Part shown: positions 1-64,000 of the stretch, piece by piece | How positions within the stretch are numbered: position 1 is the stretch's first letter | How the letters are laid out: the number at the start of each line of letters is the position of its first letter | Origin: Candidatus Krumholzibacteriota bacterium | GTDB lineage: Bacteria > Krumholzibacteriota > Krumholzibacteriia > JAJRXK01 | Direction: 5' to 3' | DNA: 64,000 bases | Assembly: GCA_963727455.1 (NCBI GenBank) | Contig: CAVSGG010000003.1 | Location: forward strand, 96,001 to 160,000 | Translations under genes and position numbers: made by a program | The notes under the pieces: generated by a model | Seen by the model: the letters and a program-made list of their open reading frames with translations, nothing else | Databases searched by the model: none | Told to the model about the DNA's origin: nothing

Positions 1-1007
1 GAGTTCTCGTAACAAAGCGACTGCACACCGTAGACCATGCTGTAGGCATGGTAGCCCAGCATGTTCAGCGCCACCGTCACCTGCGCCGAGGTCTGCCCTG
101 TCCAGCAATAGACGAGGATCTTCTGGTCGGTGGGCAGGGTGTTCAGGGTATTGTCGGTCTGCAGGCTCGCCTTGGGAGCGTACTGCACCGCGGTGGGCAT
201 GTGGCCCGCGTTGTATTCGGCCGTGGGGAAGTAGTTCACCACGTACCAAGTTCCGTCGTCGGCCGCGATCGAGTCGTACACGTTGGAAATCCCGCGCGAG
301 TTCCAGCCGCTGCCGAACTCGTTGTAGGTACCCCTGACGTAGGCATCCGCGCGCGCCTTCAGAACGTCCAGACCGGTGCCCAAGCCGGTACCCAGCGCCG
401 GATAGCTACCAGGAGCGTTGCAGGCGCAAGGATCGGGAGTCATCCAGGTATTGTAGTCATTGGAGGTCTTTTTCATGTAGTCAGTACCGATGTAATCGGT
501 GTTCGAGGTCCAGCTGCTCATCCCGAACACCAGGTTCACGGCATCGTAGCCCGTGTCGATTCCCAAGAGATTCAAGATGGCGGTCGCGGTGCTGGCCGTC
601 TGGCCGGTAAAGCACACGTTGCAAATCACCTTGTCGGTAGGGAAGTCCCCCGCGTTGACATGGTCGATGATCTCCGAGAGCGACCAGTTCACTGCGCCCT
701 GGATGTGCGCATTGTCGTAGACCGCCGGCGAGCGCCAGTCGACGATGAAGTAATCGTCGGAGGGATCGGCGTTGCCGAAATTGGCGTCGAAGAGCGCCTG
801 GGCGGAGATGTTGACCCCCAGGCCACGGTTCGGCGTCACGTAGGTGCTCAGATAGGCGTCGGTGTAGGGAGAAACCAGCGAGAAGCCGTCCGCCGCGGGC
901 GGGGGATTCGTTCCGTTGTCGTCGTCGCTACAACCGACGAAAGCGAAGACGAGGATCATCATACTTGTGAGAAGCAGCTTGCTCCAACGACTGCGATTCA
1001 TGGTCAT
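1..1007 (-). CDS. Tandem rhodanese-domain (sulfurtransferase) lipoprotein, 3' end runs off the window
   Basis: Not in the ORF track; translated by hand. MTMNRSRWSKLLLTSMMILVFAFVGC (lipobox) ...FIVDWRSPAVYDNAHIQGAVNW ...VICNVCFTGQTAS ...YNAGHMPTAVQY ...ILVYCWTGQTSAQ. RBS GGAAAGGA; ATG at 1007 or 1001; frame stays open to base 1. Confidence 0.9.
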   Translation of the reverse strand, partial: MTMNRSRWSKLLLTSMMILVFAFVGCSDDDNGTNPPPAADGFSLVSPYTDAYLSTYVTPNRGLGVNISAQALFDANFGNADPSDDYFIVDWRSPAVYDNAHIQGAVNWSLSEIIDHVNAGDFPTDKVICNVCFTGQTASTATAILNLLGIDTGYDAVNLVFGMSSWTSNTDYIGTDYMKKTSNDYNTWMTPDPCACNAPGSYPALGTGLGTGLDVLKARADAYVRGTYNEFGSGWNSRGISNVYDSIAADDGTWYVVNYFPTAEYNAGHMPTAVQYAPKASLQTDNTLNTLPTDQKILVYCWTGQTSAQVTVALNMLGYHAYSMVYGVQSLCYEN

Positions 1008-1092
1008 TCCTTTCCTGGTCTGCAATGAGCGAATCCCTCGCGAAGATCATCCCCGAAAGGGACCCGCTCACTCACGATGGTGATCCTCTCGA

Positions 1093-2451
1093 TCACCAGG
1101 ATGAATTGGGCGCCCCGTCGGGCACCACGAGAGCTTGATTGGCCTGCTGCTCTGCTACCGGCAGAGCGGACAGGTCCGAAGCACGCAGGAAGAAGTCCTT
1201 CGCTCCGAGATGCGAGTTGTGACACGCGTCGAAGCAGCTTGTCCCGCTCACCGCCGGGTCCGGCGTGCGATCGGTACGGCGCCGGATGTTGTGCGGCGTG
1301 GCCAGCTTCCAGGTCGGTTCGCTGCTGAAGTTGGGCAGCGTGCTCATACCCCAAGCGGCATAGGTGTCGTCCACCACCGGCACGTGGCGCAGGACTACGT
1401 ACTTCTCGGAGCGGATATCCGACCTGGGGTTGTAACCGATCTTGAAGGTCTCATAGGAAGAACCCGTGATACCCTCACCCGCGTGGCATCCGTTGCAGCT
1501 CTTGTAGTTCTGGCTGTGGCAGACCTGACACGCGAACTGCGACAGATGCGTGGTGTGGTAGATGTTGTTCCAATTGGCGTCGGTGCCCGGTCCGTGGCAG
1601 TCCGTGCACTTGGCCAGCCCCGGCGCCTCGTAACGAGATTGCGTCGCGCTACCATCGCCGTGCATGTCCGCGCCGTCGTGGCAATCCATGCAACTCATGG
1701 CCAAGGGAACGCGGTGGTAGTCGGCTCCGGCATAGTCATTGTTGCCGTAGTACTCGTCTCCGATTCGCGATCCATGGCATGCCGTGCAGTTCAAGGACAT
1801 GTCCGGAGTGCGGTTCACGCGATGTGCTTTCACGAGTCCGCCGCCCACGGGCTTCGGCGAGGAGATGTGGCAATCGCCACAGCTCACATGACAGCCCCCG
1901 CAGGCCGAGCCAAAGCCCGCCATGTACGCCGCGTTATCGCTGATCTTTTGCCCCGATCGTTTTTCGAAGAGGGCATAGTAGGCAGCTTGCGTGGAGTGGA
2001 TGGCGGTCGTGTAGGTCCCTTTGGCTCCGTGGCAACTCGCCTCCAGGCAGGTATTGTTCGCGCCGTCGCTGGGATCGGCAATGAGACCAGCGTGTGCATC
2101 GTCCTTGGTGTTCTCGCCGCTCTGCCCCCCGTGGCAATAGATGCAGCCGAGGGAACCATGGGTGCTGGCCAAGAAGGCAGCACCGTCCGTACCATCGATC
2201 AGAACTTTCTTCCATCCCTCAACCTGAGGGATCGATCCGCCTCAGCCCTCCCCCGTGTCGGCGGGGAGGGTGTCGGGGAGGGCGGTGGCCATCAGCATGG
2301 CCTGGTTCGTATGGCAACCCTGGCAGGTGGCAACTTGGAGGGCGGGTCCTCCACCCCCGCCATCCCCCGAATCGCTGCTGCCGCAGCCCCAGAGGCCACC
2401 CAGCGCCAGCGATCCTGCGGCAAGCCAGAACAAGAACTTATGTGAGACCAT
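1093..2451 (-). CDS. Selenocysteine-containing multiheme cytochrome c lipoprotein (Sec70 at TGA 2242-2244)
   Basis: ATG 2451 MVSHKFLFWLAAGSLALGGLWGC (lipobox). CQGCH, then DTGEG-TGA-GGSIPQVEGWKKVLIDG continues in frame into ORF 1093-2172. 9 CXXCH plus CLEASCH and CFDACH. SECIS-like hairpin follows the TGA. Confidence 0.85.
2211..2235 (-). promoter_or_regulatory. SECIS-like hairpin for the cytochrome UGA
   Basis: mRNA: UGA GGCGGAUCG AUCCCUCA-GGU-UGAGGGAU. Perfect 8-bp stem; G-initiated loop 17 nt after the UGA. Confidence 0.75.
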
Positions 2452-2467
2452 TCCTATGGCTCCCTTC

Positions 2468-3136
2468 TCAGCTCTTCGCCTCAGGCACGGATTGGCCGGC
2501 GGAGTCGTTTTCTTCGTTTGCGGCTTTTTCGGGGACTTCCGCCAAAAGCCCGCGCGCGAAAATCGGTACGTTGTTGCAGATGATGTCGAGAGTCTCGTAG
2601 CTGACGTCTTCGAGCCTGTTCCAGAACTCGGCATTGACCGCGCAGCCGATTACGAGTCCGACGTAACAGCGCGCGGTAATGCCGGGATCGACTTTGCGGA
2701 GTTCCCCGCTCTCGATCCGTTTCTTGAATTCCTTCGCGAGAAAGTTCACGTAGGGCATGCGGAACTCGCGCAATAACTTCGCAGCGGCTTCGTCGTCGGT
2801 GACCGAAGTCATCAGAAGCAAGCGAAGCAGCTGGGGGTCCTGCTGCGCGGTGGAGAGCAAGTGCAGCGAGGCGGCACGCAAGAGGTCTTCGACCGATTCC
2901 AAGGAGCCGAGGGTTTCCAGATAGCTGCTGATGGCCAGACCGCGCGAACGAGATTCGACGGCCTTTTCGAAGAGGTCGAGCTTGCTGGGAAAGTGTCGGT
3001 AGATGGCGGCGGCGGTGATGCCCACGTCTTCCGCCAGCTGCCGCATCGAGGTGCCCGCATACCCGTAGCGGGAGAAGTGCCGCAGGGCGACTTCCAGGAT
3101 CTGGTCCCGCCGGGACAGCTTGGACGACGCAGGCAT
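2468..3136 (-). CDS. TetR/AcrR family transcriptional regulator
   Basis: N-terminal RRDQILEVALRHFSRYGYAGTSMRQLAEDVGITAAAIYRHFPSKLDLF helix-turn-helix; stop is 17 nt upstream of the cytochrome ATG. Confidence 0.93.
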   Translation of the reverse strand: MPASSKLSRRDQILEVALRHFSRYGYAGTSMRQLAEDVGITAAAIYRHFPSKLDLFEKAVESRSRGLAISSYLETLGSLESVEDLLRAASLHLLSTAQQDPQLLRLLLMTSVTDDEAAAKLLREFRMPYVNFLAKEFKKRIESGELRKVDPGITARCYVGLVIGCAVNAEFWNRLEDVSYETLDIICNNVPIFARGLLAEVPEKAANEENDSAGQSVPEAKS

Positions 3137-3224
3137 CGTGGGGGTCCTCGTTAAAAAGAGAGGAAACGATCTGCTATTTCCGTATCCAGACTAGCTAGCC
3201 GTGATTTTCGCCGGCAAGGAGAAA

Positions 3225-3335
3225 GTTAACGATTCTTCACTTTTTGTAGTCCCGGTATTGTGTTTTCTCTTAACTGCCTGATATGACCTTAATTTAGCTG
3301 TTTTGGTCGTCTTAAGAAGTAAACGATCGCTTAAC
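3225..3335. promoter_or_regulatory. Candidate TetR operator near-palindromes in AT-rich divergent intergenic region
   Basis: GTTAACGATTCTTCAC (3225-3240) and TAAACGATCGCTTA (3320-3333) are imperfect palindromes sharing an AACGAT core. Confidence 0.4.
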
Positions 3336-3524
3336 GCCATTCAAACATTCGTTCCGGCTGCGCGAGGGTGCCCGCGACCTGAAGCGATCGGCGCGGGGGG
3401 GTCGGCGGCGGGAGGCGATGGGCGCGGGGAGTTGCAACCGGGGCGTTGCGGGTTCACCGCCATCTCTCCCTGGATTCTCGAAACGGCCCGACAGAGAATC
3501 ACAGGCTGAAAGGGCGTGATAGCG

Positions 3525-4373
3525 ATGGAAAGCGGGTTGAAGGACAAGGTCGTATGCATCACCGGAGCCTCGGGCGGCATCGGCCGGGCGCTCGCGGAGT
3601 GCTTTGCGCAAGAGGGCGCTCACTTGGTGCTCTGCGCATACTCACAGCTCGGGGGCCTGAAGAAGTGGGCCGAGGCGCAGAAGTGGAACGAGCCCGCACT
3701 GCTAGCGAGTGTCGACGTGCGCCACCCACGCGAGCTGAAGGAACTGTACGCGCGCGCCCGCAAGCGGTGGGGTCGTGTGGATGTGTGCGTGGCCAATGCG
3801 GGGATCTGGCCCGAGGAGAGCTTGCCTCTGCACGAGATGAGCGAGGAGAGAATTCTCCACACCGTGGACGTAGATCTCTTGGGTGCCACCTGGACTGCGC
3901 GCGCGTTTTTGGCGGGTCTCGCCCAATGCGGGCCGCGCGAGGACGGGCACGGTGCGAGTCTCATCTTCATTGGTTCGACGGCGGGGCGCTTCGGCGAGGC
4001 CGGACACTGCGATTATTCCCTGAGCAAGGCGGGGATGTACGGACTCTTGCGCACTCTGAAAAACGAGATCGTACAGCTCGACCCCTTCGGCCGCGTGAAC
4101 CTGGTGGAGCCGGGCTGGACGGCCACACCCATGGCCGAGGACTCGCTGCAGGACGACGCCGCAATCAAGGGGATTGCGCGCACCATGCCGCTGCGACAGA
4201 TCGCGCGCGCGGAAGATATTGCACGCGCGGTGGCATTCCTCAGCTCGCCACTCCTGGCGCGCCATCTGAGCGGCGAGGTGCTCACGGTGGCCGGCGGCAT
4301 GGAGGGCCGGACTCTGTGGCGCGAAAGCGAGATCGAGGCCGACGCAGTGCGCCGCCGCCTCGATCCCGATTGA
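3525..4373 (+). CDS. Short-chain dehydrogenase/reductase (SDR)
   Basis: TGASGGIG NAD(P)-binding motif, VANAG, catalytic YSLSK, VEPGW. Confidence 0.92.
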   Translation: MESGLKDKVVCITGASGGIGRALAECFAQEGAHLVLCAYSQLGGLKKWAEAQKWNEPALLASVDVRHPRELKELYARARKRWGRVDVCVANAGIWPEESLPLHEMSEERILHTVDVDLLGATWTARAFLAGLAQCGPREDGHGASLIFIGSTAGRFGEAGHCDYSLSKAGMYGLLRTLKNEIVQLDPFGRVNLVEPGWTATPMAEDSLQDDAAIKGIARTMPLRQIARAEDIARAVAFLSSPLLARHLSGEVLTVAGGMEGRTLWRESEIEADAVRRRLDPD

Positions 4374-4386
4374 AAGGACCACTTCC

Positions 4387-5730
4387 TTGAGAATCCTGCG
4401 ACTCTCGCTTGGCTCGAATCTGCTCGGCCTCTTCGTCCTCGTGGCGACGGCCCTGACGCCGCTGCAGAGCGCGGCCCTGCAGGATGCGCAGGGGAAAAAG
4501 ACCACCGACGAGCTGACGCCGGTTCGGCAGCTGGCCAAGCAAGCCGAGGGCGAACCGTACTGGGCACCGCTGCTGCGCCTGCGGGAGGCCGAGGCCCAGT
4601 ACCGGGATACTCCGCAGTGGAGCGCCTACTTGCAGCTGCGCGCCTACCTCGAGTGTAAGGTGGGCGACCATCATGCAGCGTTGGCGTCCTGGGATGCGGC
4701 TTTCACCCCCCCGGATTCCGTGGGGACCCTTCCCGCCGGCATCGTGGCGCGCGATGCGCTCGCGACTTTGAGCGCGGTGGCCGATACCGCCCGGGTGATC
4801 ATGATCAACGAGCGTCATCACGCGGCCTCCGATCGCTTGCTGACCCTCGCTCTGCTTCCCATCCTGCGCGCCAAGGGCTTCCGCTACCTCGCAGCGGAGG
4901 CCTTCAATCCCCGCGACGCCGAGCTCAACGTGCGGTCCTATCCGGTGGCCGCGACGGGGACCTACCTGCAGGATCCCGTCTTTGCCGCGATCGTACGCGA
5001 GGCGCGGCGTCTGGGTTACACCCTGGTGCCGTACGAGAGCCTGCAGGGGGAGGAGGCGGGGGACGATAGCATGACCGCCCAACAGCGGCGGGACTTCACG
5101 CAAGCGAAGAATCTGGCCCGGGCGACGGTTCAGCAGGATCACGAGGCGAAAGTCCTCGTCCATGCCGGATACTCGCACGTGCTCGAGCGCGCGAGCGAGC
5201 GTTTCACCCCCATGGCCCTGTATTTCCATCAGCTTACCGGCATCGATCCGGTCACGGTCGACCAAACGCGCCTCAGCGAACGAAGCAGCCGCGAGTACGA
5301 GGCTCCCGCCTATCGCGCCTGCCTGAAGGCGGGACTCTTGAAGGACCGCGCGCTAATCTTGTTTCAGGTCAACGGAAAGCCCTACTCGCCCGCGGCCTTC
5401 GCCGTCGACTACCAGGTCTTCACTCCGCGCACACGCTACGAGGATGGGCGACCGGTCTGGATGCGCTGCGGTGGGCTGCGCCAGGCGATACGAGTCGCGG
5501 TTCCCGAGGCGGAGGACGAGTGGTGTATGGTGGAAGCCCGAGTGCCGGACGAGCCGGACGAGGCAATTCCACTCGACCGCTGCGAGCTCGAGGGAACGCA
5601 GAAGGCGATGCTCTTTTTGCCGCCCGGCAAGAAGTTCATCCTCTGGGTGCGCGATCAGGATGGAGACGTGCTGCGCAAGACCCAGATCATTAATCCCCTT
5701 CGCCAGGAAAGAGGCGAGGGAAGCAATTAG
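4387..5730 (+). CDS. Secreted hypothetical protein, probable EreA/ChaN-like fold
   Basis: Signal peptide; VIMINERHH, YLAAEAF, QQRRDFTQAKNL, VLVHAGYSHV resemble EreA/ChaN/TIKI-superfamily motifs. Confidence 0.55.
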   Translation: MRILRLSLGSNLLGLFVLVATALTPLQSAALQDAQGKKTTDELTPVRQLAKQAEGEPYWAPLLRLREAEAQYRDTPQWSAYLQLRAYLECKVGDHHAALASWDAAFTPPDSVGTLPAGIVARDALATLSAVADTARVIMINERHHAASDRLLTLALLPILRAKGFRYLAAEAFNPRDAELNVRSYPVAATGTYLQDPVFAAIVREARRLGYTLVPYESLQGEEAGDDSMTAQQRRDFTQAKNLARATVQQDHEAKVLVHAGYSHVLERASERFTPMALYFHQLTGIDPVTVDQTRLSERSSREYEAPAYRACLKAGLLKDRALILFQVNGKPYSPAAFAVDYQVFTPRTRYEDGRPVWMRCGGLRQAIRVAVPEAEDEWCMVEARVPDEPDEAIPLDRCELEGTQKAMLFLPPGKKFILWVRDQDGDVLRKTQIINPLRQERGEGSN

Positions 5731-5794
5731 GGCGCGGGGAGAACTCTGATGCCGTCAACTTGGGCTCTCGTTCCTTGGATTGCAATGGTGCTCG

Positions 5795-7840
5795 ATGAAA
5801 CTTGACTCGATGACAGAGCGGGCGAACGCTGACGACAGGAAGCGCGCGAAGGCTGCCGGCTGGCTGGCTGCGGTGTGGATTGGAGCGGTTGCGGGCTGGG
5901 TCGACGCGAGCGCTGGATTTCTCCACCCGGTGTCGACGCGTTTGCTGCTGTTCTCTCCTCTCCTCTACGGTCTTTTCGCGCTCGTCGTTTACCTTCTCGC
6001 CCGCGTCGTACTGCGATTGCTTTCCGCACTGATGGGCAATCGGGTGAGTTATTTGCGCCACATCGAGAGCCTCGCCTTGGGCGCGACCGCCGGTGCTCTG
6101 ATCCTGTTCTTCGGGGTATACTTCGTAACCACTTCCACGGTGCCCTTCTTCGCCTCACTCCGTGGCCTGCTCCTGGGATTCGTGGGGGCTACGATCCTGA
6201 GCTGGGTGGCCCTCGTGTCGGTTTCGCTCCTGGCCCTGCGCCGATATCCTACCCCGCCTCAGGATCGAGACACGCGCGCTCTCGAGCACCGCGCCGCGCC
6301 GTCCCGAGCTTTCTTTCGGCTCTGGCTGCCCTTTACTCCCCTGCTGGCCATCGCGTTCGCCTACGGAATCCTGGCTGGAATCTACTTCGCTCGCGACGGC
6401 CACCTCGCTCGCGGGCAGAGCCCGCCGCGGGGATTCGTTCTGGTGAGTCTCGACGCAGCTCGCGGTGATCACTTGACCGCCCTCGGTTACCCACGGCCGA
6501 CCACGCCGCAGATCGACAAGTTGATTTCCGGGGGTACGGCATTCCGGCGCGCCTACGTGCAGATGCCCGCCTCGGCGCCTGGCCACTCCAGCATGTTGAC
6601 CGGTCTGCCGCCGCTGTCGCACGGCGTGCTCGTAAACACGGGGGTACTCGACAATCGAATTCTGACCCTGGCCGAACGCTTACGCGGCGAAGGATTTCGT
6701 ACGGCCGCCTTCATCAACAACTACTATCTGGAGAGTCGATTCGGCTTCGATCAGGGTTTCGAGACCTTCATCGATCAGTACCGTGCTTCCCAGTTGGCCA
6801 CCTGGGACCCGCGCTTCTTGCTACGCGGGACGGCGCTCTTCCATGCCATCATCCGTGCGACTCGCCGCCCGGGCGCCCGAAACGATGATACGATCAATCT
6901 CACCCTAGACTGGCTGCGTAACCGGCCAGCCGGCGACTTCTTCGTGTTTCTGCACATCATGGATCCGCACTCCCCCTATGCGCCGCCGGAGGATCTGCGC
7001 CGGAAGTTTCAGTCGCCGGAGGACGACAGGAGAACACATCCCGTTACCGGTGAGAAGCTCGAACCGGTTCGGGACAACGCGGCCCTACGAGCGCGCATCG
7101 GCGCACTAAACCCCCATGAGATCAGCGGCATGCGCAATCTCTACGATGGCGATCTTGCGCTGGCCGATCGCAAAGTCGGCAGGCTTGTCGCTGAATTGCG
7201 GCGCCTCGGCCTATTCGACTCGACGCTTTTGATGGTCACGGCCGACCACGGCGAGGTTCTCTACGAAAAGGAACACGACTTCGACCACGGTTTCATCTGG
7301 AACGGCGATCTCCACGTTCCCCTGGTGATGAGTTACCCGGGACACGTGCCGGCTGGAAGAATCGTGGACGAAGAGGTGCCCGGCGCTGCGATCCCAGCCA
7401 CCGCCTGTGCGCTGCTCGATGTTCCCTACGAGGAACAGACCAAAGCTGGCTTCTACGGCCCGCTCTTACCCACCGGCCCATCCGAGATTCTGGCAGAGAG
7501 TTCTCCCCCTTCCGCTGAGAACGAGGAGAAAATCGTCTGCGCCCTCGCCGGCCTGAAGGACGGGAGCCGGGTCACCGCTGCCATGGGGCCGCGCTACAAG
7601 CTGATTGTCTGGCCGGACGGGCGGAGCATGCTCTACGACCTTCAGCACGATCCCTTCGAACTGACGGATCTCTGGCCGCCACAGGATTTCGGCCAGATCG
7701 AGGCCGCACGGCGCCTGCGCGAGCACCTGTCCACGTGGCTCGAGACCTCGCAAGCGCAGGCGATCGGGGAATCTCGTCAGGAGGACGACATCGACCGCGA
7801 GACGCGCCAGCGTCTGCGCTCGATCGGGTATGTTCACTGA
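5795..7840 (+). CDS. Membrane-anchored sulfatase-like hydrolase/transferase (alkaline phosphatase superfamily)
   Basis: About 5 N-terminal TM helices; LVSLDAARGDH, SAPGHSSMLTG, HIMDPHSPY, TADHGE, C-terminal LRSIGY. Start codon uncertain (5780/5795/5810). Confidence 0.85.
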   Translation: MKLDSMTERANADDRKRAKAAGWLAAVWIGAVAGWVDASAGFLHPVSTRLLLFSPLLYGLFALVVYLLARVVLRLLSALMGNRVSYLRHIESLALGATAGALILFFGVYFVTTSTVPFFASLRGLLLGFVGATILSWVALVSVSLLALRRYPTPPQDRDTRALEHRAAPSRAFFRLWLPFTPLLAIAFAYGILAGIYFARDGHLARGQSPPRGFVLVSLDAARGDHLTALGYPRPTTPQIDKLISGGTAFRRAYVQMPASAPGHSSMLTGLPPLSHGVLVNTGVLDNRILTLAERLRGEGFRTAAFINNYYLESRFGFDQGFETFIDQYRASQLATWDPRFLLRGTALFHAIIRATRRPGARNDDTINLTLDWLRNRPAGDFFVFLHIMDPHSPYAPPEDLRRKFQSPEDDRRTHPVTGEKLEPVRDNAALRARIGALNPHEISGMRNLYDGDLALADRKVGRLVAELRRLGLFDSTLLMVTADHGEVLYEKEHDFDHGFIWNGDLHVPLVMSYPGHVPAGRIVDEEVPGAAIPATACALLDVPYEEQTKAGFYGPLLPTGPSEILAESSPPSAENEEKIVCALAGLKDGSRVTAAMGPRYKLIVWPDGRSMLYDLQHDPFELTDLWPPQDFGQIEAARRLREHLSTWLETSQAQAIGESRQEDDIDRETRQRLRSIGYVH

Positions 7841-7860
7841 GAGTTGCCGATGGCGATGAG

Positions 7861-8760
7861 CTAGCCGAAGGAGTCCGGTTTGCCCGCGAACAGATCGTTC
7901 GCGAAGGCCAGAAGCAGGCGAGCGAAGTCCTCGCGGCGCGCGGCGCCCACCGCGATGACCTCTTCGTGGCTGACTTCTTCCACTCCGTGCTCGCGAGCGA
8001 CGTTCGTGATGCAGGAAACGCCCACTACCTTGACGCCCAAGCGGCTGGCGAAGGCCGCCTCCGGACCGGTGGACATGCCGATGGCCGAAACCCCTATCGA
8101 CCGATAGAAGCCGATCTCTTTGGGCGTTTCGTAGCTCGGTCCCCACAACGATACGTAGGTCCCGGTGGCCACCGGGATTCCGCTTGCGGCCCCGACGTCG
8201 ACCATGCGCAGGGCCAGTGCTCGATCGAAGGGCCCGTTGTGGGTTGCGGCGCGCAATTGAATTTCGGCGTCGTAGCCCGAGGAATCGTCCGCCACCGGTG
8301 GCAACACCAGACCGCGCAAAGCATCGCCGTGAGCATCCAGGAGCCCGGTGAGTGCGACCAGATCACCGGCGCGGGCGTCCGGGCTGGCGCCACCCGCGGC
8401 ATTGGTCAGAACCAAAACTTCTACTCCGAGCGCGAGTAGGGTCGCGATGGGAAAAAGCACGTCCTCCATCGCGTGACCTTCGTAGGCGTGCAGACGTCCC
8501 TGGAGCACCAAGAGCTCGTGCTCCGTGCCGGGAATCCGGCAGGCGAGAAGCTGTCCCTTGTGAGCGGCGACGCTCGGCGCGTGAAAGCCCGGGATCGCGC
8601 CGAACTCGCGCTGGCGCACGAGCTCCAGCTGATCGGCGAAATTTCCCAGCCCGCTGCCTAACACTACACCCAGCCGTCCGCGAAAGCCCTCTTCGCGAAG
8701 AGGCTTCGCGCCGGCCTCGACCCGCTGCGCGTAATCGTCCCGCAAGCGCCATCCGCTCAT
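7861..8760 (-). CDS. punA: Purine-nucleoside phosphorylase (trimeric type)
   Basis: VVLGSGLG, QGRLHAYEG, LTNAAGG, GPSYETPKE, GMSTGPE, SCITN. ATG 8760 overlaps the add stop (ATGA). Confidence 0.92.
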   Translation of the reverse strand: MSGWRLRDDYAQRVEAGAKPLREEGFRGRLGVVLGSGLGNFADQLELVRQREFGAIPGFHAPSVAAHKGQLLACRIPGTEHELLVLQGRLHAYEGHAMEDVLFPIATLLALGVEVLVLTNAAGGASPDARAGDLVALTGLLDAHGDALRGLVLPPVADDSSGYDAEIQLRAATHNGPFDRALALRMVDVGAASGIPVATGTYVSLWGPSYETPKEIGFYRSIGVSAIGMSTGPEAAFASRLGVKVVGVSCITNVAREHGVEEVSHEEVIAVGAARREDFARLLLAFANDLFAGKPDSFG

Positions 8761-9869
8761 CCGGCAACTTCCAATCCGTGCCGATGGCGAACCTCGCTGA
8801 TCTGCTTGATGGCTGAACGCATGAGTTCCACCCGCCTCCTCTGTGGCAGAAATGCGCTCTTGAATCCAGCCAGGAGGAAGTTCTCCATCTCGAGCAAGGT
8901 GAGATCGAAGGTGTCGACGGCGAGTCTGAGCTCGCTCGTGAAGTCGTTTCCCAAGAGAAGTCGGTTGTTGGTGCACAGGGTCACGCGCAGCCCGTGACGC
9001 AGAAAACGCCGTAAGGGATGTTGATCTACGCTCGCAACCGCTCCGGTACGCACGCTACTGCTCAGGCCGACCTCCAAGGGAATCCGGTGGTTCGCCACGT
9101 AGCGCAGCAGGTTCATGTCCTCCAGCAATCGCGTTCCGTGCCCGATGCGATGCGCGCCCAAATAGTGCAGCGCCTGATGAATGCTGGGGGGGCCGAATTC
9201 CTCCCCCGCATGTACCGTGCAGTTGATGTTGTTGTTCAGAATGAGATAGAACGCTTCGCGATGCTCCTTGGCAGGGTTGTCCATCTCGATTCCGGCCAGA
9301 TCGAAGCCGACCACTCCGCGCCGCTTGTACTGCACCGCCAGCTCGGCGAGCCGATGAGTCTCTTCAGGCGAGTGGTGTCGAAGCCCCGTGATCACCAGCT
9401 CGGCCGAGATTCCGGTTTGCTCGCGTCCCTCCATCAGACCCGCCAGCACCGCGTCGGTCGCGCCCTCCGGAGTGAGTTCCCCCTCGCAATGAAGCACGGG
9501 ACTGAAGCGCATCTCGAGATGCTTGACGTTTTCCGCCGCACAGTCGGCCACCAGTTCGCGGGTGACACGCCGCAGAGAAACCTCGTCCTGCAGCACCCGA
9601 TGCACGATTCCAAAAAGAGGAATGTAGCCGGCCAGAGTGGGGCTTTCGTTCGTACCTTTCAAGAGCTGCCGCAGACCCTCCTCGCTCCCTCCGGGAAGGT
9701 CCAGCCTCTTGGCGCGGTAGAGCTCGACGAGGGTGGAGAATCTCACGCTGCCGTCGAGATGCACGTGCAGATCGGCTTTGGGCAAATCGCGAATGAGCTC
9801 GGTCGCGATTTCCTCGCCGCGCAAGAGATCCCCGCGCAGATAGCCATCCTGTCGCACGAAACCCGTCAT
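8757..9869 (-). CDS. add: Adenosine deaminase
   Basis: LPKADLHVHLDGS, GFDLAG, TVHAGE, RIGHG. Confidence 0.92.
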   Translation of the reverse strand: MTGFVRQDGYLRGDLLRGEEIATELIRDLPKADLHVHLDGSVRFSTLVELYRAKRLDLPGGSEEGLRQLLKGTNESPTLAGYIPLFGIVHRVLQDEVSLRRVTRELVADCAAENVKHLEMRFSPVLHCEGELTPEGATDAVLAGLMEGREQTGISAELVITGLRHHSPEETHRLAELAVQYKRRGVVGFDLAGIEMDNPAKEHREAFYLILNNNINCTVHAGEEFGPPSIHQALHYLGAHRIGHGTRLLEDMNLLRYVANHRIPLEVGLSSSVRTGAVASVDQHPLRRFLRHGLRVTLCTNNRLLLGNDFTSELRLAVDTFDLTLLEMENFLLAGFKSAFLPQRRRVELMRSAIKQISEVRHRHGLEVAG

Positions 9870-10531
9870 CAGGCCTTGCCTTTCAGTTCCTTGCGATGAG
9901 AAAGAGAGCGAATCACTTCCACCAGCTCGTCCTGCGCCTTACGGTCGTTCTTGAGATCGAGTTCCTCGGTGTTGACCACGTGCAGTGGAGAGATCAGGGG
10001 AATACGTTCTGCCCACAGCTCATAGCTCTCGTGCAATTCACGAATGTAGCCCTCCTCGATCTGCTGCTCGCAATCGCGGCCGCGGGCGCGAATGCGCCTT
10101 AGGATGGTCTCGGGCTGTGCGCGCAGGTACAGAATGAGATCGGGAGCACGCAGATAGCTCACCATCGTGGCGAAGAGGTCCTTGTAGTTGTGATAGTCGC
10201 GCTCGTCCATCATGCCGCGCCGGTAGAGGATGCGCGCGAAGATCTCGGTATCTTCGTAAATGGTGCGATCCTGAACTACGCTGCGCCCGCTCTCCAGGAT
10301 CTTGCGCTGCAAAGCGAAGCGCTTGCTGAGCAGAAATACCTGCAAGTGGAAACTGTAACGCTTCATGTCGGCGTAGAAGTCGTCGAGATAGGGGTTGTCC
10401 GCGACCGGCTCGTAGTAGGTGTCCCAGCCCAAACGCTCGCCCAGAAGATCGGTGACGAGGGTCTTTCCCACTCCGATGTTGCCGGCGATGGCGAGGAAGA
10501 ACGGTTGCTTGTCTCGATTGGGTGTTGTCAT
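9869..10531 (-). CDS. Deoxynucleoside kinase (dCK/dGK family)
   Basis: P-loop AGNIGVGKT, EPVADNPYL, QDRTIYED, RIRARGRDCE. Confidence 0.92.
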   Translation of the reverse strand: MTTPNRDKQPFFLAIAGNIGVGKTLVTDLLGERLGWDTYYEPVADNPYLDDFYADMKRYSFHLQVFLLSKRFALQRKILESGRSVVQDRTIYEDTEIFARILYRRGMMDERDYHNYKDLFATMVSYLRAPDLILYLRAQPETILRRIRARGRDCEQQIEEGYIRELHESYELWAERIPLISPLHVVNTEELDLKNDRKAQDELVEVIRSLSHRKELKGKA

Positions 10532-10552
10532 CACGCCTCCTCGTATCTTCTC

Positions 10553-11167
10553 TCACGCGCGGGGGGGTAGTCCGTCCAAAGCGTCGATCTTGGCCACACG
10601 TCGCGCGTGTCGTCCTCCGGAGTGATCTGTACGCAGCCATATCTTCAAAATGCGACTGGCGTACCCGGGATGAATCTGCGCGCTCCCCAGCACCAGTACG
10701 TTGGCGTCGTTGTGTTCGCGGCTGTTGGTTGCGGTTGCCTCGTTGTGTACGGTCGCCGCGCGTACCCCGCGCATTTTGTTCAGGGCCATGGCGCTGCCGA
10801 TGCCCGCGCCGTCGATCATCACGCCGAAGCGACAGGCCCCGGCCTGAATCTGTTGACCCACCTTGATCGCGAAGTCGGGATAGTCGCACGACTGTTGGCT
10901 GTGGGTTCCCACGTCTACCGCCTCGTAACCCGCCTCGGCGAGCACTTCCTTGAGACGCCTCTTCAGGGCGAAGCCGCCGTGGTCACTCCCGATGGCCACC
11001 CGCTTGGCCGCTCCCGGTTTGAGAACAACGGGCTTGGTCCTGCCCGGTTTGAGCATAGGGGGTTTTGTCACACCCACTTCGAGAACGCTTGGCGTCTCGG
11101 GCGCAAACTCGTCCAGAGCTTGCTCGACGAGCTGCCGCACTTGTTCTCGCGAAATCGCAGCCAACAC
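10553..11167 (-). CDS. rpiB: Ribose 5-phosphate isomerase B with N-terminal extension
   Basis: AIGSDHGG, DYPD, DGAGIGSAMALNK, SREHNDANVL, GGRHARRV. Confidence 0.9.
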   Translation of the reverse strand: MLAAISREQVRQLVEQALDEFAPETPSVLEVGVTKPPMLKPGRTKPVVLKPGAAKRVAIGSDHGGFALKRRLKEVLAEAGYEAVDVGTHSQQSCDYPDFAIKVGQQIQAGACRFGVMIDGAGIGSAMALNKMRGVRAATVHNEATATNSREHNDANVLVLGSAQIHPGYASRILKIWLRTDHSGGRHARRVAKIDALDGLPPRA

Positions 11168-11198
11168 AGCTCCTTTCTCGTATCAGAAGGTGGCGAGA

Positions 11199-11227
11199 AT
11201 CGTAGCCCTTTCCCGCATAAAGGGCAA
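11199..11227 (-). promoter_or_regulatory. Sigma70-type promoter for rpiB-dNK-add-punA
   Basis: TTGCCC-N17-TACGAT on the minus strand, with inverted repeat GCCCTTT-N7-AAAGGGC over the spacer. Confidence 0.5.
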
Positions 11228-11274
11228 TCCTAGGGCTCCGATGTGCCGGGTGCGGGCATTTGCCGAAGGCCGGT

Positions 11275-12435
11275 TTAGGACCCGCCCTTGAAGTCGCTCC
11301 AGCGTTTGTCCTCGAAGATACGGATCTGCGCGGTCGCCGCGTCCACCACGTAGAGGATTGCGCCCGAGATTTCCACCTGGATGCCGCCGCGGGTGGTGAC
11401 GCCGTGCACGATCGCGAATTTGCGCGGCGATTCCAGCGGCATCGAGCCCCCGGCGCCATTCCCGAAGATGAGATCAAAGCTGCCGTTGGGCGTGAATCGT
11501 TGCCCGCGGCTATTGCCCGAATCAGCCACGTAGATGCGGCCTTCGCGGTCGATGCCGACGCCGTAGGGCACATTGAACTCGCCCGCGTCGCTGCCCGGCC
11601 CGGGTTCGAACATTCCACCGCAGCCGGGCGCCTTACCCAGTACGTGAGCCGAGATGTCGACGGTGGGGCAGTTGGTGGGATGGAAGGGAACGATCTGTCC
11701 GGTCGAGGTGGAATCGTCGCCAGTGGGAGTGGGATCAAAGCGGATGACCCAGTTGCGCGTGGTGTCGGCGTCGCACACGAGCAGCATGCCCGCCGAATCG
11801 AAGGCCAGTCCCACCGGGCGCTGGACGAATTGCGGACTCTCCGCGCTACCCCGCTTGTTCGTGACTTCCCCGCGCGCCTGCAAGACCCCCCCCTGGTGGT
11901 CCAGCCAGCGGAAGCGCAACACCGCGCCCGAATCCGGATCGGCCAGATAGAGCAAATCACCGCGCGTGGCGAGAGCGGCGACGCTCTTGGCCAGACCGCT
12001 CAAATCAAAGCTGCCCTGCGGCGCAAGGTCTCCCTGAGCGTAAAACGAAAGTCGCGGCGGAATTCCGTCGCCGCCGTTCTCCCCCACCACCACGGTTCGC
12101 GCCAGAGAGTCCAGGCACACCGCGGTGGGGTTGGCCAGGCCGGTGACCGGTCCCTTGTCGAGCGCCCCCTTCAAGTTGTACTTGGTGAGCGTACCCGGCT
12201 GCCCCTCGGTGACGAAGATCTTGCCCGCGGCTTCGATGAGATCCGTGGGATCCGTCAGGTCCCACTGACCCTTTTCCAGATAGAGACTGCTGCTGGGAAT
12301 CCCCTTGGCCTCAGGCACGGTGATCTTCTCGCCGCAACCCAAGAGAGAGGAAACCAAGACAATTGCTCCGCACAGGGCCGGCAGGAGGAGAAGCTCCGGC
12401 CTCTTTCGTCCCAGGAGCGTTCCTTGCCGCTTCAT
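11275..12435 (-). CDS. NHL-repeat (beta-propeller) lipoprotein
   Basis: LLGC lipobox; FNVPYGVGIDREGRIYVADSGNSRGQRF NHL repeat. ATG 12435 overlaps the PorV-like stop. Confidence 0.8.
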   Translation of the reverse strand: MKRQGTLLGRKRPELLLLPALCGAIVLVSSLLGCGEKITVPEAKGIPSSSLYLEKGQWDLTDPTDLIEAAGKIFVTEGQPGTLTKYNLKGALDKGPVTGLANPTAVCLDSLARTVVVGENGGDGIPPRLSFYAQGDLAPQGSFDLSGLAKSVAALATRGDLLYLADPDSGAVLRFRWLDHQGGVLQARGEVTNKRGSAESPQFVQRPVGLAFDSAGMLLVCDADTTRNWVIRFDPTPTGDDSTSTGQIVPFHPTNCPTVDISAHVLGKAPGCGGMFEPGPGSDAGEFNVPYGVGIDREGRIYVADSGNSRGQRFTPNGSFDLIFGNGAGGSMPLESPRKFAIVHGVTTRGGIQVEISGAILYVVDAATAQIRIFEDKRWSDFKGGS

Positions 12436-13409
12436 CGTCCCAGCTCCAAGCTGACCGTGTGCAGGCCGCCGAAGGCCCCGCGATCGTCGTAGGCGTAGGC
12501 GAGGCGCATGAGCAGGCCCTTCTTTTCGAAGTGCACTCCGAATCCGGCGGAGAGTCCGCCCTGATCGACGTTGCTCCGCCATCCACCACGCAGCGCCAGG
12601 TGATCGAGCAAGGCTGCCTCGCCACCGAAGATCATCGACTCCTGCTCATCGCTGGGATGGCGGAAATCGAAGCAGAGGGTGAGGCGATGGTCGTCGCCCT
12701 TTCCAAAATCGTAGGCTGCGCCGAAGATGGCGATGGTCGGCGCCGCGAAACTCTGCCAACCCGATTCCGTTTCCGCGGGTGGCGTTCCACTGAGCTTCAA
12801 GTCACTGCCGAAGTTCTGCACCGTGAAACCAATGCGCGCGGTGTGGAAACCGATGTAATAGAGCGCACCCAGGTCGAGGAAAAAGCCCTCGTTCTTGAAC
12901 TCGTCCAGATTCTCCTGCAGGAATTTCGCAGTGGCGGCGACGGTGAAGCGATCCGTCATCTGCCGTCCCAAAGAGACTCCCCCCACGAATTGGTTCGCGC
13001 TGAAAGTGAAGCCCTGGCCGGTGGGATGCAGCTCGCTCGTGCGCAGAATGTCCCCACTGCGCAGCACGCCACCCATGATTCCCAGACGCCAAACTCCCAG
13101 CTTGTGGACGTAGGCGATGTGGTCGACATCCATGTCCGCCGCATAGGCGGTGTGCGAGAGGAGAAGGCGATCGCTGCCCTCGACGGTGATCATGGCCGCG
13201 GGATTCCAGAACACCGCAGAGGCGCCTTCTGCTGCGGCGCTCATGCCGCTGCCCATGGCGATTCCGCGCGCGCCCGCGGGCACTCGCAGGAACTGGCCAC
13301 CGCTGGATCCGGCCCGCTCTCCTCCATAGAGCGTGATGAGTTGCCCGGCCCGCGCCGGAGCGAGGGAGGCGAGTAGAAGCCAGAGAACCAGAACCGTGCG
13401 CACTACCAT
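12432..13409 (-). CDS. PorV/PorQ (UPF0164) family outer-membrane beta-barrel
   Basis: GGQFLRVPAGARGIAMG...ASAVFWNPAAM signature; alternating beta-strands; C-terminal HTVSLEL. Confidence 0.85.
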   Translation of the reverse strand: MVVRTVLVLWLLLASLAPARAGQLITLYGGERAGSSGGQFLRVPAGARGIAMGSGMSAAAEGASAVFWNPAAMITVEGSDRLLLSHTAYAADMDVDHIAYVHKLGVWRLGIMGGVLRSGDILRTSELHPTGQGFTFSANQFVGGVSLGRQMTDRFTVAATAKFLQENLDEFKNEGFFLDLGALYYIGFHTARIGFTVQNFGSDLKLSGTPPAETESGWQSFAAPTIAIFGAAYDFGKGDDHRLTLCFDFRHPSDEQESMIFGGEAALLDHLALRGGWRSNVDQGGLSAGFGVHFEKKGLLMRLAYAYDDRGAFGGLHTVSLELGR

Positions 13410-16354
13410 TGGTAACTCACCCCCAGGATCAGGGTGCGGGGGTCGGTGCGATAGGAAGGATCGACGTAGTCCTCCACGTAGTCGATGGTGGAGACGGTGC
13501 GGGGGGACCCGTTGAGGCGTTGGCTCGCAATATCCCCGTCCCAGTTGCCTCGAATGTATCCCTCACCCGTCCAGGGATTGACGCGCCGGTAGTTGGCGTG
13601 ATCCAAGATGTTGCGCGCTTCGAGGTAGATCGTCACCCTTCGCTTCTCGTCCAAATGATAGAACTTGGAGAGTTTCAGATCGAGGGTACTTCGATAAGGC
13701 CCCAGCTTGCCGTAAGTATCCGAGGAGTTCTGCACGCTTCCGTTCTCGGTCAGCACGCGCTCGGTATAGCGCTGCCCGGACCAGGCCTTCAAAAGAAGAT
13801 TCGCACTCCAATTCTCGGGCAGCGTCCATCCCAAAAGCTGCGGCGCGTGCTTTTCACCCACGTAGAAGTCCAGGTTCAAGGTCACCGACCAGGGACGATC
13901 CCACAGGAGCGGCACGTTGCGAATCCCCTGCTCGGTCTGGAAGTCGGGATTGCCCTGTCCCAGCTCCGCGCTCAGGAAGGTGGCGTTCGCATCACTGTTG
14001 CTCCCGGTGGTCCGCTGCAACTCGAAGGTGAGACTTCCGCTGAGGTAGCGCGTGGTGCGTTTCACGATCGACAATTCCATTCCGATGGAGCGCGCCGCAT
14101 CGGCGTTGAAGTAGCGAATGGGATTCACCACCACCGCCACTTTGTCGTTGGGATCGGGGGTGTCCTGCGGATCGATCACGACCTGATCCAAGGCCACGCT
14201 CTGCGCGTAGCCGTAGATGTCGTTGCTATAGAAGGTGAGGCCGGCGCTCCAGAGATTTTCGAACTCGTGCTGAATTCCCGCCTCGTACTGCACCGTGACC
14301 TTGGGATCGAGATCGGGATTGCCCAGGAGCTGCAGGTCGGTCGCGAAATTGGTCTGCAGCTGCGCGTACACGTAGTTGTAACGCGGCCACTGGTTGAAAT
14401 GACCGTAATTGAAGAAGAACTTGTCATGCGGGGAGACCGGAAAACTCACCCCGATACGCGGGCTCAAGCGGGCCTTCCAGCGCACTCCGAAGGCGCTGGT
14501 CGTTTTCGAGTTATAACTGTCGACCATCTCGGGAAAGATGAAGACGTAGTCCTCGCTGTTTTCCATGACGCGGTCCACTTCCCGCCCCGGGGCCCAGGCG
14601 TCGAGACGACCACCCAAGTTGAGAATGAGACCCTTGTAGCTGAGACGATCCTGTACGTAGCCCGCGAAAACCTGAGGATGAACCCGAAAAATGTCCTCAC
14701 TGCGCGCCAAGAAGCCAGGCGGCGGATTGCCCAAGGATCCACTCAGGTCGATGAGCTGCATCTCGCTGTAAGTGTATTCGAAGCCCGTCTTGAAGCGGCT
14801 ATTCTCGCCTGCGAGCCAGGCATAGTCGGCTTTCGCCACATAGGATTCCGAGTAATGGTCGTGCCAGCGGTCGGCATCTCCCCCCACGTGCGCGCCCGCG
14901 ATATACGAAGGAGCGCCCTCCCCGGGGGGATCATGGTAGTTGAGCTCGGGTCCCTGGTAGGTGGTGAAGTCGTCGTTACGATTCTTGTTGGTATGCTGCC
15001 TGGAGAACTGCCGTCCCAGGGTAACATCGTAGAAGGCGCTCTTCCCGTTGACGTGATGCCAGTTGAGTTGGGTGAGGATGTTCTGCGTGGTGGTCACGTC
15101 ATAGTTGTAGAGGATGTTCTGGTACTTCTTCGGAAAGCCCTCGCCGGCGAGCAGATAGCCCAGTCCCACCGTGGCCTGATTGCTGTAAGTGAGGTTGAGC
15201 TTGCTCAGGGGCGAGAAGGCCCAGGTCAGCTTTGCCAGCCCGCTCCACTTGTTGTCCGCGCGGGGCGACCAGACGTCGCTGCCGAGAATCGGTGAGAGCA
15301 CGCCCTTGGTTTGCTCTTTGGAGGGCATCTGTGAAATCTGGGACGGGTCCGGATCGCGCAACGATTTGGTAGGGAGGTAGGTGTCGCTGATGTCGCCGGT
15401 GAGACTGACGATGAAGTACTGCTTCCCCGGCAGATTCAGGTTGTTCCAGGGTACCACCGGGCCGGACAGGGTGAGCCGCGCCATGTCCTTGTCGTAACGG
15501 TACGAGTCTGGTGCGATCGCGTCGCTACGATAGGTGGCTTTGCCTTCGAACTCCTCGCCACCTTCCTTCGTCGAGACGTTCACGACCCCGCTCACCGCCT
15601 GACCGTATTCCGCCGAGAATCCGCCGGTGAGAACCTCGACTTCGTTGATGAGATCGGTGTTCACGCCCACTCCGTAGGAGCCAGCGCCAAGCGGGTCCTT
15701 CACTGCGATGCCGTCGAGGCGGAACTGCGTGTCGTCTTCGCGGCCGCCGCGGATGTGGATGGCATTGTCCTGCACCGTCACTCCGGCCTGCAGGGCCACC
15801 GCATCCACCAGATTGTCCAAGGGCAGCGCGTCGATGTCGCTGCCGCTGAGGCGCCGCGCGGTTCCCGTCTCGCTCACCACCAGCAACTTGCGTTGGGCCA
15901 AAACCTCGTAGGGATCAAAGACCTCCGCGTGCGGTTCCAGCCAGAAGTTGATCTCGACTTCGTCCCCGGGCAGAAGACTCAGAGTCACTTCGCCAACACC
16001 GTAGGTGATGTAACTGGCGCGAATGGTATAAGTGCCAGGCGAAAGGCCCCTCAACCAGAACTGGCCGTTGTTCAGCGAGAGAGTCCCTTTGCCGGTGTTC
16101 AGCACGAAGATGTTGGTATAGCTCAAGGGGACGTTGCGATCCTTCGCGAATACCCGCCCCTTGACCACGATGGGAAGATTCGGGTTGCGCTTGGCCTCTT
16201 CCTCGTAGCGGTGGAGGTAGCGGTAGCCAGTGACCTTCTCCCCTATGTCTCCGGTGACTTTCCCGATCTGTTCATCCTGCGCTCGCGCCATGACCGGTAA
16301 GAGGAAAAAGGCAAGTGTAACGATCAGTCGGACTCTCAGTTGCCAACTCCTCAC
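13403..16354 (-). CDS. TonB-dependent receptor with N-terminal carboxypeptidase-regulatory-like domain
   Basis: IHIRGGR, EVEVLTGGFSAEYGQAVSGVVNVSTKEG plug, RLSPRIGVSFP, GNPDLDP, C-terminal PRTLILGVSYQW. Confidence 0.93.
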   Translation of the reverse strand: MRSWQLRVRLIVTLAFFLLPVMARAQDEQIGKVTGDIGEKVTGYRYLHRYEEEAKRNPNLPIVVKGRVFAKDRNVPLSYTNIFVLNTGKGTLSLNNGQFWLRGLSPGTYTIRASYITYGVGEVTLSLLPGDEVEINFWLEPHAEVFDPYEVLAQRKLLVVSETGTARRLSGSDIDALPLDNLVDAVALQAGVTVQDNAIHIRGGREDDTQFRLDGIAVKDPLGAGSYGVGVNTDLINEVEVLTGGFSAEYGQAVSGVVNVSTKEGGEEFEGKATYRSDAIAPDSYRYDKDMARLTLSGPVVPWNNLNLPGKQYFIVSLTGDISDTYLPTKSLRDPDPSQISQMPSKEQTKGVLSPILGSDVWSPRADNKWSGLAKLTWAFSPLSKLNLTYSNQATVGLGYLLAGEGFPKKYQNILYNYDVTTTQNILTQLNWHHVNGKSAFYDVTLGRQFSRQHTNKNRNDDFTTYQGPELNYHDPPGEGAPSYIAGAHVGGDADRWHDHYSESYVAKADYAWLAGENSRFKTGFEYTYSEMQLIDLSGSLGNPPPGFLARSEDIFRVHPQVFAGYVQDRLSYKGLILNLGGRLDAWAPGREVDRVMENSEDYVFIFPEMVDSYNSKTTSAFGVRWKARLSPRIGVSFPVSPHDKFFFNYGHFNQWPRYNYVYAQLQTNFATDLQLLGNPDLDPKVTVQYEAGIQHEFENLWSAGLTFYSNDIYGYAQSVALDQVVIDPQDTPDPNDKVAVVVNPIRYFNADAARSIGMELSIVKRTTRYLSGSLTFELQRTTGSNSDANATFLSAELGQGNPDFQTEQGIRNVPLLWDRPWSVTLNLDFYVGEKHAPQLLGWTLPENWSANLLLKAWSGQRYTERVLTENGSVQNSSDTYGKLGPYRSTLDLKLSKFYHLDEKRRVTIYLEARNILDHANYRRVNPWTGEGYIRGNWDGDIASQRLNGSPRTVSTIDYVEDYVDPSYRTDPRTLILGVSYQW

Positions 16355-17901
16355 GGCTTCCCCCCGCTCGGCAGGGTCACCGGGTGCCCGAGGTGATTTT
16401 GTAAAACGAGACCGAGGGTTTCGATCGCATTTCCCAGGGCGTTGCAGTATTCCAGTTGGAATCCGAAGCAGACCGCATTCGCGGTTCCCGTGTCCGGTCT
16501 ACGCGTGGCGACCAGCGGACTGGAAGGACGACGATCGTGCAGATAGTCGTAGTTCTCGAAGCGGTAGAGCTCGGCGGTACCCGAGGTCATCACGAAGCCG
16601 TAGATCCCGAAGAAGAAACCCGTTCCGTCCAGATAGTTGCGGCCGATCGAAGATATGACCGGAAGATCCGTGGTCTGTGGCTCGGCATCGAGCGAACCGC
16701 CGAGAGCGGAAAGGTCCTGCGAGGTAGTGCGGAAGCCCGAGCGCGGATCCGGGTTCTTCTGCAAGCCCAGTACTTGCGAGCGGAAGGTGGTGCTCAGGTT
16801 CGAGCTGGCACCCACCGCGTTCTGGGTCTCCAGGAAGAGGTGACCCGATTGCGTACCGGCCGTATTGGGATCGAGGTCTTTGGTGAGATAGTCCTGCAGA
16901 ATTGCCTGTACGCGTAAGAGGTTCTGACTCTCCGAATTGCCGGTGTACCACACGAGCCACTGGAATTGTTCGAGAGTGAGACGAATGTCGTCGTCGCGGT
17001 CCGGTAGACCATCGGAGATGTCCCACAAGCTGTGCTGACCGGGCAGGAGCACCTCGAGCGCATCGCGATAGAAGGTGTCACGGCTGGCAAGGGAGGCCGT
17101 GTTCGGACAATCGTCTACCAATAGGACGTCACCGATTACCTGATAGACCTTCCAGGTATGAGAGAGTTCGGCCACGCCTCCTGCCTCGTCCGCAATGCGC
17201 ACGTAGATGGTTTGATCAAAATCTTTCGCGGGATCGCCAGGGGGAATGTTGCGCAGCACCAGCGAGAAGCGCGTCGGCGGTCGTGACTCACGCACCCATC
17301 CCTGACTCGGATCGGCCAGAGGGTCGCCAATGTCGTAGACGAGATCAGGATCGCTGCCTTCGTAACGGTACTCGATCCACGGAAGCAAGGTGGAGTCGCC
17401 GTCGAGATCGAAGCCGAAGAACTCGAAGGAAGCCGCACCAAAACTCGTCTCCACCGGATTGAAATTGTCGGCGAACTCCAAGAGCGGAGGAAAGTTCACC
17501 AGAGGGATGGTGACCGATACGGTATCGCTGAGCGCGCCACGATCGTCTTCGGCGACCACGTACAAAGTCGGGAACGCGCGACCACTTTCGTCGGTGGTGT
17601 AGGTCGCGGTCGATTCCTCCTTGGTAGTGAAGACCCAGGGATTGGAGGCCTGACCCTGTTGGGCGATGCTCACGTGGTAGCCCACGATGAAACCGTCCTG
17701 ATCGGTCCCGGACCAATGGAAGGTCGCCTGGTTGTAGGTGGTGGGTTGCAGGCTGTCCGCATCGGCGGGAAGAACCCAGATCGACGCTACCGGACGCGCG
17801 TTCTGCCAGCTCGAAGGATCGAAGGGTTCATTGGAGCAGGCGGCGGCGAGCGCGACACAGCCCAAGAGCCAGGGAAGGAGTTTTGCGAATGGTCTCGACA
17901 T
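16351..17901 (-). CDS. Hypothetical lipoprotein (Ig-like N-terminus) in TBDR-PorV operon
   Basis: LAAAC lipobox; FHWSGTDQDGFIVGY; stop overlaps the TBDR start. Confidence 0.7.
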   Translation of the reverse strand: MSRPFAKLLPWLLGCVALAAACSNEPFDPSSWQNARPVASIWVLPADADSLQPTTYNQATFHWSGTDQDGFIVGYHVSIAQQGQASNPWVFTTKEESTATYTTDESGRAFPTLYVVAEDDRGALSDTVSVTIPLVNFPPLLEFADNFNPVETSFGAASFEFFGFDLDGDSTLLPWIEYRYEGSDPDLVYDIGDPLADPSQGWVRESRPPTRFSLVLRNIPPGDPAKDFDQTIYVRIADEAGGVAELSHTWKVYQVIGDVLLVDDCPNTASLASRDTFYRDALEVLLPGQHSLWDISDGLPDRDDDIRLTLEQFQWLVWYTGNSESQNLLRVQAILQDYLTKDLDPNTAGTQSGHLFLETQNAVGASSNLSTTFRSQVLGLQKNPDPRSGFRTTSQDLSALGGSLDAEPQTTDLPVISSIGRNYLDGTGFFFGIYGFVMTSGTAELYRFENYDYLHDRRPSSPLVATRRPDTGTANAVCFGFQLEYCNALGNAIETLGLVLQNHLGHPVTLPSGGKP

Positions 17902-18059
17902 CGCGCTTCGGCCGCAGTCCGGGTAATGAAACGGGGACGCGTGGGGTTTTGGTTCTTCTCGCGGCCGACGGTGGGGGCCGGCGGGATGGAGGAGTTTACA
18001 CCCGTCCGTCGGGTGATGGCTAGCAGCGAAGCCCCGTGGAGCGTGTTAGATTTGCGCTC

Positions 18060-18770
18060 ATGAACGTCACACCCTCTTCCGAAAATTCCGCGGCTTCGCG
18101 CGCCCTGGAGCGTACTCTGGGGATCGTGCCCCTGCGCACTCGCACCAGCGCGGCCTGGCTGCGGATCGCGTTGAACGATCTGCCGACCTTGCTCGAGGAT
18201 CACCGACAGTGCGAACTCAAGGCGGCAGCCAATGCACTCGCCCTCATTGGGCGAAATCCCGGAAAAAACGTACTGGTGGATCGGATGCAACGATTGGCGA
18301 AGGAGGAGTTGCAACACTTCCAGTTGCTGCGCGAGCTTCTGGCCGCGCGCGCCATCGAAGCGCGCGCCCCACAGCGCTCACCCTACATGAGTGGCCTGCA
18401 CGCGGGGCATCGAGATCCCATTCCCGCCCTGCTGGACGCCTTGCTGATCTCCGCTCTGGTCGAAGCCCGCTCCTGCGAACGCTTTGCTGCGCTGGCCCTG
18501 GGCCTGAAGCAGGATGTGTCGGCCGCAGGCCCGGAGCTACCAGCCACCGCTACGGGCCCTGAGAGTGAAAATTTAGCGCAAACCTATGAAAATTTGGCCC
18601 GCTCGGAAAGCGGCCACGCCGCCACCTTCTTGGATTTGGCCACGCGCTATTTCGAGCCCAATTTGGTGGAGAAGGAACTGGCGCGGCGTCTGGATCTGGA
18701 GGCGGAAATTCTGGCCGAGATCCCAGTCCGCGCGCGCATGCATGGGGGAAACGGTCCGCGCGGCAGCTAA
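18060..18770 (+). CDS. miaE: tRNA 2-methylthio-N6-isopentenyladenosine hydroxylase MiaE-like (ferritin-like di-iron)
   Basis: DHRQCELKAA, LAKEELQHF, LISALVEARSCERF, SESGH, C-terminal RMH. Confidence 0.85.
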   Translation: MNVTPSSENSAASRALERTLGIVPLRTRTSAAWLRIALNDLPTLLEDHRQCELKAAANALALIGRNPGKNVLVDRMQRLAKEELQHFQLLRELLAARAIEARAPQRSPYMSGLHAGHRDPIPALLDALLISALVEARSCERFAALALGLKQDVSAAGPELPATATGPESENLAQTYENLARSESGHAATFLDLATRYFEPNLVEKELARRLDLEAEILAEIPVRARMHGGNGPRGS

Positions 18771-19129
18771 AGATCCTCGCTTTGACGCCGGAGAACGACT
18801 GCGGCCCCGCGGGCGTTGCGGAGAGCGCCGGGCTTGTCCACCCGGACTCGCACCGATTCGACACGGGTATCCTGCAGGCACATTCCGGCCACGTCCCAGG
18901 CCACCGCTTCCAGGGTGAAGCGCCGCGCGGCGATCACCCGCTCTTCGATGGCAAGGGCCAGCTTCTCGTAGTCGACCGTGGCTTTCAGATCATCCTGACG
19001 CGCTGCGGACTCCAGATCCACCGAGAGCTGAAGATCGAGGACGATGTCTTGGGGGACCTCGCGCTCGTGCTCCTTCACTCCCACCGTGGCGCGCACTTTC
19101 AGGCCTTCGATGAGGATGAGATCGGGCAT
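18767..19129 (-). CDS. folB: Dihydroneopterin aldolase
   Basis: MPDLILIEGLKVRATVGVKEHER, TVDYE, TLEAVA, VDKPGA. Confidence 0.9.
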   Translation of the reverse strand: MPDLILIEGLKVRATVGVKEHEREVPQDIVLDLQLSVDLESAARQDDLKATVDYEKLALAIEERVIAARRFTLEAVAWDVAGMCLQDTRVESVRVRVDKPGALRNARGAAVVLRRQSEDL

Positions 19130-19136
19130 GGCTGTA

Positions 19137-19928
19137 CTACTTGGTGGTGCCGCCGAAGAAACTGTAGCCCACCGAGAGAACCACATTCCAGCCGCTGAAA
19201 TCCCAACCAACGGTTCCCAGCGGAAGTTGCTGGGAATCGGAGACTCCGTTGATCGAGGTCTCGACCGTGGTGCCGCTGGGATCTCCCATGTCCAAATAAT
19301 GATAGCCGCCGCGCATCGTCACCTTGGTTCCCGCAACGAAATCGAAATGGTACCCCAGGTAAGCCTGTGCGCTCAGGCCCGAGCCGGTCCAGTTTCCGCG
19401 GTAATGGGTATCGGAGTCCGGATCCAACTCGCTGACGATGTCGATACTCTCGCTCATGTCACTCCACCCGTATCCCAGGCCGCCACCAAGGAAAATGCCC
19501 TTGTCCACGGGGGGATACCAAGTGAGGTTCAAGCTGAGGTCCTGTAGCTTGGCATGGGTGTTGTCCAAGAAGCCCGTGTATTGGCCGCGCGATCCGGCGT
19601 AAGTATTGTTGCGCAGATCCCGCGACATGCGGCTGTACTCCACCGAAATCGCCACGCGATCCATCATTTGATAGGCCATCCCACCGCCCAAGTTGCCCGT
19701 GAGACCGAAGATCTCGTAGTTGGCCATAACATAGCTGTCGCGCAGGAAGGTCTCGTTCTTCTCGAGAGAGTTGTTTACCGAATCCATGTTCATGTTCAGG
19801 CCGCCGACCAAACCGTAGACGGTGACGCTTCCCTTGGGCGGCATGGACTGGGCGCTCGCATCGGGCACGAGAAAACTCAAACTGGCCACTGCCACCACAA
19901 GCCCAATCCAAACTCGATTCGCTCTCAC
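19137..19928 (-). CDS. Outer-membrane beta-barrel protein (small, OmpA/OmpW-like)
   Basis: GTG start with RBS GAAGGAG; signal peptide ending ASA; amphipathic strands; C-terminal FSGWNVVLSVGYSFF. Confidence 0.7.
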   Translation of the reverse strand: MRANRVWIGLVVAVASLSFLVPDASAQSMPPKGSVTVYGLVGGLNMNMDSVNNSLEKNETFLRDSYVMANYEIFGLTGNLGGGMAYQMMDRVAISVEYSRMSRDLRNNTYAGSRGQYTGFLDNTHAKLQDLSLNLTWYPPVDKGIFLGGGLGYGWSDMSESIDIVSELDPDSDTHYRGNWTGSGLSAQAYLGYHFDFVAGTKVTMRGGYHYLDMGDPSGTTVETSINGVSDSQQLPLGTVGWDFSGWNVVLSVGYSFFGGTTK

Positions 19929-20035
19929 GGTTTCTCCTTCAGGACGACTGCAAGCGGGCAATCTCGCCTCGTTTCGGCGAGGCGAGCCGCAGATCCACAC
20001 TCTACCCCCCCCACAGTGGGCGAGGCAGATGGAGG

Positions 20036-20064
20036 ATGGTAGCACCCCCATAGGGTGGAGTCCA
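20036..20064 (-). promoter_or_regulatory. Candidate sigma70 promoter for the beta-barrel gene
   Basis: TGGACT-N17-TACCAT with extended TG. Confidence 0.35.
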
Positions 20065-20133
20065 CCGGCCGCAAAAGCAAGGGGCCGCAGGGGCCCCAAG
20101 CTCTCCAAGTAGGATTTTCAGCCAAGCCGGGCC

Positions 20134-20751
20134 CTATTCCTGTCCGTGCCGCTCGGACTGGCCGTGGGCCCGGCCGCGCCGGCCCTTGTAGATGAGCCAA
20201 CCGCCGAAGTACACCAGCAGCAGCGGCCACCATTCCTCCATCCAGCGCAGGGACCAATCAAAGCGGGTGTGGAGGAAGAGGACGAGCCCCAAGAACACCA
20301 GCACCACACCCCAAGGGACGCTGCCTCGGCTGGGGAGCTCCAAGTCGCGGGGAAGCTCCTGCTGGAGCTGATGACCCTGCACGAATTGATTGTACAGAGC
20401 TGCGCGCCGGTAGGCGTCGATGATGCCAAAGAACCACCAGAACCCCAAAAAGATCCCCAAGAAAGGCTCGAGATCGTGGAAGTCGTTGGAAGACAGCATC
20501 GCGATCACTCCGGCGAAAACCAGGGCCTGCACGAAGCCGCGCTGGTAATAGCCGACATAGATGTTGCCCAACCCCGGAATCATGGCCGAAAGAAACGCCG
20601 CCCAGCCGGGAGCCTTGAGCCCCACTGTAGGAGCCGGGGCGGGTGGGGGTCCCGCGGGAGGCCACTGGCCCTGGGCATTCGCCGAGCGCGGTGCACCCTG
20701 GGAGGAAGGATCCGGGCCGTAGCCGCTCTGGTACTCGTGACTCTCACTCAT
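20134..20751 (-). CDS. Membrane protein (TM2-like plus LiaF/DUF5668-like) in ECF operon
   Basis: AAFLSAMIPGLGNIYVG, IIDAYRRA, GVVLVFLGLVLFL..WWPLLLVYFG. Confidence 0.7.
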   Translation of the reverse strand: MSESHEYQSGYGPDPSSQGAPRSANAQGQWPPAGPPPAPAPTVGLKAPGWAAFLSAMIPGLGNIYVGYYQRGFVQALVFAGVIAMLSSNDFHDLEPFLGIFLGFWWFFGIIDAYRRAALYNQFVQGHQLQQELPRDLELPSRGSVPWGVVLVFLGLVLFLHTRFDWSLRWMEEWWPLLLVYFGGWLIYKGRRGRAHGQSERHGQE

Positions 20752-21631
20752 GGTTCGCTCCTTGCCTTGGAAGATCGGGATTCGGGTTCCCCCCGAGGCC
20801 CGCTGGGTCCTCTTGGGATCGAGGATGACGCAGTCCGCGCCAGATGTGATGGAATCCACCGTTGATGTCCTGGAGTGCCGGTGCGACCGCCGCGTTTTCG
20901 CGGCCGGTGACGGCGGAAAAGAGATCGCCCACGCCATCCATCAATTCGCGCACACCCGTCCAGGCTTCGGATCGTGCTTGCAAAGCACGCAGGAAGCCGC
21001 TCTTGCTCTCACGAAGATGCCGCTGCGCCGGACTGAACGTGCGGTCCAGGGTCTCGCTCGTCAGCGGTCGCAAATCCTGCGGCAGGGGAATCCCGGCCAT
21101 CACCGCGGGCTGACTCTCGCCCTTCAGCCAGTGCAAGCTCTGCTGAGCCACCGAGTGGAAGGGGGAAACCGGGGTCCCCGCCAGAAGCAGGACAAGAAGG
21201 GTGGCGACATAGGCTGCTTCCAGAGGAAACAGCGGGCGTTGCAGAGCCCGTTGCCAACGCCCTCGGGCGGAAGCGAAAATACTGGCCGGCCCAAAGAAAA
21301 AATCTCCCAGACGCTCTTGGGTGCTGCGCCACAGGCCGGCGACCCCGTGCGGGGCCAAGCTGGTGCGCGCTAAAATCGCTGCGGTGCACGCTTCGCCGGG
21401 TTCCTCTTCGACCATCGCGGGAAAGACGTCCTTCAACCAGGCCAGCGCCTCCGCCATGCCGCGGCATTCTTCGCAATGTTCCAGGTGGAGTTCGACCAGC
21501 TCGCGCTCGGCCGCGCGCAGTCCGCCGGCGTCGAAAGCCAGCAGTCGTTCGTGACAGCGCGCGCAGCTCTTGCCGGAAGTCGCGGCGAGGATGGCATCTG
21601 TCAAACGCTCGTCGTCGTGGGAGCGATTCAC
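20744..21631 (-). CDS. Zinc-finger (zf-HC2) anti-sigma factor, membrane-anchored
   Basis: HLEHCEECR HxxxCxxC motif and one TM helix; overlaps the sigma stop. Confidence 0.85.
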   Translation of the reverse strand: MNRSHDDERLTDAILAATSGKSCARCHERLLAFDAGGLRAAERELVELHLEHCEECRGMAEALAWLKDVFPAMVEEEPGEACTAAILARTSLAPHGVAGLWRSTQERLGDFFFGPASIFASARGRWQRALQRPLFPLEAAYVATLLVLLLAGTPVSPFHSVAQQSLHWLKGESQPAVMAGIPLPQDLRPLTSETLDRTFSPAQRHLRESKSGFLRALQARSEAWTGVRELMDGVGDLFSAVTGRENAAVAPALQDINGGFHHIWRGLRHPRSQEDPAGLGGNPNPDLPRQGANHE

Positions 21632-22203
21632 CTTGCACCTCCCGCCGCTTCGGGTCCGGAGACCATACGCCGGATCTGTCCCGCCAGTGCGAGGCGCGCG
21701 CGACTGCTGCGCGACTTTACCGTTCCGACCGGGAGATCGAGCATGCTCGCGATCTCTTCGAAGCTCAGACCTTGAATGTCCTTCAGGAGCAAAATCTCGC
21801 GGTTGATCTCGCCGAGTTCGGCCAGCGCGCGATGCACAAGCCGCTTGCGTGTCTGCAGATGGGCAAGCTCGTCGGCCGCGAGCCCCGGCGCGGAGAGGTC
21901 GTGCATTTCCTCGATGGGAACGTCTTGGGCCGGAGGACGGGCCTTCTGCCGGCGCAAGAAATCGCGGCAGGCATTGCGCGCGATCGAGAGCATCCAGCTC
22001 TCAAAGCGCCGGGGGTCCTCACAGCTCGCCAGATGCCGATAGATCTTCACGAAGATCTCCTGCGTCAGGTCCCGCGCATCGTCCCGGCTGCCCACGAAGT
22101 GGTAGGCGAAGCCGCAGACACGCGCTTGATAGCGCCGCACGAGGGCCTCCCATGCCATCTCATCGCCGTCTTGGCAATACTGCAGCAGCTCAGGTAGCTC
22201 CAT
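21628..22203 (-). CDS. ECF RNA polymerase sigma-70 factor
   Basis: DARDLTQEIFVKIY, FESWMLSIARN, GLSFEEIASMLDLPVGTVKSRSSRAR. ATG 22203. Confidence 0.93.
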   Translation of the reverse strand: MELPELLQYCQDGDEMAWEALVRRYQARVCGFAYHFVGSRDDARDLTQEIFVKIYRHLASCEDPRRFESWMLSIARNACRDFLRRQKARPPAQDVPIEEMHDLSAPGLAADELAHLQTRKRLVHRALAELGEINREILLLKDIQGLSFEEIASMLDLPVGTVKSRSSRARLALAGQIRRMVSGPEAAGGAR

Positions 22204-22228
22204 GGAAACCCTTCGCGCCCTCTGTAAG

Positions 22229-22315
22229 TTGCGGCGATTCGTCGCGCCGGTCGAAGCTTGCGGCGATTCGTCGCGCCGGTCGAAGCTTGCGGCGATTCCT
22301 CGCGCCGGTTCGGCT
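22229..22315. repeat. 29-bp tandem repeat, 2 exact copies plus 1 degenerate
   Basis: Unit TTGCGGCGATTCGTCGCGCCGGTCGAAGC at 22229-22257 and 22258-22286; degenerate copy from 22287. Confidence 0.9.
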
Positions 22316-22724
22316 TCGTCTCTAGCTCCTCGATCCGGCCAGGTAGCCACTCCAGCTTGGTCCGAATCCCCGCGGAAGGGAAGCCTGGCCTGGGACTTCA
22401 GCCCCGAGCTTTCTCCTCCGCTTCCTAAGGATGGACGCGCGGCGTGCTCGACGGGTTCGCCCGTTCTTGAACTTTTGTCAGTCCGGGATGGCCTCGAGGC
22501 ACTGGCGGCTCGAGGCCGCGCAGCACGGGAACGCCAAAGAAAGAGGAATCGGTTTCGCAAGTGGGTAAATTTGCTACTCTTGGGGCGGTGAACTTCCCCG
22601 GGCCGCCGAACGCCCCGTGGCGGGGAGCGTCTCGAGGCGCCGAATCCTCCGATGCGCAGGATTCAACCGCTGACCCGGGCAGAAAGACCATCGGGAAATC
22701 TGTCCGCATCCTTGAAGGCTTCGC

Positions 22725-25157
22725 GTGAACGCAAACCCACGGCAAGCTCGATCGGATCCCTCTCCAAGCCTCATTGCCGCGGGAGGGGATCGTTCCCCTC
22801 GCTCCACTTCGACTCTCGACGATCCGGTGTGGAGACTCTGTCTCGTCGCGGCCAGCGCCTCGCTCTTGGCCGCCCTTTCCCATTGGATCTTCGGCCACGG
22901 AAGCATCGCGGGGATCTGGCTGCTCGCAATCATCACCGGCCTGGGGTGGCTGGCCACGGTGCGCATGCTGCTCCTCGACACGCGCCTGCGCATTGCGTGG
23001 ATCGTTTGGCTCGTCTTCGGTCTCCTCACGCTGGCGGTGGCCCACTCGGTCGGAATGGCCAGCTTTACTTCCCTGACCTTCCTGCTGTTTCGGCGCTACC
23101 AGCCTTTGCGGCAGCTCAGCTCCATACGCCGCGCGAAACTTTTCGGACTGGCTTTTTTGTGTACCCCGCTCCTGATCGCGGGCGTCTCCACCGGCGAATC
23201 GCAGGGCGCGCTTGCCATTTTGGGGAACGAAGTCACCCGCTACGCCGTCTTGTCCTTGGCCGCGTTTTGGATCATGACCATCCTGCAGCTCGCATTTCGC
23301 GCGCGCCTGCACTTCCTCCGCCTCAAGCCGAAGCTCGCCATCGCGGTCCTCTTGATCGCCTTCGTGCCCCTGGTGTTGGTCGTCACTCTGGGATTTCTCG
23401 TGGGTTACGGCGCGCTCGGCGGACGCTCCGCCGACCGCGGCGGAGCGATTCTGAAAGATTGGGCGCGGCTCGTGGATCAGCACCCCGAGAACGGCGCTCT
23501 GCTCTTCGGCCCCGGCTTCACCGATCCACCCGCTGCGGGACAGGAAGTTCCCTGGTGGACGAAGCAATTCCGCGAAGCCCTGGCCAAGACACCCAGCTCC
23601 ACCGCGTGGGCCCCCAGCGACACGACCGCATTCTTCGTCTTGGGCAAGGAAATGTGGTTGCTGCGCATCCGGGGGATCCGTGCCGAGAGTAGTCCACGCT
23701 TGCAGGGCTGGCCGGTGCGTCAAGAGCTGATGGACCATCTCTCCGCGCTCCTGCATGCGAATTCGCGTTTGGCATTGAAGCTCGAGACGGCGGGCGCCTT
23801 CTTCGGAAAGTCCAATGTTGCCGCGGGCGATTGGGTAGTCGATGGCCACTACTATGCGGTGGTGGATTCTTCGAAGAGCGTGTTCGAGCGTCCTCTCTAT
23901 TTCGGGGGCACTCAGATCCAGGCCATCGAACTCGCGAACGACAAGCTCAAGCAAGATTCCGTGCTCCTCACCTTCAGCGTGAGTCCGGCCGAACTCGCGC
24001 GGGATTTCGTCTCGGGGAACAACGAGGTCAGCCAGGGTCTGGTTTTGCTCTTGGCCATTCTGGCCGCGCTCTTTCTCTTCGTGGAATTGGCTTCGCTCTT
24101 CTTTGGACTGCGCATCTCCACCGGGATCACATCGGCCGTCAAGGCGCTGCACAGGGGCACCGAGGAGCTCGCGCGCGGTAATCTCGACACACACATCAGC
24201 GTGCCCAACGAAGACGAGTTCGGGGATCTCGCACGATCGTTCAACGAGATGACCCTGGCGGTAAAACAGGGACAACACGAACTGCTCGAACGCGAGAGGC
24301 TCCAGCGGGAACTCGAAACGGCTCGCGAAATCCAGCAACGGCTCTTGCCTTCCGCGGTGCCACAGCTCCCTGGATTTTCCATCGCCGGTATCTCGGAGCC
24401 CAGTCGGCAAGTGGGTGGCGACTACTACGACTTTCTCCGCCTTCCCAATTCGAATCTCGGGATTGCGGTGGGCGACGTTTCGGGTAAGGGAATTCCGGCC
24501 GCTCTCTTGATGTCGAACCTGCAAGCCAGCCTCAAGGGACAGATCCTGCACGGGGGCAGCGTGTCCAGAACGGTGGCGCTGGTGAATCAACTTCTGGTGT
24601 CCTCGACCGACACGAACATGTTCGCCACCTTCTTCTACGGCGAGCTCGATCCCCGGGCGGGCACTTTCACCTCCAGTAACGCCGGCCACGATCCGCCCAT
24701 CCTCTGCCGCGCCGACGGCAGCATCGAGCGCCTCTCCACTGGAGGCCTCATCCTGGGCATCATGGATGAGACCAAATACGAGGAGAGCACGCTGCGTATG
24801 AACGAGGGGGACGTCCTGGTGGTCTACACCGACGGGATCACCGAGGCGCAGGGACCTCTGCCCCAACTGCCGTCCTCAAAGCAGGGAAATTCCGCGCCGG
24901 CTGCACGCGGAGTGCTTGGCGCGGCGGAGCGCGCGCAGGGAGGAGAACTCGCAAGTGGAGCCTCCGAAGTCCAAGACGACAGGGTAAACCTCTTCGAGGA
25001 AGAGCGGCTCATCGACGTCATCCTCGCCAACCGCGGCCGGAGCGCCCAGGAGATCGAGCACGCCATTCTCGACGCGGTCAAGCGGCACGTGGGGAACATC
25101 CCGCAGTCGGACGACATCACCTTAGTGGTGATCAAGCGCGACTCGCATCACTCCTGA
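22725..25157 (+). CDS. Membrane SpoIIE/RsbU-type PP2C phosphatase with HAMP domain
   Basis: Multiple TMs; HAMP DEFGDLARSFNEM; VGGDYYD, VGDVSGKG, NAGH, YTDGITEA, SDDITLVV. Confidence 0.9.
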   Translation: MNANPRQARSDPSPSLIAAGGDRSPRSTSTLDDPVWRLCLVAASASLLAALSHWIFGHGSIAGIWLLAIITGLGWLATVRMLLLDTRLRIAWIVWLVFGLLTLAVAHSVGMASFTSLTFLLFRRYQPLRQLSSIRRAKLFGLAFLCTPLLIAGVSTGESQGALAILGNEVTRYAVLSLAAFWIMTILQLAFRARLHFLRLKPKLAIAVLLIAFVPLVLVVTLGFLVGYGALGGRSADRGGAILKDWARLVDQHPENGALLFGPGFTDPPAAGQEVPWWTKQFREALAKTPSSTAWAPSDTTAFFVLGKEMWLLRIRGIRAESSPRLQGWPVRQELMDHLSALLHANSRLALKLETAGAFFGKSNVAAGDWVVDGHYYAVVDSSKSVFERPLYFGGTQIQAIELANDKLKQDSVLLTFSVSPAELARDFVSGNNEVSQGLVLLLAILAALFLFVELASLFFGLRISTGITSAVKALHRGTEELARGNLDTHISVPNEDEFGDLARSFNEMTLAVKQGQHELLERERLQRELETAREIQQRLLPSAVPQLPGFSIAGISEPSRQVGGDYYDFLRLPNSNLGIAVGDVSGKGIPAALLMSNLQASLKGQILHGGSVSRTVALVNQLLVSSTDTNMFATFFYGELDPRAGTFTSSNAGHDPPILCRADGSIERLSTGGLILGIMDETKYEESTLRMNEGDVLVVYTDGITEAQGPLPQLPSSKQGNSAPAARGVLGAAERAQGGELASGASEVQDDRVNLFEEERLIDVILANRGRSAQEIEHAILDAVKRHVGNIPQSDDITLVVIKRDSHHS

Positions 25158-25783
25158 ATCGCCGACAGCAGGCCTTTCTTCATGTCCTTGGAGGCGGGGT
25201 CCTTGCCGAACCACACGCTCCATAGGGCCTGCGTGAAGATGGGGTTCTTGATGACGCCGAGCTCCTTGCCATTGAGCGAGGTGTGGAGCCCGCTCGCGGG
25301 CACGTACTCGAAGATGATGAGGTCCTTGTCCTGCGCGTCACGCGTCCAGTAGGACTTGAAGGTCTCGAGTTCCACGGCAAAGGAGTCCATTTTGTCGCCG
25401 TAGTTCTTCTCGATGTCGTGCTGGAAAGCGTTGATAAGTTTGTCGCGCGAGAACCCGCGCCGCAGATCCATCTGCAAGCGCTTGGGCACATCGGCCATGA
25501 TGAGAGCGGTGGCGGGATCGCTTCCCAGATCGGTGCCCTTTTCCACGTACGATACGATGGTGTACACGTCGACCTTCATGAAGGTCTTTTCGCGCAGCGC
25601 GGTGCCGGTGGCGACCAGCTCGACCGGCTTTTGGGCAATTTCGATCGTGATCTCGTCGGGGTAGCTCTTGCCGCTCTTCTCCTCGGTGATTCCCAGTGCA
25701 AGTTGGGGAATGCTCAGGAAAGCCAAAACGGCGAGTGGCATCCAGGAGCGCGTTCTCAGCTTCGAACGGGATCGGGTCTTCAT
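25148..25783 (-). CDS. Chalcone isomerase-like fold secreted protein
   Basis: ATGTALREKTFMKVDVY, FTQALWSVWFGKDPASKDMKKGLL; signal peptide. Confidence 0.8.
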   Translation of the reverse strand: MKTRSRSKLRTRSWMPLAVLAFLSIPQLALGITEEKSGKSYPDEITIEIAQKPVELVATGTALREKTFMKVDVYTIVSYVEKGTDLGSDPATALIMADVPKRLQMDLRRGFSRDKLINAFQHDIEKNYGDKMDSFAVELETFKSYWTRDAQDKDLIIFEYVPASGLHTSLNGKELGVIKNPIFTQALWSVWFGKDPASKDMKKGLLSAIQE

Positions 25784-25961
25784 GAGAGGGCTCCCCCTTC
25801 TCCGGCGTGGTCTAGGGAAATTGGCCGGTATTTCGGCGACCTTTCCTCGAGCATAGCCCGGCATCGCCACCAGGTCCATTTGGAACCCGCGGGGGAGCTG
25901 GGGGGTTCCCGAAAGACTCCGTTGCAGACAGATCGAGGGCCCTTGGCTAAGCTGAGGCGTC

Positions 25962-27308
25962 ATGAGTCTCTTCGACATCGTCGCCATTCTGCTGCTTCTG
26001 GCCGCAGTCTTCGGCTATCTGAACACACGCTATCTTCGCCTGCCGCCCTCGGTGGGGCTCCTTCTCATCAGCCTGGGCAGTTCGCTGGGCGTCATGCTAG
26101 TGCACCTTTGTTTCCCCGGGCTGGGACTCATCGACGTCATCCGGAACTACTTCCAGAACATCGATTTCAACGAAGCCCTCATGCACGGCATGCTGGGCTT
26201 TCTCCTTTTCGCGGGGGCGCTGCACGCCGACCTCGATTACTTCGCGCAGCGACGTTGGACGATTGCTCTCTTGGCGACAGTGGGGCTTCTCATTTCCACC
26301 GCCTTGATCGGGGTGATGAGCCGTTTCCTCTTCGCCTGGCTGGGTTACGCCGTGCCCTGGCTGGTGTGCCTGCTTTTCGGAGCACTCATCTCGCCGACCG
26401 ATCCGATTTCGGTGATGGGCACTCTGAAAACCCTGCATGCCCCGCCGCGATTGGAAGCAAAGATCGCCGGCGAGTCGCTCTTCAACGATGGCGTGGCCGT
26501 GGTGGTGTTCACCGCTCTTTTGGAGATGTTGCACTCCTCGATGGGAGGCGCTCCAGGCGCACTCGGTGCGGCGGCGGTACACGGAGCCGCGGCAACACAC
26601 GGCGCGGTCGCCAAGTCATTGGACGTCGCCGGCGCGCACCTCGCCGGCGGCGGGTCGCTGGGACCCCTGGATATCGCGTGGCTCTTCTTGCGCGAGGCGG
26701 GCGGCGGGATCCTGCTTGGCTTCGTCTCGGGTTTCTTGGCCTACCGCATGATGTTGGCCATCGACGATTACAAGGTGGAGGTCCTCATCACCATTGCTCT
26801 GGTAATGAGTTCCTATGCGCTGGCGATGCGTCTGCACATTTCCGGACCCATCGCGGTGGTGGTCTCGGGACTCTTGATCGGAAACCGCGGGCGCAGCTAT
26901 GCGATGAGCGATACGGTTGCCGACTATCTGGAGAAGTTCTGGGAGCTCTTGGATGAAATTCTGAACGCGGTGTTGTTTCTGCTCATCGGGGTGGAAGTCA
27001 TCGTGGTGGACTTCCAGACGCGGGGAGCCTTGGCGGGTCTGATCATCATCGCCGTGGTGCTCTTAGCGCGCTTCATTTCGGTGGCGGTGCCCATCAACCT
27101 TATGCGCCGCTGGAGCGAGTTCTCCGACGGAGTGATCCGAATTCTCACCTGGTCCGGCCTGCGCGGCGGCATCTCGGTGGCGCTCGTTCTTTCCCTGCCA
27201 CAGATCCCCGAGAAGCAGTTGCTCCTCACCTGCACCTACGTCGTGGTGCTGTTCTCGATTCTGGTGCAGGGCACCACGGTGTCGAGAGTCTTGAAGAGGT
27301 ATTTGTGA
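25962..27308 (+). CDS. Na+/H+ antiporter, CPA1 (NhaP-type)
   Basis: FGALISPTDPISV, AGESLFNDG, WSGLRGGISVAL. Confidence 0.93.
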   Translation: MSLFDIVAILLLLAAVFGYLNTRYLRLPPSVGLLLISLGSSLGVMLVHLCFPGLGLIDVIRNYFQNIDFNEALMHGMLGFLLFAGALHADLDYFAQRRWTIALLATVGLLISTALIGVMSRFLFAWLGYAVPWLVCLLFGALISPTDPISVMGTLKTLHAPPRLEAKIAGESLFNDGVAVVVFTALLEMLHSSMGGAPGALGAAAVHGAAATHGAVAKSLDVAGAHLAGGGSLGPLDIAWLFLREAGGGILLGFVSGFLAYRMMLAIDDYKVEVLITIALVMSSYALAMRLHISGPIAVVVSGLLIGNRGRSYAMSDTVADYLEKFWELLDEILNAVLFLLIGVEVIVVDFQTRGALAGLIIIAVVLLARFISVAVPINLMRRWSEFSDGVIRILTWSGLRGGISVALVLSLPQIPEKQLLLTCTYVVVLFSILVQGTTVSRVLKRYL

Positions 27309-27339
27309 TTCGACCCGCTCTCAGATTGGATGGAAACGA

Positions 27340-27424
27340 CTGGAATCTCCGTTATCGTAGGTTGGTCCTGTAGCTCCAGAGCCACACGAGTGGTGATGAC
27401 ACTCAAGAAATCGGAGGATTCCGG
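27340..27424 (+). ncRNA. Structured non-coding left end of IS110 (possible bridge/seek RNA remnant)
   Basis: CTGGAATCTCCG (27340-27351) pairs with CGGAGGATTCCGG (27412-27424); inner hairpin GAGTG-N7-CACTC; directly 5' of the IS110 ATG. Confidence 0.4.
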
Positions 27425-27426
27425 CC

Positions 27427-27819
27427 ATGAATCAGTGTATCTCTGTGGGTCTCGATGTGCACGCCGAATCCATTACCGCTGCCATTCTTGAGGGTGATTC
27501 TCCGGATCTCGAGGTTCTGACACTTTCTGGGGATCTGATGAGGGTTCGCCGGCTCTCTCGCAGCTTGTCCTCCAAGGGATCAATCCGTGACTGCCATGAA
27601 GCTTCGGGATCGGGCTTGGTGCTGCAGCGCGTTCTGAGCCGCGACGGCTTCCAGTGTGAAGTCATCGCGCCTTCTCTTATTCCCCGCAAGCCTGGAGATC
27701 GACGCAAGGCCGATCGTCTCGACGCGATCATCTTGGCTCGGATCTTTCGAAGTGACCACTTGACTCCCGTCCACATCCCAACGGAGGACCGGCAGGCCCT
27801 ACGCCGGCTGTTCTTGTAA
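27427..27819 (+). pseudogene. Truncated IS110-family transposase (N-terminal DEDD domain only)
   Basis: VGLDVHAESI, CHEASGSG, VIAPSLIPRKPGDRRKADRLDA; stops at 130 aa with no C-terminal Tnp domain visible. Confidence 0.85.
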
Positions 27820-28124
27820 TCCAAACCCCGCTTGCAATAGAATCGTTCTGACGAGGGAGATGCCATGTCACGGCACACTATCCAGTCTCTGGTTGCTTTC
27901 TGCCCACCGCGGGCTTCGGGCTGCGACCACACTAATGTGGATCCCGCTTCGCTACCCTTCGAACATCATGGAAAATGCCGCGTTCCGGTGAGGTCCTGTT
28001 GCTCTGACCATTCGTGGAACGAACAAGTCAAGGTGCCGCCGAGCGCCTCGGGGTGCGGCAACAGTAACACTCAAATCTCATCAAGATCATATTGTCATGG
28101 AGGCCTACCGACTAAGGAGTGGCC

Positions 28125-30611
28125 ATGCAGCGAAGTATCTTCCTAGCACTTTCGTTCGTATTCTTGCTGGCACTGCCGGCACGTGCCAATGATTCAGTCG
28201 ATTACGCTTCGTTTTCTACCCTCTACGAATCAAAACTCACAGATAGCGCATCATCTTCGATGGTTCGGGTTGGTACCCTCGCGGTCAGCCTTTACGACGG
28301 GCACATTACCGTGTGGGATCTTGGCGATTTTTCACATCCAATTCGAAGAGGTAGTTTGCCTGTCGACCCGGATGCGTTGCGGCTCATCGTGCATCGTGGA
28401 GAGTGTTATCTTCTGGCACGCCATCTCAAGTACCTGAACGACGGATTTCACGAATACTGGGGCTACCTTTACTGGATCGACTTGAGCAACCCTGATTCTC
28501 CACACAGCACGGAGCTATATGATACGGGGTATGTAGCTGGGACAGCCAGTTGGGGTGACGATCTCATATTCACCACCTACGCTGAATTTTGCAACATTCC
28601 TCCACTCGGCAACTGCTGGTTCGATTACAGCGGAACCAAAGTCATGCATTTCACATCTCCTACCGACATTTCTGTCGGGGACTTTGGCCTGGGCAAAACT
28701 GATGATTACATGGGAAGCGGCCCTTGGCTGTGGGTCATCCACGGAGATCTGCTCACGGTTTATGCACCAACCGGCTCTTTGCAGAATGGGATCGAGCGCG
28801 CTCTTCCCTTGGGAAGTAAGCTGATTTCGATCGACGGCGATCGGGCCTGGATTCGCACCTCTTCGTCCACCTTCGAGTCCTTTCGTGTAACCCCGGACGA
28901 AGTGATATCTGAGAGAATTTTCAGTTGCGACCAAGCCGACGACGTGGGTCGCATCATTCCCTGGCAAGATGGCGTGGTGGCTCTGGGAAGTTTTGGGGTG
29001 CAGGTGTTTGGAATTCCGGGATCAGCTTCTTCCATTTGGCGAGTTGCTCAGTCTTCCAATTCGGCGATCACGCAGAATAATCGCGCCTGGGTGGCGAGCG
29101 AGATCACGGGAATCCAGCAGATTCTCTTGGACCCGGCGGTGGAAACCCCACCGAAAATTGGAGTGATCGACGAGGAGTATGCGCATTTCGACATTACGGC
29201 TGATGGACACTTTCTCTACTCGAAAACCGCCGGGTTCCTGGATTGTTGGGACTTGCAGAGTCCTGGCGGTCCCCAGCTTGCTATTCGTACGAGCCTGGGA
29301 TCGACTGCCGGTATCTTCTCAATCTCCATTCAGAACGATGAGATCGCCGTAGTTTATTCTGACGAGGTCCAGTTCTTCCGATTCAACACCACGAACGGCT
29401 TGCCGACCTTCGAGACCGGCTTGCCCACGCAGATTACGGCACGTGACGGTCTGTTCGGGAACGGTTGCATCGCGCTTCTAAGCCAGACAGAGGGCCTTGA
29501 AATTCACGGTCTCGAGGCGGGGAATCCTCTACTCAGCCTTTACGACGAAGAGGGCTTCGCCAATCTGCAGCAGCTCCACGTCGATGGGGACATGGTGTGG
29601 TTTCTCTCGGGAAACCCGCTTAACGGCTACCAATTGGTCGGAATTTCCATCTCTCAACTCGATGCGCCCTTCAAAGCAGCTGAGATTCCCCTGTCAAGTT
29701 ATGTCCCCCACTTCAGCGTTTCCGCCGGAGACCTCATAACTGCACCGAATGGCGGCACACCACATGCCTATCATTACGAGAGTGGAATGGGAGTCAGCGA
29801 CCTCGGCGAACCCTTTCCTAGCGATGCCTTCGAAGTGGTCCTTCTCCACGATGGCATTCTCTATACCTCGAGCCGAGAGGAAATCCGTGTCTATCTCTGG
29901 GGCGGTGGCTCTCCGGCTTTGCTGGGTTTGCAAGAGGGATCTGGCACGAACGTGGGCTACGAACTTCTGGATCGCGGCGGCAATCTCGCCTTCTTGACTG
30001 CCGACTCACATACCGGCCACTTGCTTCCCATTTATCCAGCACAGATCTCTCCATTCCGGGTTCCTGTGCTCGTGGAAAATTTCCAGGTACAGACTACCGG
30101 GGCCCAATGTCGCTTGACGATGAAACTGGCAGAACCGCTGCCTGTTGAGCGTCTTCGCCTGATCGTTCTCAAGCCGGGGATGGAACAGAAGCTAGATTTG
30201 GAGCGCATGGGGACGACTGAATACCAGGCGTGGGACGAAGTGTATGCGGATGAGGTTAGCTATCGACTCATGGAAAAGCAGGAAGGAGCAACTTGGATCG
30301 TCCTCCATGAGGAGAGCGTAGCTGGAACGACCCTCTCCTGGGTTGGCCCGAGGATTCTACAGAATCCCGCCTCAGGTAGCCTGCACGTGGCATTTATGCA
30401 GGCTCGAACTGGACCGGTTTTTCTGGATGTGATCGATCTGGCGGGCCGGCGCATCGCTCGACTTCAGAGCGGTGTCCTGCAATCTGGGCTTCACCAATTT
30501 CTATGGAACGGACGAGATGAGAAGGGTAGTTCGGTCGCTAAAGGAGTGTACTTTTTGCGATCCCAATTCGCAGGACATGTATCTTCCTCAAAATTTGTAT
30601 GGTTGCGTTGA
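28125..30611 (+). CDS. Secreted LVIVD-like beta-propeller protein with FlgD-Ig/T9SS-like C-terminal domain (paralog A)
   Basis: RBS AAGGAG; signal peptide; WDLGDFSHP and WIDLSNPDSP repeats; C-terminal DLAGRRIARL..WNGRDEKGSSVAKGVYFLR. Confidence 0.75.
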   Translation: MQRSIFLALSFVFLLALPARANDSVDYASFSTLYESKLTDSASSSMVRVGTLAVSLYDGHITVWDLGDFSHPIRRGSLPVDPDALRLIVHRGECYLLARHLKYLNDGFHEYWGYLYWIDLSNPDSPHSTELYDTGYVAGTASWGDDLIFTTYAEFCNIPPLGNCWFDYSGTKVMHFTSPTDISVGDFGLGKTDDYMGSGPWLWVIHGDLLTVYAPTGSLQNGIERALPLGSKLISIDGDRAWIRTSSSTFESFRVTPDEVISERIFSCDQADDVGRIIPWQDGVVALGSFGVQVFGIPGSASSIWRVAQSSNSAITQNNRAWVASEITGIQQILLDPAVETPPKIGVIDEEYAHFDITADGHFLYSKTAGFLDCWDLQSPGGPQLAIRTSLGSTAGIFSISIQNDEIAVVYSDEVQFFRFNTTNGLPTFETGLPTQITARDGLFGNGCIALLSQTEGLEIHGLEAGNPLLSLYDEEGFANLQQLHVDGDMVWFLSGNPLNGYQLVGISISQLDAPFKAAEIPLSSYVPHFSVSAGDLITAPNGGTPHAYHYESGMGVSDLGEPFPSDAFEVVLLHDGILYTSSREEIRVYLWGGGSPALLGLQEGSGTNVGYELLDRGGNLAFLTADSHTGHLLPIYPAQISPFRVPVLVENFQVQTTGAQCRLTMKLAEPLPVERLRLIVLKPGMEQKLDLERMGTTEYQAWDEVYADEVSYRLMEKQEGATWIVLHEESVAGTTLSWVGPRILQNPASGSLHVAFMQARTGPVFLDVIDLAGRRIARLQSGVLQSGLHQFLWNGRDEKGSSVAKGVYFLRSQFAGHVSSSKFVWLR

Positions 30612-30612
30612 C

Positions 30613-32868
30613 ATGAAATCCATAGCCATCCTGGTTCTTTCTAGTCTTCTCTTTGCTGACACCGCGTCGGTCCTCGCTTCGGATTGTGTGGATTACTCGG
30701 GATTGATGCGCGTTGTCGCTCGAACCCCGGTGCATGGGCAACTTTTGTGCTTGCAGGGTCATGAGGCGCTCGTTGTCGATGGCAACAAGTTACACCGATT
30801 CGACCTCAGCAATCCCGAAGCTCCCCTGGAGGAAGGTGTCTACGAGCTGCCCGTTGCGCCAGACGACCTCGTCTGGAAGGATGACACAATCCTTTTCTCT
30901 ACCCAAGGTACTGAGGCCGGAATTTACGCATTCCGATTGGATTCACCTCCCCTTCTGCAACCCAGGGGCTTTGTCGCCGCAGTTTCGGATTACTCTGCAA
31001 TCGGATTGGGCGCACTGGCGAGCGGAAGTTTCGTGGCGGTGGCGATCGATTCCCTGCATGTGCTGGAGCTTCCCCAAGGTGGCGATCTTCAACGACGTAC
31101 TTCGATCAAATTGCCGGTTTGGATGACTTTGTGGAGCATTGATGGCGACAGAATCTGCATGGGACAACACAACATTGGATCGTGCTACTTGGCTGACCTT
31201 TCTCACCCCGACCAACCTCAGGTGGAGACGACACTTTCCGGTTGGAGAGGGGCATCCGCCGTTCTCAAGGGGGATTGGATCTACCTAACGGACAGAGACT
31301 ACCTCCATGTATTGTATGTCGCCGATCTCATGCATCCGCAGGAAACGGGACGCTTAGCGATTGGTGACATGAGATCTTACTTTACTTTTCCAAAGCTGAA
31401 GTGGGGCGACGCTACTCTGTTCTTCATCGCAGAGGGTACTAATACCTCGTACCCCGGCACTTTGCTCGCCCTAGATGTCTCAGACCCATTTCATCCAAAG
31501 CGCGTCGGTTCCACCGGACTACAGTGTTTAGTCAGTGCGTCCGTTATCGAACAAAGCCGATCTTTCGGTTTTGTTCTGTCTAATGATTCGGGTGTCTTGG
31601 AGACTGTCGACCTCAACCAGGTCGAAAACATCAAATACGCGCTCACCTATCCAGGCCCTCCAAGCTACAACAAAGTGCGCTCGATGGATGGGGGCCTGCG
31701 CGCCATTCTCTCCTCCCAGGACAGCGGCATCCAGGTTCTCGAACCTGATCCGAACGGCACGTGGATTAGCACTTCGTCCATCTCCACTTATCCGTCGAGC
31801 GTCGCGAATTTCGTTTGTGACGGTCGCTATGTGTATGCGGGTACTTACTACATTCCCGACCCCTGTTGTGGCACGACTCCCGAGTTCTTCGTATACGACC
31901 TCCAAGAACAGCGAAATCTCGGTGATTTGGGAGTTCAATATGGCTTTGGCTTACCAAATCATCTGGTGCGAGATGGAAGCCAGGTCGTCGTCTCGTGCAT
32001 GGGCTTGGGTTATGACAAATGGGCTTATTGTATCGACCATTCCCCGGGGCAGGACCCACAACGAGTCGGCTACTTTTCTTTTTCTGCAAATGTCTTTCCC
32101 GTGAAGGGAGCCTGGTATTCTCTGAGTGGCGCCCAACTCCGTATCCTCGGTCCGGATGAAACCAATACATACTATCTCGGCATTGCCAATACAGTGGAAC
32201 TGCCGCATAGCGGCGCCAGCTGGTTGATCCGTGCGGGCGATTATCTATATGCTTTGGGGAATGGGATCGTAGTCCTCGACGTGTCGGACCCCCAGCTGCC
32301 TGTAGTCATAAACTCTGTCGAGGTTCCCTACGCGGCGGGAACGGATGCGGCCATCGAGGGCAATCTCTTGGTTGTTCCGCGCGAAGCAATCGGACTCTCC
32401 TTCTACGACCTCAGTGATCCAACAACTCCGAGGTGGATCGGTATCGCCCCCGCCTATCACAAGGCCATGGGAGTCGCGATTGGGCTGAACGATATCCTGG
32501 TGACCGATCCCAGCGCTGGTCTCTTGCAGTATCCTTTGCCCTGCCAGCTCACCGCGGTGGCGGCGCCCCCATCCTCCGCCGCCCCGATTTTGCCATCTCT
32601 AATGTTGCAGGGCGCGGTTCCCAATCCTTTCAATCCTGCAACCGAGATCGTCTACTACCAGGCAGTCCCTTCGGAAGTCGCCTTGAAGATCTATGACACA
32701 CGGGGACGGCTGGTCTGGACCCACGAGGGATTTGCAAGCGAGGGCTGGCACCGCGTGCGGTGGAACGGTACGGACGTACATGGGAATGCCGTGGCCAGCG
32801 GCAGCTACAGGGTTCTCCTGGAGGCGCAGCACGAGCGCCGGACCAAGGCGATCATGCTCGTGCGCTGA
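30613..32868 (+). CDS. Secreted LVIVD-repeat protein with FlgD-Ig/T9SS-like CTD (paralog B)
   Basis: Signal peptide; FDLSNPEAP, LDVSDPFHP, LDVSDPQLP, YDLSDPTTP; PNPFNPATEI..WNGTD..VASGSY. Confidence 0.8.
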   Translation: MKSIAILVLSSLLFADTASVLASDCVDYSGLMRVVARTPVHGQLLCLQGHEALVVDGNKLHRFDLSNPEAPLEEGVYELPVAPDDLVWKDDTILFSTQGTEAGIYAFRLDSPPLLQPRGFVAAVSDYSAIGLGALASGSFVAVAIDSLHVLELPQGGDLQRRTSIKLPVWMTLWSIDGDRICMGQHNIGSCYLADLSHPDQPQVETTLSGWRGASAVLKGDWIYLTDRDYLHVLYVADLMHPQETGRLAIGDMRSYFTFPKLKWGDATLFFIAEGTNTSYPGTLLALDVSDPFHPKRVGSTGLQCLVSASVIEQSRSFGFVLSNDSGVLETVDLNQVENIKYALTYPGPPSYNKVRSMDGGLRAILSSQDSGIQVLEPDPNGTWISTSSISTYPSSVANFVCDGRYVYAGTYYIPDPCCGTTPEFFVYDLQEQRNLGDLGVQYGFGLPNHLVRDGSQVVVSCMGLGYDKWAYCIDHSPGQDPQRVGYFSFSANVFPVKGAWYSLSGAQLRILGPDETNTYYLGIANTVELPHSGASWLIRAGDYLYALGNGIVVLDVSDPQLPVVINSVEVPYAAGTDAAIEGNLLVVPREAIGLSFYDLSDPTTPRWIGIAPAYHKAMGVAIGLNDILVTDPSAGLLQYPLPCQLTAVAAPPSSAAPILPSLMLQGAVPNPFNPATEIVYYQAVPSEVALKIYDTRGRLVWTHEGFASEGWHRVRWNGTDVHGNAVASGSYRVLLEAQHERRTKAIMLVR

Positions 32869-32966
32869 AGCGATCCGCACCCGGGTTCTCGCGGCGCTCA
32901 GCACGCGAGGGGCATGGATTTGGGGGGAAGCTCAACGAATTGAGGTTGATTATGCGCCGGCCATCC

Positions 32967-32996
32967 TTGATTCGGGTGTCACGAATAGGATAGTAT
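32967..32996 (+). promoter_or_regulatory. Candidate sigma70 promoter for paralogs B'-A'
   Basis: TTGATT-N18-TAGTAT about 20 nt before RBS AAGGAAGG. Confidence 0.4.
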
Positions 32997-33017
32997 TGAC
33001 GGGACAAAGGAAGGGTC

Positions 33018-35543
33018 ATGAGAAGAAACGCCCTCTTTGCTCCCGTTCTCTTGTTCTTACTGAGCCTTGGGTCTACTCCCGCCTCAGCTGATGCTTCCGA
33101 TTGCATCGACTATTCTGGATTGATGCATGTCTCCCACGAAATGGACATTCAGGGAAGCCTTCTGAGTCTGCGTGGACAAGAAGCCGCGGTGGTCGCGGGA
33201 GACACTCTCCGCCTATTGGATCTGAGCGATCCGAAACTGCCGATCGAAGAAGGAAGCATTGCGCTCCCGATAAGGCCGAACGCAATTCTCTGGACGCAAG
33301 ACGCGTTACTGCTCTCTACGAGCGGGTCCGGAGGAGGCATCTATGCCTTCGAGCTGAGGCCACCCTCCAGGCTCAAGGGCAGGGGATTCGTACCTGCAGT
33401 CGAGGTGTCGTATCACACGATCGGATTGGGAGCATTGGCAAACGGTTACTTCGTCGCAGTCGCAGAGGATTCCCTGCACATCTTGGAGCTAGCCGGCGGC
33501 AATGGCCTCCGGCGGCACGCGTCGTTCAAGCTGCCGGGAAAAATGGTACTGTGGGATATTGACGGAAATCGGATTGTAGGAGACTCCAACGTAGGAATCG
33601 CTCTGTTTGATGCCTCCAATCCGGACACACTTCAGCTCGAAGCGGCGATCACAGCCTGGCCATTTCAACTGGCTGGGGCTCTTAACGGGGACTGGCTATA
33701 TCTGATCGACTCACAAGTTTTTCGAATCGTCTCGATCGCCGATCTGGCGCATCCGCAAGAGCTGGGAACTCTCCCCGTGCTGCACGACCCTTACTCTCTT
33801 AAGAACCCCATCTTAAGGCAGATCGATTCGACGGTGCTCGTCTTCGCGGAAGGAACCTATTACTGGGCGCCGGGATTCATGTGCGCAGTAGACACATCCG
33901 ATCCTCTCCTCCCTCAACAGGCGGGCTACCTCGATCTGCAGTGTATCCTCAGTGGAGTCAGCATCGAAGAGACTCGTCCCTACGCTCACGTGCTTTCGGG
34001 CAACTCGGCGGTTCTCAAGACTATTGACCTCTCTCACATAGACAATCTCGAGTACACCTTGAGTTCTGTTCCACCCTTGAGTCTCTCCAAGCTGCGCTTG
34101 ACCAACGGTGGGCAGCGCGCAATCGCTTCCTTCAAAGGCGCCGGCCTTCAGATCCTCGACCGTCAACCCGACGGAAGTTGGATCGATACTGCGATGATTC
34201 CCACCTCTCCCTACGAGGTTGCAAACATCGTCTGTGACGGCCGTTATTTTTACGCAAGTGCATTTCATCACAATGACCCATGCTGTGGAATCGATCTCTG
34301 GTTCTTCGTTTATGATCTCGAGCAACGAAGGATCCTTGAGAGCCCAAATGTATTACGTTATCTCTTCATGGGGGCAGATCCACCCTATCACGTAGTGCGA
34401 GATGGGAACCAGGTAGTCATTAACTTGCCCGAAGATAACAGCTTCTGTATCGAACATGAGGTGGGAGAAGAGCCCAAAGTCGTGGCGGAAACTGCCCTTT
34501 CAGCGGTGTTCCCGGTCAAGGGAGCATGGTATGCACTGGGTGGTTCCCAGCTGAATCTCCTCGAGCCAACTCAATGGAGTACATACTATCTCCGAAGTGG
34601 GAAGACCGTTCCGCTTCCTTTGGATGGCGCTACCTGGATGATTCGGTCGGGTAACTATCTTTACGTTTTGGGTACCCAGGGCATCGTAGTTCTCGATGCA
34701 AGCGACCCACAGTCACTAACGGTCCTGAACTCCGTTGAAGTTCCCTATGCGGCCGGCTCGGAAGCCGCGATTGCGGGCGATCTCCTGGCGGTTTCCCGCG
34801 GTGGGTTGGGGCTGTCTCTCTACGATCTCAGTGACCCCACGACTCCCTCGTGGATTGGGATTGCCCCCGCATATCACAAGGCGCTGTGCGTGGCCATCGA
34901 CCCCAACGATATTTTCGTGCTCGACTCGGACCTTGGTCTCTTGCGGTACCCATTCCCTTGCGGACTCGACATCGAGGTCCCTGTATTCCAGCCCTTCGCC
35001 AAACTCCGCGCGGTTTCCATCGATGGAGGTCTTCGCCTGAGTTGGAATTTGACGGTTTCTCTTTCCTGGGATTCTTTCGATATCTTGCGGAGGAGCGGTC
35101 TCGAAGCTGCGCAAACTGTAGCGACTTTGCCCTATATCTCCTCCCAAGCACTGAACACCGACATCACCTTGCCTCTCGAGCAGCGCGCAGGCTACTACTC
35201 GGTGCTGGGTCATACGAAAAGTGCAGACTACCGATCGGAAGAAATTCGCTTCGATCCGCCCCCGTTGCCCTCCCTGCTATTGCAGGGTGCGGTTCCCAAC
35301 CCCTTCAACCCTAGCACTGAGATCGTCTACTACCAATCGACCCCGACCGAAGCTGCACTGAAGATCTATGACACCCGGGGACGTCTAGTATGGACGCACG
35401 AGCAATTCGGGGGTGAAGGGTGGCATCGTGTCCGCTGGGACGGATCAGACGCGCGCGGCAACGCCGTTGCCAGCGGCAGTTATCGGGTAGTCCTCGAATC
35501 ACAGAGGAAGAAACTCTCGAAATCGATCATGCTCATCCGCTAG
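33018..35543 (+). CDS. Secreted LVIVD-repeat protein with extra Ig/Fn3-like domain and FlgD-Ig CTD (paralog B')
   Basis: SDCIDYSGLM start, colinear with paralog B; PNPFNPSTEI..WDGSD..VASGSY. Confidence 0.8.
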   Translation: MRRNALFAPVLLFLLSLGSTPASADASDCIDYSGLMHVSHEMDIQGSLLSLRGQEAAVVAGDTLRLLDLSDPKLPIEEGSIALPIRPNAILWTQDALLLSTSGSGGGIYAFELRPPSRLKGRGFVPAVEVSYHTIGLGALANGYFVAVAEDSLHILELAGGNGLRRHASFKLPGKMVLWDIDGNRIVGDSNVGIALFDASNPDTLQLEAAITAWPFQLAGALNGDWLYLIDSQVFRIVSIADLAHPQELGTLPVLHDPYSLKNPILRQIDSTVLVFAEGTYYWAPGFMCAVDTSDPLLPQQAGYLDLQCILSGVSIEETRPYAHVLSGNSAVLKTIDLSHIDNLEYTLSSVPPLSLSKLRLTNGGQRAIASFKGAGLQILDRQPDGSWIDTAMIPTSPYEVANIVCDGRYFYASAFHHNDPCCGIDLWFFVYDLEQRRILESPNVLRYLFMGADPPYHVVRDGNQVVINLPEDNSFCIEHEVGEEPKVVAETALSAVFPVKGAWYALGGSQLNLLEPTQWSTYYLRSGKTVPLPLDGATWMIRSGNYLYVLGTQGIVVLDASDPQSLTVLNSVEVPYAAGSEAAIAGDLLAVSRGGLGLSLYDLSDPTTPSWIGIAPAYHKALCVAIDPNDIFVLDSDLGLLRYPFPCGLDIEVPVFQPFAKLRAVSIDGGLRLSWNLTVSLSWDSFDILRRSGLEAAQTVATLPYISSQALNTDITLPLEQRAGYYSVLGHTKSADYRSEEIRFDPPPLPSLLLQGAVPNPFNPSTEIVYYQSTPTEAALKIYDTRGRLVWTHEQFGGEGWHRVRWDGSDARGNAVASGSYRVVLESQRKKLSKSIMLIR

Positions 35544-35569
35544 TCCACTGTCTCCACTGAGGAGAAGCC

Positions 35570-38053
35570 ATGTTCAGGGCTGCTTTCTTATGTCTCGTTC
35601 TTCTCTTGTTGCTACAGGCACGGGCGAGCGCAAACGGAGCGATCGACTACGCCACCTATCCCACCTTCTACGAGAAGGAGTTGCCCGAGAGCGCGGCTGT
35701 TTCGGCGGTCCAGCACGATGATCTGGTACTTTCCCTGTACCGCGCAATTGTCACCGTATGGGACTACACCGATTTCTCCAATCCCGTTCAGCGGGGACAT
35801 GTAGCGGTCGATCCCGACGCGGTACAGCTCATCGAGCACAATGGTGAATCGTATCTTGTTGCGCGATACGCAAGAGATACAGGAGGGGGGTACTTTGACA
35901 CCGGGGGTCACCTGTACTGGATCGATGTGAGCAATCCAGATTCCCCAGTCAGCGTCGAAGTCTACAACACGGGTTGCACTGGACAAGTTACCAGCTGGGG
36001 CACGGCGCTGATCTATAACGTCTATCACCAGGTTTGCGATGAGCCTCCAAGTGGGCATTGCTGGTTGGCCTATTACACAAGCCAAATCCTCCACTTCTCT
36101 GGCCCCACTCAGGTATTTGTTGGTAACGCCGGAGACCGCTCTGACCAGGAATTCATGGGAAGCGGTCTTTGGTTTTGGACCCTTCAGGGGGACCGTCTCA
36201 CCGCCTATCCTTCGACCGATTCGACGGAGGGGAGCGTTCATCGCGGAATTCCGCTCGGAAGCGAACTCATCTCGAGTGTGGGAGATCGCGTTTGGATCCG
36301 CACCTCATCGTCCACGATCGACTGTTTCCGTGCCAGTCCGGACGCTGTGAACTTTGTCAGACGACTCACTTCCGAGCTGGCGGATGGAATTCTCCGCATC
36401 GTTCCGTGGCAAGAGGGTTCTCTGGCTCTAGGAAGTTTCGGAGTGCAAATCTTTGGACCTGATGCTTCCTCTGCTCCGATCTGGCGAGTGACTCAATCGC
36501 CGAACTTCGCGCTCGTGAAGAATGATCGCGCTTGGATGATCAGTGGACTCACGGGAAGTCAGGAGATTGTCCTGGACCCGCCAGTGGAAACTCCCCCGAG
36601 GATCGGCTTGGTCCGGCAGACGTATTCGCATCTCGACATGTCGGCGGACGGACGTTTTCTCTTCGCGAAAACCGGCGGCTTTCTCGACAGTTGGGACTTG
36701 GAGAGTTCAGGCGGTTCTCAACTCATTTCCCGCACCTACTTGGGTACATCTTCCAACATCAACTCTCTTTCCGTACTGGGGAATCGCATTGCTATCGTCT
36801 ATCCGGGAGAGGTCCAGCTGTATGGTTTCGATGCCGCGACCGGAGTGCCCACTTACGAGACCAGCTTTCTCACCCAGATTGCTGCCCGTGCGGGTGCGTT
36901 CGTGGACGGCACCCTTGTTAACCTGAGCCAAGAAGACGATCTCGAAATCCACGGGACCGGGCAGGGCACTCCCTTTCTTGGCCGCTACGACTCGGAAAAT
37001 TTCACGAATCTGCAGCAGTTGCACGCCGATGGTACCATGGTCTGGTTCGTCTCCGGGTCCGGGAGTGCAACCGAAGTGATCGGAGTTTCTATCGCCCAGC
37101 CACAGGCCCCGCAGATCGTAGCCGTGATTCCTCTGGGAGCCCCCGTGCGTTCGTTCACTATCGATCAGGGTACACTGATTGTACTGAGCAGTATTTACGG
37201 GTTGCGTGCATTTCGGTTCAGCGACATACAGGGGGTAGACGATCTCGGGGAATACTTCCCCAGTAGTGCCTTCAAGCTAGTTTGCCTGCGGGATGGAATT
37301 CTTTACGCCACAAACAGTGATGAAACACAGGTCTGGCGATGGAACAAAGGCGATCCTGAACTACTGGGTCTGCAAGAGGGTTCATCTGCCTATTCAGCCT
37401 ACGGACTGAGCGCGCGCGGGGGTAGTCTCGCTCTCCTCACCAGCGATTCGTACCATGGCCGAATTCTTCGTGTTTATCCTGCGCAACTGCCGGACGTGAA
37501 GGTTCCGGTCTTGCTCGAGAGTTTCGAAGTTTTCCCAACTGATACCCGGAGACACCTCGTCTGGAGTTTGGGCACAGCCTTGCCCGTTTCCTCGATGAGG
37601 TTGATCGTCGCGGAGGATGGGCTGGAGAAGGATCTCGAGCTCGAGCGTACGAGCCAAATTCAATACGAGGCCTGGGATGAACTCCGTACTCACGAGGTCA
37701 CCTACCGCCTGTTGGAGAAGCAGACTGATGGAAGCTGGATCGTCCTTCATGAAGAAAACGTCGCCGGATCCGCACTTTCTTGGCTTGGCCCGAAAGTGCT
37801 TCAGAACCCGGCCCGTGGCAGCCTGCACGTGGCCTTCGCCCAACCACGTTCCGGCCGCGTTTCCATCGATGTGATCGATCTTGCCGGACGAAGGATCGCC
37901 CGCTTGCAGAGCGGGGTCCTGCCGAGTGGCTTACACAATTTTCAATGGGATGGTCGCGATGCAAACGGGCGCGCCGTGGCACGCGGGGTCTACTTCCTGC
38001 GTTCTCAAAGCGGTGGACACCTTTCCTCGACCAAGTTCACCCTGGTGCGCTAA
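35570..38053 (+). CDS. Secreted beta-propeller protein with FlgD-Ig CTD (paralog A')
   Basis: Colinear with paralog A over its full length (VDPDA, WIRTSSST, ALGSFGVQ, VETPP, NLQQLH); RBS GAGGAG. Confidence 0.8.
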   Translation: MFRAAFLCLVLLLLLQARASANGAIDYATYPTFYEKELPESAAVSAVQHDDLVLSLYRAIVTVWDYTDFSNPVQRGHVAVDPDAVQLIEHNGESYLVARYARDTGGGYFDTGGHLYWIDVSNPDSPVSVEVYNTGCTGQVTSWGTALIYNVYHQVCDEPPSGHCWLAYYTSQILHFSGPTQVFVGNAGDRSDQEFMGSGLWFWTLQGDRLTAYPSTDSTEGSVHRGIPLGSELISSVGDRVWIRTSSSTIDCFRASPDAVNFVRRLTSELADGILRIVPWQEGSLALGSFGVQIFGPDASSAPIWRVTQSPNFALVKNDRAWMISGLTGSQEIVLDPPVETPPRIGLVRQTYSHLDMSADGRFLFAKTGGFLDSWDLESSGGSQLISRTYLGTSSNINSLSVLGNRIAIVYPGEVQLYGFDAATGVPTYETSFLTQIAARAGAFVDGTLVNLSQEDDLEIHGTGQGTPFLGRYDSENFTNLQQLHADGTMVWFVSGSGSATEVIGVSIAQPQAPQIVAVIPLGAPVRSFTIDQGTLIVLSSIYGLRAFRFSDIQGVDDLGEYFPSSAFKLVCLRDGILYATNSDETQVWRWNKGDPELLGLQEGSSAYSAYGLSARGGSLALLTSDSYHGRILRVYPAQLPDVKVPVLLESFEVFPTDTRRHLVWSLGTALPVSSMRLIVAEDGLEKDLELERTSQIQYEAWDELRTHEVTYRLLEKQTDGSWIVLHEENVAGSALSWLGPKVLQNPARGSLHVAFAQPRSGRVSIDVIDLAGRRIARLQSGVLPSGLHNFQWDGRDANGRAVARGVYFLRSQSGGHLSSTKFTLVR

Positions 38054-38214
38054 AAGATGCTTAACCGTGCCACTCATTCGATCCGTGCTGCAATCCTCTC
38101 GATTCTATAGCCGGCTATAATTTTCAATACGAATAAATTTCGAAACTATGGATGCTTTCGTGAGATTTCTTGCCCATCTTGCGCACGAATTCCATTATTT
38201 CCAAGAATTTGCAC

Positions 38215-38243
38215 TTGCGCCTGGTTCTATATACCAATAGTAT
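38215..38243 (+). promoter_or_regulatory. Sigma70-type promoter for the HNH gene with a palindrome in the spacer
   Basis: TTGCGC-N17-TAGTAT; spacer contains TGGT-N7-ACCA. Confidence 0.5.
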
Positions 38244-38316
38244 GTTTGTATTACCTCCCCAAGGAAACGTCGAGTCCGTGAGCCGCTCGCGACAGCTCGT
38301 TTCGAGGAGGTCCGCC

Positions 38317-39714
38317 ATGTCCACTCTTCGCTCCGAAACCAGTCAATCCACGGCCACAGCTACGGCCACCACCGAGCTTGCTGCCTGTGCCTTTCGGCCG
38401 GGGCTTGGCGCCGCGCAGGTGGATCGCGAGCTGAAGGCGGCCGTACGCGACTGGCAGTCCGCCGAACACTGTGTCGTACTCTGGTTCGCCGAACTCAGCC
38501 GGCGTCGACTCTACAAGGAACTCGGATACGGCAGCATTCATCTCTATGCCACCGAGGTCTTGGGATTCTCTCAGGCGCGCTCCTACCAATTTCTCCAGCT
38601 CGCCGAGCGTCTGCGAAAACTCCCGGCGCTTGAAAAGGCCGTGGCTTCGGGCGAACTCGGTTGGACGAAGGCGCAGGTCGTCGCGTCCGTTGCGACCCCG
38701 ATGAGCGAGCGGCGGTGGCTGGAGAGAGCGAAGATCCTGAACCGACGCGAGTTGCAGGAGGAGATCGGCGCGGTCCGGCGCCAGACGAAGAGCGCGCTGA
38801 GAAGCTCCAACGCTCAGATGCAGATGGGATCCAAGAAGAAGGTCTCGCTTGCCGCCCGGATTGCGGAAAAGCAGCAGGCCAAGGCGTCGACCGTTTCGGC
38901 GAAGCTGAACTCGCGGAAGGATGATGGAAACAGCTGCGGGACGACAAACACAGATGCGGAACGCGGGAAGGCCGATACCGATCGCGATGCTGAACTGGAC
39001 TTTGCAAGTTCCGAGGCCGCGGAGATGCCGCTCAACGTCGGGCTGACCTTCACCGCAGAGCAGTTTGCCCGCTACGAAGCTCTGGTGGCCAAGCTCCGCC
39101 AGCGTGGGCATCGTGCGAAGAAGGCCGAGTTGATTCTCTCAGCTTTAGAAAACTTGTTGAGCAACTCCGAACTGCGAACCACTCGTAACTCCGCAGGCAG
39201 TGAGAAGTCCACCGGCAGTGAGAAGTCCACGAGTTGCCACAACTCCGAACTGCGAACCACCCGCAGAGAAAAAGGCACTCGTCAGAAGCGCCGGCAGGGC
39301 GTGGCCGGGCCCTCGTATCAGGTTCACATCCAACACTGTCCGCGCTGCGAGGCCGCGACGGTCTCCACGAGCAGGGGCGACCGGCGCATCGACCGCGCCA
39401 CCCTGCAGTCCGCGCTCTGTGATGCCAAGTTGCATCGCGAAACGGTGCGCTCGAAGAGACCGCGCACCGTCTCCACCACTCCGCCGCGTTTACGGCGCGA
39501 GGTGTTGGAACGCGATCACTTTCGTTGTCGCATGCCGGGATGCCGAAATCGGCAGTTCTTGCAGGTCCACCACATCGTGGCGCGGGAGGATGGTGGGAAG
39601 AACCGCGCGAGCAACCTCATCACACTCTGCGGGGCTTGTCATCGGGCTCTGCATGCGCTCAGCGCAACGCAGCGAAGCAGGGTGTTGCAGCGCACGAGCC
39701 GCCAGCTCGAGTGA
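38317..39714 (+). CDS. HNH endonuclease with DUF222-like N-terminal region
   Basis: RBS GAGGAGG; RDHFRCRMPGC..LQVHHIV..GGKNRASNLITLCGACHRALH; extra CPRC; N-terminal LYKELGYGSIHLYATEVLG..SGELGWTK. Confidence 0.85.
   Translation: MSTLRSETSQSTATATATTELAACAFRPGLGAAQVDRELKAAVRDWQSAEHCVVLWFAELSRRRLYKELGYGSIHLYATEVLGFSQARSYQFLQLAERLRKLPALEKAVASGELGWTKAQVVASVATPMSERRWLERAKILNRRELQEEIGAVRRQTKSALRSSNAQMQMGSKKKVSLAARIAEKQQAKASTVSAKLNSRKDDGNSCGTTNTDAERGKADTDRDAELDFASSEAAEMPLNVGLTFTAEQFARYEALVAKLRQRGHRAKKAELILSALENLLSNSELRTTRNSAGSEKSTGSEKSTSCHNSELRTTRREKGTRQKRRQGVAGPSYQVHIQHCPRCEAATVSTSRGDRRIDRATLQSALCDAKLHRETVRSKRPRTVSTTPPRLRREVLERDHFRCRMPGCRNRQFLQVHHIVAREDGGKNRASNLITLCGACHRALHALSATQRSRVLQRTSRQLE
39162..39260 (+). 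repeat. Nested direct repeats inside the HNH gene
   Basis: CAACTCCGAACTGCGAACCAC at 39162 and 39240 flank GGCAGTGAGAAGTCCAC at 39196 and 39214. Confidence 0.85.
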
Positions 39715-39809
39715 GCGCTTGTCAGGTGCCGCAACGCTGCCTTCCGTCAGCTCTAGTGCGCGCCGCCCGAGCAAGTGCCTGCCGCCCGGGCGAGACTGAG
39801 CTGCCCGAG

Positions 39810-42557
39810 CTAGTTCGAGTCGTCCGTATCGCCGCTGTCGTCCGAGTCGTCCTTGGACTTCTCGCTTGCTGTGCCGCTGTTCGAATCCGCCTTCGTGCCC
39901 CATAGGTGATTCCAGTAGCGCTCGTCGCCTTTGAGCTTTTTGTCGAAGTAGGCGACGATGGTGCGGCTCCAGAGCAAGCGGCGGTCGTAGCGCAGAATCC
40001 AGTGCTGCTCGCCGTTGATACGGATGAAGTCGACATCCCTTCCCAATACCTTCAGCGCGGTATAGAGCTGCTCGCTCTCTCCCGGCGGCACATTGTTGTC
40101 GATGTCTCCGCACAGAAGCAGCAGCGGGGTATGGATCTTGTCCGCGTTGAAGAGGCTTCCCTGCTCCACGTAGAACTGCGGAGCGTTCCAGGGGTACTTG
40201 CCGGCCGTCGCGACTGCGCTGTAGAACGCACCCCAGTCTCCCTGCCCCCAGTAGGAGCCGATGAAGGAGATTCCGGCGTGGCTCACCGCCGCGGCGTAGA
40301 GATCGCAGTGACTGACCAGATACATGGTCTCGAAGCCGCCGAAGCTGGCACCGATACAGCCCACGCGCTTGGGATCGACGAAGTCATGCGCGGCCAGGAA
40401 CTTCTCGGTGCCTTCGATGATGTCCTGGGAGGAGCGCTTGCCCCAATCGTTCACATGCCGCGCGCTGAACTCCTGCCCGAAACCGGTCGCGCCGCTGGGC
40501 TCGGGCACGTAGATCACGTAGCCGTTGGCGGCCCAGTAGTTCTTCGGATAGCGGCCGCCGAAATCGCGGGTGATGGGAACCGTCCCGCCGTAGTAGTAGA
40601 CGATGCACGGCCACTTTTCGGCCCGGTTCGCATCGAAGTTGGGCGGATAGTACACGCGCCCGATGATGGTAGTGCCGTCGCTCGCAGTGAAGTTCCAGTC
40701 CTCCACCTTCCCCAGCTCGATGCGGTCGAAGCGCGCCCCGTTGGGATCGGCCAGAAGACGGGGCTTCCCCGATGTCTTGGCTTCCTGCACGAAGATCCTC
40801 TCGTGCTGGCTGGTGGACTCCGCAACATAGGCTAGCATCGAACCATCGTGGCTCGTGCTAAGACGACTCGCCACCGCACCCGCACAGTTCAGCTTGGCGA
40901 TCTCCCCGCTCTTGGCGTCCAGGCGATAGAGCAGGTCGCGATCGGCCGTGGTCGCGATGAAGTACACGGCATTGTCCTTCTTGGACCATTCGAACGATCC
41001 AACCGCGGGATCGAACTCGCGCGTGAGCGCGGTGACTTTGCCGCTGGCGCGATCCATCGAGTAGAGCTGATAGTCGTAGTCGTTGGGGATGACTCCCTCC
41101 GGCAGGTTCACGCCAATGCTTCCGAAGGCATCGGGTCCGCCCTCGACCACGATGCTCTTGCCGTCGGGCGCGTAACTCGCGCCACCGGCCCACTTGCTCT
41201 CGAACACTTTCTTGCACTGCAGAGTCTTCAGATCGACCTCGTAATACTCCTGCACGCTGAATGGCCGCTCGGTGCTGCCAAATACCTCGCGCGAGAAGAG
41301 CAAGGTGGAGGAATCCGGGCTGATGTCCTGCAGGCTCGTCGCTTCCGCGCCCGCGGTGAGGCGGTGGCTCGCGCCCGAGGGATAGGATGCCAGGTACAGG
41401 TAGCTGCGATCGCGGTAGGTGGCCCAGCGATCTGCGAGATTCTCGTAGTGCTTGAACTCCTCGTGCTTGCGCTCCTCTTTGTGGCTGACGGTATAGACCA
41501 CGGCACTGGCGTCGGGGAGCCAGCGGTACGAACCGAAATGTTCGACGCCCTTCAGCACACTTTCGGTCGGGCTACCTTCGAGATCGGCCACCCACAGAGT
41601 GGTCTTCTTGTCGTCCTTGGTGGTGAAGCTGTAGCGGTGACCGTTTCCCGGAACCCAGGCGAAGCTCGAGGGCCCATCGTCGCCCTCGAAGGAGCGCACG
41701 AGGCCCCCGTCCTTCGTACGTCGAATTTCGTACCAGCTCTTGCGATCGTCCCGCGGGACGCCGGGGTAGCTCAGCTTGTAGGCCAACAGCTCGCCGTCGT
41801 TGGAGAGCTTCAGTCCGCTGATCGAACGCGCGTCGAGCAGTTCCTTGACTTCCAGCTCGTGCCGTGGCGAGAGATCCACCGCGACATTCACGCTCGAGTC
41901 CGGCGCGGCCATCTTCACCTTGGCCGACAGGGTCCATTCCTTGGCCCCCAACGGATCGCGCAGCGCGCGCACGATGACGCGGTGCTTGCCGCGCAAGAGT
42001 TTCAGATCGACGGTCGCCGGGTCCTTGTCCGTCTTGTCCTTCACTTTCTCGCCATCGAGGTAGACCTGCAAAAGGTGCGGGCTGTCGAGCACCAGCTTTG
42101 CGTCGCTATAGCGATCCACGCTCAGGTAGAAGGCGGCCAAGCACTGGACCGGAAGGGAATTCGCGGACGATTGCGCAGCGGCTGACAAGAGAGAAGAAAG
42201 ATCAAGTGCGCCATCGGTGGCCTTGCGCTCCTGCCACTTGAGCTCTTCCCGCGGCCAACTCCAGCTCGCCCCCGCGGCGGGATAGACCTCGTCCACATCG
42301 ATGGCATCCTGGGCTAGCAGGTCTTTCAGCTCGATCTCGTGCCCCGCTTCACCTGAGAGTGCCGGCAGGGGCAGCGCCGAGGCCCCTGTCACGAGCCACG
42401 AACTCACGGGGATCTCGCGGCCTTCGGTCTCGTCGGCCGCCGTCGCTGCCCGCGCTGCGGCCAAGCACAGCGTCGAAGCGAGCAGGAGCAGAGCCCAGAA
42501 CCTCAGTGGGAGGAATCGAGTGGCGGTGGACGAGGCAAATTCACGGCGCAGACGCAT
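39810..42557 (-). CDS. S9 family (prolyl oligopeptidase/acylaminoacyl) peptidase, exported
   Basis: GASFGG nucleophile elbow, DNNVP, EQHWI triad; beta-propeller N-terminus; signal peptide. Confidence 0.92.
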   Translation of the reverse strand: MRLRREFASSTATRFLPLRFWALLLLASTLCLAAARAATAADETEGREIPVSSWLVTGASALPLPALSGEAGHEIELKDLLAQDAIDVDEVYPAAGASWSWPREELKWQERKATDGALDLSSLLSAAAQSSANSLPVQCLAAFYLSVDRYSDAKLVLDSPHLLQVYLDGEKVKDKTDKDPATVDLKLLRGKHRVIVRALRDPLGAKEWTLSAKVKMAAPDSSVNVAVDLSPRHELEVKELLDARSISGLKLSNDGELLAYKLSYPGVPRDDRKSWYEIRRTKDGGLVRSFEGDDGPSSFAWVPGNGHRYSFTTKDDKKTTLWVADLEGSPTESVLKGVEHFGSYRWLPDASAVVYTVSHKEERKHEEFKHYENLADRWATYRDRSYLYLASYPSGASHRLTAGAEATSLQDISPDSSTLLFSREVFGSTERPFSVQEYYEVDLKTLQCKKVFESKWAGGASYAPDGKSIVVEGGPDAFGSIGVNLPEGVIPNDYDYQLYSMDRASGKVTALTREFDPAVGSFEWSKKDNAVYFIATTADRDLLYRLDAKSGEIAKLNCAGAVASRLSTSHDGSMLAYVAESTSQHERIFVQEAKTSGKPRLLADPNGARFDRIELGKVEDWNFTASDGTTIIGRVYYPPNFDANRAEKWPCIVYYYGGTVPITRDFGGRYPKNYWAANGYVIYVPEPSGATGFGQEFSARHVNDWGKRSSQDIIEGTEKFLAAHDFVDPKRVGCIGASFGGFETMYLVSHCDLYAAAVSHAGISFIGSYWGQGDWGAFYSAVATAGKYPWNAPQFYVEQGSLFNADKIHTPLLLLCGDIDNNVPPGESEQLYTALKVLGRDVDFIRINGEQHWILRYDRRLLWSRTIVAYFDKKLKGDERYWNHLWGTKADSNSGTASEKSKDDSDDSGDTDDSN

Positions 42558-42619
42558 CTTGTTCCTTTCGAAGATTATTCTTCTCGCTTCGGAGTTCCTT
42601 CGGTCGGTTCTGACTTGCT

Positions 42620-43120
42620 TCAGTCGTCGTCCTTCAAGCGGGGTTTGGGTACTCTCAGTCCCTGGTTCTCCAACTGGGCCTGGCGCATGGCCACCATGCC
42701 CTGCAGTACCGTCTCTCGCTCGAGTGTCGATTTGATCTGGGGGTCGTAGACTTCCCAGCCCGTCCAGCCCTGTATCATGAAGACAATGGCGAAAACCTGC
42801 GGTCCCCGGGCCTTGATCCAATAGCGCGGAATGGACATCTCGATGCTGCGCAAGGTGTCCGGCGCGGATTCGACGCCGCGAACGGACGAGCTTCCTTCTG
42901 CGGGAGAGCGATCTGCGCGAGAAGTTCCTTCCTCGGCGCTCCCGGCCGACAGGCTAATCGTCATCACGCCGTGTTCGTCCTCTTCCCCGAAGTGGTGCAG
43001 GCGTCCGTCCTGGGCGGAGATGCCCGGCACCGCTCTCAGCTTCTCGCGCACCGCTGCGCACTCGAGCTCTTGATTCTGAGCTTCGCGCGGCCTGAGCAGA
43101 ATGCGGTAGTTTGGATTCAT
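42620..43120 (-). CDS. Hypothetical protein
   Basis: Fills the gap between co-oriented genes; globular-looking sequence (GWEVYDPQ). No family recognised. Confidence 0.55.
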   Translation of the reverse strand: MNPNYRILLRPREAQNQELECAAVREKLRAVPGISAQDGRLHHFGEEDEHGVMTISLSAGSAEEGTSRADRSPAEGSSSVRGVESAPDTLRSIEMSIPRYWIKARGPQVFAIVFMIQGWTGWEVYDPQIKSTLERETVLQGMVAMRQAQLENQGLRVPKPRLKDDD

Positions 43121-43247
43121 GGCATGCTTGGATTGGAGGAATTCCGGCTCCAAGACGAATGCGCTTTCCGAGGCGCGGTCCCCTTAGCTCTTGCGGCACT
43201 TAAGGCTCTTGGGCTCTTGGGCCCTTCGGTTCTTGCGACACCCAACC

Positions 43248-45284
43248 TCACTTCAAGATGACGAGCTTCCCCGTCTGCGTATCGCCGGTGTCGAGATTTT
43301 CGACCGCGTAGACGTAGAGACCCGGGGCGAGGGCGCGAGTGTTTTCACTCAGCATGTCCCAGGCGACCTGTCCGGTGGAGGCGTCATCGCGCTGTAGCTT
43401 GTCCACCAGCGTGCCGCTGACGTTATAAATGGAGATGATCGCGCGCGCAGGAACGTTGGTGAAGTAGATCTTCCGGCCCAGCTCCGCGGGTTCACCGGTG
43501 GGGCGCCGCGCATCGAAGAGCGAGCTGCCGCGATAGGGATTGGGATACACGCCCACCGCGTTGGGATTGGATGGGCCTCCGGGAGCAGAACCCGGCGTGA
43601 CGAGAATCGAATTCTCGTTGAATCCGCTCTCGAGCTCCTCCAGACCCTGCCGGGGGCGTCGATTCGAGTAGGAAGTGACCGAGTACCAGTACTTGAAACC
43701 GTCGCGCACCCCCCGGTCGATGAATTCGCGTTTGCCGTCGGCGGTCATGTGTGGCAGGCCGAGGTTGTAGCCCCAGGTGTCGGGCGTTCCGTCGGGCCAG
43801 GTCACGCGATCGAACTCCGCGATCAACGAGGCCTGCTTGAAAGGATCGCCGGTGATTTCCGCCCCGTCGATGCGATAGATGCGGTAGCCCTGGAAGTCGT
43901 AGTCGCCAGTGAATTCACTGCGATGGTATTCGGGGGATGCGGTCGTGGGATCGTAATCGCCCGTGGGTTCGGTGCCGGGATCCCAACGCAGAATGACTTC
44001 GTTGTCCTTCGTGCTCACTTCCAATATGGGGCTGGGCGGACCCGAAGGTAGTTGGAAACCCGCATCGAAGGTGCTCTGAGCAACCTGGCTGTTGTTGACC
44101 ATCGAGGCGGAATCGGGTCCAGCCACCATCGCGATGGTGAAGTGCGCCTGGTCGCCGGGCAACAGGAGGTCCCAGGGACCGACGGCCAGCATCGAAGTCC
44201 AGTTGCCGTTCGCGTCGAAGTTGTTCCCCTGCCCGTCGTTTCCACGATCGATCTCTCCCGAGGCCATGAATTCGTACTTCCCCTTGTCCAGCCGGCGACG
44301 CGCATCGTTGAAACGCCACTGCCGGTAGGAAAGCGTGGGACGGACACCGTCATAACCCAAAATGCGGCAGCCGGCCCAGGATTCGGCCTTACCATTTTCT
44401 CCGTCGGCGTCGTGGCACCACATGATGCGCGCATCGGGATCGGTGCCGTAATCGCCCGGCGCGATGAAGCCGTTACGATCGTCGTAGAAGTTCCAGCCGT
44501 TGGTTTCGTCTCCGGGGATGGTGACGGTTGTGTTTCCCACGCTCAGCTCGTTGTACCAGCCGATGTAGACCTGACTCAGCTCCTGATCGCTCACGTTCTC
44601 CACCGTGAAATCGATGATGACGAAGTCGTCGGCATAGGGCGGCGCGTAGGCGAGAACCTTGGTGTCGACCCGCAGTCCCATCGCGATGTGTGGATCGTCG
44701 TTGCTTGAATCGCCCGGACCCAGTTCGTCATAAATGGAGAAGTCGAATTCCTGATCGGCGAGCGCCGAGGTGGAGAAGTTGGGACTGAGCGGATTGGTGG
44801 AGAGCAGCTTGATACCGTCCTCGGGACGCGGGCCGTACTCCTGGGTGGGCGAAGACTGCCCTGAACTCGTGTCATCCGCTCCAGCCGAGACCAGCGAGTC
44901 GCCTTCGGCGGTAATCGCGCCCACCCAGATTCCCCCCACGAACATGTGCTCCACGTTCGAGTTCAGAGGGTATTCGAAACTGGGCGAGGACAGGGTGGGA
45001 TTGAGCAGGTTTCCGAAGTACCCCACGTTGGTCACGTTGAGTCCCACCGCACCTACGTTGGTGTAGACCGAGGTCGCAGTGCGCTTGAGCGCGAGGGGAT
45101 CGGCTCTCCAATCGCCCGGTCCCGCCATCGCCGACCCCATCGCGAGAACGCTCATGACGGAGAGGGCGGCAAACACTTGCCACACAGCACACACGAGTAC
45201 GCGGCGCGAGGGGTCGAGCGCTCTGAGGATTCGTGCAAACTTGCAGAGCATGGGGAAGCGAATCGTCAATGTCCGGCGCGGCAT
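43248..45284 (-). CDS. Secreted protein with T9SS type-A-like C-terminal sorting domain
   Basis: FEYPLNSNVEHMFVGGIWVGA, DFQGYRIYR Fn3-like segment, VYPNPY..IYFTNVPARAIISIYNVSG..LAPGLYVY..GKLVILK. Confidence 0.8.
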   Translation of the reverse strand: MPRRTLTIRFPMLCKFARILRALDPSRRVLVCAVWQVFAALSVMSVLAMGSAMAGPGDWRADPLALKRTATSVYTNVGAVGLNVTNVGYFGNLLNPTLSSPSFEYPLNSNVEHMFVGGIWVGAITAEGDSLVSAGADDTSSGQSSPTQEYGPRPEDGIKLLSTNPLSPNFSTSALADQEFDFSIYDELGPGDSSNDDPHIAMGLRVDTKVLAYAPPYADDFVIIDFTVENVSDQELSQVYIGWYNELSVGNTTVTIPGDETNGWNFYDDRNGFIAPGDYGTDPDARIMWCHDADGENGKAESWAGCRILGYDGVRPTLSYRQWRFNDARRRLDKGKYEFMASGEIDRGNDGQGNNFDANGNWTSMLAVGPWDLLLPGDQAHFTIAMVAGPDSASMVNNSQVAQSTFDAGFQLPSGPPSPILEVSTKDNEVILRWDPGTEPTGDYDPTTASPEYHRSEFTGDYDFQGYRIYRIDGAEITGDPFKQASLIAEFDRVTWPDGTPDTWGYNLGLPHMTADGKREFIDRGVRDGFKYWYSVTSYSNRRPRQGLEELESGFNENSILVTPGSAPGGPSNPNAVGVYPNPYRGSSLFDARRPTGEPAELGRKIYFTNVPARAIISIYNVSGTLVDKLQRDDASTGQVAWDMLSENTRALAPGLYVYAVENLDTGDTQTGKLVILK

Positions 45285-45365
45285 CTTTTTCCTGGGAAGC
45301 GATTGGGGCTCGTTCTAGGCTTCAGGAAAGCGTAGTCCTCCCCCGCGCATGTGTCCAGGGTCCCT

Positions 45366-46625
45366 ATGCACCGCCAACTTCGGTTTCCGCTCTCTGCTCT
45401 CGCGTCCTCCTCCCTGAAGCTCGGCTTGCTCGCATTCTGTACCCTCTCTCTCCTCTCACTGGCCGCCTGCCGGAACGATGGCGAAGGCACCGGGACTGCG
45501 GACGAGGCGGCCGGCGGCGACGGGGTGTCCTCAGCCGAGCACTCCTTCGCGAACTCATCCCATCTTCACCTCGATTTCGACTTTGGCGCAGGAAGACTTC
45601 GGGTCGTTCGTCACCGCTTGCAGACCACCGGCTCCGCCAGCGACACCCTCTGGGCGCCGCTGGCCGGCGGCGAGGAGGCCGATCTCGAGGAATTTCGCAT
45701 TCTCCTGGCTCGGCAGGCAGGAATCGGCCCTCCGCTCCAGCTCCCGGAGAGCCAACGGCTCGACTTTCTGGCCCACGATCTGGGGCGACGGCTCCTGGGG
45801 ACCGAAGCTGCCCTGCTCTCGGGTTCGGCCCGCTGGATCGTGAGTCCCGCGAGAGCGGCACCGCTGGAGGCGCTCATCCTGCCCTGGGGCAGCGGCGACA
45901 CGCGGGTCCTGCAGCGATTCGTCGTGAGCTATACTCCCCGCGCCGACGAGGACGGATCAAAGAAGCCCCCGCCATGTCCGCTCGCCGCGGATTCGCAAGC
46001 GCCGGCGGGACACGGAGTCCTGGCCCTCATTCCCTACACCCCCGATCTGACCCCGGTCGAGGATGACCCCGACACTCTGCTGTGGACCCTGCGCTCCCGG
46101 CTGCGGCGCCTGGACACCATTCCGCGCGCCGAGACCTCCCCTGGCGAGCTCGAGACGGTCCTGGCCGCCGCCACCGGGAATTCGGGCTACGCGCTCATCC
46201 TCCTGCGGGCGCGACCCGCTGAAGCCGAGCCGCTACTCTCTTCTCTCTCTGACACCAGTTCCCTCGTTTGGTGGGTGCGCCCTCCCCACGAAGCTCGTTC
46301 GCGCGGATATGAGGGCGAAGCGCGGACACGTGCCCGCTGCCTGGCGCAGCTACAAAGGCTCGTGGACGGGGGGTATGGTGTGATCGTGGATCTCTGGCCG
46401 CGCAACGATCAAACCGTGAAGCGGGGAGCAAAGGTGTGGATCGCGGCGCTACGGTCCGGGGATCCTCCGGCCCTCGCGCTCGCCGAAGCCAAGCGCGCCA
46501 TGGCGCGGCAGGAGCCCGAACAGCCCGGCCTGTGGGCGGGCTGGATCGTCCTGGGCCCGTGCGATGTCCCGCTGCGACTCTCGCGTCCTGGACTGCTCAA
46601 ACGGATCTTCTCCTCCGAGCACTGA
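45366..46625 (+). CDS. Lipoprotein with degenerate CHAT (caspase-like) domain
   Basis: LAAC lipobox; APLEAL, FVVSYTP, VIVDLWPRND, ALAEAKRAM, WAGWIVLG follow the CHAT pattern; catalytic His and Cys not seen. Confidence 0.6.
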   Translation: MHRQLRFPLSALASSSLKLGLLAFCTLSLLSLAACRNDGEGTGTADEAAGGDGVSSAEHSFANSSHLHLDFDFGAGRLRVVRHRLQTTGSASDTLWAPLAGGEEADLEEFRILLARQAGIGPPLQLPESQRLDFLAHDLGRRLLGTEAALLSGSARWIVSPARAAPLEALILPWGSGDTRVLQRFVVSYTPRADEDGSKKPPPCPLAADSQAPAGHGVLALIPYTPDLTPVEDDPDTLLWTLRSRLRRLDTIPRAETSPGELETVLAAATGNSGYALILLRARPAEAEPLLSSLSDTSSLVWWVRPPHEARSRGYEGEARTRARCLAQLQRLVDGGYGVIVDLWPRNDQTVKRGAKVWIAALRSGDPPALALAEAKRAMARQEPEQPGLWAGWIVLGPCDVPLRLSRPGLLKRIFSSEH

Positions 46626-46707
46626 AAGCCCTGCCGTGCTTCCGCGCGCCTCGGGATTTGCTGACGAAGCTGGCCCACGAAGCGGTGGCCGCATCGCAAT
46701 TCGCCGC

Positions 46708-48963
46708 TCAACAATTGGAGCCGATCCAATAGTCGGCGGCGACGGAGAGCGCGCGGCTGGCCCGGTCGATCTTGCGGTAGACCGGCAGACCGGCCCGTTC
46801 CAAGAGAAGCACGCTGGGATCATAGAGCCGGCCCGAGTCGATCACGACGACCATCGGCTTGTCGGTCTCCTTACTCACGCGGATGAATTCGCTGGGCAGA
46901 GAATTCATGGAGAAGATGTTCTCGCTGTGCTTTCCGCTGAGGTCGGGGGCCAGGATGTCCAAACCGGGGGTGGCGGGAATGGCCGAGACGACCAGCGCGT
47001 CCACCTCTTCCGCGTGCGCGAGAATTTCCACTGCCTTGATAAAGGGCCGCGTTCCTGCCATCGGGGTGGCATCCACCGGGTTGCCGACGTGCGCGATCTC
47101 GGGCAACACTTCGCGCAGCTGCTCGCGCGTCGTCTGCGAGAATTCGGTCAGTCTTAGCCCGTAGAGATGATCACTCACTGCTCCGGCTTCGAAGCCCGCA
47201 TTGGTGATGACGCCCAGGCGCCGGTCCTTGGCCCGCTTGCTCCCCAACATGGTGAGGATCTTGGTGTAGTCCTCGAACTGGTTGAGAGTCTCACAGACGA
47301 TCGCGCCGGCTTCCTTGAGCATGACGCGCGCGATCTCGTAGTCGCCGGCGATGCTCGCGGTGTGGCTGGCGGCAGCCTTGGCTCCACCCGCCGTCTTTCC
47401 CGCCTTGTACACGACCACCGCCTTGCCCTTTGCGGTCGCGGCTCGCACCAGGCCCAAGAAGCGCTCGCCTTCCAGGGGCTGGAAACCCTCGATGTAGAAA
47501 CAGAACACCTGTGTGTCGCTCTCGTACTCGAGGTAGTACTGCAAGAAATCGCTCGCGGTGAGATCCATCTCGTTGCCGTAAGAAATGGAGACGCGGGGAA
47601 AGATGATCCCGTCCAAGTTGGAGGTGAAGCTGACCAGGTACGCACCGGATTGACTGACCGCGACCAGGTTGGTGCCCGGAGCCTTGTGGAAGGGCAGCTT
47701 GTAGTGCGGAAGGAAGAAAGTGTTGTACTCGCGCTTGGAAACGATGCCCAAACAGTTGCCGCCGACCATTACCGGACCACCGTCGGGACGGCTGCGCGAG
47801 GAGGCCAGACTCTCCTCGATACGACTCGCGAGATCACCCTGTCCGGTCTCGGCGAAACCGCCAGGAATGAGAATGATGCTGCGCGTCTTGCCGGTGGCAA
47901 CCAACTCTTCGATCGCGTCGGGAGCGATGGGCGCGGGAATCGACACCACTGCCAAGTCGACCGGCTCGGGCAACGCCGCCGCGTCAGGCACACAGGGAAC
48001 CCCGTCGATGCGCTCGGCCTTGGGATGGATCGCCCACAGCTTTCCGTAGGTGATGCCCTCGCTACGCTTCAAATTGTCCAGGATGATCCGGCCCGCGTTC
48101 ATGTGCTTGGACGAGGCGCCGTAGACCACCGCGCTGCGCGGATGGAGTAGCTTCTCGATGTTGGCGATCGGACGTGGCGTGCGACCGGGCGCGGGGGTCG
48201 CTTCGATCGAGGCCAAGGCGTCCAGAGCCAAGAGCCGACCATCGCGCGCCACCACCGGATTCAGTTCCAATTCGGCGAGACGGGGCTGTCCGAGTTCGGT
48301 TCTTTCCTGAAAAATCTTGGCCAGGCGCTGCAGGGCGTCACCAAGAATGCTGGCATCCAGCGGGGCCGTCTTGTGCAGACGGCTCGGCGCGAGGGCGATC
48401 GCTCCCAGCGCGGAGGCTCTCAGGCAATCCATCTCCGTGTCTTTGTCGAAGGCGTCCACGCTCATGATCATGTGCGCGCGCCCCTGCGCGAGATCGCCGT
48501 ACCATTCGCTCAAGAGTCCACCCAGTCCAAACATGAGGTACGGTCCCATTGCGGGGTCGCGCCGCGCGCTCAGGATGAACTCACTGCCCGGAAGATCGGC
48601 CGGTAGCTGCACCCGCTCCACCACCAGGATGCCGACGAGCTGGGCTCCTTTGGCTTTGCTCTTGACCTCCTCGTACATCGTGTCCAGCGCGGCGCTGACC
48701 GCCGACGCCTCGCACGCCACCATGCGAACGCCTCCCACGTCGCTCTTGTGGAGGATCTGTGGCGACACGATTTTCAGCACCACCTCCTCGCATCGCAGAG
48801 CCTCCAACTGCTCGGCGCTCGGCTTTCGCCCCTGCTCTAGAAAGAAGTGCCGCGGAGTCTCGATGCCGATCTCCTCGAGGAAGGCATAGGCTTCTCCTTC
48901 GAACAGATGATCGCGTCCCTGTTGATGAACCCTCTGCAAAGTCTCCTGAAGGGAAGCGGACAT
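46708..48963 (-). CDS. ADP-forming acetate/acyl-CoA ligase, ATP-grasp domain N-terminal to CoA-binding domains
   Basis: LKIVSPQILHKSDVGGV, ELELNPV, VGGNCLG, VSQSGA, AAASHTASIAG, TNAGF, NPVD. Confidence 0.9.
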   Translation of the reverse strand: MSASLQETLQRVHQQGRDHLFEGEAYAFLEEIGIETPRHFFLEQGRKPSAEQLEALRCEEVVLKIVSPQILHKSDVGGVRMVACEASAVSAALDTMYEEVKSKAKGAQLVGILVVERVQLPADLPGSEFILSARRDPAMGPYLMFGLGGLLSEWYGDLAQGRAHMIMSVDAFDKDTEMDCLRASALGAIALAPSRLHKTAPLDASILGDALQRLAKIFQERTELGQPRLAELELNPVVARDGRLLALDALASIEATPAPGRTPRPIANIEKLLHPRSAVVYGASSKHMNAGRIILDNLKRSEGITYGKLWAIHPKAERIDGVPCVPDAAALPEPVDLAVVSIPAPIAPDAIEELVATGKTRSIILIPGGFAETGQGDLASRIEESLASSRSRPDGGPVMVGGNCLGIVSKREYNTFFLPHYKLPFHKAPGTNLVAVSQSGAYLVSFTSNLDGIIFPRVSISYGNEMDLTASDFLQYYLEYESDTQVFCFYIEGFQPLEGERFLGLVRAATAKGKAVVVYKAGKTAGGAKAAASHTASIAGDYEIARVMLKEAGAIVCETLNQFEDYTKILTMLGSKRAKDRRLGVITNAGFEAGAVSDHLYGLRLTEFSQTTREQLREVLPEIAHVGNPVDATPMAGTRPFIKAVEILAHAEEVDALVVSAIPATPGLDILAPDLSGKHSENIFSMNSLPSEFIRVSKETDKPMVVVIDSGRLYDPSVLLLERAGLPVYRKIDRASRALSVAADYWIGSNC

Positions 48964-49186
48964 GAGAAAGCTCCATGATCGTGAGGAAACTGGTCGTCGA
49001 GCGCGCCTAGCTAGAATCTCGGGCTGAAAGGAGCTGCTTCCAAGCGCTTTTTTCCAGGAAATGCAAGCCCGGTTCCGGGGCGTCTTTGAATCGCGCCGTC
49101 GCGCGCCGGTGGAGGCAAGTTCAAATCGCAGTTGCGCGCGCGGAGCGAGCTCCGGCAATGCAGATCGGAGCGAAGTTCAGCAAACG

Positions 49187-49216
49187 GAAGGCCCGGCAGA
49201 AAACTGCCGGGCCTTC
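49187..49216 (-). terminator. Intrinsic terminator of the OB-fold protein gene
   Basis: Perfect 13-bp stem GAAGGCCCGGCAG-AAAA-CTGCCGGGCCTTC about 45 nt after the stop; short T run on the minus strand. Confidence 0.7.
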
Positions 49217-49261
49217 GGTGTCGCTCGCAACCTAACCGCGCGGGGGAAAGACCCCGAACAG

Positions 49262-51208
49262 TTACTTCAACAGAGTGACCTTCTGCACCACACTCGATTC
49301 GGTCTCGAAGCGCAGGCGTACGTAGTACACGCCGCTTCCGACTGGCGCGCCCGAACCATCCCGACCGTTCCACGTGCGGGTTTGGTCTCCGGCGTCGAGA
49401 ACACCGTTGACAAGAGTTCGAACCCTCTCCCCCTTGACGTTGAAGATGGCGAGCTCAGCCATGCCCTTGCGCGGCAGATTGAACTCGATCTGAGTCATCG
49501 GGTTGAAGGGGTTGGGATAGATGCTCGTCAACGAAGCGCGACGCGTGGCGGGCGCTCCACTCTCGATACCGGTGGCGAAGAGCTGCAGATCGTTGTCGTC
49601 GCGCGGCGCGATCGCATTGCCGCCAAAACGCACGTCGAGCAGACCGGTCGCGATCTGTGTGTCGTCCGGCAGGGGCGCGAGGGAGACCGCAGTCATCGGG
49701 TTGGCCCGCAGCAGACTGTCGCTCACCGTGTCCTGCAGGTAGTAGTTGTCTGTCGCCGCGATGGTATCCACCACGGTCGACATGAAGCTGCGCACCATCA
49801 CGTATTCCAGCGCCTCCGTGGTGTCCAGGTCGGTGCTGGTGAATGCGAGAATGGGCGGCTGGGCGTTGCCGTAGCTGAGCACCTGGACCGCGTCGCCCCG
49901 CTGGGGATTGAGCTCGGTTCCGGTATCGAACTCGCTGATGGTTCCGGAAATCCTGACCATGTCGCCGCGGAAGAGCACGTTGCTCCCCGAACTCTCGTAG
50001 ACGAAGATTCCGCTCCACGGACCACCCTCAGGATCCTCGATGATCCACTGGCTGCCCGGAGAGTTCAGCTCGCCCGGCGCTACCGTCACGATGCCCTCCA
50101 CGTTGACCAGCTGGCCCGCGTAGGTGCTTCCGTTGGTGCCGTCCACGCTGGACTGGATATCCATGATGGAGGTGGTGCCTACCGCGAGATGCAGACTGGA
50201 GGCCGGCGCGTCGCCCGGCACGTTCGTGGTCTGGGCGCTGTTGTCCGTCGCAAGGATGTAGTACTCGATGGAAGCCATGCTGGTGCCCGGAATGGTGGCC
50301 TCATAGGTGTCACCGATCGTGTTGTTCATGGCCACCGAGCTGAAGCTCCCGCTGCCGCCATAGGCGTAGTAGAGCGTCGCCGCGGAGATGCTGCCGTTGT
50401 CGGTGATGGTGGCCGAAACGGTGACCGCCTCGTTGGTGTGCGGTGCCCAAGGCGAAGGAGTGATGTCGTTGACCACCGGGTAAGGATCGCCCGGGTTCTT
50501 CACCAGGTCGGTCTGATAGCGAGGCTTGAGTTCGATGAGGCCGTTGAAGGGCGAGAGAATCCCGGTGATCTGGAAGTGGTCGCCATTGCCCATGGAGGTG
50601 GCGTCGATGCCGGTGGTGCCGTCGACGAAGACGATGAGGGTGTCGCCCGAAACGTCGGTCAAACCCACCGTCCCCTGCTGGAAGGTTCCTCCACCCCAAG
50701 GCGGAGCCGCCACGTCGGGCAGAAACGCGATGTCACCGGTCACCGAGGCCAGCCAACCGATCACTTCGTAGTCGGCCGCGGTCTGGGTCCCGCTGCCGTC
50801 GTTGTCCAACGCTTGTTGGACGGTGTACACCTGCGGCGCGGGAACGGTAGAGGTGCCGAGGAAGGTGAGCGTGAGGCCCGAGCCGGTACCGAGATCGATC
50901 TCGCTACCGTTGAAGGATCCCACGTCGCCAGTGACCTCGACCGAGTCCCCGAGCGCGAATCCTGAACTGGTGCTGAAGAAGGTGATCCCGCCGGTGGGAT
51001 CTTGGACGTAGTGACCGCCGCTGTTGAGAACTCCGGCCGGCATGGTGATGACGCCACGAACGGTGACGACGTTACCTACGAGCGGAGAGGCCGGCGCGCC
51101 GGTGGCGTCGTAGGCCTGGATGTCATCGATGTTTGTGATTTGGGCGAATGCGGTGCTGGTGAGGCAGAGGAGCGCGCAAAGCGCGACTGCCAGCGTCGTT
51201 CGCAACAT
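49262..51208 (-). CDS. Secreted OB-fold repeat protein with FlgD-Ig/T9SS-like CTD
   Basis: Signal peptide; two IxDIQ..G.VxVxGxxT..GD.VxxxG..EF units; IELKPR and IAPRD; YPNPFNP..WNGRD..VGSGVY. Confidence 0.75.
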   Translation of the reverse strand: MLRTTLAVALCALLCLTSTAFAQITNIDDIQAYDATGAPASPLVGNVVTVRGVITMPAGVLNSGGHYVQDPTGGITFFSTSSGFALGDSVEVTGDVGSFNGSEIDLGTGSGLTLTFLGTSTVPAPQVYTVQQALDNDGSGTQTAADYEVIGWLASVTGDIAFLPDVAAPPWGGGTFQQGTVGLTDVSGDTLIVFVDGTTGIDATSMGNGDHFQITGILSPFNGLIELKPRYQTDLVKNPGDPYPVVNDITPSPWAPHTNEAVTVSATITDNGSISAATLYYAYGGSGSFSSVAMNNTIGDTYEATIPGTSMASIEYYILATDNSAQTTNVPGDAPASSLHLAVGTTSIMDIQSSVDGTNGSTYAGQLVNVEGIVTVAPGELNSPGSQWIIEDPEGGPWSGIFVYESSGSNVLFRGDMVRISGTISEFDTGTELNPQRGDAVQVLSYGNAQPPILAFTSTDLDTTEALEYVMVRSFMSTVVDTIAATDNYYLQDTVSDSLLRANPMTAVSLAPLPDDTQIATGLLDVRFGGNAIAPRDDNDLQLFATGIESGAPATRRASLTSIYPNPFNPMTQIEFNLPRKGMAELAIFNVKGERVRTLVNGVLDAGDQTRTWNGRDGSGAPVGSGVYYVRLRFETESSVVQKVTLLK

Positions 51209-51371
51209 TCTCGTGATGCCTCCTGCGATGAATCGGATGAGCTGAATCGAGAGAGTGAAGCTCTGGCTGCAAACCCGCGATCTTCGTTATTCCAGTGGAC
51301 GCCTACACGCGCTTGGAGGGAAATCTCCAGCCGCCGCGAACCCTAAATGCGTCCTATAGGAAATCAGTGGC

Positions 51372-51401
51372 AGTATAGCACAAGAATTTGTCGCCACTCA
51401 A
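51372..51401 (-). promoter_or_regulatory. Sigma70-type promoter (extended -10)
   Basis: TTGAGT-N18-TATACT with TGn before the -10. Confidence 0.5.
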
Positions 51402-51617
51402 ACTCGCTTCCGGCTCCGACGCCGCGGGGACGCCGTCGGGCGGCACCGCGAGAACGGCGGGCGCGGAGGGGAGACCCTAAGCGCAAGCGGGACACTCCCT
51501 TTCCCCTTCGCAGCGTATCGCGTCCGGCGCGGCCCCGACCCCGGTTTTCACGAGAATTTCACGCGATTTCCATGGGCTGTGGCGCCTCGGCGGCGTGGCC
51601 GCACCGTCCGGGCGCGC

Positions 51618-52037
51618 TCAGTCGCGCGAGGCGCCGCTCTCCATGGCGCGCGCAAGGCGCTCCGCGAGCAACGGAGTCTCGCGCGCAAGCAGCGCGTGAA
51701 GTTCCGCCAGCGGCAGGATCAATACGCGGCAACTGGAGATCGCTTCCACGTAACCTTCGGTGAATGGACCATCGGCGCGCGCGTGCTGTCCGAAGAGTTC
51801 GCCTTCCTCCAAAATGCCGGCCACGACTTCGTGTCCGTCGGGGCCGAAGGTGTTGACGCGGACGCGTCCCGCGCGCACCAGATACACGCGGCCCCCTTCC
51901 TCTTCAGGGCCGCACAGAATCTGTCCCCGAACGCAGTCCCAGGCGGTCCCCGCCTGCAGGAGCCGGCGCCATGCGCTCTCCTTGAGCTGGCGCACGAGCG
52001 GGCGGTGCTTCAAGAGCCAAAGTCTGCTGCGAATCAT
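51618..52037 (-). CDS. Stand-alone cyclic-nucleotide-binding (Crp-like) domain protein
   Basis: RBS GAGGAGG; VYLVRAGRVRV..DGHEVVAGILEEGELFGQ; ends before any HTH. Confidence 0.7.
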   Translation of the reverse strand: MIRSRLWLLKHRPLVRQLKESAWRRLLQAGTAWDCVRGQILCGPEEEGGRVYLVRAGRVRVNTFGPDGHEVVAGILEEGELFGQHARADGPFTEGYVEAISSCRVLILPLAELHALLARETPLLAERLARAMESGASRD

Positions 52038-52294
52038 CGACCTCCTCTGAGGGCGGGTCCGATCCCGCCGAACCCGTGCAGGTGGAAGCGAACTCCCCCT
52101 GGGCAAGCGCGCCATCGCGCGCGAGCAGCAGTTCGTTCCAGCGAGCCGGCGAGACTTTCGGGCCCTGGGGCCTGAACCTATCTTGGATCCGGCGCTGGAA
52201 AACAAGGAGCGGTCCCCGCCAGCCGACATCCACTCAGCCATCTTCCGCAAAGAGCCCATTAGGGGCAAGCTGAAGACTCGGCGGGAGCGAGCGT

Positions 52295-53224
52295 ATGTTT
52301 CTTCCCCTCAAGGATCACAACCCAACCACCCTCCGGCCCTTTGTGACCATCGGGCTCATCGCGCTCAACTGTTTTGTCTTCCTCATCGAACTCGGCCACG
52401 GACCCAGTCTACCCTACTTCCTCGCCCGCTGGGGCGCCGTCCCCTACGCCTTCACGCACTTTGGCGGGGTTGTGACCGTGGGAAACAACCTTCCCGCGAC
52501 GCCGGCAGCCGCGCCCTTCTGGATCACCGGAATCACCAGCATGTTTCTGCACGGAGGATGGGCCCACCTTCTGTTCAACATGCTCTTTCTGTGGATTTTC
52601 GGAAACAACGTGGAGGATTTCCTGGGCCATTTGCGCTACCTGGTCTTCTACATCGTCACCGGTCTCGTGGGGCTTTACACCCACGTAATGCTCCACCCCT
52701 CCTCCACCATTCCGGTGGTGGGAGCCAGCGGCGCGATCAGCGGAGTGTTGGGCGCCTACATAGTTCTCTATCCGCGGGCGCGCGTCACCACTTTGCTCTT
52801 TCTGCTCTTCTTCGTGACCTTCATCGAGGTGCCTGCGGTCGTGCTTTTGGGCTTCTGGATCATCTTGCAACTCTTCTCCGGCCTGGGAAGCTTGGGCCAT
52901 AGCGGAAGCGGAACGGCCCACTGGGCCCACATCGGCGGCTTTGCGGCCGGCTACCTCACTTTGCGCTTCTGGCTGGCCAAGGACTTGGTGTTGGCGCGAC
53001 GACGCGTCGCCTCGGGACCGGCGGAGGGCACTGCGAACGGCGACCCCTTCGGGAAGGGCTTCGCGGCGGCGCGGGCGCGCCGGAGTTCCTCGACCCCGCC
53101 GGGCTTTTTCACCTCCGACAAGGACTATCCTCCGCCACCTCCCAAGGTGGGGCATCGTTTCGGCGGCGATCCCATCGGGAACTTTCTCGAGGAAATCGAG
53201 CGGGAGAAGGAGGACGATTCCTGA
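52295..53224 (+). CDS. Rhomboid family intramembrane serine protease
   Basis: MFLHGGWAHLLFNMLFLWIFG, GASGAISG, AHWAHIGG. Confidence 0.93.
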   Translation: MFLPLKDHNPTTLRPFVTIGLIALNCFVFLIELGHGPSLPYFLARWGAVPYAFTHFGGVVTVGNNLPATPAAAPFWITGITSMFLHGGWAHLLFNMLFLWIFGNNVEDFLGHLRYLVFYIVTGLVGLYTHVMLHPSSTIPVVGASGAISGVLGAYIVLYPRARVTTLLFLLFFVTFIEVPAVVLLGFWIILQLFSGLGSLGHSGSGTAHWAHIGGFAAGYLTLRFWLAKDLVLARRRVASGPAEGTANGDPFGKGFAAARARRSSSTPPGFFTSDKDYPPPPPKVGHRFGGDPIGNFLEEIEREKEDDS

Positions 53225-53232
53225 GGCGCGGA

Positions 53233-54666
53233 TCAACGTTTGCGCAGTAGCCGCACCGCCTCCTGAAGCTCCTTCACGCTGTTCACGCGCAGCACCGTCA
53301 ATACCAAGAGCCACCCCAGCGCGCTCAGGCCCGCGCGCAGCCACAGCGCTTGCCCCCGCAGAACCACAGTGATTGCAATCGCGGCGGCCAGGGCCGAGAG
53401 CGCGCCGCCGGCCGAGGACCACAACGGCACTTTGAATCCCGCTCGACGGGCATAATAGAAATAGAGGGCCAGCGTCAGACCATAACTCGCGAAGGTGGCC
53501 AGGGCCGCACCTTGAATCCCCATGCGTGGAATCCAGAAGGCATTGAGGATCACGTTTGTCACGATTCCGATGGCGCCGATGGGAAGCAGATCGCGCTCGC
53601 GATCGGCTGCGAAGAGGAGGCGCACCATCATGTGACAACCGGCCTGCAGGGCGATCGCCCAGGCCAGGATGCGCAAGGCGCCCACCGCGGGCGCGAACTC
53701 GCTTCCGGCCATCACATGCACGATGAAAGGGGCGAAAATCCACACCAAGAGCGCCAAAGCCGAGCAAAAGACCAGGGTAAGTCGTGTGCTGCCGCCGATC
53801 AGCGCGACGGTCGGCGTCTCGCCTTTCTCCCGTGCCAGCCGCAGCTGCGGATAGACCGCGGTGGCGAGAATGCGCGGAGCGAGCACGACCACGTCGATCA
53901 CACGCACCGCGACCCCGTAATATCCCCAAAACCGCTCATCCACCATTCGGCTCAACATGAGAATGTCGATGCGGTGAAAGAGCAGGCTCAGCACGGTGGC
54001 GCCCATCAGAGGTACCGCGGCGCGCATGAGCCGTCGAACTTCGTCGTTCTCGACCTCGCGCACCGAGAGCCGGCCGAAGTTCCTCCGCAGGAAGCTCGTG
54101 CCCACCAGAGTGCGCACCAAGCAGCCCAGGGTGATTCCAGTCACGAATCCCAGAATGCCGAGTCCGAAGAGCAAGGCGGCGGTGGCGAACACGAAGATGC
54201 TGGCCGAGGAGAGCAGCATCGTGCGCGTGATGTAGTCCATGCGCTGGGCGCCCTGAAACACGGCGTCCGCGATGTCACTGATGTTCTCCAGGAAGACGAT
54301 GGTCCCCAGAATGAGAACCACGTGCAGCACGGCACTCGGGTAGTGCAGTTTCCACACCGCGAGGATCAAGAGGCCGTAGGCCACCGCGGACAGGAGGGTC
54401 TTGACCGCGGCCGCGGCCGAGGCCACGCGCGTCGTATCCCTGCGATCGTCCGCGACCTCGCGGGTAACCAGATAATCCAGGCCGCCGCCGGCCAGAGTTC
54501 TTCCGACTTCGATGAAGGTATTCCCGGCCGTGTACAATCCATAGCCCGCCGCGCCGAGGATGCGCGTGGCGAACATGGTCAAAAGGATGCTGAAGAACTT
54601 CGACGCGCCGTGGGCGAGGCTCAAGAATACGGTGTTCCGCGCGATGCGCCCTCGGTCTGCCATCAT
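53233..54666 (-). CDS. Polysaccharide flippase (Wzx/MATE-like)
   Basis: RIARNT, RILGAAGYG, IDILML, NVILNAFWIPRMGIQGAALAT; 12-14 TM segments. Confidence 0.9.
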   Translation of the reverse strand: MMADRGRIARNTVFLSLAHGASKFFSILLTMFATRILGAAGYGLYTAGNTFIEVGRTLAGGGLDYLVTREVADDRRDTTRVASAAAAVKTLLSAVAYGLLILAVWKLHYPSAVLHVVLILGTIVFLENISDIADAVFQGAQRMDYITRTMLLSSASIFVFATAALLFGLGILGFVTGITLGCLVRTLVGTSFLRRNFGRLSVREVENDEVRRLMRAAVPLMGATVLSLLFHRIDILMLSRMVDERFWGYYGVAVRVIDVVVLAPRILATAVYPQLRLAREKGETPTVALIGGSTRLTLVFCSALALLVWIFAPFIVHVMAGSEFAPAVGALRILAWAIALQAGCHMMVRLLFAADRERDLLPIGAIGIVTNVILNAFWIPRMGIQGAALATFASYGLTLALYFYYARRAGFKVPLWSSAGGALSALAAAIAITVVLRGQALWLRAGLSALGWLLVLTVLRVNSVKELQEAVRLLRKR

Positions 54667-54673
54667 TCCCCGT

Positions 54674-56404
54674 TCAGAAGGCCTGTCCGACTCCGATGCT
54701 GACAACTGGCGCCGATCGATGCGTGGAATAGAGGATCGGCCAGGCGAAGTCTACACGGAGTGGCGCATTGAGCGAGGCCCGATCCATGCCCAGGCGAAAT
54801 CCGAAACCCAGGGCCCCGCGCATATCGCCCAGCAGGAGATCGTGCTCGTCCTCGAACCATGCGGTGCCGAAGTCGGCAAACGCCGCCATGCCGGGCGTCA
54901 CCAGACTGCCAAAGCCGGAGCGATACACCCAGCGCATTTCCAGGTTGGCTCGTAAAAGACGATCTCCCGCGTATTCACTGGGTCGGGCCGAACGCAATCC
55001 ATTGTCGATCCCCAGAGTATAGACCGAGTTGCGGTCGAGGTTGCTGCCGGTGGCCGCGAGTATGGAACCGGCGGCGCTGAAGGCATCAGAAAAATATTGG
55101 TTCACCCGCGCGCGGAAGCTGCCCCGCATGTTGGGATCGCTGCCCGCGGCCAGATGTCCCGTAGCAGATGCATCGAGCCGAACCACGGTGCCTCCGGAAA
55201 TGATGTTCCACTGCTCCATTCCCGAAAACCAGGAACCATCGAAACTGCTGCCCAGGCCACGGCTGATCCAGCCCAAGGCCAGAGAGAGCTGGTGCCCCTT
55301 GGCGATGTCCTCGCGCTGGCCCATGCGATCCAGATAGCGCCGGGAGGCGTAGTGCAGGGGCGTGCGATCGAGGCTCACGATCGGTCCGAAGACATCGCGA
55401 TTCTCGGCGAATTTGCCGGTGAGATCGATGCTGTCCACGGCATTCCCGGATGGATCGTAGATCGGTGCCGCAGCCAGGGGACTAAAGCGCTGGGTCTCGA
55501 CCCGGAGCCCGACACCAAGGCGCAGTACTCCCTCGCCCCAGCGCCCGCTCCGGCGCTGCAGCTCGAGCCGCGCCTGGGAGAAATCGCCGTGCGGGCGTAC
55601 GTATTCATCGCCGCTCAGGTAGTAGCGGGGGGAGGTTCCCGCGTGCAGGTATTGGGCGCGCCATGCCCACTGCGATTCGAGCTGAAAGAAGGGGCGATCC
55701 AGATGCCAGGCGAAGGAGCCTCCGTCGGAGGCGTCGCTGTAATCGAGCCCGCCGTCCCACTTGCCGTCGAAAAGGTGGCGGTCGCGGTACCCCAGTTCCC
55801 AGCTGATGCGGTCGAGATCCTCGTTGCGCGCCACCGAGGCCTGCCGTCCCGTGCCCAAGAGGTTGGACTCCATTGCGCGGAACGAGAGCAGGGTTGTGTT
55901 CTCGAACTTTTCGAAGCGAATATCGAAGTTCGTGGTCCAGACCTCTCTCGTGTGCACGTAGAGGTCGACGCTGTCCGGGGCCACGTGCTCGGTCTCCAGG
56001 CTCACTTCCACCAGGTAACCGGTGCGGCGCAGTTTGCGCTCGCTCTCGGCGAGGAGCGCCGGGTCGGCCCGATCGCCCTTGTGGACCAACAGCTCGCGGC
56101 GGATGGTCCTCTCGCGCGTGTCGATGTGAACGGCGTTCACCAGGCCCAGGGGCAACCAGGGGACGCGGGCCTGATCCATCTCGGTGAAGATGGGTTCGCG
56201 TTCGTAGATCACCTGCCGGATGTAGGGCGCGGGCGGACTGGAGCGTTCGGCGGCCCACGCCACCCCACCAACGCTGAAAAGGCACAGGAGCAGGACCAGG
56301 GCCGCATTCCACGCAGGAACGCCCCTCCCTTGCGCTTGCTCCCCCCGTGACGGCCACCCGGGATTCGAGACTGACATTTCCGTCCAGATCGTAAGAGGTG
56401 TCAT
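54674..56404 (-). CDS. Omp85/BamA-TamA-like outer-membrane protein
   Basis: POTRA-like TRERTIRRELL..ESERKLR; ESNLLGTG; NGLRS; FADFGTAW; LRVDFAWP; C-terminal GQAF. Start uncertain (56377 possible). Confidence 0.8.
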   Translation of the reverse strand: MTPLTIWTEMSVSNPGWPSRGEQAQGRGVPAWNAALVLLLCLFSVGGVAWAAERSSPPAPYIRQVIYEREPIFTEMDQARVPWLPLGLVNAVHIDTRERTIRRELLVHKGDRADPALLAESERKLRRTGYLVEVSLETEHVAPDSVDLYVHTREVWTTNFDIRFEKFENTTLLSFRAMESNLLGTGRQASVARNEDLDRISWELGYRDRHLFDGKWDGGLDYSDASDGGSFAWHLDRPFFQLESQWAWRAQYLHAGTSPRYYLSGDEYVRPHGDFSQARLELQRRSGRWGEGVLRLGVGLRVETQRFSPLAAAPIYDPSGNAVDSIDLTGKFAENRDVFGPIVSLDRTPLHYASRRYLDRMGQREDIAKGHQLSLALGWISRGLGSSFDGSWFSGMEQWNIISGGTVVRLDASATGHLAAGSDPNMRGSFRARVNQYFSDAFSAAGSILAATGSNLDRNSVYTLGIDNGLRSARPSEYAGDRLLRANLEMRWVYRSGFGSLVTPGMAAFADFGTAWFEDEHDLLLGDMRGALGFGFRLGMDRASLNAPLRVDFAWPILYSTHRSAPVVSIGVGQAF

Positions 56405-56622
56405 GTCATTGTGACAGTATGCGGGGTGTCGCTGTCAGCATTCGGCGCCCGTCCAGCGCGGAGCTTACCCGCGGGTGGAGTTCTAAGTGAAGGGTGCACA
56501 ATCCCTTAGAGGATGGCAAGCAAAGCCTTTCGTCCTTGGCATCCAGTTTGATATGGCATGAAGACGAGCGCAGGACAAAACAAACCCCTCGCACTGCGGC
56601 GAGAGACGAAAGGAACGAAATC

Positions 56623-57039
56623 ATGCGCAACAAGATGCTGACTCCCTTTGATGCATTCGATGCCCTCTTTGACGGTCTGGGCCGCTATTCCCTGGCCGAG
56701 GAAGGCGAGACCCTGCTGACGCCCCGCGTCGACATCCACGAGGATGAAGCGGAGTTCATGGTCGAGGTCGACCTTCCGGGCGTCAACAAGGACGACCTGA
56801 AAGTCGAGGTTGAGAACGGCACCCTCATCATCGAGGCCGAACGCAAAGTGAAGCCCACGGCAGAGACCCGCAAGGCCATCCGAATCGAGCGCGTCGCACG
56901 CGCCAGCTACCGCCGCACCTTCTCGTTGGGCGACGAGATTGACGGTGACGCAATCAAGGCCGAACTGCGCGACGGTGTGCTCCAGGTGGTTCTGCCCAAG
57001 CGGGAGAAGGCGCTGCCGAAACGGATCGAGGTCCAGTAA
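56623..57039 (+). CDS. Small heat-shock protein (Hsp20/alpha-crystallin)
   Basis: PRVDIHE, DLPGV, YRRTFSL, AELRDGVLQVVLPK. Confidence 0.95.
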   Translation: MRNKMLTPFDAFDALFDGLGRYSLAEEGETLLTPRVDIHEDEAEFMVEVDLPGVNKDDLKVEVENGTLIIEAERKVKPTAETRKAIRIERVARASYRRTFSLGDEIDGDAIKAELRDGVLQVVLPKREKALPKRIEVQ

Positions 57040-57075
57040 GCGCAAACAAGCTCGCGCTTGGAATCGCTCGGACAT

Positions 57076-57107
57076 GGGGCCCATCCCCTTTGGGGGTGGG
57101 CCCCTTT
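57076..57107 (+). terminator. Intrinsic terminator after hsp20
   Basis: GGGGCCCATCCCC-TTT-GGGGGTGGGCCCC followed by TTT. Confidence 0.65.
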
Positions 57108-57224
57108 CCGTGCTTCCACAGCACGCCGCATTCGGGTGGAACGGAGATTGCCTCGTGGGGGGTGGGGATTGACAGAGCCTTCCCTGCACCCAAAGGACAC
57201 TCGACGCAGCAATGAGGAAGCTTC

Positions 57225-57764
57225 ATGACCGATAGCGCAAGCCTCTACCCGCTCCATTTTGGCGAAGTACTCAACGTTCTCCCTGAATATGAGGAATATC
57301 GCGACGCGGAAAGCTCGTACCGTGGCGAAGCGCCGTTCCGCATGGCGGTGGGCCGCCACGTGAAGGACTGGGGCGAGCGACTTCTGGACCTTTCGGAGTT
57401 TCAAGGCAACCTGCTCCCTCGGCGCGATCTGCGCGTGGTGGACCACATGGTGAGCACGGTGACCGACATCTTCAGCATCCTCAATTGCGGCGGTCAGATT
57501 CGCCGCGTTCCCGTGGCCCCCTCCACTCAGGACGAGCTGCGCGCTTGTGACGCGCGGGTCCTGCGTCTCTTGGAAGAAGAAAGCGAGCTTCTGGACGGGA
57601 TGCATCGCGCCGAATGGGCGGGAGAATGGCTCGAGCACGACGCGCGGGAATTCTACCGCAAGCTGCGCAGGCTCAAACGGGAGCTTCTCGACCGCAATCT
57701 GCTGCTCGGCCTCCGCGGCGCGGCCAGACGCGATCGCGAGCAGCCCGGTCTCGAGCTGTTCTAG
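57225..57764 (+). CDS. Hypothetical helical protein
   Basis: RBS GAGGA; 179-aa ORF between co-oriented genes. Confidence 0.6.
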   Translation: MTDSASLYPLHFGEVLNVLPEYEEYRDAESSYRGEAPFRMAVGRHVKDWGERLLDLSEFQGNLLPRRDLRVVDHMVSTVTDIFSILNCGGQIRRVPVAPSTQDELRACDARVLRLLEEESELLDGMHRAEWAGEWLEHDAREFYRKLRRLKRELLDRNLLLGLRGAARRDREQPGLELF

Positions 57765-57821
57765 CCCGAGCAGAATCCGGTGCTTTCCGTCCGCCTATCT
57801 TCGTTGTAGTTTCTGTCCATC

Positions 57822-59096
57822 ATGAAGGCCCCTTTCATCCTGCGCCTGGCCGCTTCCATCCTTCTCGGCGTGAGCCTCCTGTTCGGCGGCGCGAGTCTGG
57901 CGACCGCCCAGAATCCTTTCTTGAAAGAGCAAGCTCCGCGGGTCATCAAGAAGATCGAAATCACCGGCAACACCACGACGAAGGAATACGTGCTGCGGCG
58001 AGAGCTCGGATTTCAAGAAGGCGATGTCTACGACGACGACGCGCTGAACGACGCCTGGTTCCGGCTGGAGCAACTGAATTTCATCGCATACGTGGACATC
58101 CAAGTCGAGCGCAACGGGCCGGGCGAAGTCGTCCTGAAGATCCAGGTCGAGGAGGACAATCGATTCGACTGGCGGCCCTACTTGCGCTGGGAACGGCGCT
58201 TCGACTGGCTCTATGGACTCTCAGGACAGATGATCAATTTCCGGGGCCGCGCGGAGAGCCTGTGGGCGCGAGCGTACGCGGGACACAAGCAACACCTCTC
58301 CCTCGGCTGGCAGAACCCCTGGATTTTGGGGAGAACGCACCTGGGAGTGGGCGTGAGCGCTTATTACGAACGATACCGCTTCGTCTATCTCCCCTTCCGT
58401 TTCGAGGACGCCGGCGGCAGCGTGGACCTCTGGCACGCACTGACCAAAAATCTGAAGGCAGAGAGCAACTACACCTACCGGGGCGTCAAGATCAGTAATT
58501 CCGGTTCGTCCTTGGTCGATGGAAGCATCACCGATCCCTATCTGAGGGCCGGTCTGGACTACGACAGTCGCGATCTCCGCTATTATCCCAGCCACGGCGT
58601 TCACGCGCGCGCGATGGCCACGCTCGGCGCGCTGGGCTCGGGGGACCTTTCGAGCTATTCCTACTTCGATCTCTCCTTGGCCGGATACCAGGCGGTTCCC
58701 CACCTGGGCATTCTCGCCTCCCGGGTGAGCTACCGCGGTACCGGGGACAGCTTGCCCGTCTACGAACGCAGCTATTTGGGCGGGCCCGACAACATCCGTG
58801 GCGTCGATTTTTCCAGCGTACGCGGTGACGAGAATTTCTTGGCCACCATCGAACTGCGTCGACCCGTCTTTCTCGTGCCCTTACGCGAAGGAAGGGCGGT
58901 GGGCCTGGGATTCCACGCTTTCGTCGACTGGGGTACCGCTTGGGAAGCCGCGCAGAGCATCGGTGACGCGGACATGCGCCATTCGGGGGGGATTGGCCTT
59001 CACCTCAATCTGAACACCTACAATCTGCGCTTCGAATGGGCGTTCAGCGATCACGACGGCAACAGCTTCATCTTCGCTGATCGATTCACCTTCTGA
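57822..59096 (+). CDS. Omp85/BamA-TamA family outer-membrane protein (single POTRA)
   Basis: IEITGNTTTKEYVLRREL, INFRGR, YDSRD..YPSHG, LGGPDNIRG, FVDWG, C-terminal F. Confidence 0.85.
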   Translation: MKAPFILRLAASILLGVSLLFGGASLATAQNPFLKEQAPRVIKKIEITGNTTTKEYVLRRELGFQEGDVYDDDALNDAWFRLEQLNFIAYVDIQVERNGPGEVVLKIQVEEDNRFDWRPYLRWERRFDWLYGLSGQMINFRGRAESLWARAYAGHKQHLSLGWQNPWILGRTHLGVGVSAYYERYRFVYLPFRFEDAGGSVDLWHALTKNLKAESNYTYRGVKISNSGSSLVDGSITDPYLRAGLDYDSRDLRYYPSHGVHARAMATLGALGSGDLSSYSYFDLSLAGYQAVPHLGILASRVSYRGTGDSLPVYERSYLGGPDNIRGVDFSSVRGDENFLATIELRRPVFLVPLREGRAVGLGFHAFVDWGTAWEAAQSIGDADMRHSGGIGLHLNLNTYNLRFEWAFSDHDGNSFIFADRFTF

Positions 59097-59135
59097 TTCT
59101 GGCGATCCTTCCCTCGACCGAAAGGAGGTGCGGGC

Positions 59136-60191
59136 ATGAGCGAGGCCGAGCGAATCCGCCTCACCCAGTACGCCGGCGCCGCCGGTTGAGCCGCCAAGAT
59201 GAGCCCGGAGGATCTGGGCTCGATCTTGGAGGGTCTGGTCGAATTGGATGAAGATCCAAGAGTATTGGTGGGCTTTGAGTCCGCCGACGACGCCGGAGTC
59301 TATCGCCTGGACGACGAGCGCGCGTTGGTGTTTACCGTCGATTTGATCACGCCCATCGTGAACGATCCGCGCGATTTCGGACGCATCGCCGCCGCGAACT
59401 CGATCAGCGACATCTACGCCATGGGCGCAAAACCTCTCATGGCGCTGAACGTGTCCGGCTTCGAGCCCAAACTGCCCGCGCGTATCTACCGCGAGATCCT
59501 CCAGGGCGCGCGAGAAGTGACCCGAGAGGCCGGCGTGGTGATCCTCGGCGGTCACACCATCAAGGACAAGGAGATCAAGTACGGTCTGGCCGTGGTCGGA
59601 GAGGTGCATCCCGCGAAGTTCCTGCGCAACACCGGGGCCAAAGAGGGAGACGCTCTCTTGCTCAGCAAGGCCCTGGGAACCTCCGCCCTGGCTACCGCTT
59701 TCAAGAACGGCGCCTTCGACGAATCCGATTCACGCTACGGTGCCATGGTCTCCTCCATGACCCGGCTCAATCGGGAGGCGAGCGAGCTGGCTCAGGAGTA
59801 TCACGCCCGCGCGCTCACTGACGTCACCGGTTTCGGTCTGAGTGGGCACATGCTGGAAATGCTCAGCGGAAGCGAACTCAGTTTCGAGATCCGGTTGAGT
59901 GCGCTCCCGGTGCTCGAAGGCGCGCTGGAGATGCTGGAGGCGGGCTACACTTGCGGCGGCGGGGAAGCCAACCGCAAACGCGCCCTGGAAAAGATGGAAC
60001 TGCCCGAGAAAATCGAACTACCTCAGGAGTATCTTTTGCACGACCCGCAAACTTCCGGCGGTCTACTCATGGCGCTCCCCAAAAATGAAGCTTCCAAAGT
60101 CCTCACCCGCCTCAAGGCAAGCGGGCACGCGGCTGCCATCGTGGGCGAGGTCGGCGGCCCCGCCGAGCGCCCACTGCGCGTCCTGCCCTGA
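59136..60191 (+). CDS. selD: Selenide, water dikinase (selenophosphate synthetase), Sec-containing (Sec18 at TGA 59187-59189)
   Basis: RBS AAGGAGG; MSEAERIRLTQYAGAAG-TGA-AAKMSP in frame with ORF 59199; DDAGVY, AAANSISDIYAMG, GGHTI, TDVTGFGL, DPQTSGGLL. Confidence 0.95.
59194..59229 (+). promoter_or_regulatory. SECIS-like hairpin of selD
   Basis: CCAAGAU GAGCCCGGA-GGA-UCUGGGCUC G AUCUUGG; G-initiated loop 20 nt after the UGA. Confidence 0.8.
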
Positions 60192-60511
60192 GCCGCGACA
60201 TTTCGCAAAACGGGTCAAACGATTGAAAGATCTTCCTCATTTCATGAATGAGAAGCATATGGACCGCTTGCGTGAGGAGTGGAGGGCAGTTATCTCTTGC
60301 ACAGGCTCCCACATTTCGCCGCGCCGTCATTCAGATGGCGCGGTGATCTCACTGTTTTGAATTGATCGGAGTGTTGTTTCGAAGAATCTGAACCTTGGAA
60401 CGCTGTGACAATTGGGCTCTCACACCGAACCAAGCTCGTCTCTTTGTGCTCCCATCAAAATGTGGGCGAGTCTGCCGAAATGAATGACCATCGTCATGGA
60501 TTGGAGTCGCA

Positions 60512-61453
60512 ATGGCCGAACGAATCGCCGTCTACGTTGACGGTGCGAATGCATATTTTGCCCAGAAAGAAGCACTGAACTGGTGGATCGACTGGCCCTC
60601 CTTTCTGGAGTGGGTCCAGCGGGACAAGGAACTCGTCAGTGCCCGCTGGTATCAGTCCTACCGCCGCGCCCCCGAGCCCGAGCAGGAGCGCTTCCTGCAC
60701 CATCTCACCATCGTCGGTTACGCGGTGCGCAAAAAAGTCCTCAAATCGATCTACGACCGGGAAACCGGCCAGAATTCGGTGAAGGGAAATCTGAACATCG
60801 AACTCGTGATCGATGCACTGACCGATGCGCCACACTACGACACCATTCTGCTCGTCACGGGTGACAGCGATTTCGTTCCCCTCGTGGAGGCTCTGCGCTC
60901 GCGGGGAAAGCGCGTCCTGGTGGCCGCCACGCAACAAAACGTCGCCGTCGACCTGAGGCAGGCCATCGGCGTCAACTACATCGATCTCGGCGACTTGCGA
61001 GACGAGATCGAAAGCGACAAACGACCTCCCGATCGCAGCGAGAGATTCGAAGACTCCGGCCGCGCTTCGAGCCGCAGCTTCGATTCTCAGGCGGAAGATT
61101 TCGCCGGCGAGCCCAACGGAAACGTGAGACTTCCAGAAGATGATTACAAGGTGACGTCCATTCTGGATCCACACCCACCGAGCGCCCCCAACCAGGACAT
61201 CGTTCTGCCCCAGGAGGGCGAGATCGTTCGCTGCACCGTGCAGTCGGTCAAGAAATACGGGATCTTTCTCGATCTCCACGAAAACGTGAAAACTCTGCTG
61301 CACGTGAAGGACATGAACCGGGGCTACGTTGCCGACGCGGGCCAATACTACCGCGTGGGCCAAGAAGTCCCGGTGCAAGTAGTGGGAATCGATTGGGAAC
61401 GTCAACCACCGGAAGTGCGCGTGCAGGTCGTGACGCCCGAGATGGAGTACTAG
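60512..61453 (+). CDS. NYN (LabA/DUF88) domain protein fused to C-terminal S1 RNA-binding domain
   Basis: VYVDGAN, LVTGDSDFVPLV..GKRV; S1: GEIVRCTVQSVKKYGIFLDL..LLHVKDM..VGQEVPVQVVGID. Confidence 0.88.
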   Translation: MAERIAVYVDGANAYFAQKEALNWWIDWPSFLEWVQRDKELVSARWYQSYRRAPEPEQERFLHHLTIVGYAVRKKVLKSIYDRETGQNSVKGNLNIELVIDALTDAPHYDTILLVTGDSDFVPLVEALRSRGKRVLVAATQQNVAVDLRQAIGVNYIDLGDLRDEIESDKRPPDRSERFEDSGRASSRSFDSQAEDFAGEPNGNVRLPEDDYKVTSILDPHPPSAPNQDIVLPQEGEIVRCTVQSVKKYGIFLDLHENVKTLLHVKDMNRGYVADAGQYYRVGQEVPVQVVGIDWERQPPEVRVQVVTPEMEY

Positions 61454-62343
61454 CCCCCTAGCGGAGCGAAACGATACCCGACGATCTTGAATGCCAGTTT
61501 GGCCGCGGTCTGTTCGTTGACGCGGGTCGAAGGCACGGGAACCGTTTCACAGACATCGGCTCCCAAAAGATCTCCTTTGCTTTCGACGATGAGCGCGCGC
61601 AAGACGGAGATGGTTTTCTCCCAGTTCAGGCCGCCCGGTTGCGGCGTGCCGGTTCCAGGGCATAAAGAGCAGTCGAGCCCGTCCACGTCGATGGTGAGGT
61701 GGATCGGTCCGGCCAACTTCCGTAGTCTCTCCAGGAGTTCCTCGAAGCGCTCTGCTCGACCGAGTTCGTGGTCATAGAAGGTCTCGATGCGAGGGTCTTC
61801 GCGCGCCAGTTCATACTCGCCCTTTTCTGCGCTGCGGATCCCTATGGCCAGAAGTTTCTTTACCCCGAGATCGAGCACGCGCCGCATCGCGCAGGCGTGG
61901 TTGAAGCGGCTTCCCTGATATTCCTCTCGCAAATCGGCGTGCGCGTCGATTTGTACCACCGTCACCTCCGATGGCTGCTTGAGGATTCCCTTGAGGAGCG
62001 CCGCGGTGACCGAGTGCTCACCACCCAATCCCAGATAAAAGGGTGGCGCCAGTCCGTAGCCCGCGCAGACCCGCGTGACCCGGTTGAGGTAAGCCTCCAC
62101 CCTTTCGTCCTCGTCGGCCACGATCGCGGGAAGCACGCAGTATCGGATACTCCCTTCGTGTTCGAAGTCCAGTTCTTCGTCAAAAGTCTCCAGATGCAAG
62201 CTCGCGCGCAGAATTGCATCCGGCGCCGCTGCGGTTCCCTTCCCGTAACTGACCGTGCCCTCGTACGGCGCGCGAATGACCGCGACTTCCGCTTCGTCCA
62301 GAGTGGAATTGGGGAGCTCCAGGAAAGTGAGGGGAGTTTCCAT
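61450..62343 (-). CDS. speB: Agmatinase (ureohydrolase family)
   Basis: GGEHSV, DAHADLR, IDVDGLD, PGTGTPQPGG. Confidence 0.9.
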   Translation of the reverse strand: METPLTFLELPNSTLDEAEVAVIRAPYEGTVSYGKGTAAAPDAILRASLHLETFDEELDFEHEGSIRYCVLPAIVADEDERVEAYLNRVTRVCAGYGLAPPFYLGLGGEHSVTAALLKGILKQPSEVTVVQIDAHADLREEYQGSRFNHACAMRRVLDLGVKKLLAIGIRSAEKGEYELAREDPRIETFYDHELGRAERFEELLERLRKLAGPIHLTIDVDGLDCSLCPGTGTPQPGGLNWEKTISVLRALIVESKGDLLGADVCETVPVPSTRVNEQTAAKLAFKIVGYRFAPLGG

Positions 62344-62413
62344 CTTGGTCCCGATTCGCAGGGGTGGTCCCGAATTCTTGGTGTCGTTCCCAGCTCAGAG
62401 GGTGGTCCCGAAC

Positions 62414-64000
62414 TCAGAGAGACTCCACCGAACGCATGAAACCGTCCACCAATTTCGCCATACGGTTTTCGGCGCGTTTCATCGTGGCCTTCAGCTCTTC
62501 CTCCTGCGGGACGGATTCGATGAGTTCGAAATAGAACTTGATCTTGGGCTCGGTTCCGCTGGGCCGCAAAAGAATCCGCGAATCGTCGCTCAGATAGAAG
62601 GCCAGGACGTTGGCGCGGGGAATCTCCCCGCGGGCCACGGATATGTTCTTCCCCTCGCGAAGAACTCGCGACTCGCCGCTGAGGTAGTCGTGGATCACGC
62701 TGACATCGAATTCGTCTCCGAAACTCTGTGGTGAATTTTGCCGCAGACTTTCCATGATGGAAGTGATTCGCGCGGCGCCTCTCTCTCCCGGCATGGTCAA
62801 ACTTTTTTGAAGGGTGAGGTGTAGGCCGAACCGCCGGTAAATCTCCTCCAGTACCTGCAGCACACTGCGGTCGTGTGCCCGATAGAAGCTCGTGAGTTCC
62901 GCGAAGAGGAGAGCAGCCGAAATCCCATCCTTGTCCGCGGTCACCATGCCCACCGAGTAACCCAGGGCCTCCTCGTAGCCCAGGAGCAGCTCCTCCCCCT
63001 TCTCGCGCCGGTGTCTCTGCGAAGCATTGGCAATCCACTTGAAGCCGGTGAGCGTTTCGTCGTACGCCGCGCCGCTGGCCTGCGCCATGGAGGAGAGCAA
63101 ACGCGAGGAGACGATGGTCGTCATGAGCAGAGGCTTGCAGTCGGCGGGCAAGTTCTCGCTGAGAAGATAGTGGGCGAGGATGGCCCCCACCTGGTCTCCG
63201 CTGAGCATGCGATATTCGCCCTGCTCATCGGGCACCGCCACCGCCAGCCTATCGGCGTCCGGATCGTTGGCAAGCACGAGGTCGGCATTCGTCTTTTTCG
63301 CCAAGTCCAGAGACAAATCCATCGCGCCTTCCTCTTCGGGGTTGGGAAAGCGCACCGTGGGAAAGTTCCCGTCCGGTTCGAACTGAGGCTCGACGAGATG
63401 GAGTGGCGCATACTCCGCGCGTCGGAAGAGTTCGACCACCGAAGCTCCGCCGACTCCATGCAGGGGAGTGTAGACGATCGAGAGTTCGCTCTTCTGCTCC
63501 GGGTGACGGCGCAAACGCAAAATGTCATCCAGATAATCTTCGAAGATCTTCTCGTCGATGTCTTTCACCAAACCGGCTCGCCGGGCATCCTCCATCACCG
63601 CGAGGGGAACCTCTTGAAGGCTCTCGATCTCGTCGATCTTGGCCGCAATCCCCTTGTCGTGGGGAGGAATGATCTGTGCCCCATTTCCCCAATACACCTT
63701 GTAGCCGTTGTACTCGGGGGGATTGTGGCTGGCGGTGACCATGACTCCGGCCGCCGCGCCCAGCGCGCGCACGGCGACAGCCACCAAAGGAGTGGGCGAA
63801 AGCCGCAAGAAGAAGTGGACGGTGATTCCCAGTCCGGCCAGGACCTCGGCCGCATCTAGCGCGAACTCGTCCGAAAGCTGCCGTCCGTCGTATCCCACCA
63901 CCACGCCGCGGGTGCGGGCATCCGGCACCTCTTCCAAGAGATAGCGACCGAGGCCGCAGCTCACGCGACGCACCAGGGCGCGATTCATCCGTCCCGGCCC
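62414..64000 (-). CDS. Phosphoglucomutase/phosphomannomutase family (5' end outside the window)
   Basis: TASHNP, NDPDADR, GYEEALG, RPSGTEPKIK. Confidence 0.93.
   Translation of the reverse strand, partial: GPGRMNRALVRRVSCGLGRYLLEEVPDARTRGVVVGYDGRQLSDEFALDAAEVLAGLGITVHFFLRLSPTPLVAVAVRALGAAAGVMVTASHNPPEYNGYKVYWGNGAQIIPPHDKGIAAKIDEIESLQEVPLAVMEDARRAGLVKDIDEKIFEDYLDDILRLRRHPEQKSELSIVYTPLHGVGGASVVELFRRAEYAPLHLVEPQFEPDGNFPTVRFPNPEEEGAMDLSLDLAKKTNADLVLANDPDADRLAVAVPDEQGEYRMLSGDQVGAILAHYLLSENLPADCKPLLMTTIVSSRLLSSMAQASGAAYDETLTGFKWIANASQRHRREKGEELLLGYEEALGYSVGMVTADKDGISAALLFAELTSFYRAHDRSVLQVLEEIYRRFGLHLTLQKSLTMPGERGAARITSIMESLRQNSPQSFGDEFDVSVIHDYLSGESRVLREGKNISVARGEIPRANVLAFYLSDDSRILLRPSGTEPKIKFYFELIESVPQEEELKATMKRAENRMAKLVDGFMRSVESL

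Follow-up and report, generated by a model that had tools for sequence, protein, structure and literature searches.

A rhodanese-associated 11-heme cytochrome with a predicted lipid anchor, a predicted selenocysteine, and a remote likeness to octaheme tetrathionate reductase

The window analysed here is a stretch of 64,000 nucleotides from a Candidatus Krumholzibacteriota bacterium (contig CAVSGG010000003.1, positions 96,001 to 160,000), and near its beginning, at positions 1093–2451 on the minus strand, lies a gene for an 11-heme c-type cytochrome, a predicted lipoprotein, that very probably contains selenocysteine (Sec). The minus-strand frame from 2451 to 1093 is a single frame with one internal TGA at codon 70 (2242–2244); translated with this TGA as U it yields 452 residues, and homologues cover both halves in one frame. 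The gene starts at ATG 2451–2449 and encodes the N-terminus MVSHKFLFWLAAGSLALGGLWGC, with lipobox Cys23, followed by one CQGCH heme-1 motif 5' of the Sec codon (residues 43–47; 2311–2325, minus strand), the residues ADTGEG, and the TGA. A further 23 sense codons (GGSIPQVEGWKKVLIDGTDGAAF) separate the TGA from the TTG that an ORF finder takes as the start of an ORF at 1093–2172, which has no signal peptide of its own; the true terminator of the gene is the TGA at 1093–1095 (minus strand). Residues 1–23 (2383–2451, minus strand) were read from the sequence as a lipoprotein signal peptide with the lipobox L-W-G-C, a hydrophobic stretch preceding LWG-C23 (Cys codon at 2383–2385). Nearly all full-length homologues likewise show an h-region and then (A/G/S)-C. 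A previous sequence-only reading of this DNA had described the frame, the TGA, the 23 codons, the TTG start, the missing signal peptide, and the 452-residue product, and all of these statements hold. That reading also recognized that a sequencing error in the TGA would overturn it. The TGA is confirmed by a contig of separate origin (run X2, a different sample) that spans 2129–2400 free of indels and of listed base differences; pieces from run X4 end beside the codon, and runs X3 and X5 supplied no pieces over 2100–2400.

The genes on either side lie on the same strand. A gene for a double-rhodanese lipoprotein (1–1007, minus strand; two stretches matching Pfam Rhodanese, E 1.8e-18) with the active-site loops CFTGQTA and CWTGQTS follows the cytochrome stop after about 85 nt; its 3' end falls beyond the window, and the full gene occupies L035:11925-13025(-). 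A TetR-family regulator (2468–3136, minus strand; Pfam TetR_N, E 7.4e-16) lies 16 nt upstream of the cytochrome start, and a TetR homologue was found directly upstream in 21 of 100 homologous loci, all of this class. Next to the cytochrome gene in this genome we found no quinol dehydrogenase or other electron-donor gene, and near it neither a porin nor other ext genes. At 59136–60191 on the plus strand, the window also holds selD, encoding selenophosphate synthetase (TIGR00476, 351.7 bits with one TGA inside), which has its own Sec at codon 18 (TGA 59187–59189, plus strand) in the context YAGAAG-U-AAK. SelD is part of the Sec machinery on which the cytochrome gene depends.

Comparison of homologues bears directly on the identity of residue 70, which lies within the motif GEG-U-GG (2242–2244, minus strand). 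In the 100 homologous loci, the codon-70 column held TGA in 78, Cys in 20, Trp (TGG) in one (L031), and the three residues EIR in another (L044), and Cys occupied the same column in five of six full-length database homologues. Of the 20 relatives' genomes having a match, 19 also showed the in-frame TGA in this column, so its presence here is more than chance. The TGA-form loci are spread over many phyla at 36–96% protein identity with intact frames, and the homologous loci keep the sequence on both sides of the codon (GEG-U-GGSVPPLEAWEKV). The earlier proposal of one read-through gene with Sec70 had been staked on UGA aligning with UGA or Cys and on conservation to either side of it; the former was seen in 98 of the 100 loci, and the latter is evident. 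It had also been staked on the absence of any residue other than Cys at this column, a point against which the Trp of L031 and the EIR of L044 count weakly. Because both of those genomes do have SelA, either the Sec/Cys residue is dispensable in some lineages or these two copies are inactive.

The supporting machinery was found in large part. SelA (378.9 bits) and the SelB wing domain (35 bits) were detected in this genome, and SelA was present in all five TGA-form genomes tested, from five differently labelled lineages, and in none of the five Cys-form genomes tested. A search of this genome for tRNA-Sec was negative: the best Infernal match to Rfam RF01852 scored 43.4 bits (gathering score 47) and fell on a tRNA-Leu, aragorn listed 39 tRNAs with none for Sec, and blastn with a relative's tRNA-Sec found none. 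The five nearest relatives all have a tRNA-Sec (RF01852, 71.6–73.3 bits), and we take its lack here as a gap in the assembly, which is 88.85% complete with 6.68% contamination. The sequence-only reading had called for Sec genes in the genome; selA and selB are there, together with selD, but the absent tRNA-Sec is a weak point against it in an assembly of this completeness.

Beginning 9 nt after the UGA is a SECIS-type hairpin, AUCCCUCA-GGU-UGAGGGAU (2214–2232, minus strand), with an 8-bp stem and a 3-nt loop. The stem joins columns 13–20 to columns 24–31 after the UGA, and 80.6% of 576 cells were paired in 72 distinct Sec sequences, the same sequences from which the hairpin model was derived. 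This pairing was matched by 0 of 500 shuffles, slid controls were 38–53% paired, and six of the eight stem pairs have changed on both sides (e.g., pair 15–29: GC 38, AU 7, CG 7). In the 20 Cys forms, the same structure was 40% paired, which is not above the slid controls. Loop positions G21 and U23 are invariant in the 72 Sec sequences, and G21, a third codon position, varies in the Cys forms. The conserved peptide P-x-L/V-E-x-W dictates much of the hairpin, and pairs of amino acids vary in step with the base pairs (VPPLEAW, VAPLEPW, and VPPLEVW). Synonymous-codon shuffling of the 48 nt after the codon revealed a moderate shift in folding energy (mean z of -0.90 for 75 Sec forms against -0.13 for the 20 Cys forms; -1.11 for this gene), and pair counting was more informative than the energy comparison. 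One clade of this class has a register shifted by 3 nt (columns 16–23 with 27–34) that was unsupported over the whole set, and an Rfam scan of 2100–2300 gave chance-level matches only. A 3' SECIS had been among the features to look for, and this conserved, covarying hairpin answers to it; very likely it helps to decode UGA codon 70 as Sec.

We regard it as close to certain that the codon-70 TGA is read as Sec and that the two ORFs are one gene. If the TGA were instead a true stop, the locus would hold two genes, one for a small lipoprotein with a single heme and one for a multiheme cytochrome with its start at TTG 2172. This is exactly what standard ORF calling yields, most database entries hold the C-terminal piece alone, and the real terminator of the gene is likewise TGA. 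However, the second piece would lack the signal peptide needed by a c-type cytochrome, peptide conservation is continuous across the TGA, 20 loci have Cys at the column, the covarying hairpin follows the TGA only in TGA forms, and such forms were found, among the genomes tested, only where SelA is present; we consider a true stop highly improbable. A pseudogene or an error of sequencing or assembly could be imagined in a metagenome-assembled genome with 6.68% contamination, and one relative (L031) has TGG at this codon. Against this stand the same TGA in 78 loci of many phyla with frames intact at 36–96% identity and the agreeing contig from another sample, by which such an error is effectively refuted already and its probability reduced to next to nothing.

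The gene belongs to a family that is widespread and routinely mis-annotated. Because gene callers cut at the UGA, the signal peptide, heme 1, and Sec are lost, and the remainder is filed as a cytoplasmic "hypothetical" protein. Among the best 120 database homologues, most are confined to the region following Sec, their starts lying no more than a few residues from it, as had been anticipated from the split ORFs; of the best 150 cluster representatives, about 30, counted by eye, start at profile positions 73–77. A profile search returned 222 clusters (50% identity) at E ≤ 1e-30, and a pattern scan with a single genome for each species found at least 597 stretches, at least 574 of which were confirmed as relatives. 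The family therefore occurs in at least 574 species-level genomes from more than 10 phyla in sediments, wetlands, and aquifers. Most carriers come from lineages of anaerobic sediments (Dehalococcoidia, Anaerolineae, Calditrichota, and KSB1), and the family is common in Calditrichota and Ignavibacteriota. A quick tree of 95 rows was built with SH-aLRT support, its midpoint root serving for drawing only; it excludes partial ORFs, duplicates, and any row in which fewer than 330 residues follow the Sec column. In the literature on Sec and multiheme cytochromes, rhodaneses, octaheme tetrathionate reductase (OTR), and Krumholzibacteriota cytochromes, we found no description of this family.

Eleven heme-binding motifs are encoded, nine of which are CXXCH, the others being CX4CH (C135-H141) and CX3CH (C406-H411). 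The motifs begin at C43, C103, C135 (CX4CH), C184, C191, C222, C254, C282, C308, C319, and C406 (CX3CH). Ten of the 11 occupy columns that are invariant or at least 90% conserved in an 89-row alignment, and motif 1 is conserved in full-length sequences; the heme-motif alignment combined 12 recoded references with table-11 references. Matches to Pfam PF14522 and PF14537 were below gathering (23.5 versus 24.8 and 23.6 versus 25). Excepting the lipobox Cys, Sec70 is the sole Cys or Sec outside the heme motifs, and no free Cys is invariant in the family alignment. Only nine conserved non-motif His residues are available for 11 hemes, so a non-His heme ligand is possible. In the predicted structure, residues 61–70 have a pLDDT of 59, and Sec70 sits in a glycine-rich, low-confidence loop that is probably mobile.

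The body of the protein is related to that of OTR, an enzyme that reduces tetrathionate, nitrite, and hydroxylamine. A PDB sequence search with the cytochrome gave no matches at E ≤ 10, and Foldseek against the PDB (copy to 2026-04-08) gave none at E ≤ 0.001, its top match being 1sp3 at E 0.025. Comparison of the family profile with six OTR sequences by hhalign gave a probability of 98.3% (E 1.2e-14, 187 columns), with seven CXXCH motifs and distal His residues aligning in order, and VIA-align placed OTR 1sp3_A at Z 8.1 (rmsd 4.5, 269 aligned), the next match having Z 4.0. The relation was visible only by these two methods and, like the rhodanese partnership, goes beyond what the sequence-only reading saw. 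It is highly likely that the body (hemes 3–9 by profile, about residues 88–452 by fold) is a remote OTR homologue with the OTR-superfamily fold; relative to the OTR core the protein is extended at its N-terminus, and this extension carries hemes 1 and 2 and Sec. Heme 4 (C184-H188) corresponds to heme 2 of OTR.

This cytochrome nevertheless differs from OTR in several respects. It has three more hemes, of which two are N-terminal and one is inserted, together with a predicted lipoprotein anchor and a near-obligate rhodanese neighbour (85 of 100 loci have a homologue next to the cytochrome gene, on its strand). The OTR family model TIGR04315 (cut-off 375 bits) gave no match to this gene and only partial matches of 22.9 and 16.7 bits to two orthologous loci, whereas true OTRs in the same class scored 552–619 bits and were above the cut-off in 17 of 61 genomes. 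The active-site loop of OTR, G-K-x-N...N-N-F-(C/U), lies between its heme motifs 1 and 2, and the aligned segment here has no counterpart of its Lys or Cys. The loop Cys (NNF-C-I) is invariant in the six OTRs and is replaced by TGA in one OTR of Thermodesulfobacteriota (L125; NNY-U-V), so that Sec beside a catalytic heme does occur in the OTR superfamily. The two families are alike in this alternation of Sec and Cys at a free active-site residue, and both are candidates for S-S-bond chemistry.

MccSep (2026) is, to our knowledge, the only Sec multiheme cytochrome that has been characterised. It is a Sec-dependent polysulfide reductase that also reduces selenite, and it is a soluble periplasmic tetramer with five CXXCH motifs, a conserved heme-ligating C239, and its Sec (U325) on an Ig-like domain at the C-terminus (PMC13510729). 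MccSep/ExtKL of Geobacter sulfurreducens (GSU2937-2936) and the present protein are alike as exported selenoproteins of the multiheme cytochrome c type, and annotation breaks the gene of each at an in-frame UGA; both have a SECIS-like hairpin after the UGA and Sec in a small Gly-containing loop, and both have a rhodanese gene in the neighbourhood (in Geobacter, the rhodanese-like lipoprotein ExtH). The cytochrome described here, in contrast, has 11 hemes, has its Sec at residue 70 before heme 2 instead of on a C-terminal Ig-like domain, has no conserved heme-ligating free Cys like C239, and is a predicted lipoprotein. NF040886, the MccSep/ExtKL model (cut-off 250 bits), did not match this gene or its orthologues at E ≤ 0.01, was not among the hmmscan matches of the cytochrome at E ≤ 1, and reached at most 32 bits elsewhere in the genome. 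The fold matches in the PDB copy to 2026-04-08 included no MccSep structure. The suggestion that this protein is distinct from the Geobacter one is well borne out by these differences, and judged by sequence the cytochrome is not MccSep/ExtKL and has no relation to it. The MccSep supplementary table includes true MccSep homologues from Krumholzibacteriota and none from Calditrichota or Ignavibacteriota (PMC13510729). The heme-related selenoprotein families named in a 2026 selenoproteome review include ExtKL, the GSU2204 family, and OTR (PMC13188914), and no model of these three was among the hmmscan matches to the cytochrome at E ≤ 1.

In two loci (L081 and L089), rhodanese and cytochrome are fused in a single ORF. 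Functional coupling of the two proteins is very probable, and its logic resembles, by description, that of Sud and Psr in Wolinella succinogenes, where a periplasmic rhodanese-type polysulfide-sulfur transferase feeds a polysulfide reductase. In both cases a rhodanese sulfur carrier would serve a respiratory sulfur reductase; Psr, however, is a molybdopterin enzyme, whereas the partner here is a Sec multiheme cytochrome. Our best explanation of the locus, to which we assign a probability of roughly 0.8, is a single Sec gene with a SECIS hairpin that encodes a lipid-anchored, exported 452-residue 11-heme cytochrome with an OTR-like body, forming a unit with the rhodanese. What the protein acts on, in which direction it works, and how Sec70 takes part are inferred from MccSep, OTR, and Sud-type rhodaneses, and by these analogies the cytochrome may be a reductase of S-S bonds or sulfane sulfur, which we hold to be somewhat short of an even chance. 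Polysulfide or thiosulfate would hand sulfane sulfur to the rhodanese, which would carry it as a Cys-persulfide, or else the substrate would bind directly; the Sec70 selenolate would then attack the S-S bond, and electrons arriving via the heme chain would reduce the Se-S adduct with release of sulfide. The cytochrome would thereby be a molybdenum-free, Sec-dependent reductase with chemistry like that of MccSep and OTR while belonging to neither family. More tentatively, it may represent a widespread, undescribed class of respiratory enzyme, a molybdenum-free Sec-dependent sulfane-sulfur/thiosulfate reductase on an OTR-type heme core, in which a mobile N-terminal GEG-U-GG arm would have taken over from the ancestral Lys/Cys active-site loop and would shuttle between the rhodanese persulfide and the catalytic heme.

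Other functions have to be weighed against such a reductase. The protein might act like a classical OTR, as a reductase of soluble substrates (tetrathionate, nitrite, or hydroxylamine) at an open heme, with Sec tuning the pocket and the rhodanese being accessory or detoxifying; OTR is indeed the closest match in fold and profile, and at least one true OTR has Sec in place of its active-site Cys. We find this unlikely, given that the Lys/Cys loop of OTR is absent here, that the near-obligate rhodanese neighbour and the fusions point to sulfane-sulfur handling, and that genomes of this class encode true OTR paralogues as separate genes (17 of 61), suggesting that the present cytochrome has a role of its own. 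Still less likely is catalysis in the oxidative direction, with a Sec-assisted oxidase of thiosulfate, sulfide, or persulfide passing electrons into the heme chain. Rhodaneses serve sulfur oxidation pathways too, and the lone free chalcogen residue by hemes resembles TsdA and SoxA. In TsdA and SoxAX, a single reactive chalcogen residue and a c-type heme carry out thiosulfate/tetrathionate chemistry, and the MccSep authors call the two reactions reverse-related (PMC13510729). Those proteins are diheme and use Cys, however, whereas this one has 11 hemes and Sec; neither TsdA nor SoxA was matched in sequence or fold by the PDB sequence search, Foldseek, or VIA-align, most carriers belong to lineages of anaerobic sediments, and eleven hemes suit a respiratory-chain reductase at least equally well.

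Reduction or detoxification of selenite or tellurite would be in keeping with the selenite activity of MccSep (PMC13510729) and with the reported implication of the rhodanese ExtH in selenite handling (PMC5877670). The sole NCBIfam match of the cytochrome is to ExtM of the selenite/tellurite operon, but at a very weak 16.7 bits it falls far under the 800-bit cut-off of that model; porin and other ext genes are missing nearby, and the broad occurrence of the family in sulfidic habitats favours abundant sulfur substrates. We therefore think a metalloid function improbable, slightly more so than the oxidative one. The least probable of these functions is that of a pure electron-transfer conduit, for example in extracellular metal reduction, with Sec as a noncatalytic heme ligand or redox tuner. 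A lipoprotein with 11 hemes would fit such a role, as would the shortfall of conserved non-motif His (9 for 11 hemes) and weak structural matches to OcwA and the Carboxydothermus undecaheme surface cytochromes (VIA-align Z 3.3). Yet Sec is costly and elsewhere found at catalytic sites, the rhodanese coupling would be left unexplained, and the best match is to an enzyme, OTR, and not to a conduit.

In sum, the locus points to a second Sec cytochrome family, unrelated to MccSep and with a sulfur-carrier partner, in lineages without a known sulfur reductase. The catalytic chalcogen would reside on a different structural element than in OTR, which is of interest for enzyme evolution. With MccSep, the sulfur reductase long sought in Geobacter was identified (PMC13510729), and sulfur respiration in Chloroflexota, Calditrichota, Krumholzibacteriota, and other lineages now becomes directly testable. 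If the cytochrome is indeed a sulfane-sulfur/thiosulfate reductase, the anaerobic sulfur cycle would contain, in this family, a major sink or source term that has gone unrecognised, and the family would also make up a large hidden share of the prokaryotic selenoproteome.

We put at about 95% the probability that UGA codon 70 of the 11-heme cytochrome lipoprotein gene (2451..1093, minus strand) is read as selenocysteine (Sec70). The frame opens at an ATG (2451) with AAGGGAG just before it and encodes a signal peptide that, as read from the sequence, ends in a lipobox (LWG-C23). Heme motif 1 (CQGCH, residues 43–47) leads into ...PADTGEG, directly after which lies the in-frame TGA (2244–2242, minus strand). 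The same frame continues through 23 codons (GGSIPQVEGWKKVLIDGTDGAAF) into the TTG that an ORF finder assigns as the start of the ORF 1093..2172, and ends at a terminal TGA (1095–1093, minus strand); with the first TGA as U, 452 residues are open. All sequence statements of the sequence-only reading, the read-through among them, proved correct when the minus strand was re-read. Its interpretation, a hidden selenocysteine cytochrome, is supported by the orthologue column, a hairpin, the insertion machinery, and an independent contig, and the finding is real. That contig derives from a second sample (run X2) and spans 2129–2400 with no indel and no listed difference, which rules out assembly error as the source of the TGA.

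A six-frame search covering G000, the window's genome, and 60 relatives (61 genomes in all) found the cytochrome in 20, with an in-frame TGA within the match in 19 and none in G049, a relative's genome. Scanning a single genome for each prokaryotic species with a sequence pattern gave at least 597 stretches and at least 574 confirmed relatives, of which the best 80 were kept. Over 100 loci, which are not wholly independent since L015 is the window itself and L017 and L036 look like one genome, the Sec column holds TGA in 78, Cys (TGC or TGT) in 20, TGG in one (L031), and EIR in one (L044). The alignment of UGA with UGA or Cys and conservation on both flanks, on which the earlier interpretation depended, were thus borne out; the retained peptide is (G/D)(E/D)G-U-GG(S/E/D)(V/I/L)P-x-(L/V)E-x-W-x-K-V, and 72 different 42-nt sequences are represented among the Sec forms. 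Full-length protein-database homologues have Cys at this column in five of six cases, and the remaining matches listed are mostly N-terminally truncated, starting a few residues past Sec (e.g., MGGSVPPVEAWKKV and MPPVEAW). In the 413-aa database homologue P0103, a C-terminal extension closes with ...CHLDAELLEAVADSIPSNGGGSGEG and resembles a second heme-1/Sec module cut at another UGA; P0103 may have a tandem or two-Sec architecture.

A quick maximum-likelihood tree of 95 rows, built on the region beyond the Sec column, requires two changes for the Cys label, one in a clade of 19 Bacteroidota/Ignavibacteriota rows and one at locus L046, nested within Sec forms. The Trp form (L031, contig C80 of G049; GDA-W-VG) is sister to a Sec form and also carries a disrupting change in the stem downstream of the TGG; it may represent a recent Sec loss or an inactive copy. 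In L044 (a Bacterium BMS3Bbin03 contig; protein P0042), three residues replace Sec/Cys (GEG-EIR-GG) within an otherwise conserved protein, and the locus yielded no rhodanese homologue. Both genomes lacking Sec or Cys at the column have SelA. Proteins of the window's class (loci L015–L032) form two distinct clades that differ in hairpin register, suggesting old paralogy or transfer; the family labelled f1 groups with loci L037, L038, L043, and L070, and families f2, f5, and f6 are placed elsewhere.

Nine nucleotides past the UGA begins an 8-bp hairpin, AUCCCUCA-GGU-UGAGGGAU (2232–2214, minus strand). In a gapless alignment of 72 distinct Sec sequences (A2; columns 13–20 with 24–31), the helix is paired in 80.6% of 576 cells, with both-sided change in six of eight pairs and 29 compensatory cells, and on four of five measures none of 500 shuffles attained the observed values. 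Sliding the 3' arm by 1–3 columns lowers pairing to 38–53% of cells, a control biased toward the structure because the structure was derived from these same sequences. The Cys forms are a cleaner control: in 20 such sequences (alignment A3), pairing in the helix stands at 40% and does not exceed that of the slid helix. Every Sec form has G at loop position 21 and U at position 23; G21, a third codon position (Pro, Gln, Glu, and Ala codons), varies among Cys forms. The peptide co-varies with the helix, as VPPLEAW, VAPLEPW, and VPPLEVW swap residues exactly at pairs 15–29 and 16–28, which alternate among G-C, C-G, and A-U. Synonymous-codon shuffling of 48 nt gave a modest shift (mean z of −0.90 in 75 Sec forms versus −0.13 in 20 Cys forms), indicating that the conserved peptide already accounts for a large part of the hairpin. 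One clade of the window's class has the hairpin shifted by 3 nt (CCCGAGCU-GGA-AGCUUGGG), a register that found no support across the whole Sec set.

Of the insertion genes that the sequence-only reading entailed, selA and selB are in G000 (SelA, 378.9 bits; SelB C-terminal winged-helix domain, 35 bits, within a 718-residue open frame), as is selD; tRNA-Sec was not found in this assembly (18 contigs, 88.85% complete, 39 tRNA genes) and is present in all five nearest relatives, four of them of the same genus (RF01852, 71.6–73.3 bits). The selenophosphate synthetase gene selD (59136–60191, plus strand) itself encodes a selenoprotein, with a Sec codon at 59187–59189 (...YAGAAG-U-AAK), and would be truncated by standard ORF calling. 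Across phyla, SelA occurs in five of five genomes with the TGA form versus none of five with the Cys form.

The cytochrome carries 11 heme-binding motifs, including a CX4CH (C135–H141) and a CX3CH (C406–H411). Motif 3 (2026–2046, minus strand; residues 135–141) has the CX4CH form (CLEASCH) in G000 and the relative G003 and is a plain CXXCH in the next relatives (CLDCH, CLTCH) and in the close relatives at loci L017 and L018. Nine non-motif His residues are conserved versus 11 hemes, so at least two hemes would have a non-His distal side or none. Residue 70 is the sole Cys/Sec outside the heme motifs and lipobox, and the family alignment (89 rows) contains no further conserved free-Cys column.

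Library searches placed the protein poorly: the Pfam cytochrome c7 and c3 models score slightly below their cut-offs, the sole NCBIfam match is ExtM (16.7 bits), and a PDB sequence search gave no match. An AlphaFold2 model from the 89-row alignment (mean pLDDT 83.4, pTM 0.80; low confidence in the signal peptide, linker, and Sec loop, with block 61–70 at 59) matched Shewanella octaheme tetrathionate reductase (OTR; 1sp3) best in Foldseek (E = 0.025). VIA-align against 48,161 representative chains likewise gave 1sp3_A (Z = 8.1, rmsd 4.5 Å, 269 residues aligned, model residues 88–452), followed by HAO-type enzymes at Z ≤ 4.0. The family profile matched a profile (A5) of six true OTRs encoded by members of the window's class with 98.3% probability (E = 1.2e-14, 187 columns); family heme motifs 3–9 align in order with OTR motifs 1–7, and the distal His residues H152/H39, H246/H184, H264/H203, and H302/H250 are aligned. 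These matches make the family a distant offshoot of the OTR fold that has three additional hemes, two N-terminal and one inserted. Membership in the OTR family itself was rejected, as TIGR04315, with a cut-off of 375 bits, reaches no more than 22.9 bits in its matches to two orthologues and does not match the cytochrome of the window.

Between their first and second heme motifs, the six true OTRs share the invariant loop G-K-x-N...N-N-F-C-I. Work by Mowat et al. in 2004 reportedly showed the OTR Lys ligating catalytic heme 2 and the Cys lining the active site. Unlike this loop, the aligned segment of the window's family (residues 142–183) lacks both Lys and Cys, and its sole free chalcogen residue lies on the N-terminal extension, in a Gly-rich loop. 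Sec70 putatively serves heme 4 (C184–H188), the counterpart of OTR heme 2. A true OTR gene in a Thermodesulfobacteriota MAG (L125:1501–2853, plus strand; 584 bits) carries an in-frame TGA precisely where the others encode the invariant active-site Cys (NNY-U-V), in agreement with a 2026 review that lists TIGR04315 among selenoprotein families (PMC13188914).

Beside the cytochrome lies the gene for a double-rhodanese lipoprotein whose two active-site loops are intact (1–1007, minus strand; full gene L035:11925–13025), followed by a convergent topoisomerase I gene. A rhodanese homologue adjoins the cytochrome on the same strand in 85 of 100 loci, mostly downstream and upstream in Chloroflexota; several of the 15 other loci lie at contig ends. 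Two Chloroflexota contigs encode a single rhodanese-cytochrome ORF with a Pro-rich linker (L081, 3–2039; L089, 2–2161), which may explain the JGI name 'thiosulfate/3-mercaptopyruvate sulfurtransferase' on cytochrome-only fragments. NCBIfam identified no ExtH equivalog in the rhodanese, and no quinol dehydrogenase adjoins the cytochrome in G000. A TetR regulator gene (2468–3136, minus strand) lies 16 nt upstream, a neighbor confined to the window's class (21 of 100 loci). Also nearby on the plus strand are an ORF with a weak ChaN/heme-binding-like match (4387–5730; E = 2.7e-4, below cut-off) and a membrane-anchored sulfatase-family protein (5780–7840).

Selenocysteine-containing multiheme cytochrome reductases are a known kind, represented by MccSep/ExtKL of Geobacter (2026) and Sec-type OTR. 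What sets the window's family apart from both is its sequence family, its number of hemes, the part of the structure that bears Sec, its membrane anchor, and its near-obligate rhodanese. The MccSep model (NF040886) matches neither the window's cytochrome nor its orthologues. MccSep homologues were gathered by DIAMOND with an MccSep query, requiring five heme motifs, and the supplementary table includes Krumholzibacteriota entries (PMC13510729), which are true sequences of the MccSep type in which Sec comes late. Neither Calditrichota nor Ignavibacteriota, in both of which the window's family is common, appears there. We found no description of this family in the literature searched, nor in the examined parts of the 2026 review (PMC13188914).

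One gene thus unites a Sec codon and SECIS with the signal pattern of a lipoprotein, 11 heme motifs, an OTR-type core, and a rhodanese partnership. By analogy with OTR and with MccSep, where Sec attacks substrate beside a His/Cys heme (PMC13510729), we infer that the cytochrome would reductively cleave S-S bonds. Rival functions are an OTR-like reduction of a soluble substrate, oxidative chemistry of the TsdA/SoxAX type, metalloid reduction, or electron transfer only. For S-S cleavage, the rhodanese would take sulfane sulfur from polysulfide or thiosulfate and hold it as a persulfide. Sec70, on its mobile loop, would attack either this persulfide or a free substrate, for example tetrathionate or polysulfide. 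Two electrons delivered through the heme chain would then release sulfide, and with thiosulfate as the sulfur donor the system would in effect be a molybdenum-free thiosulfate reductase.
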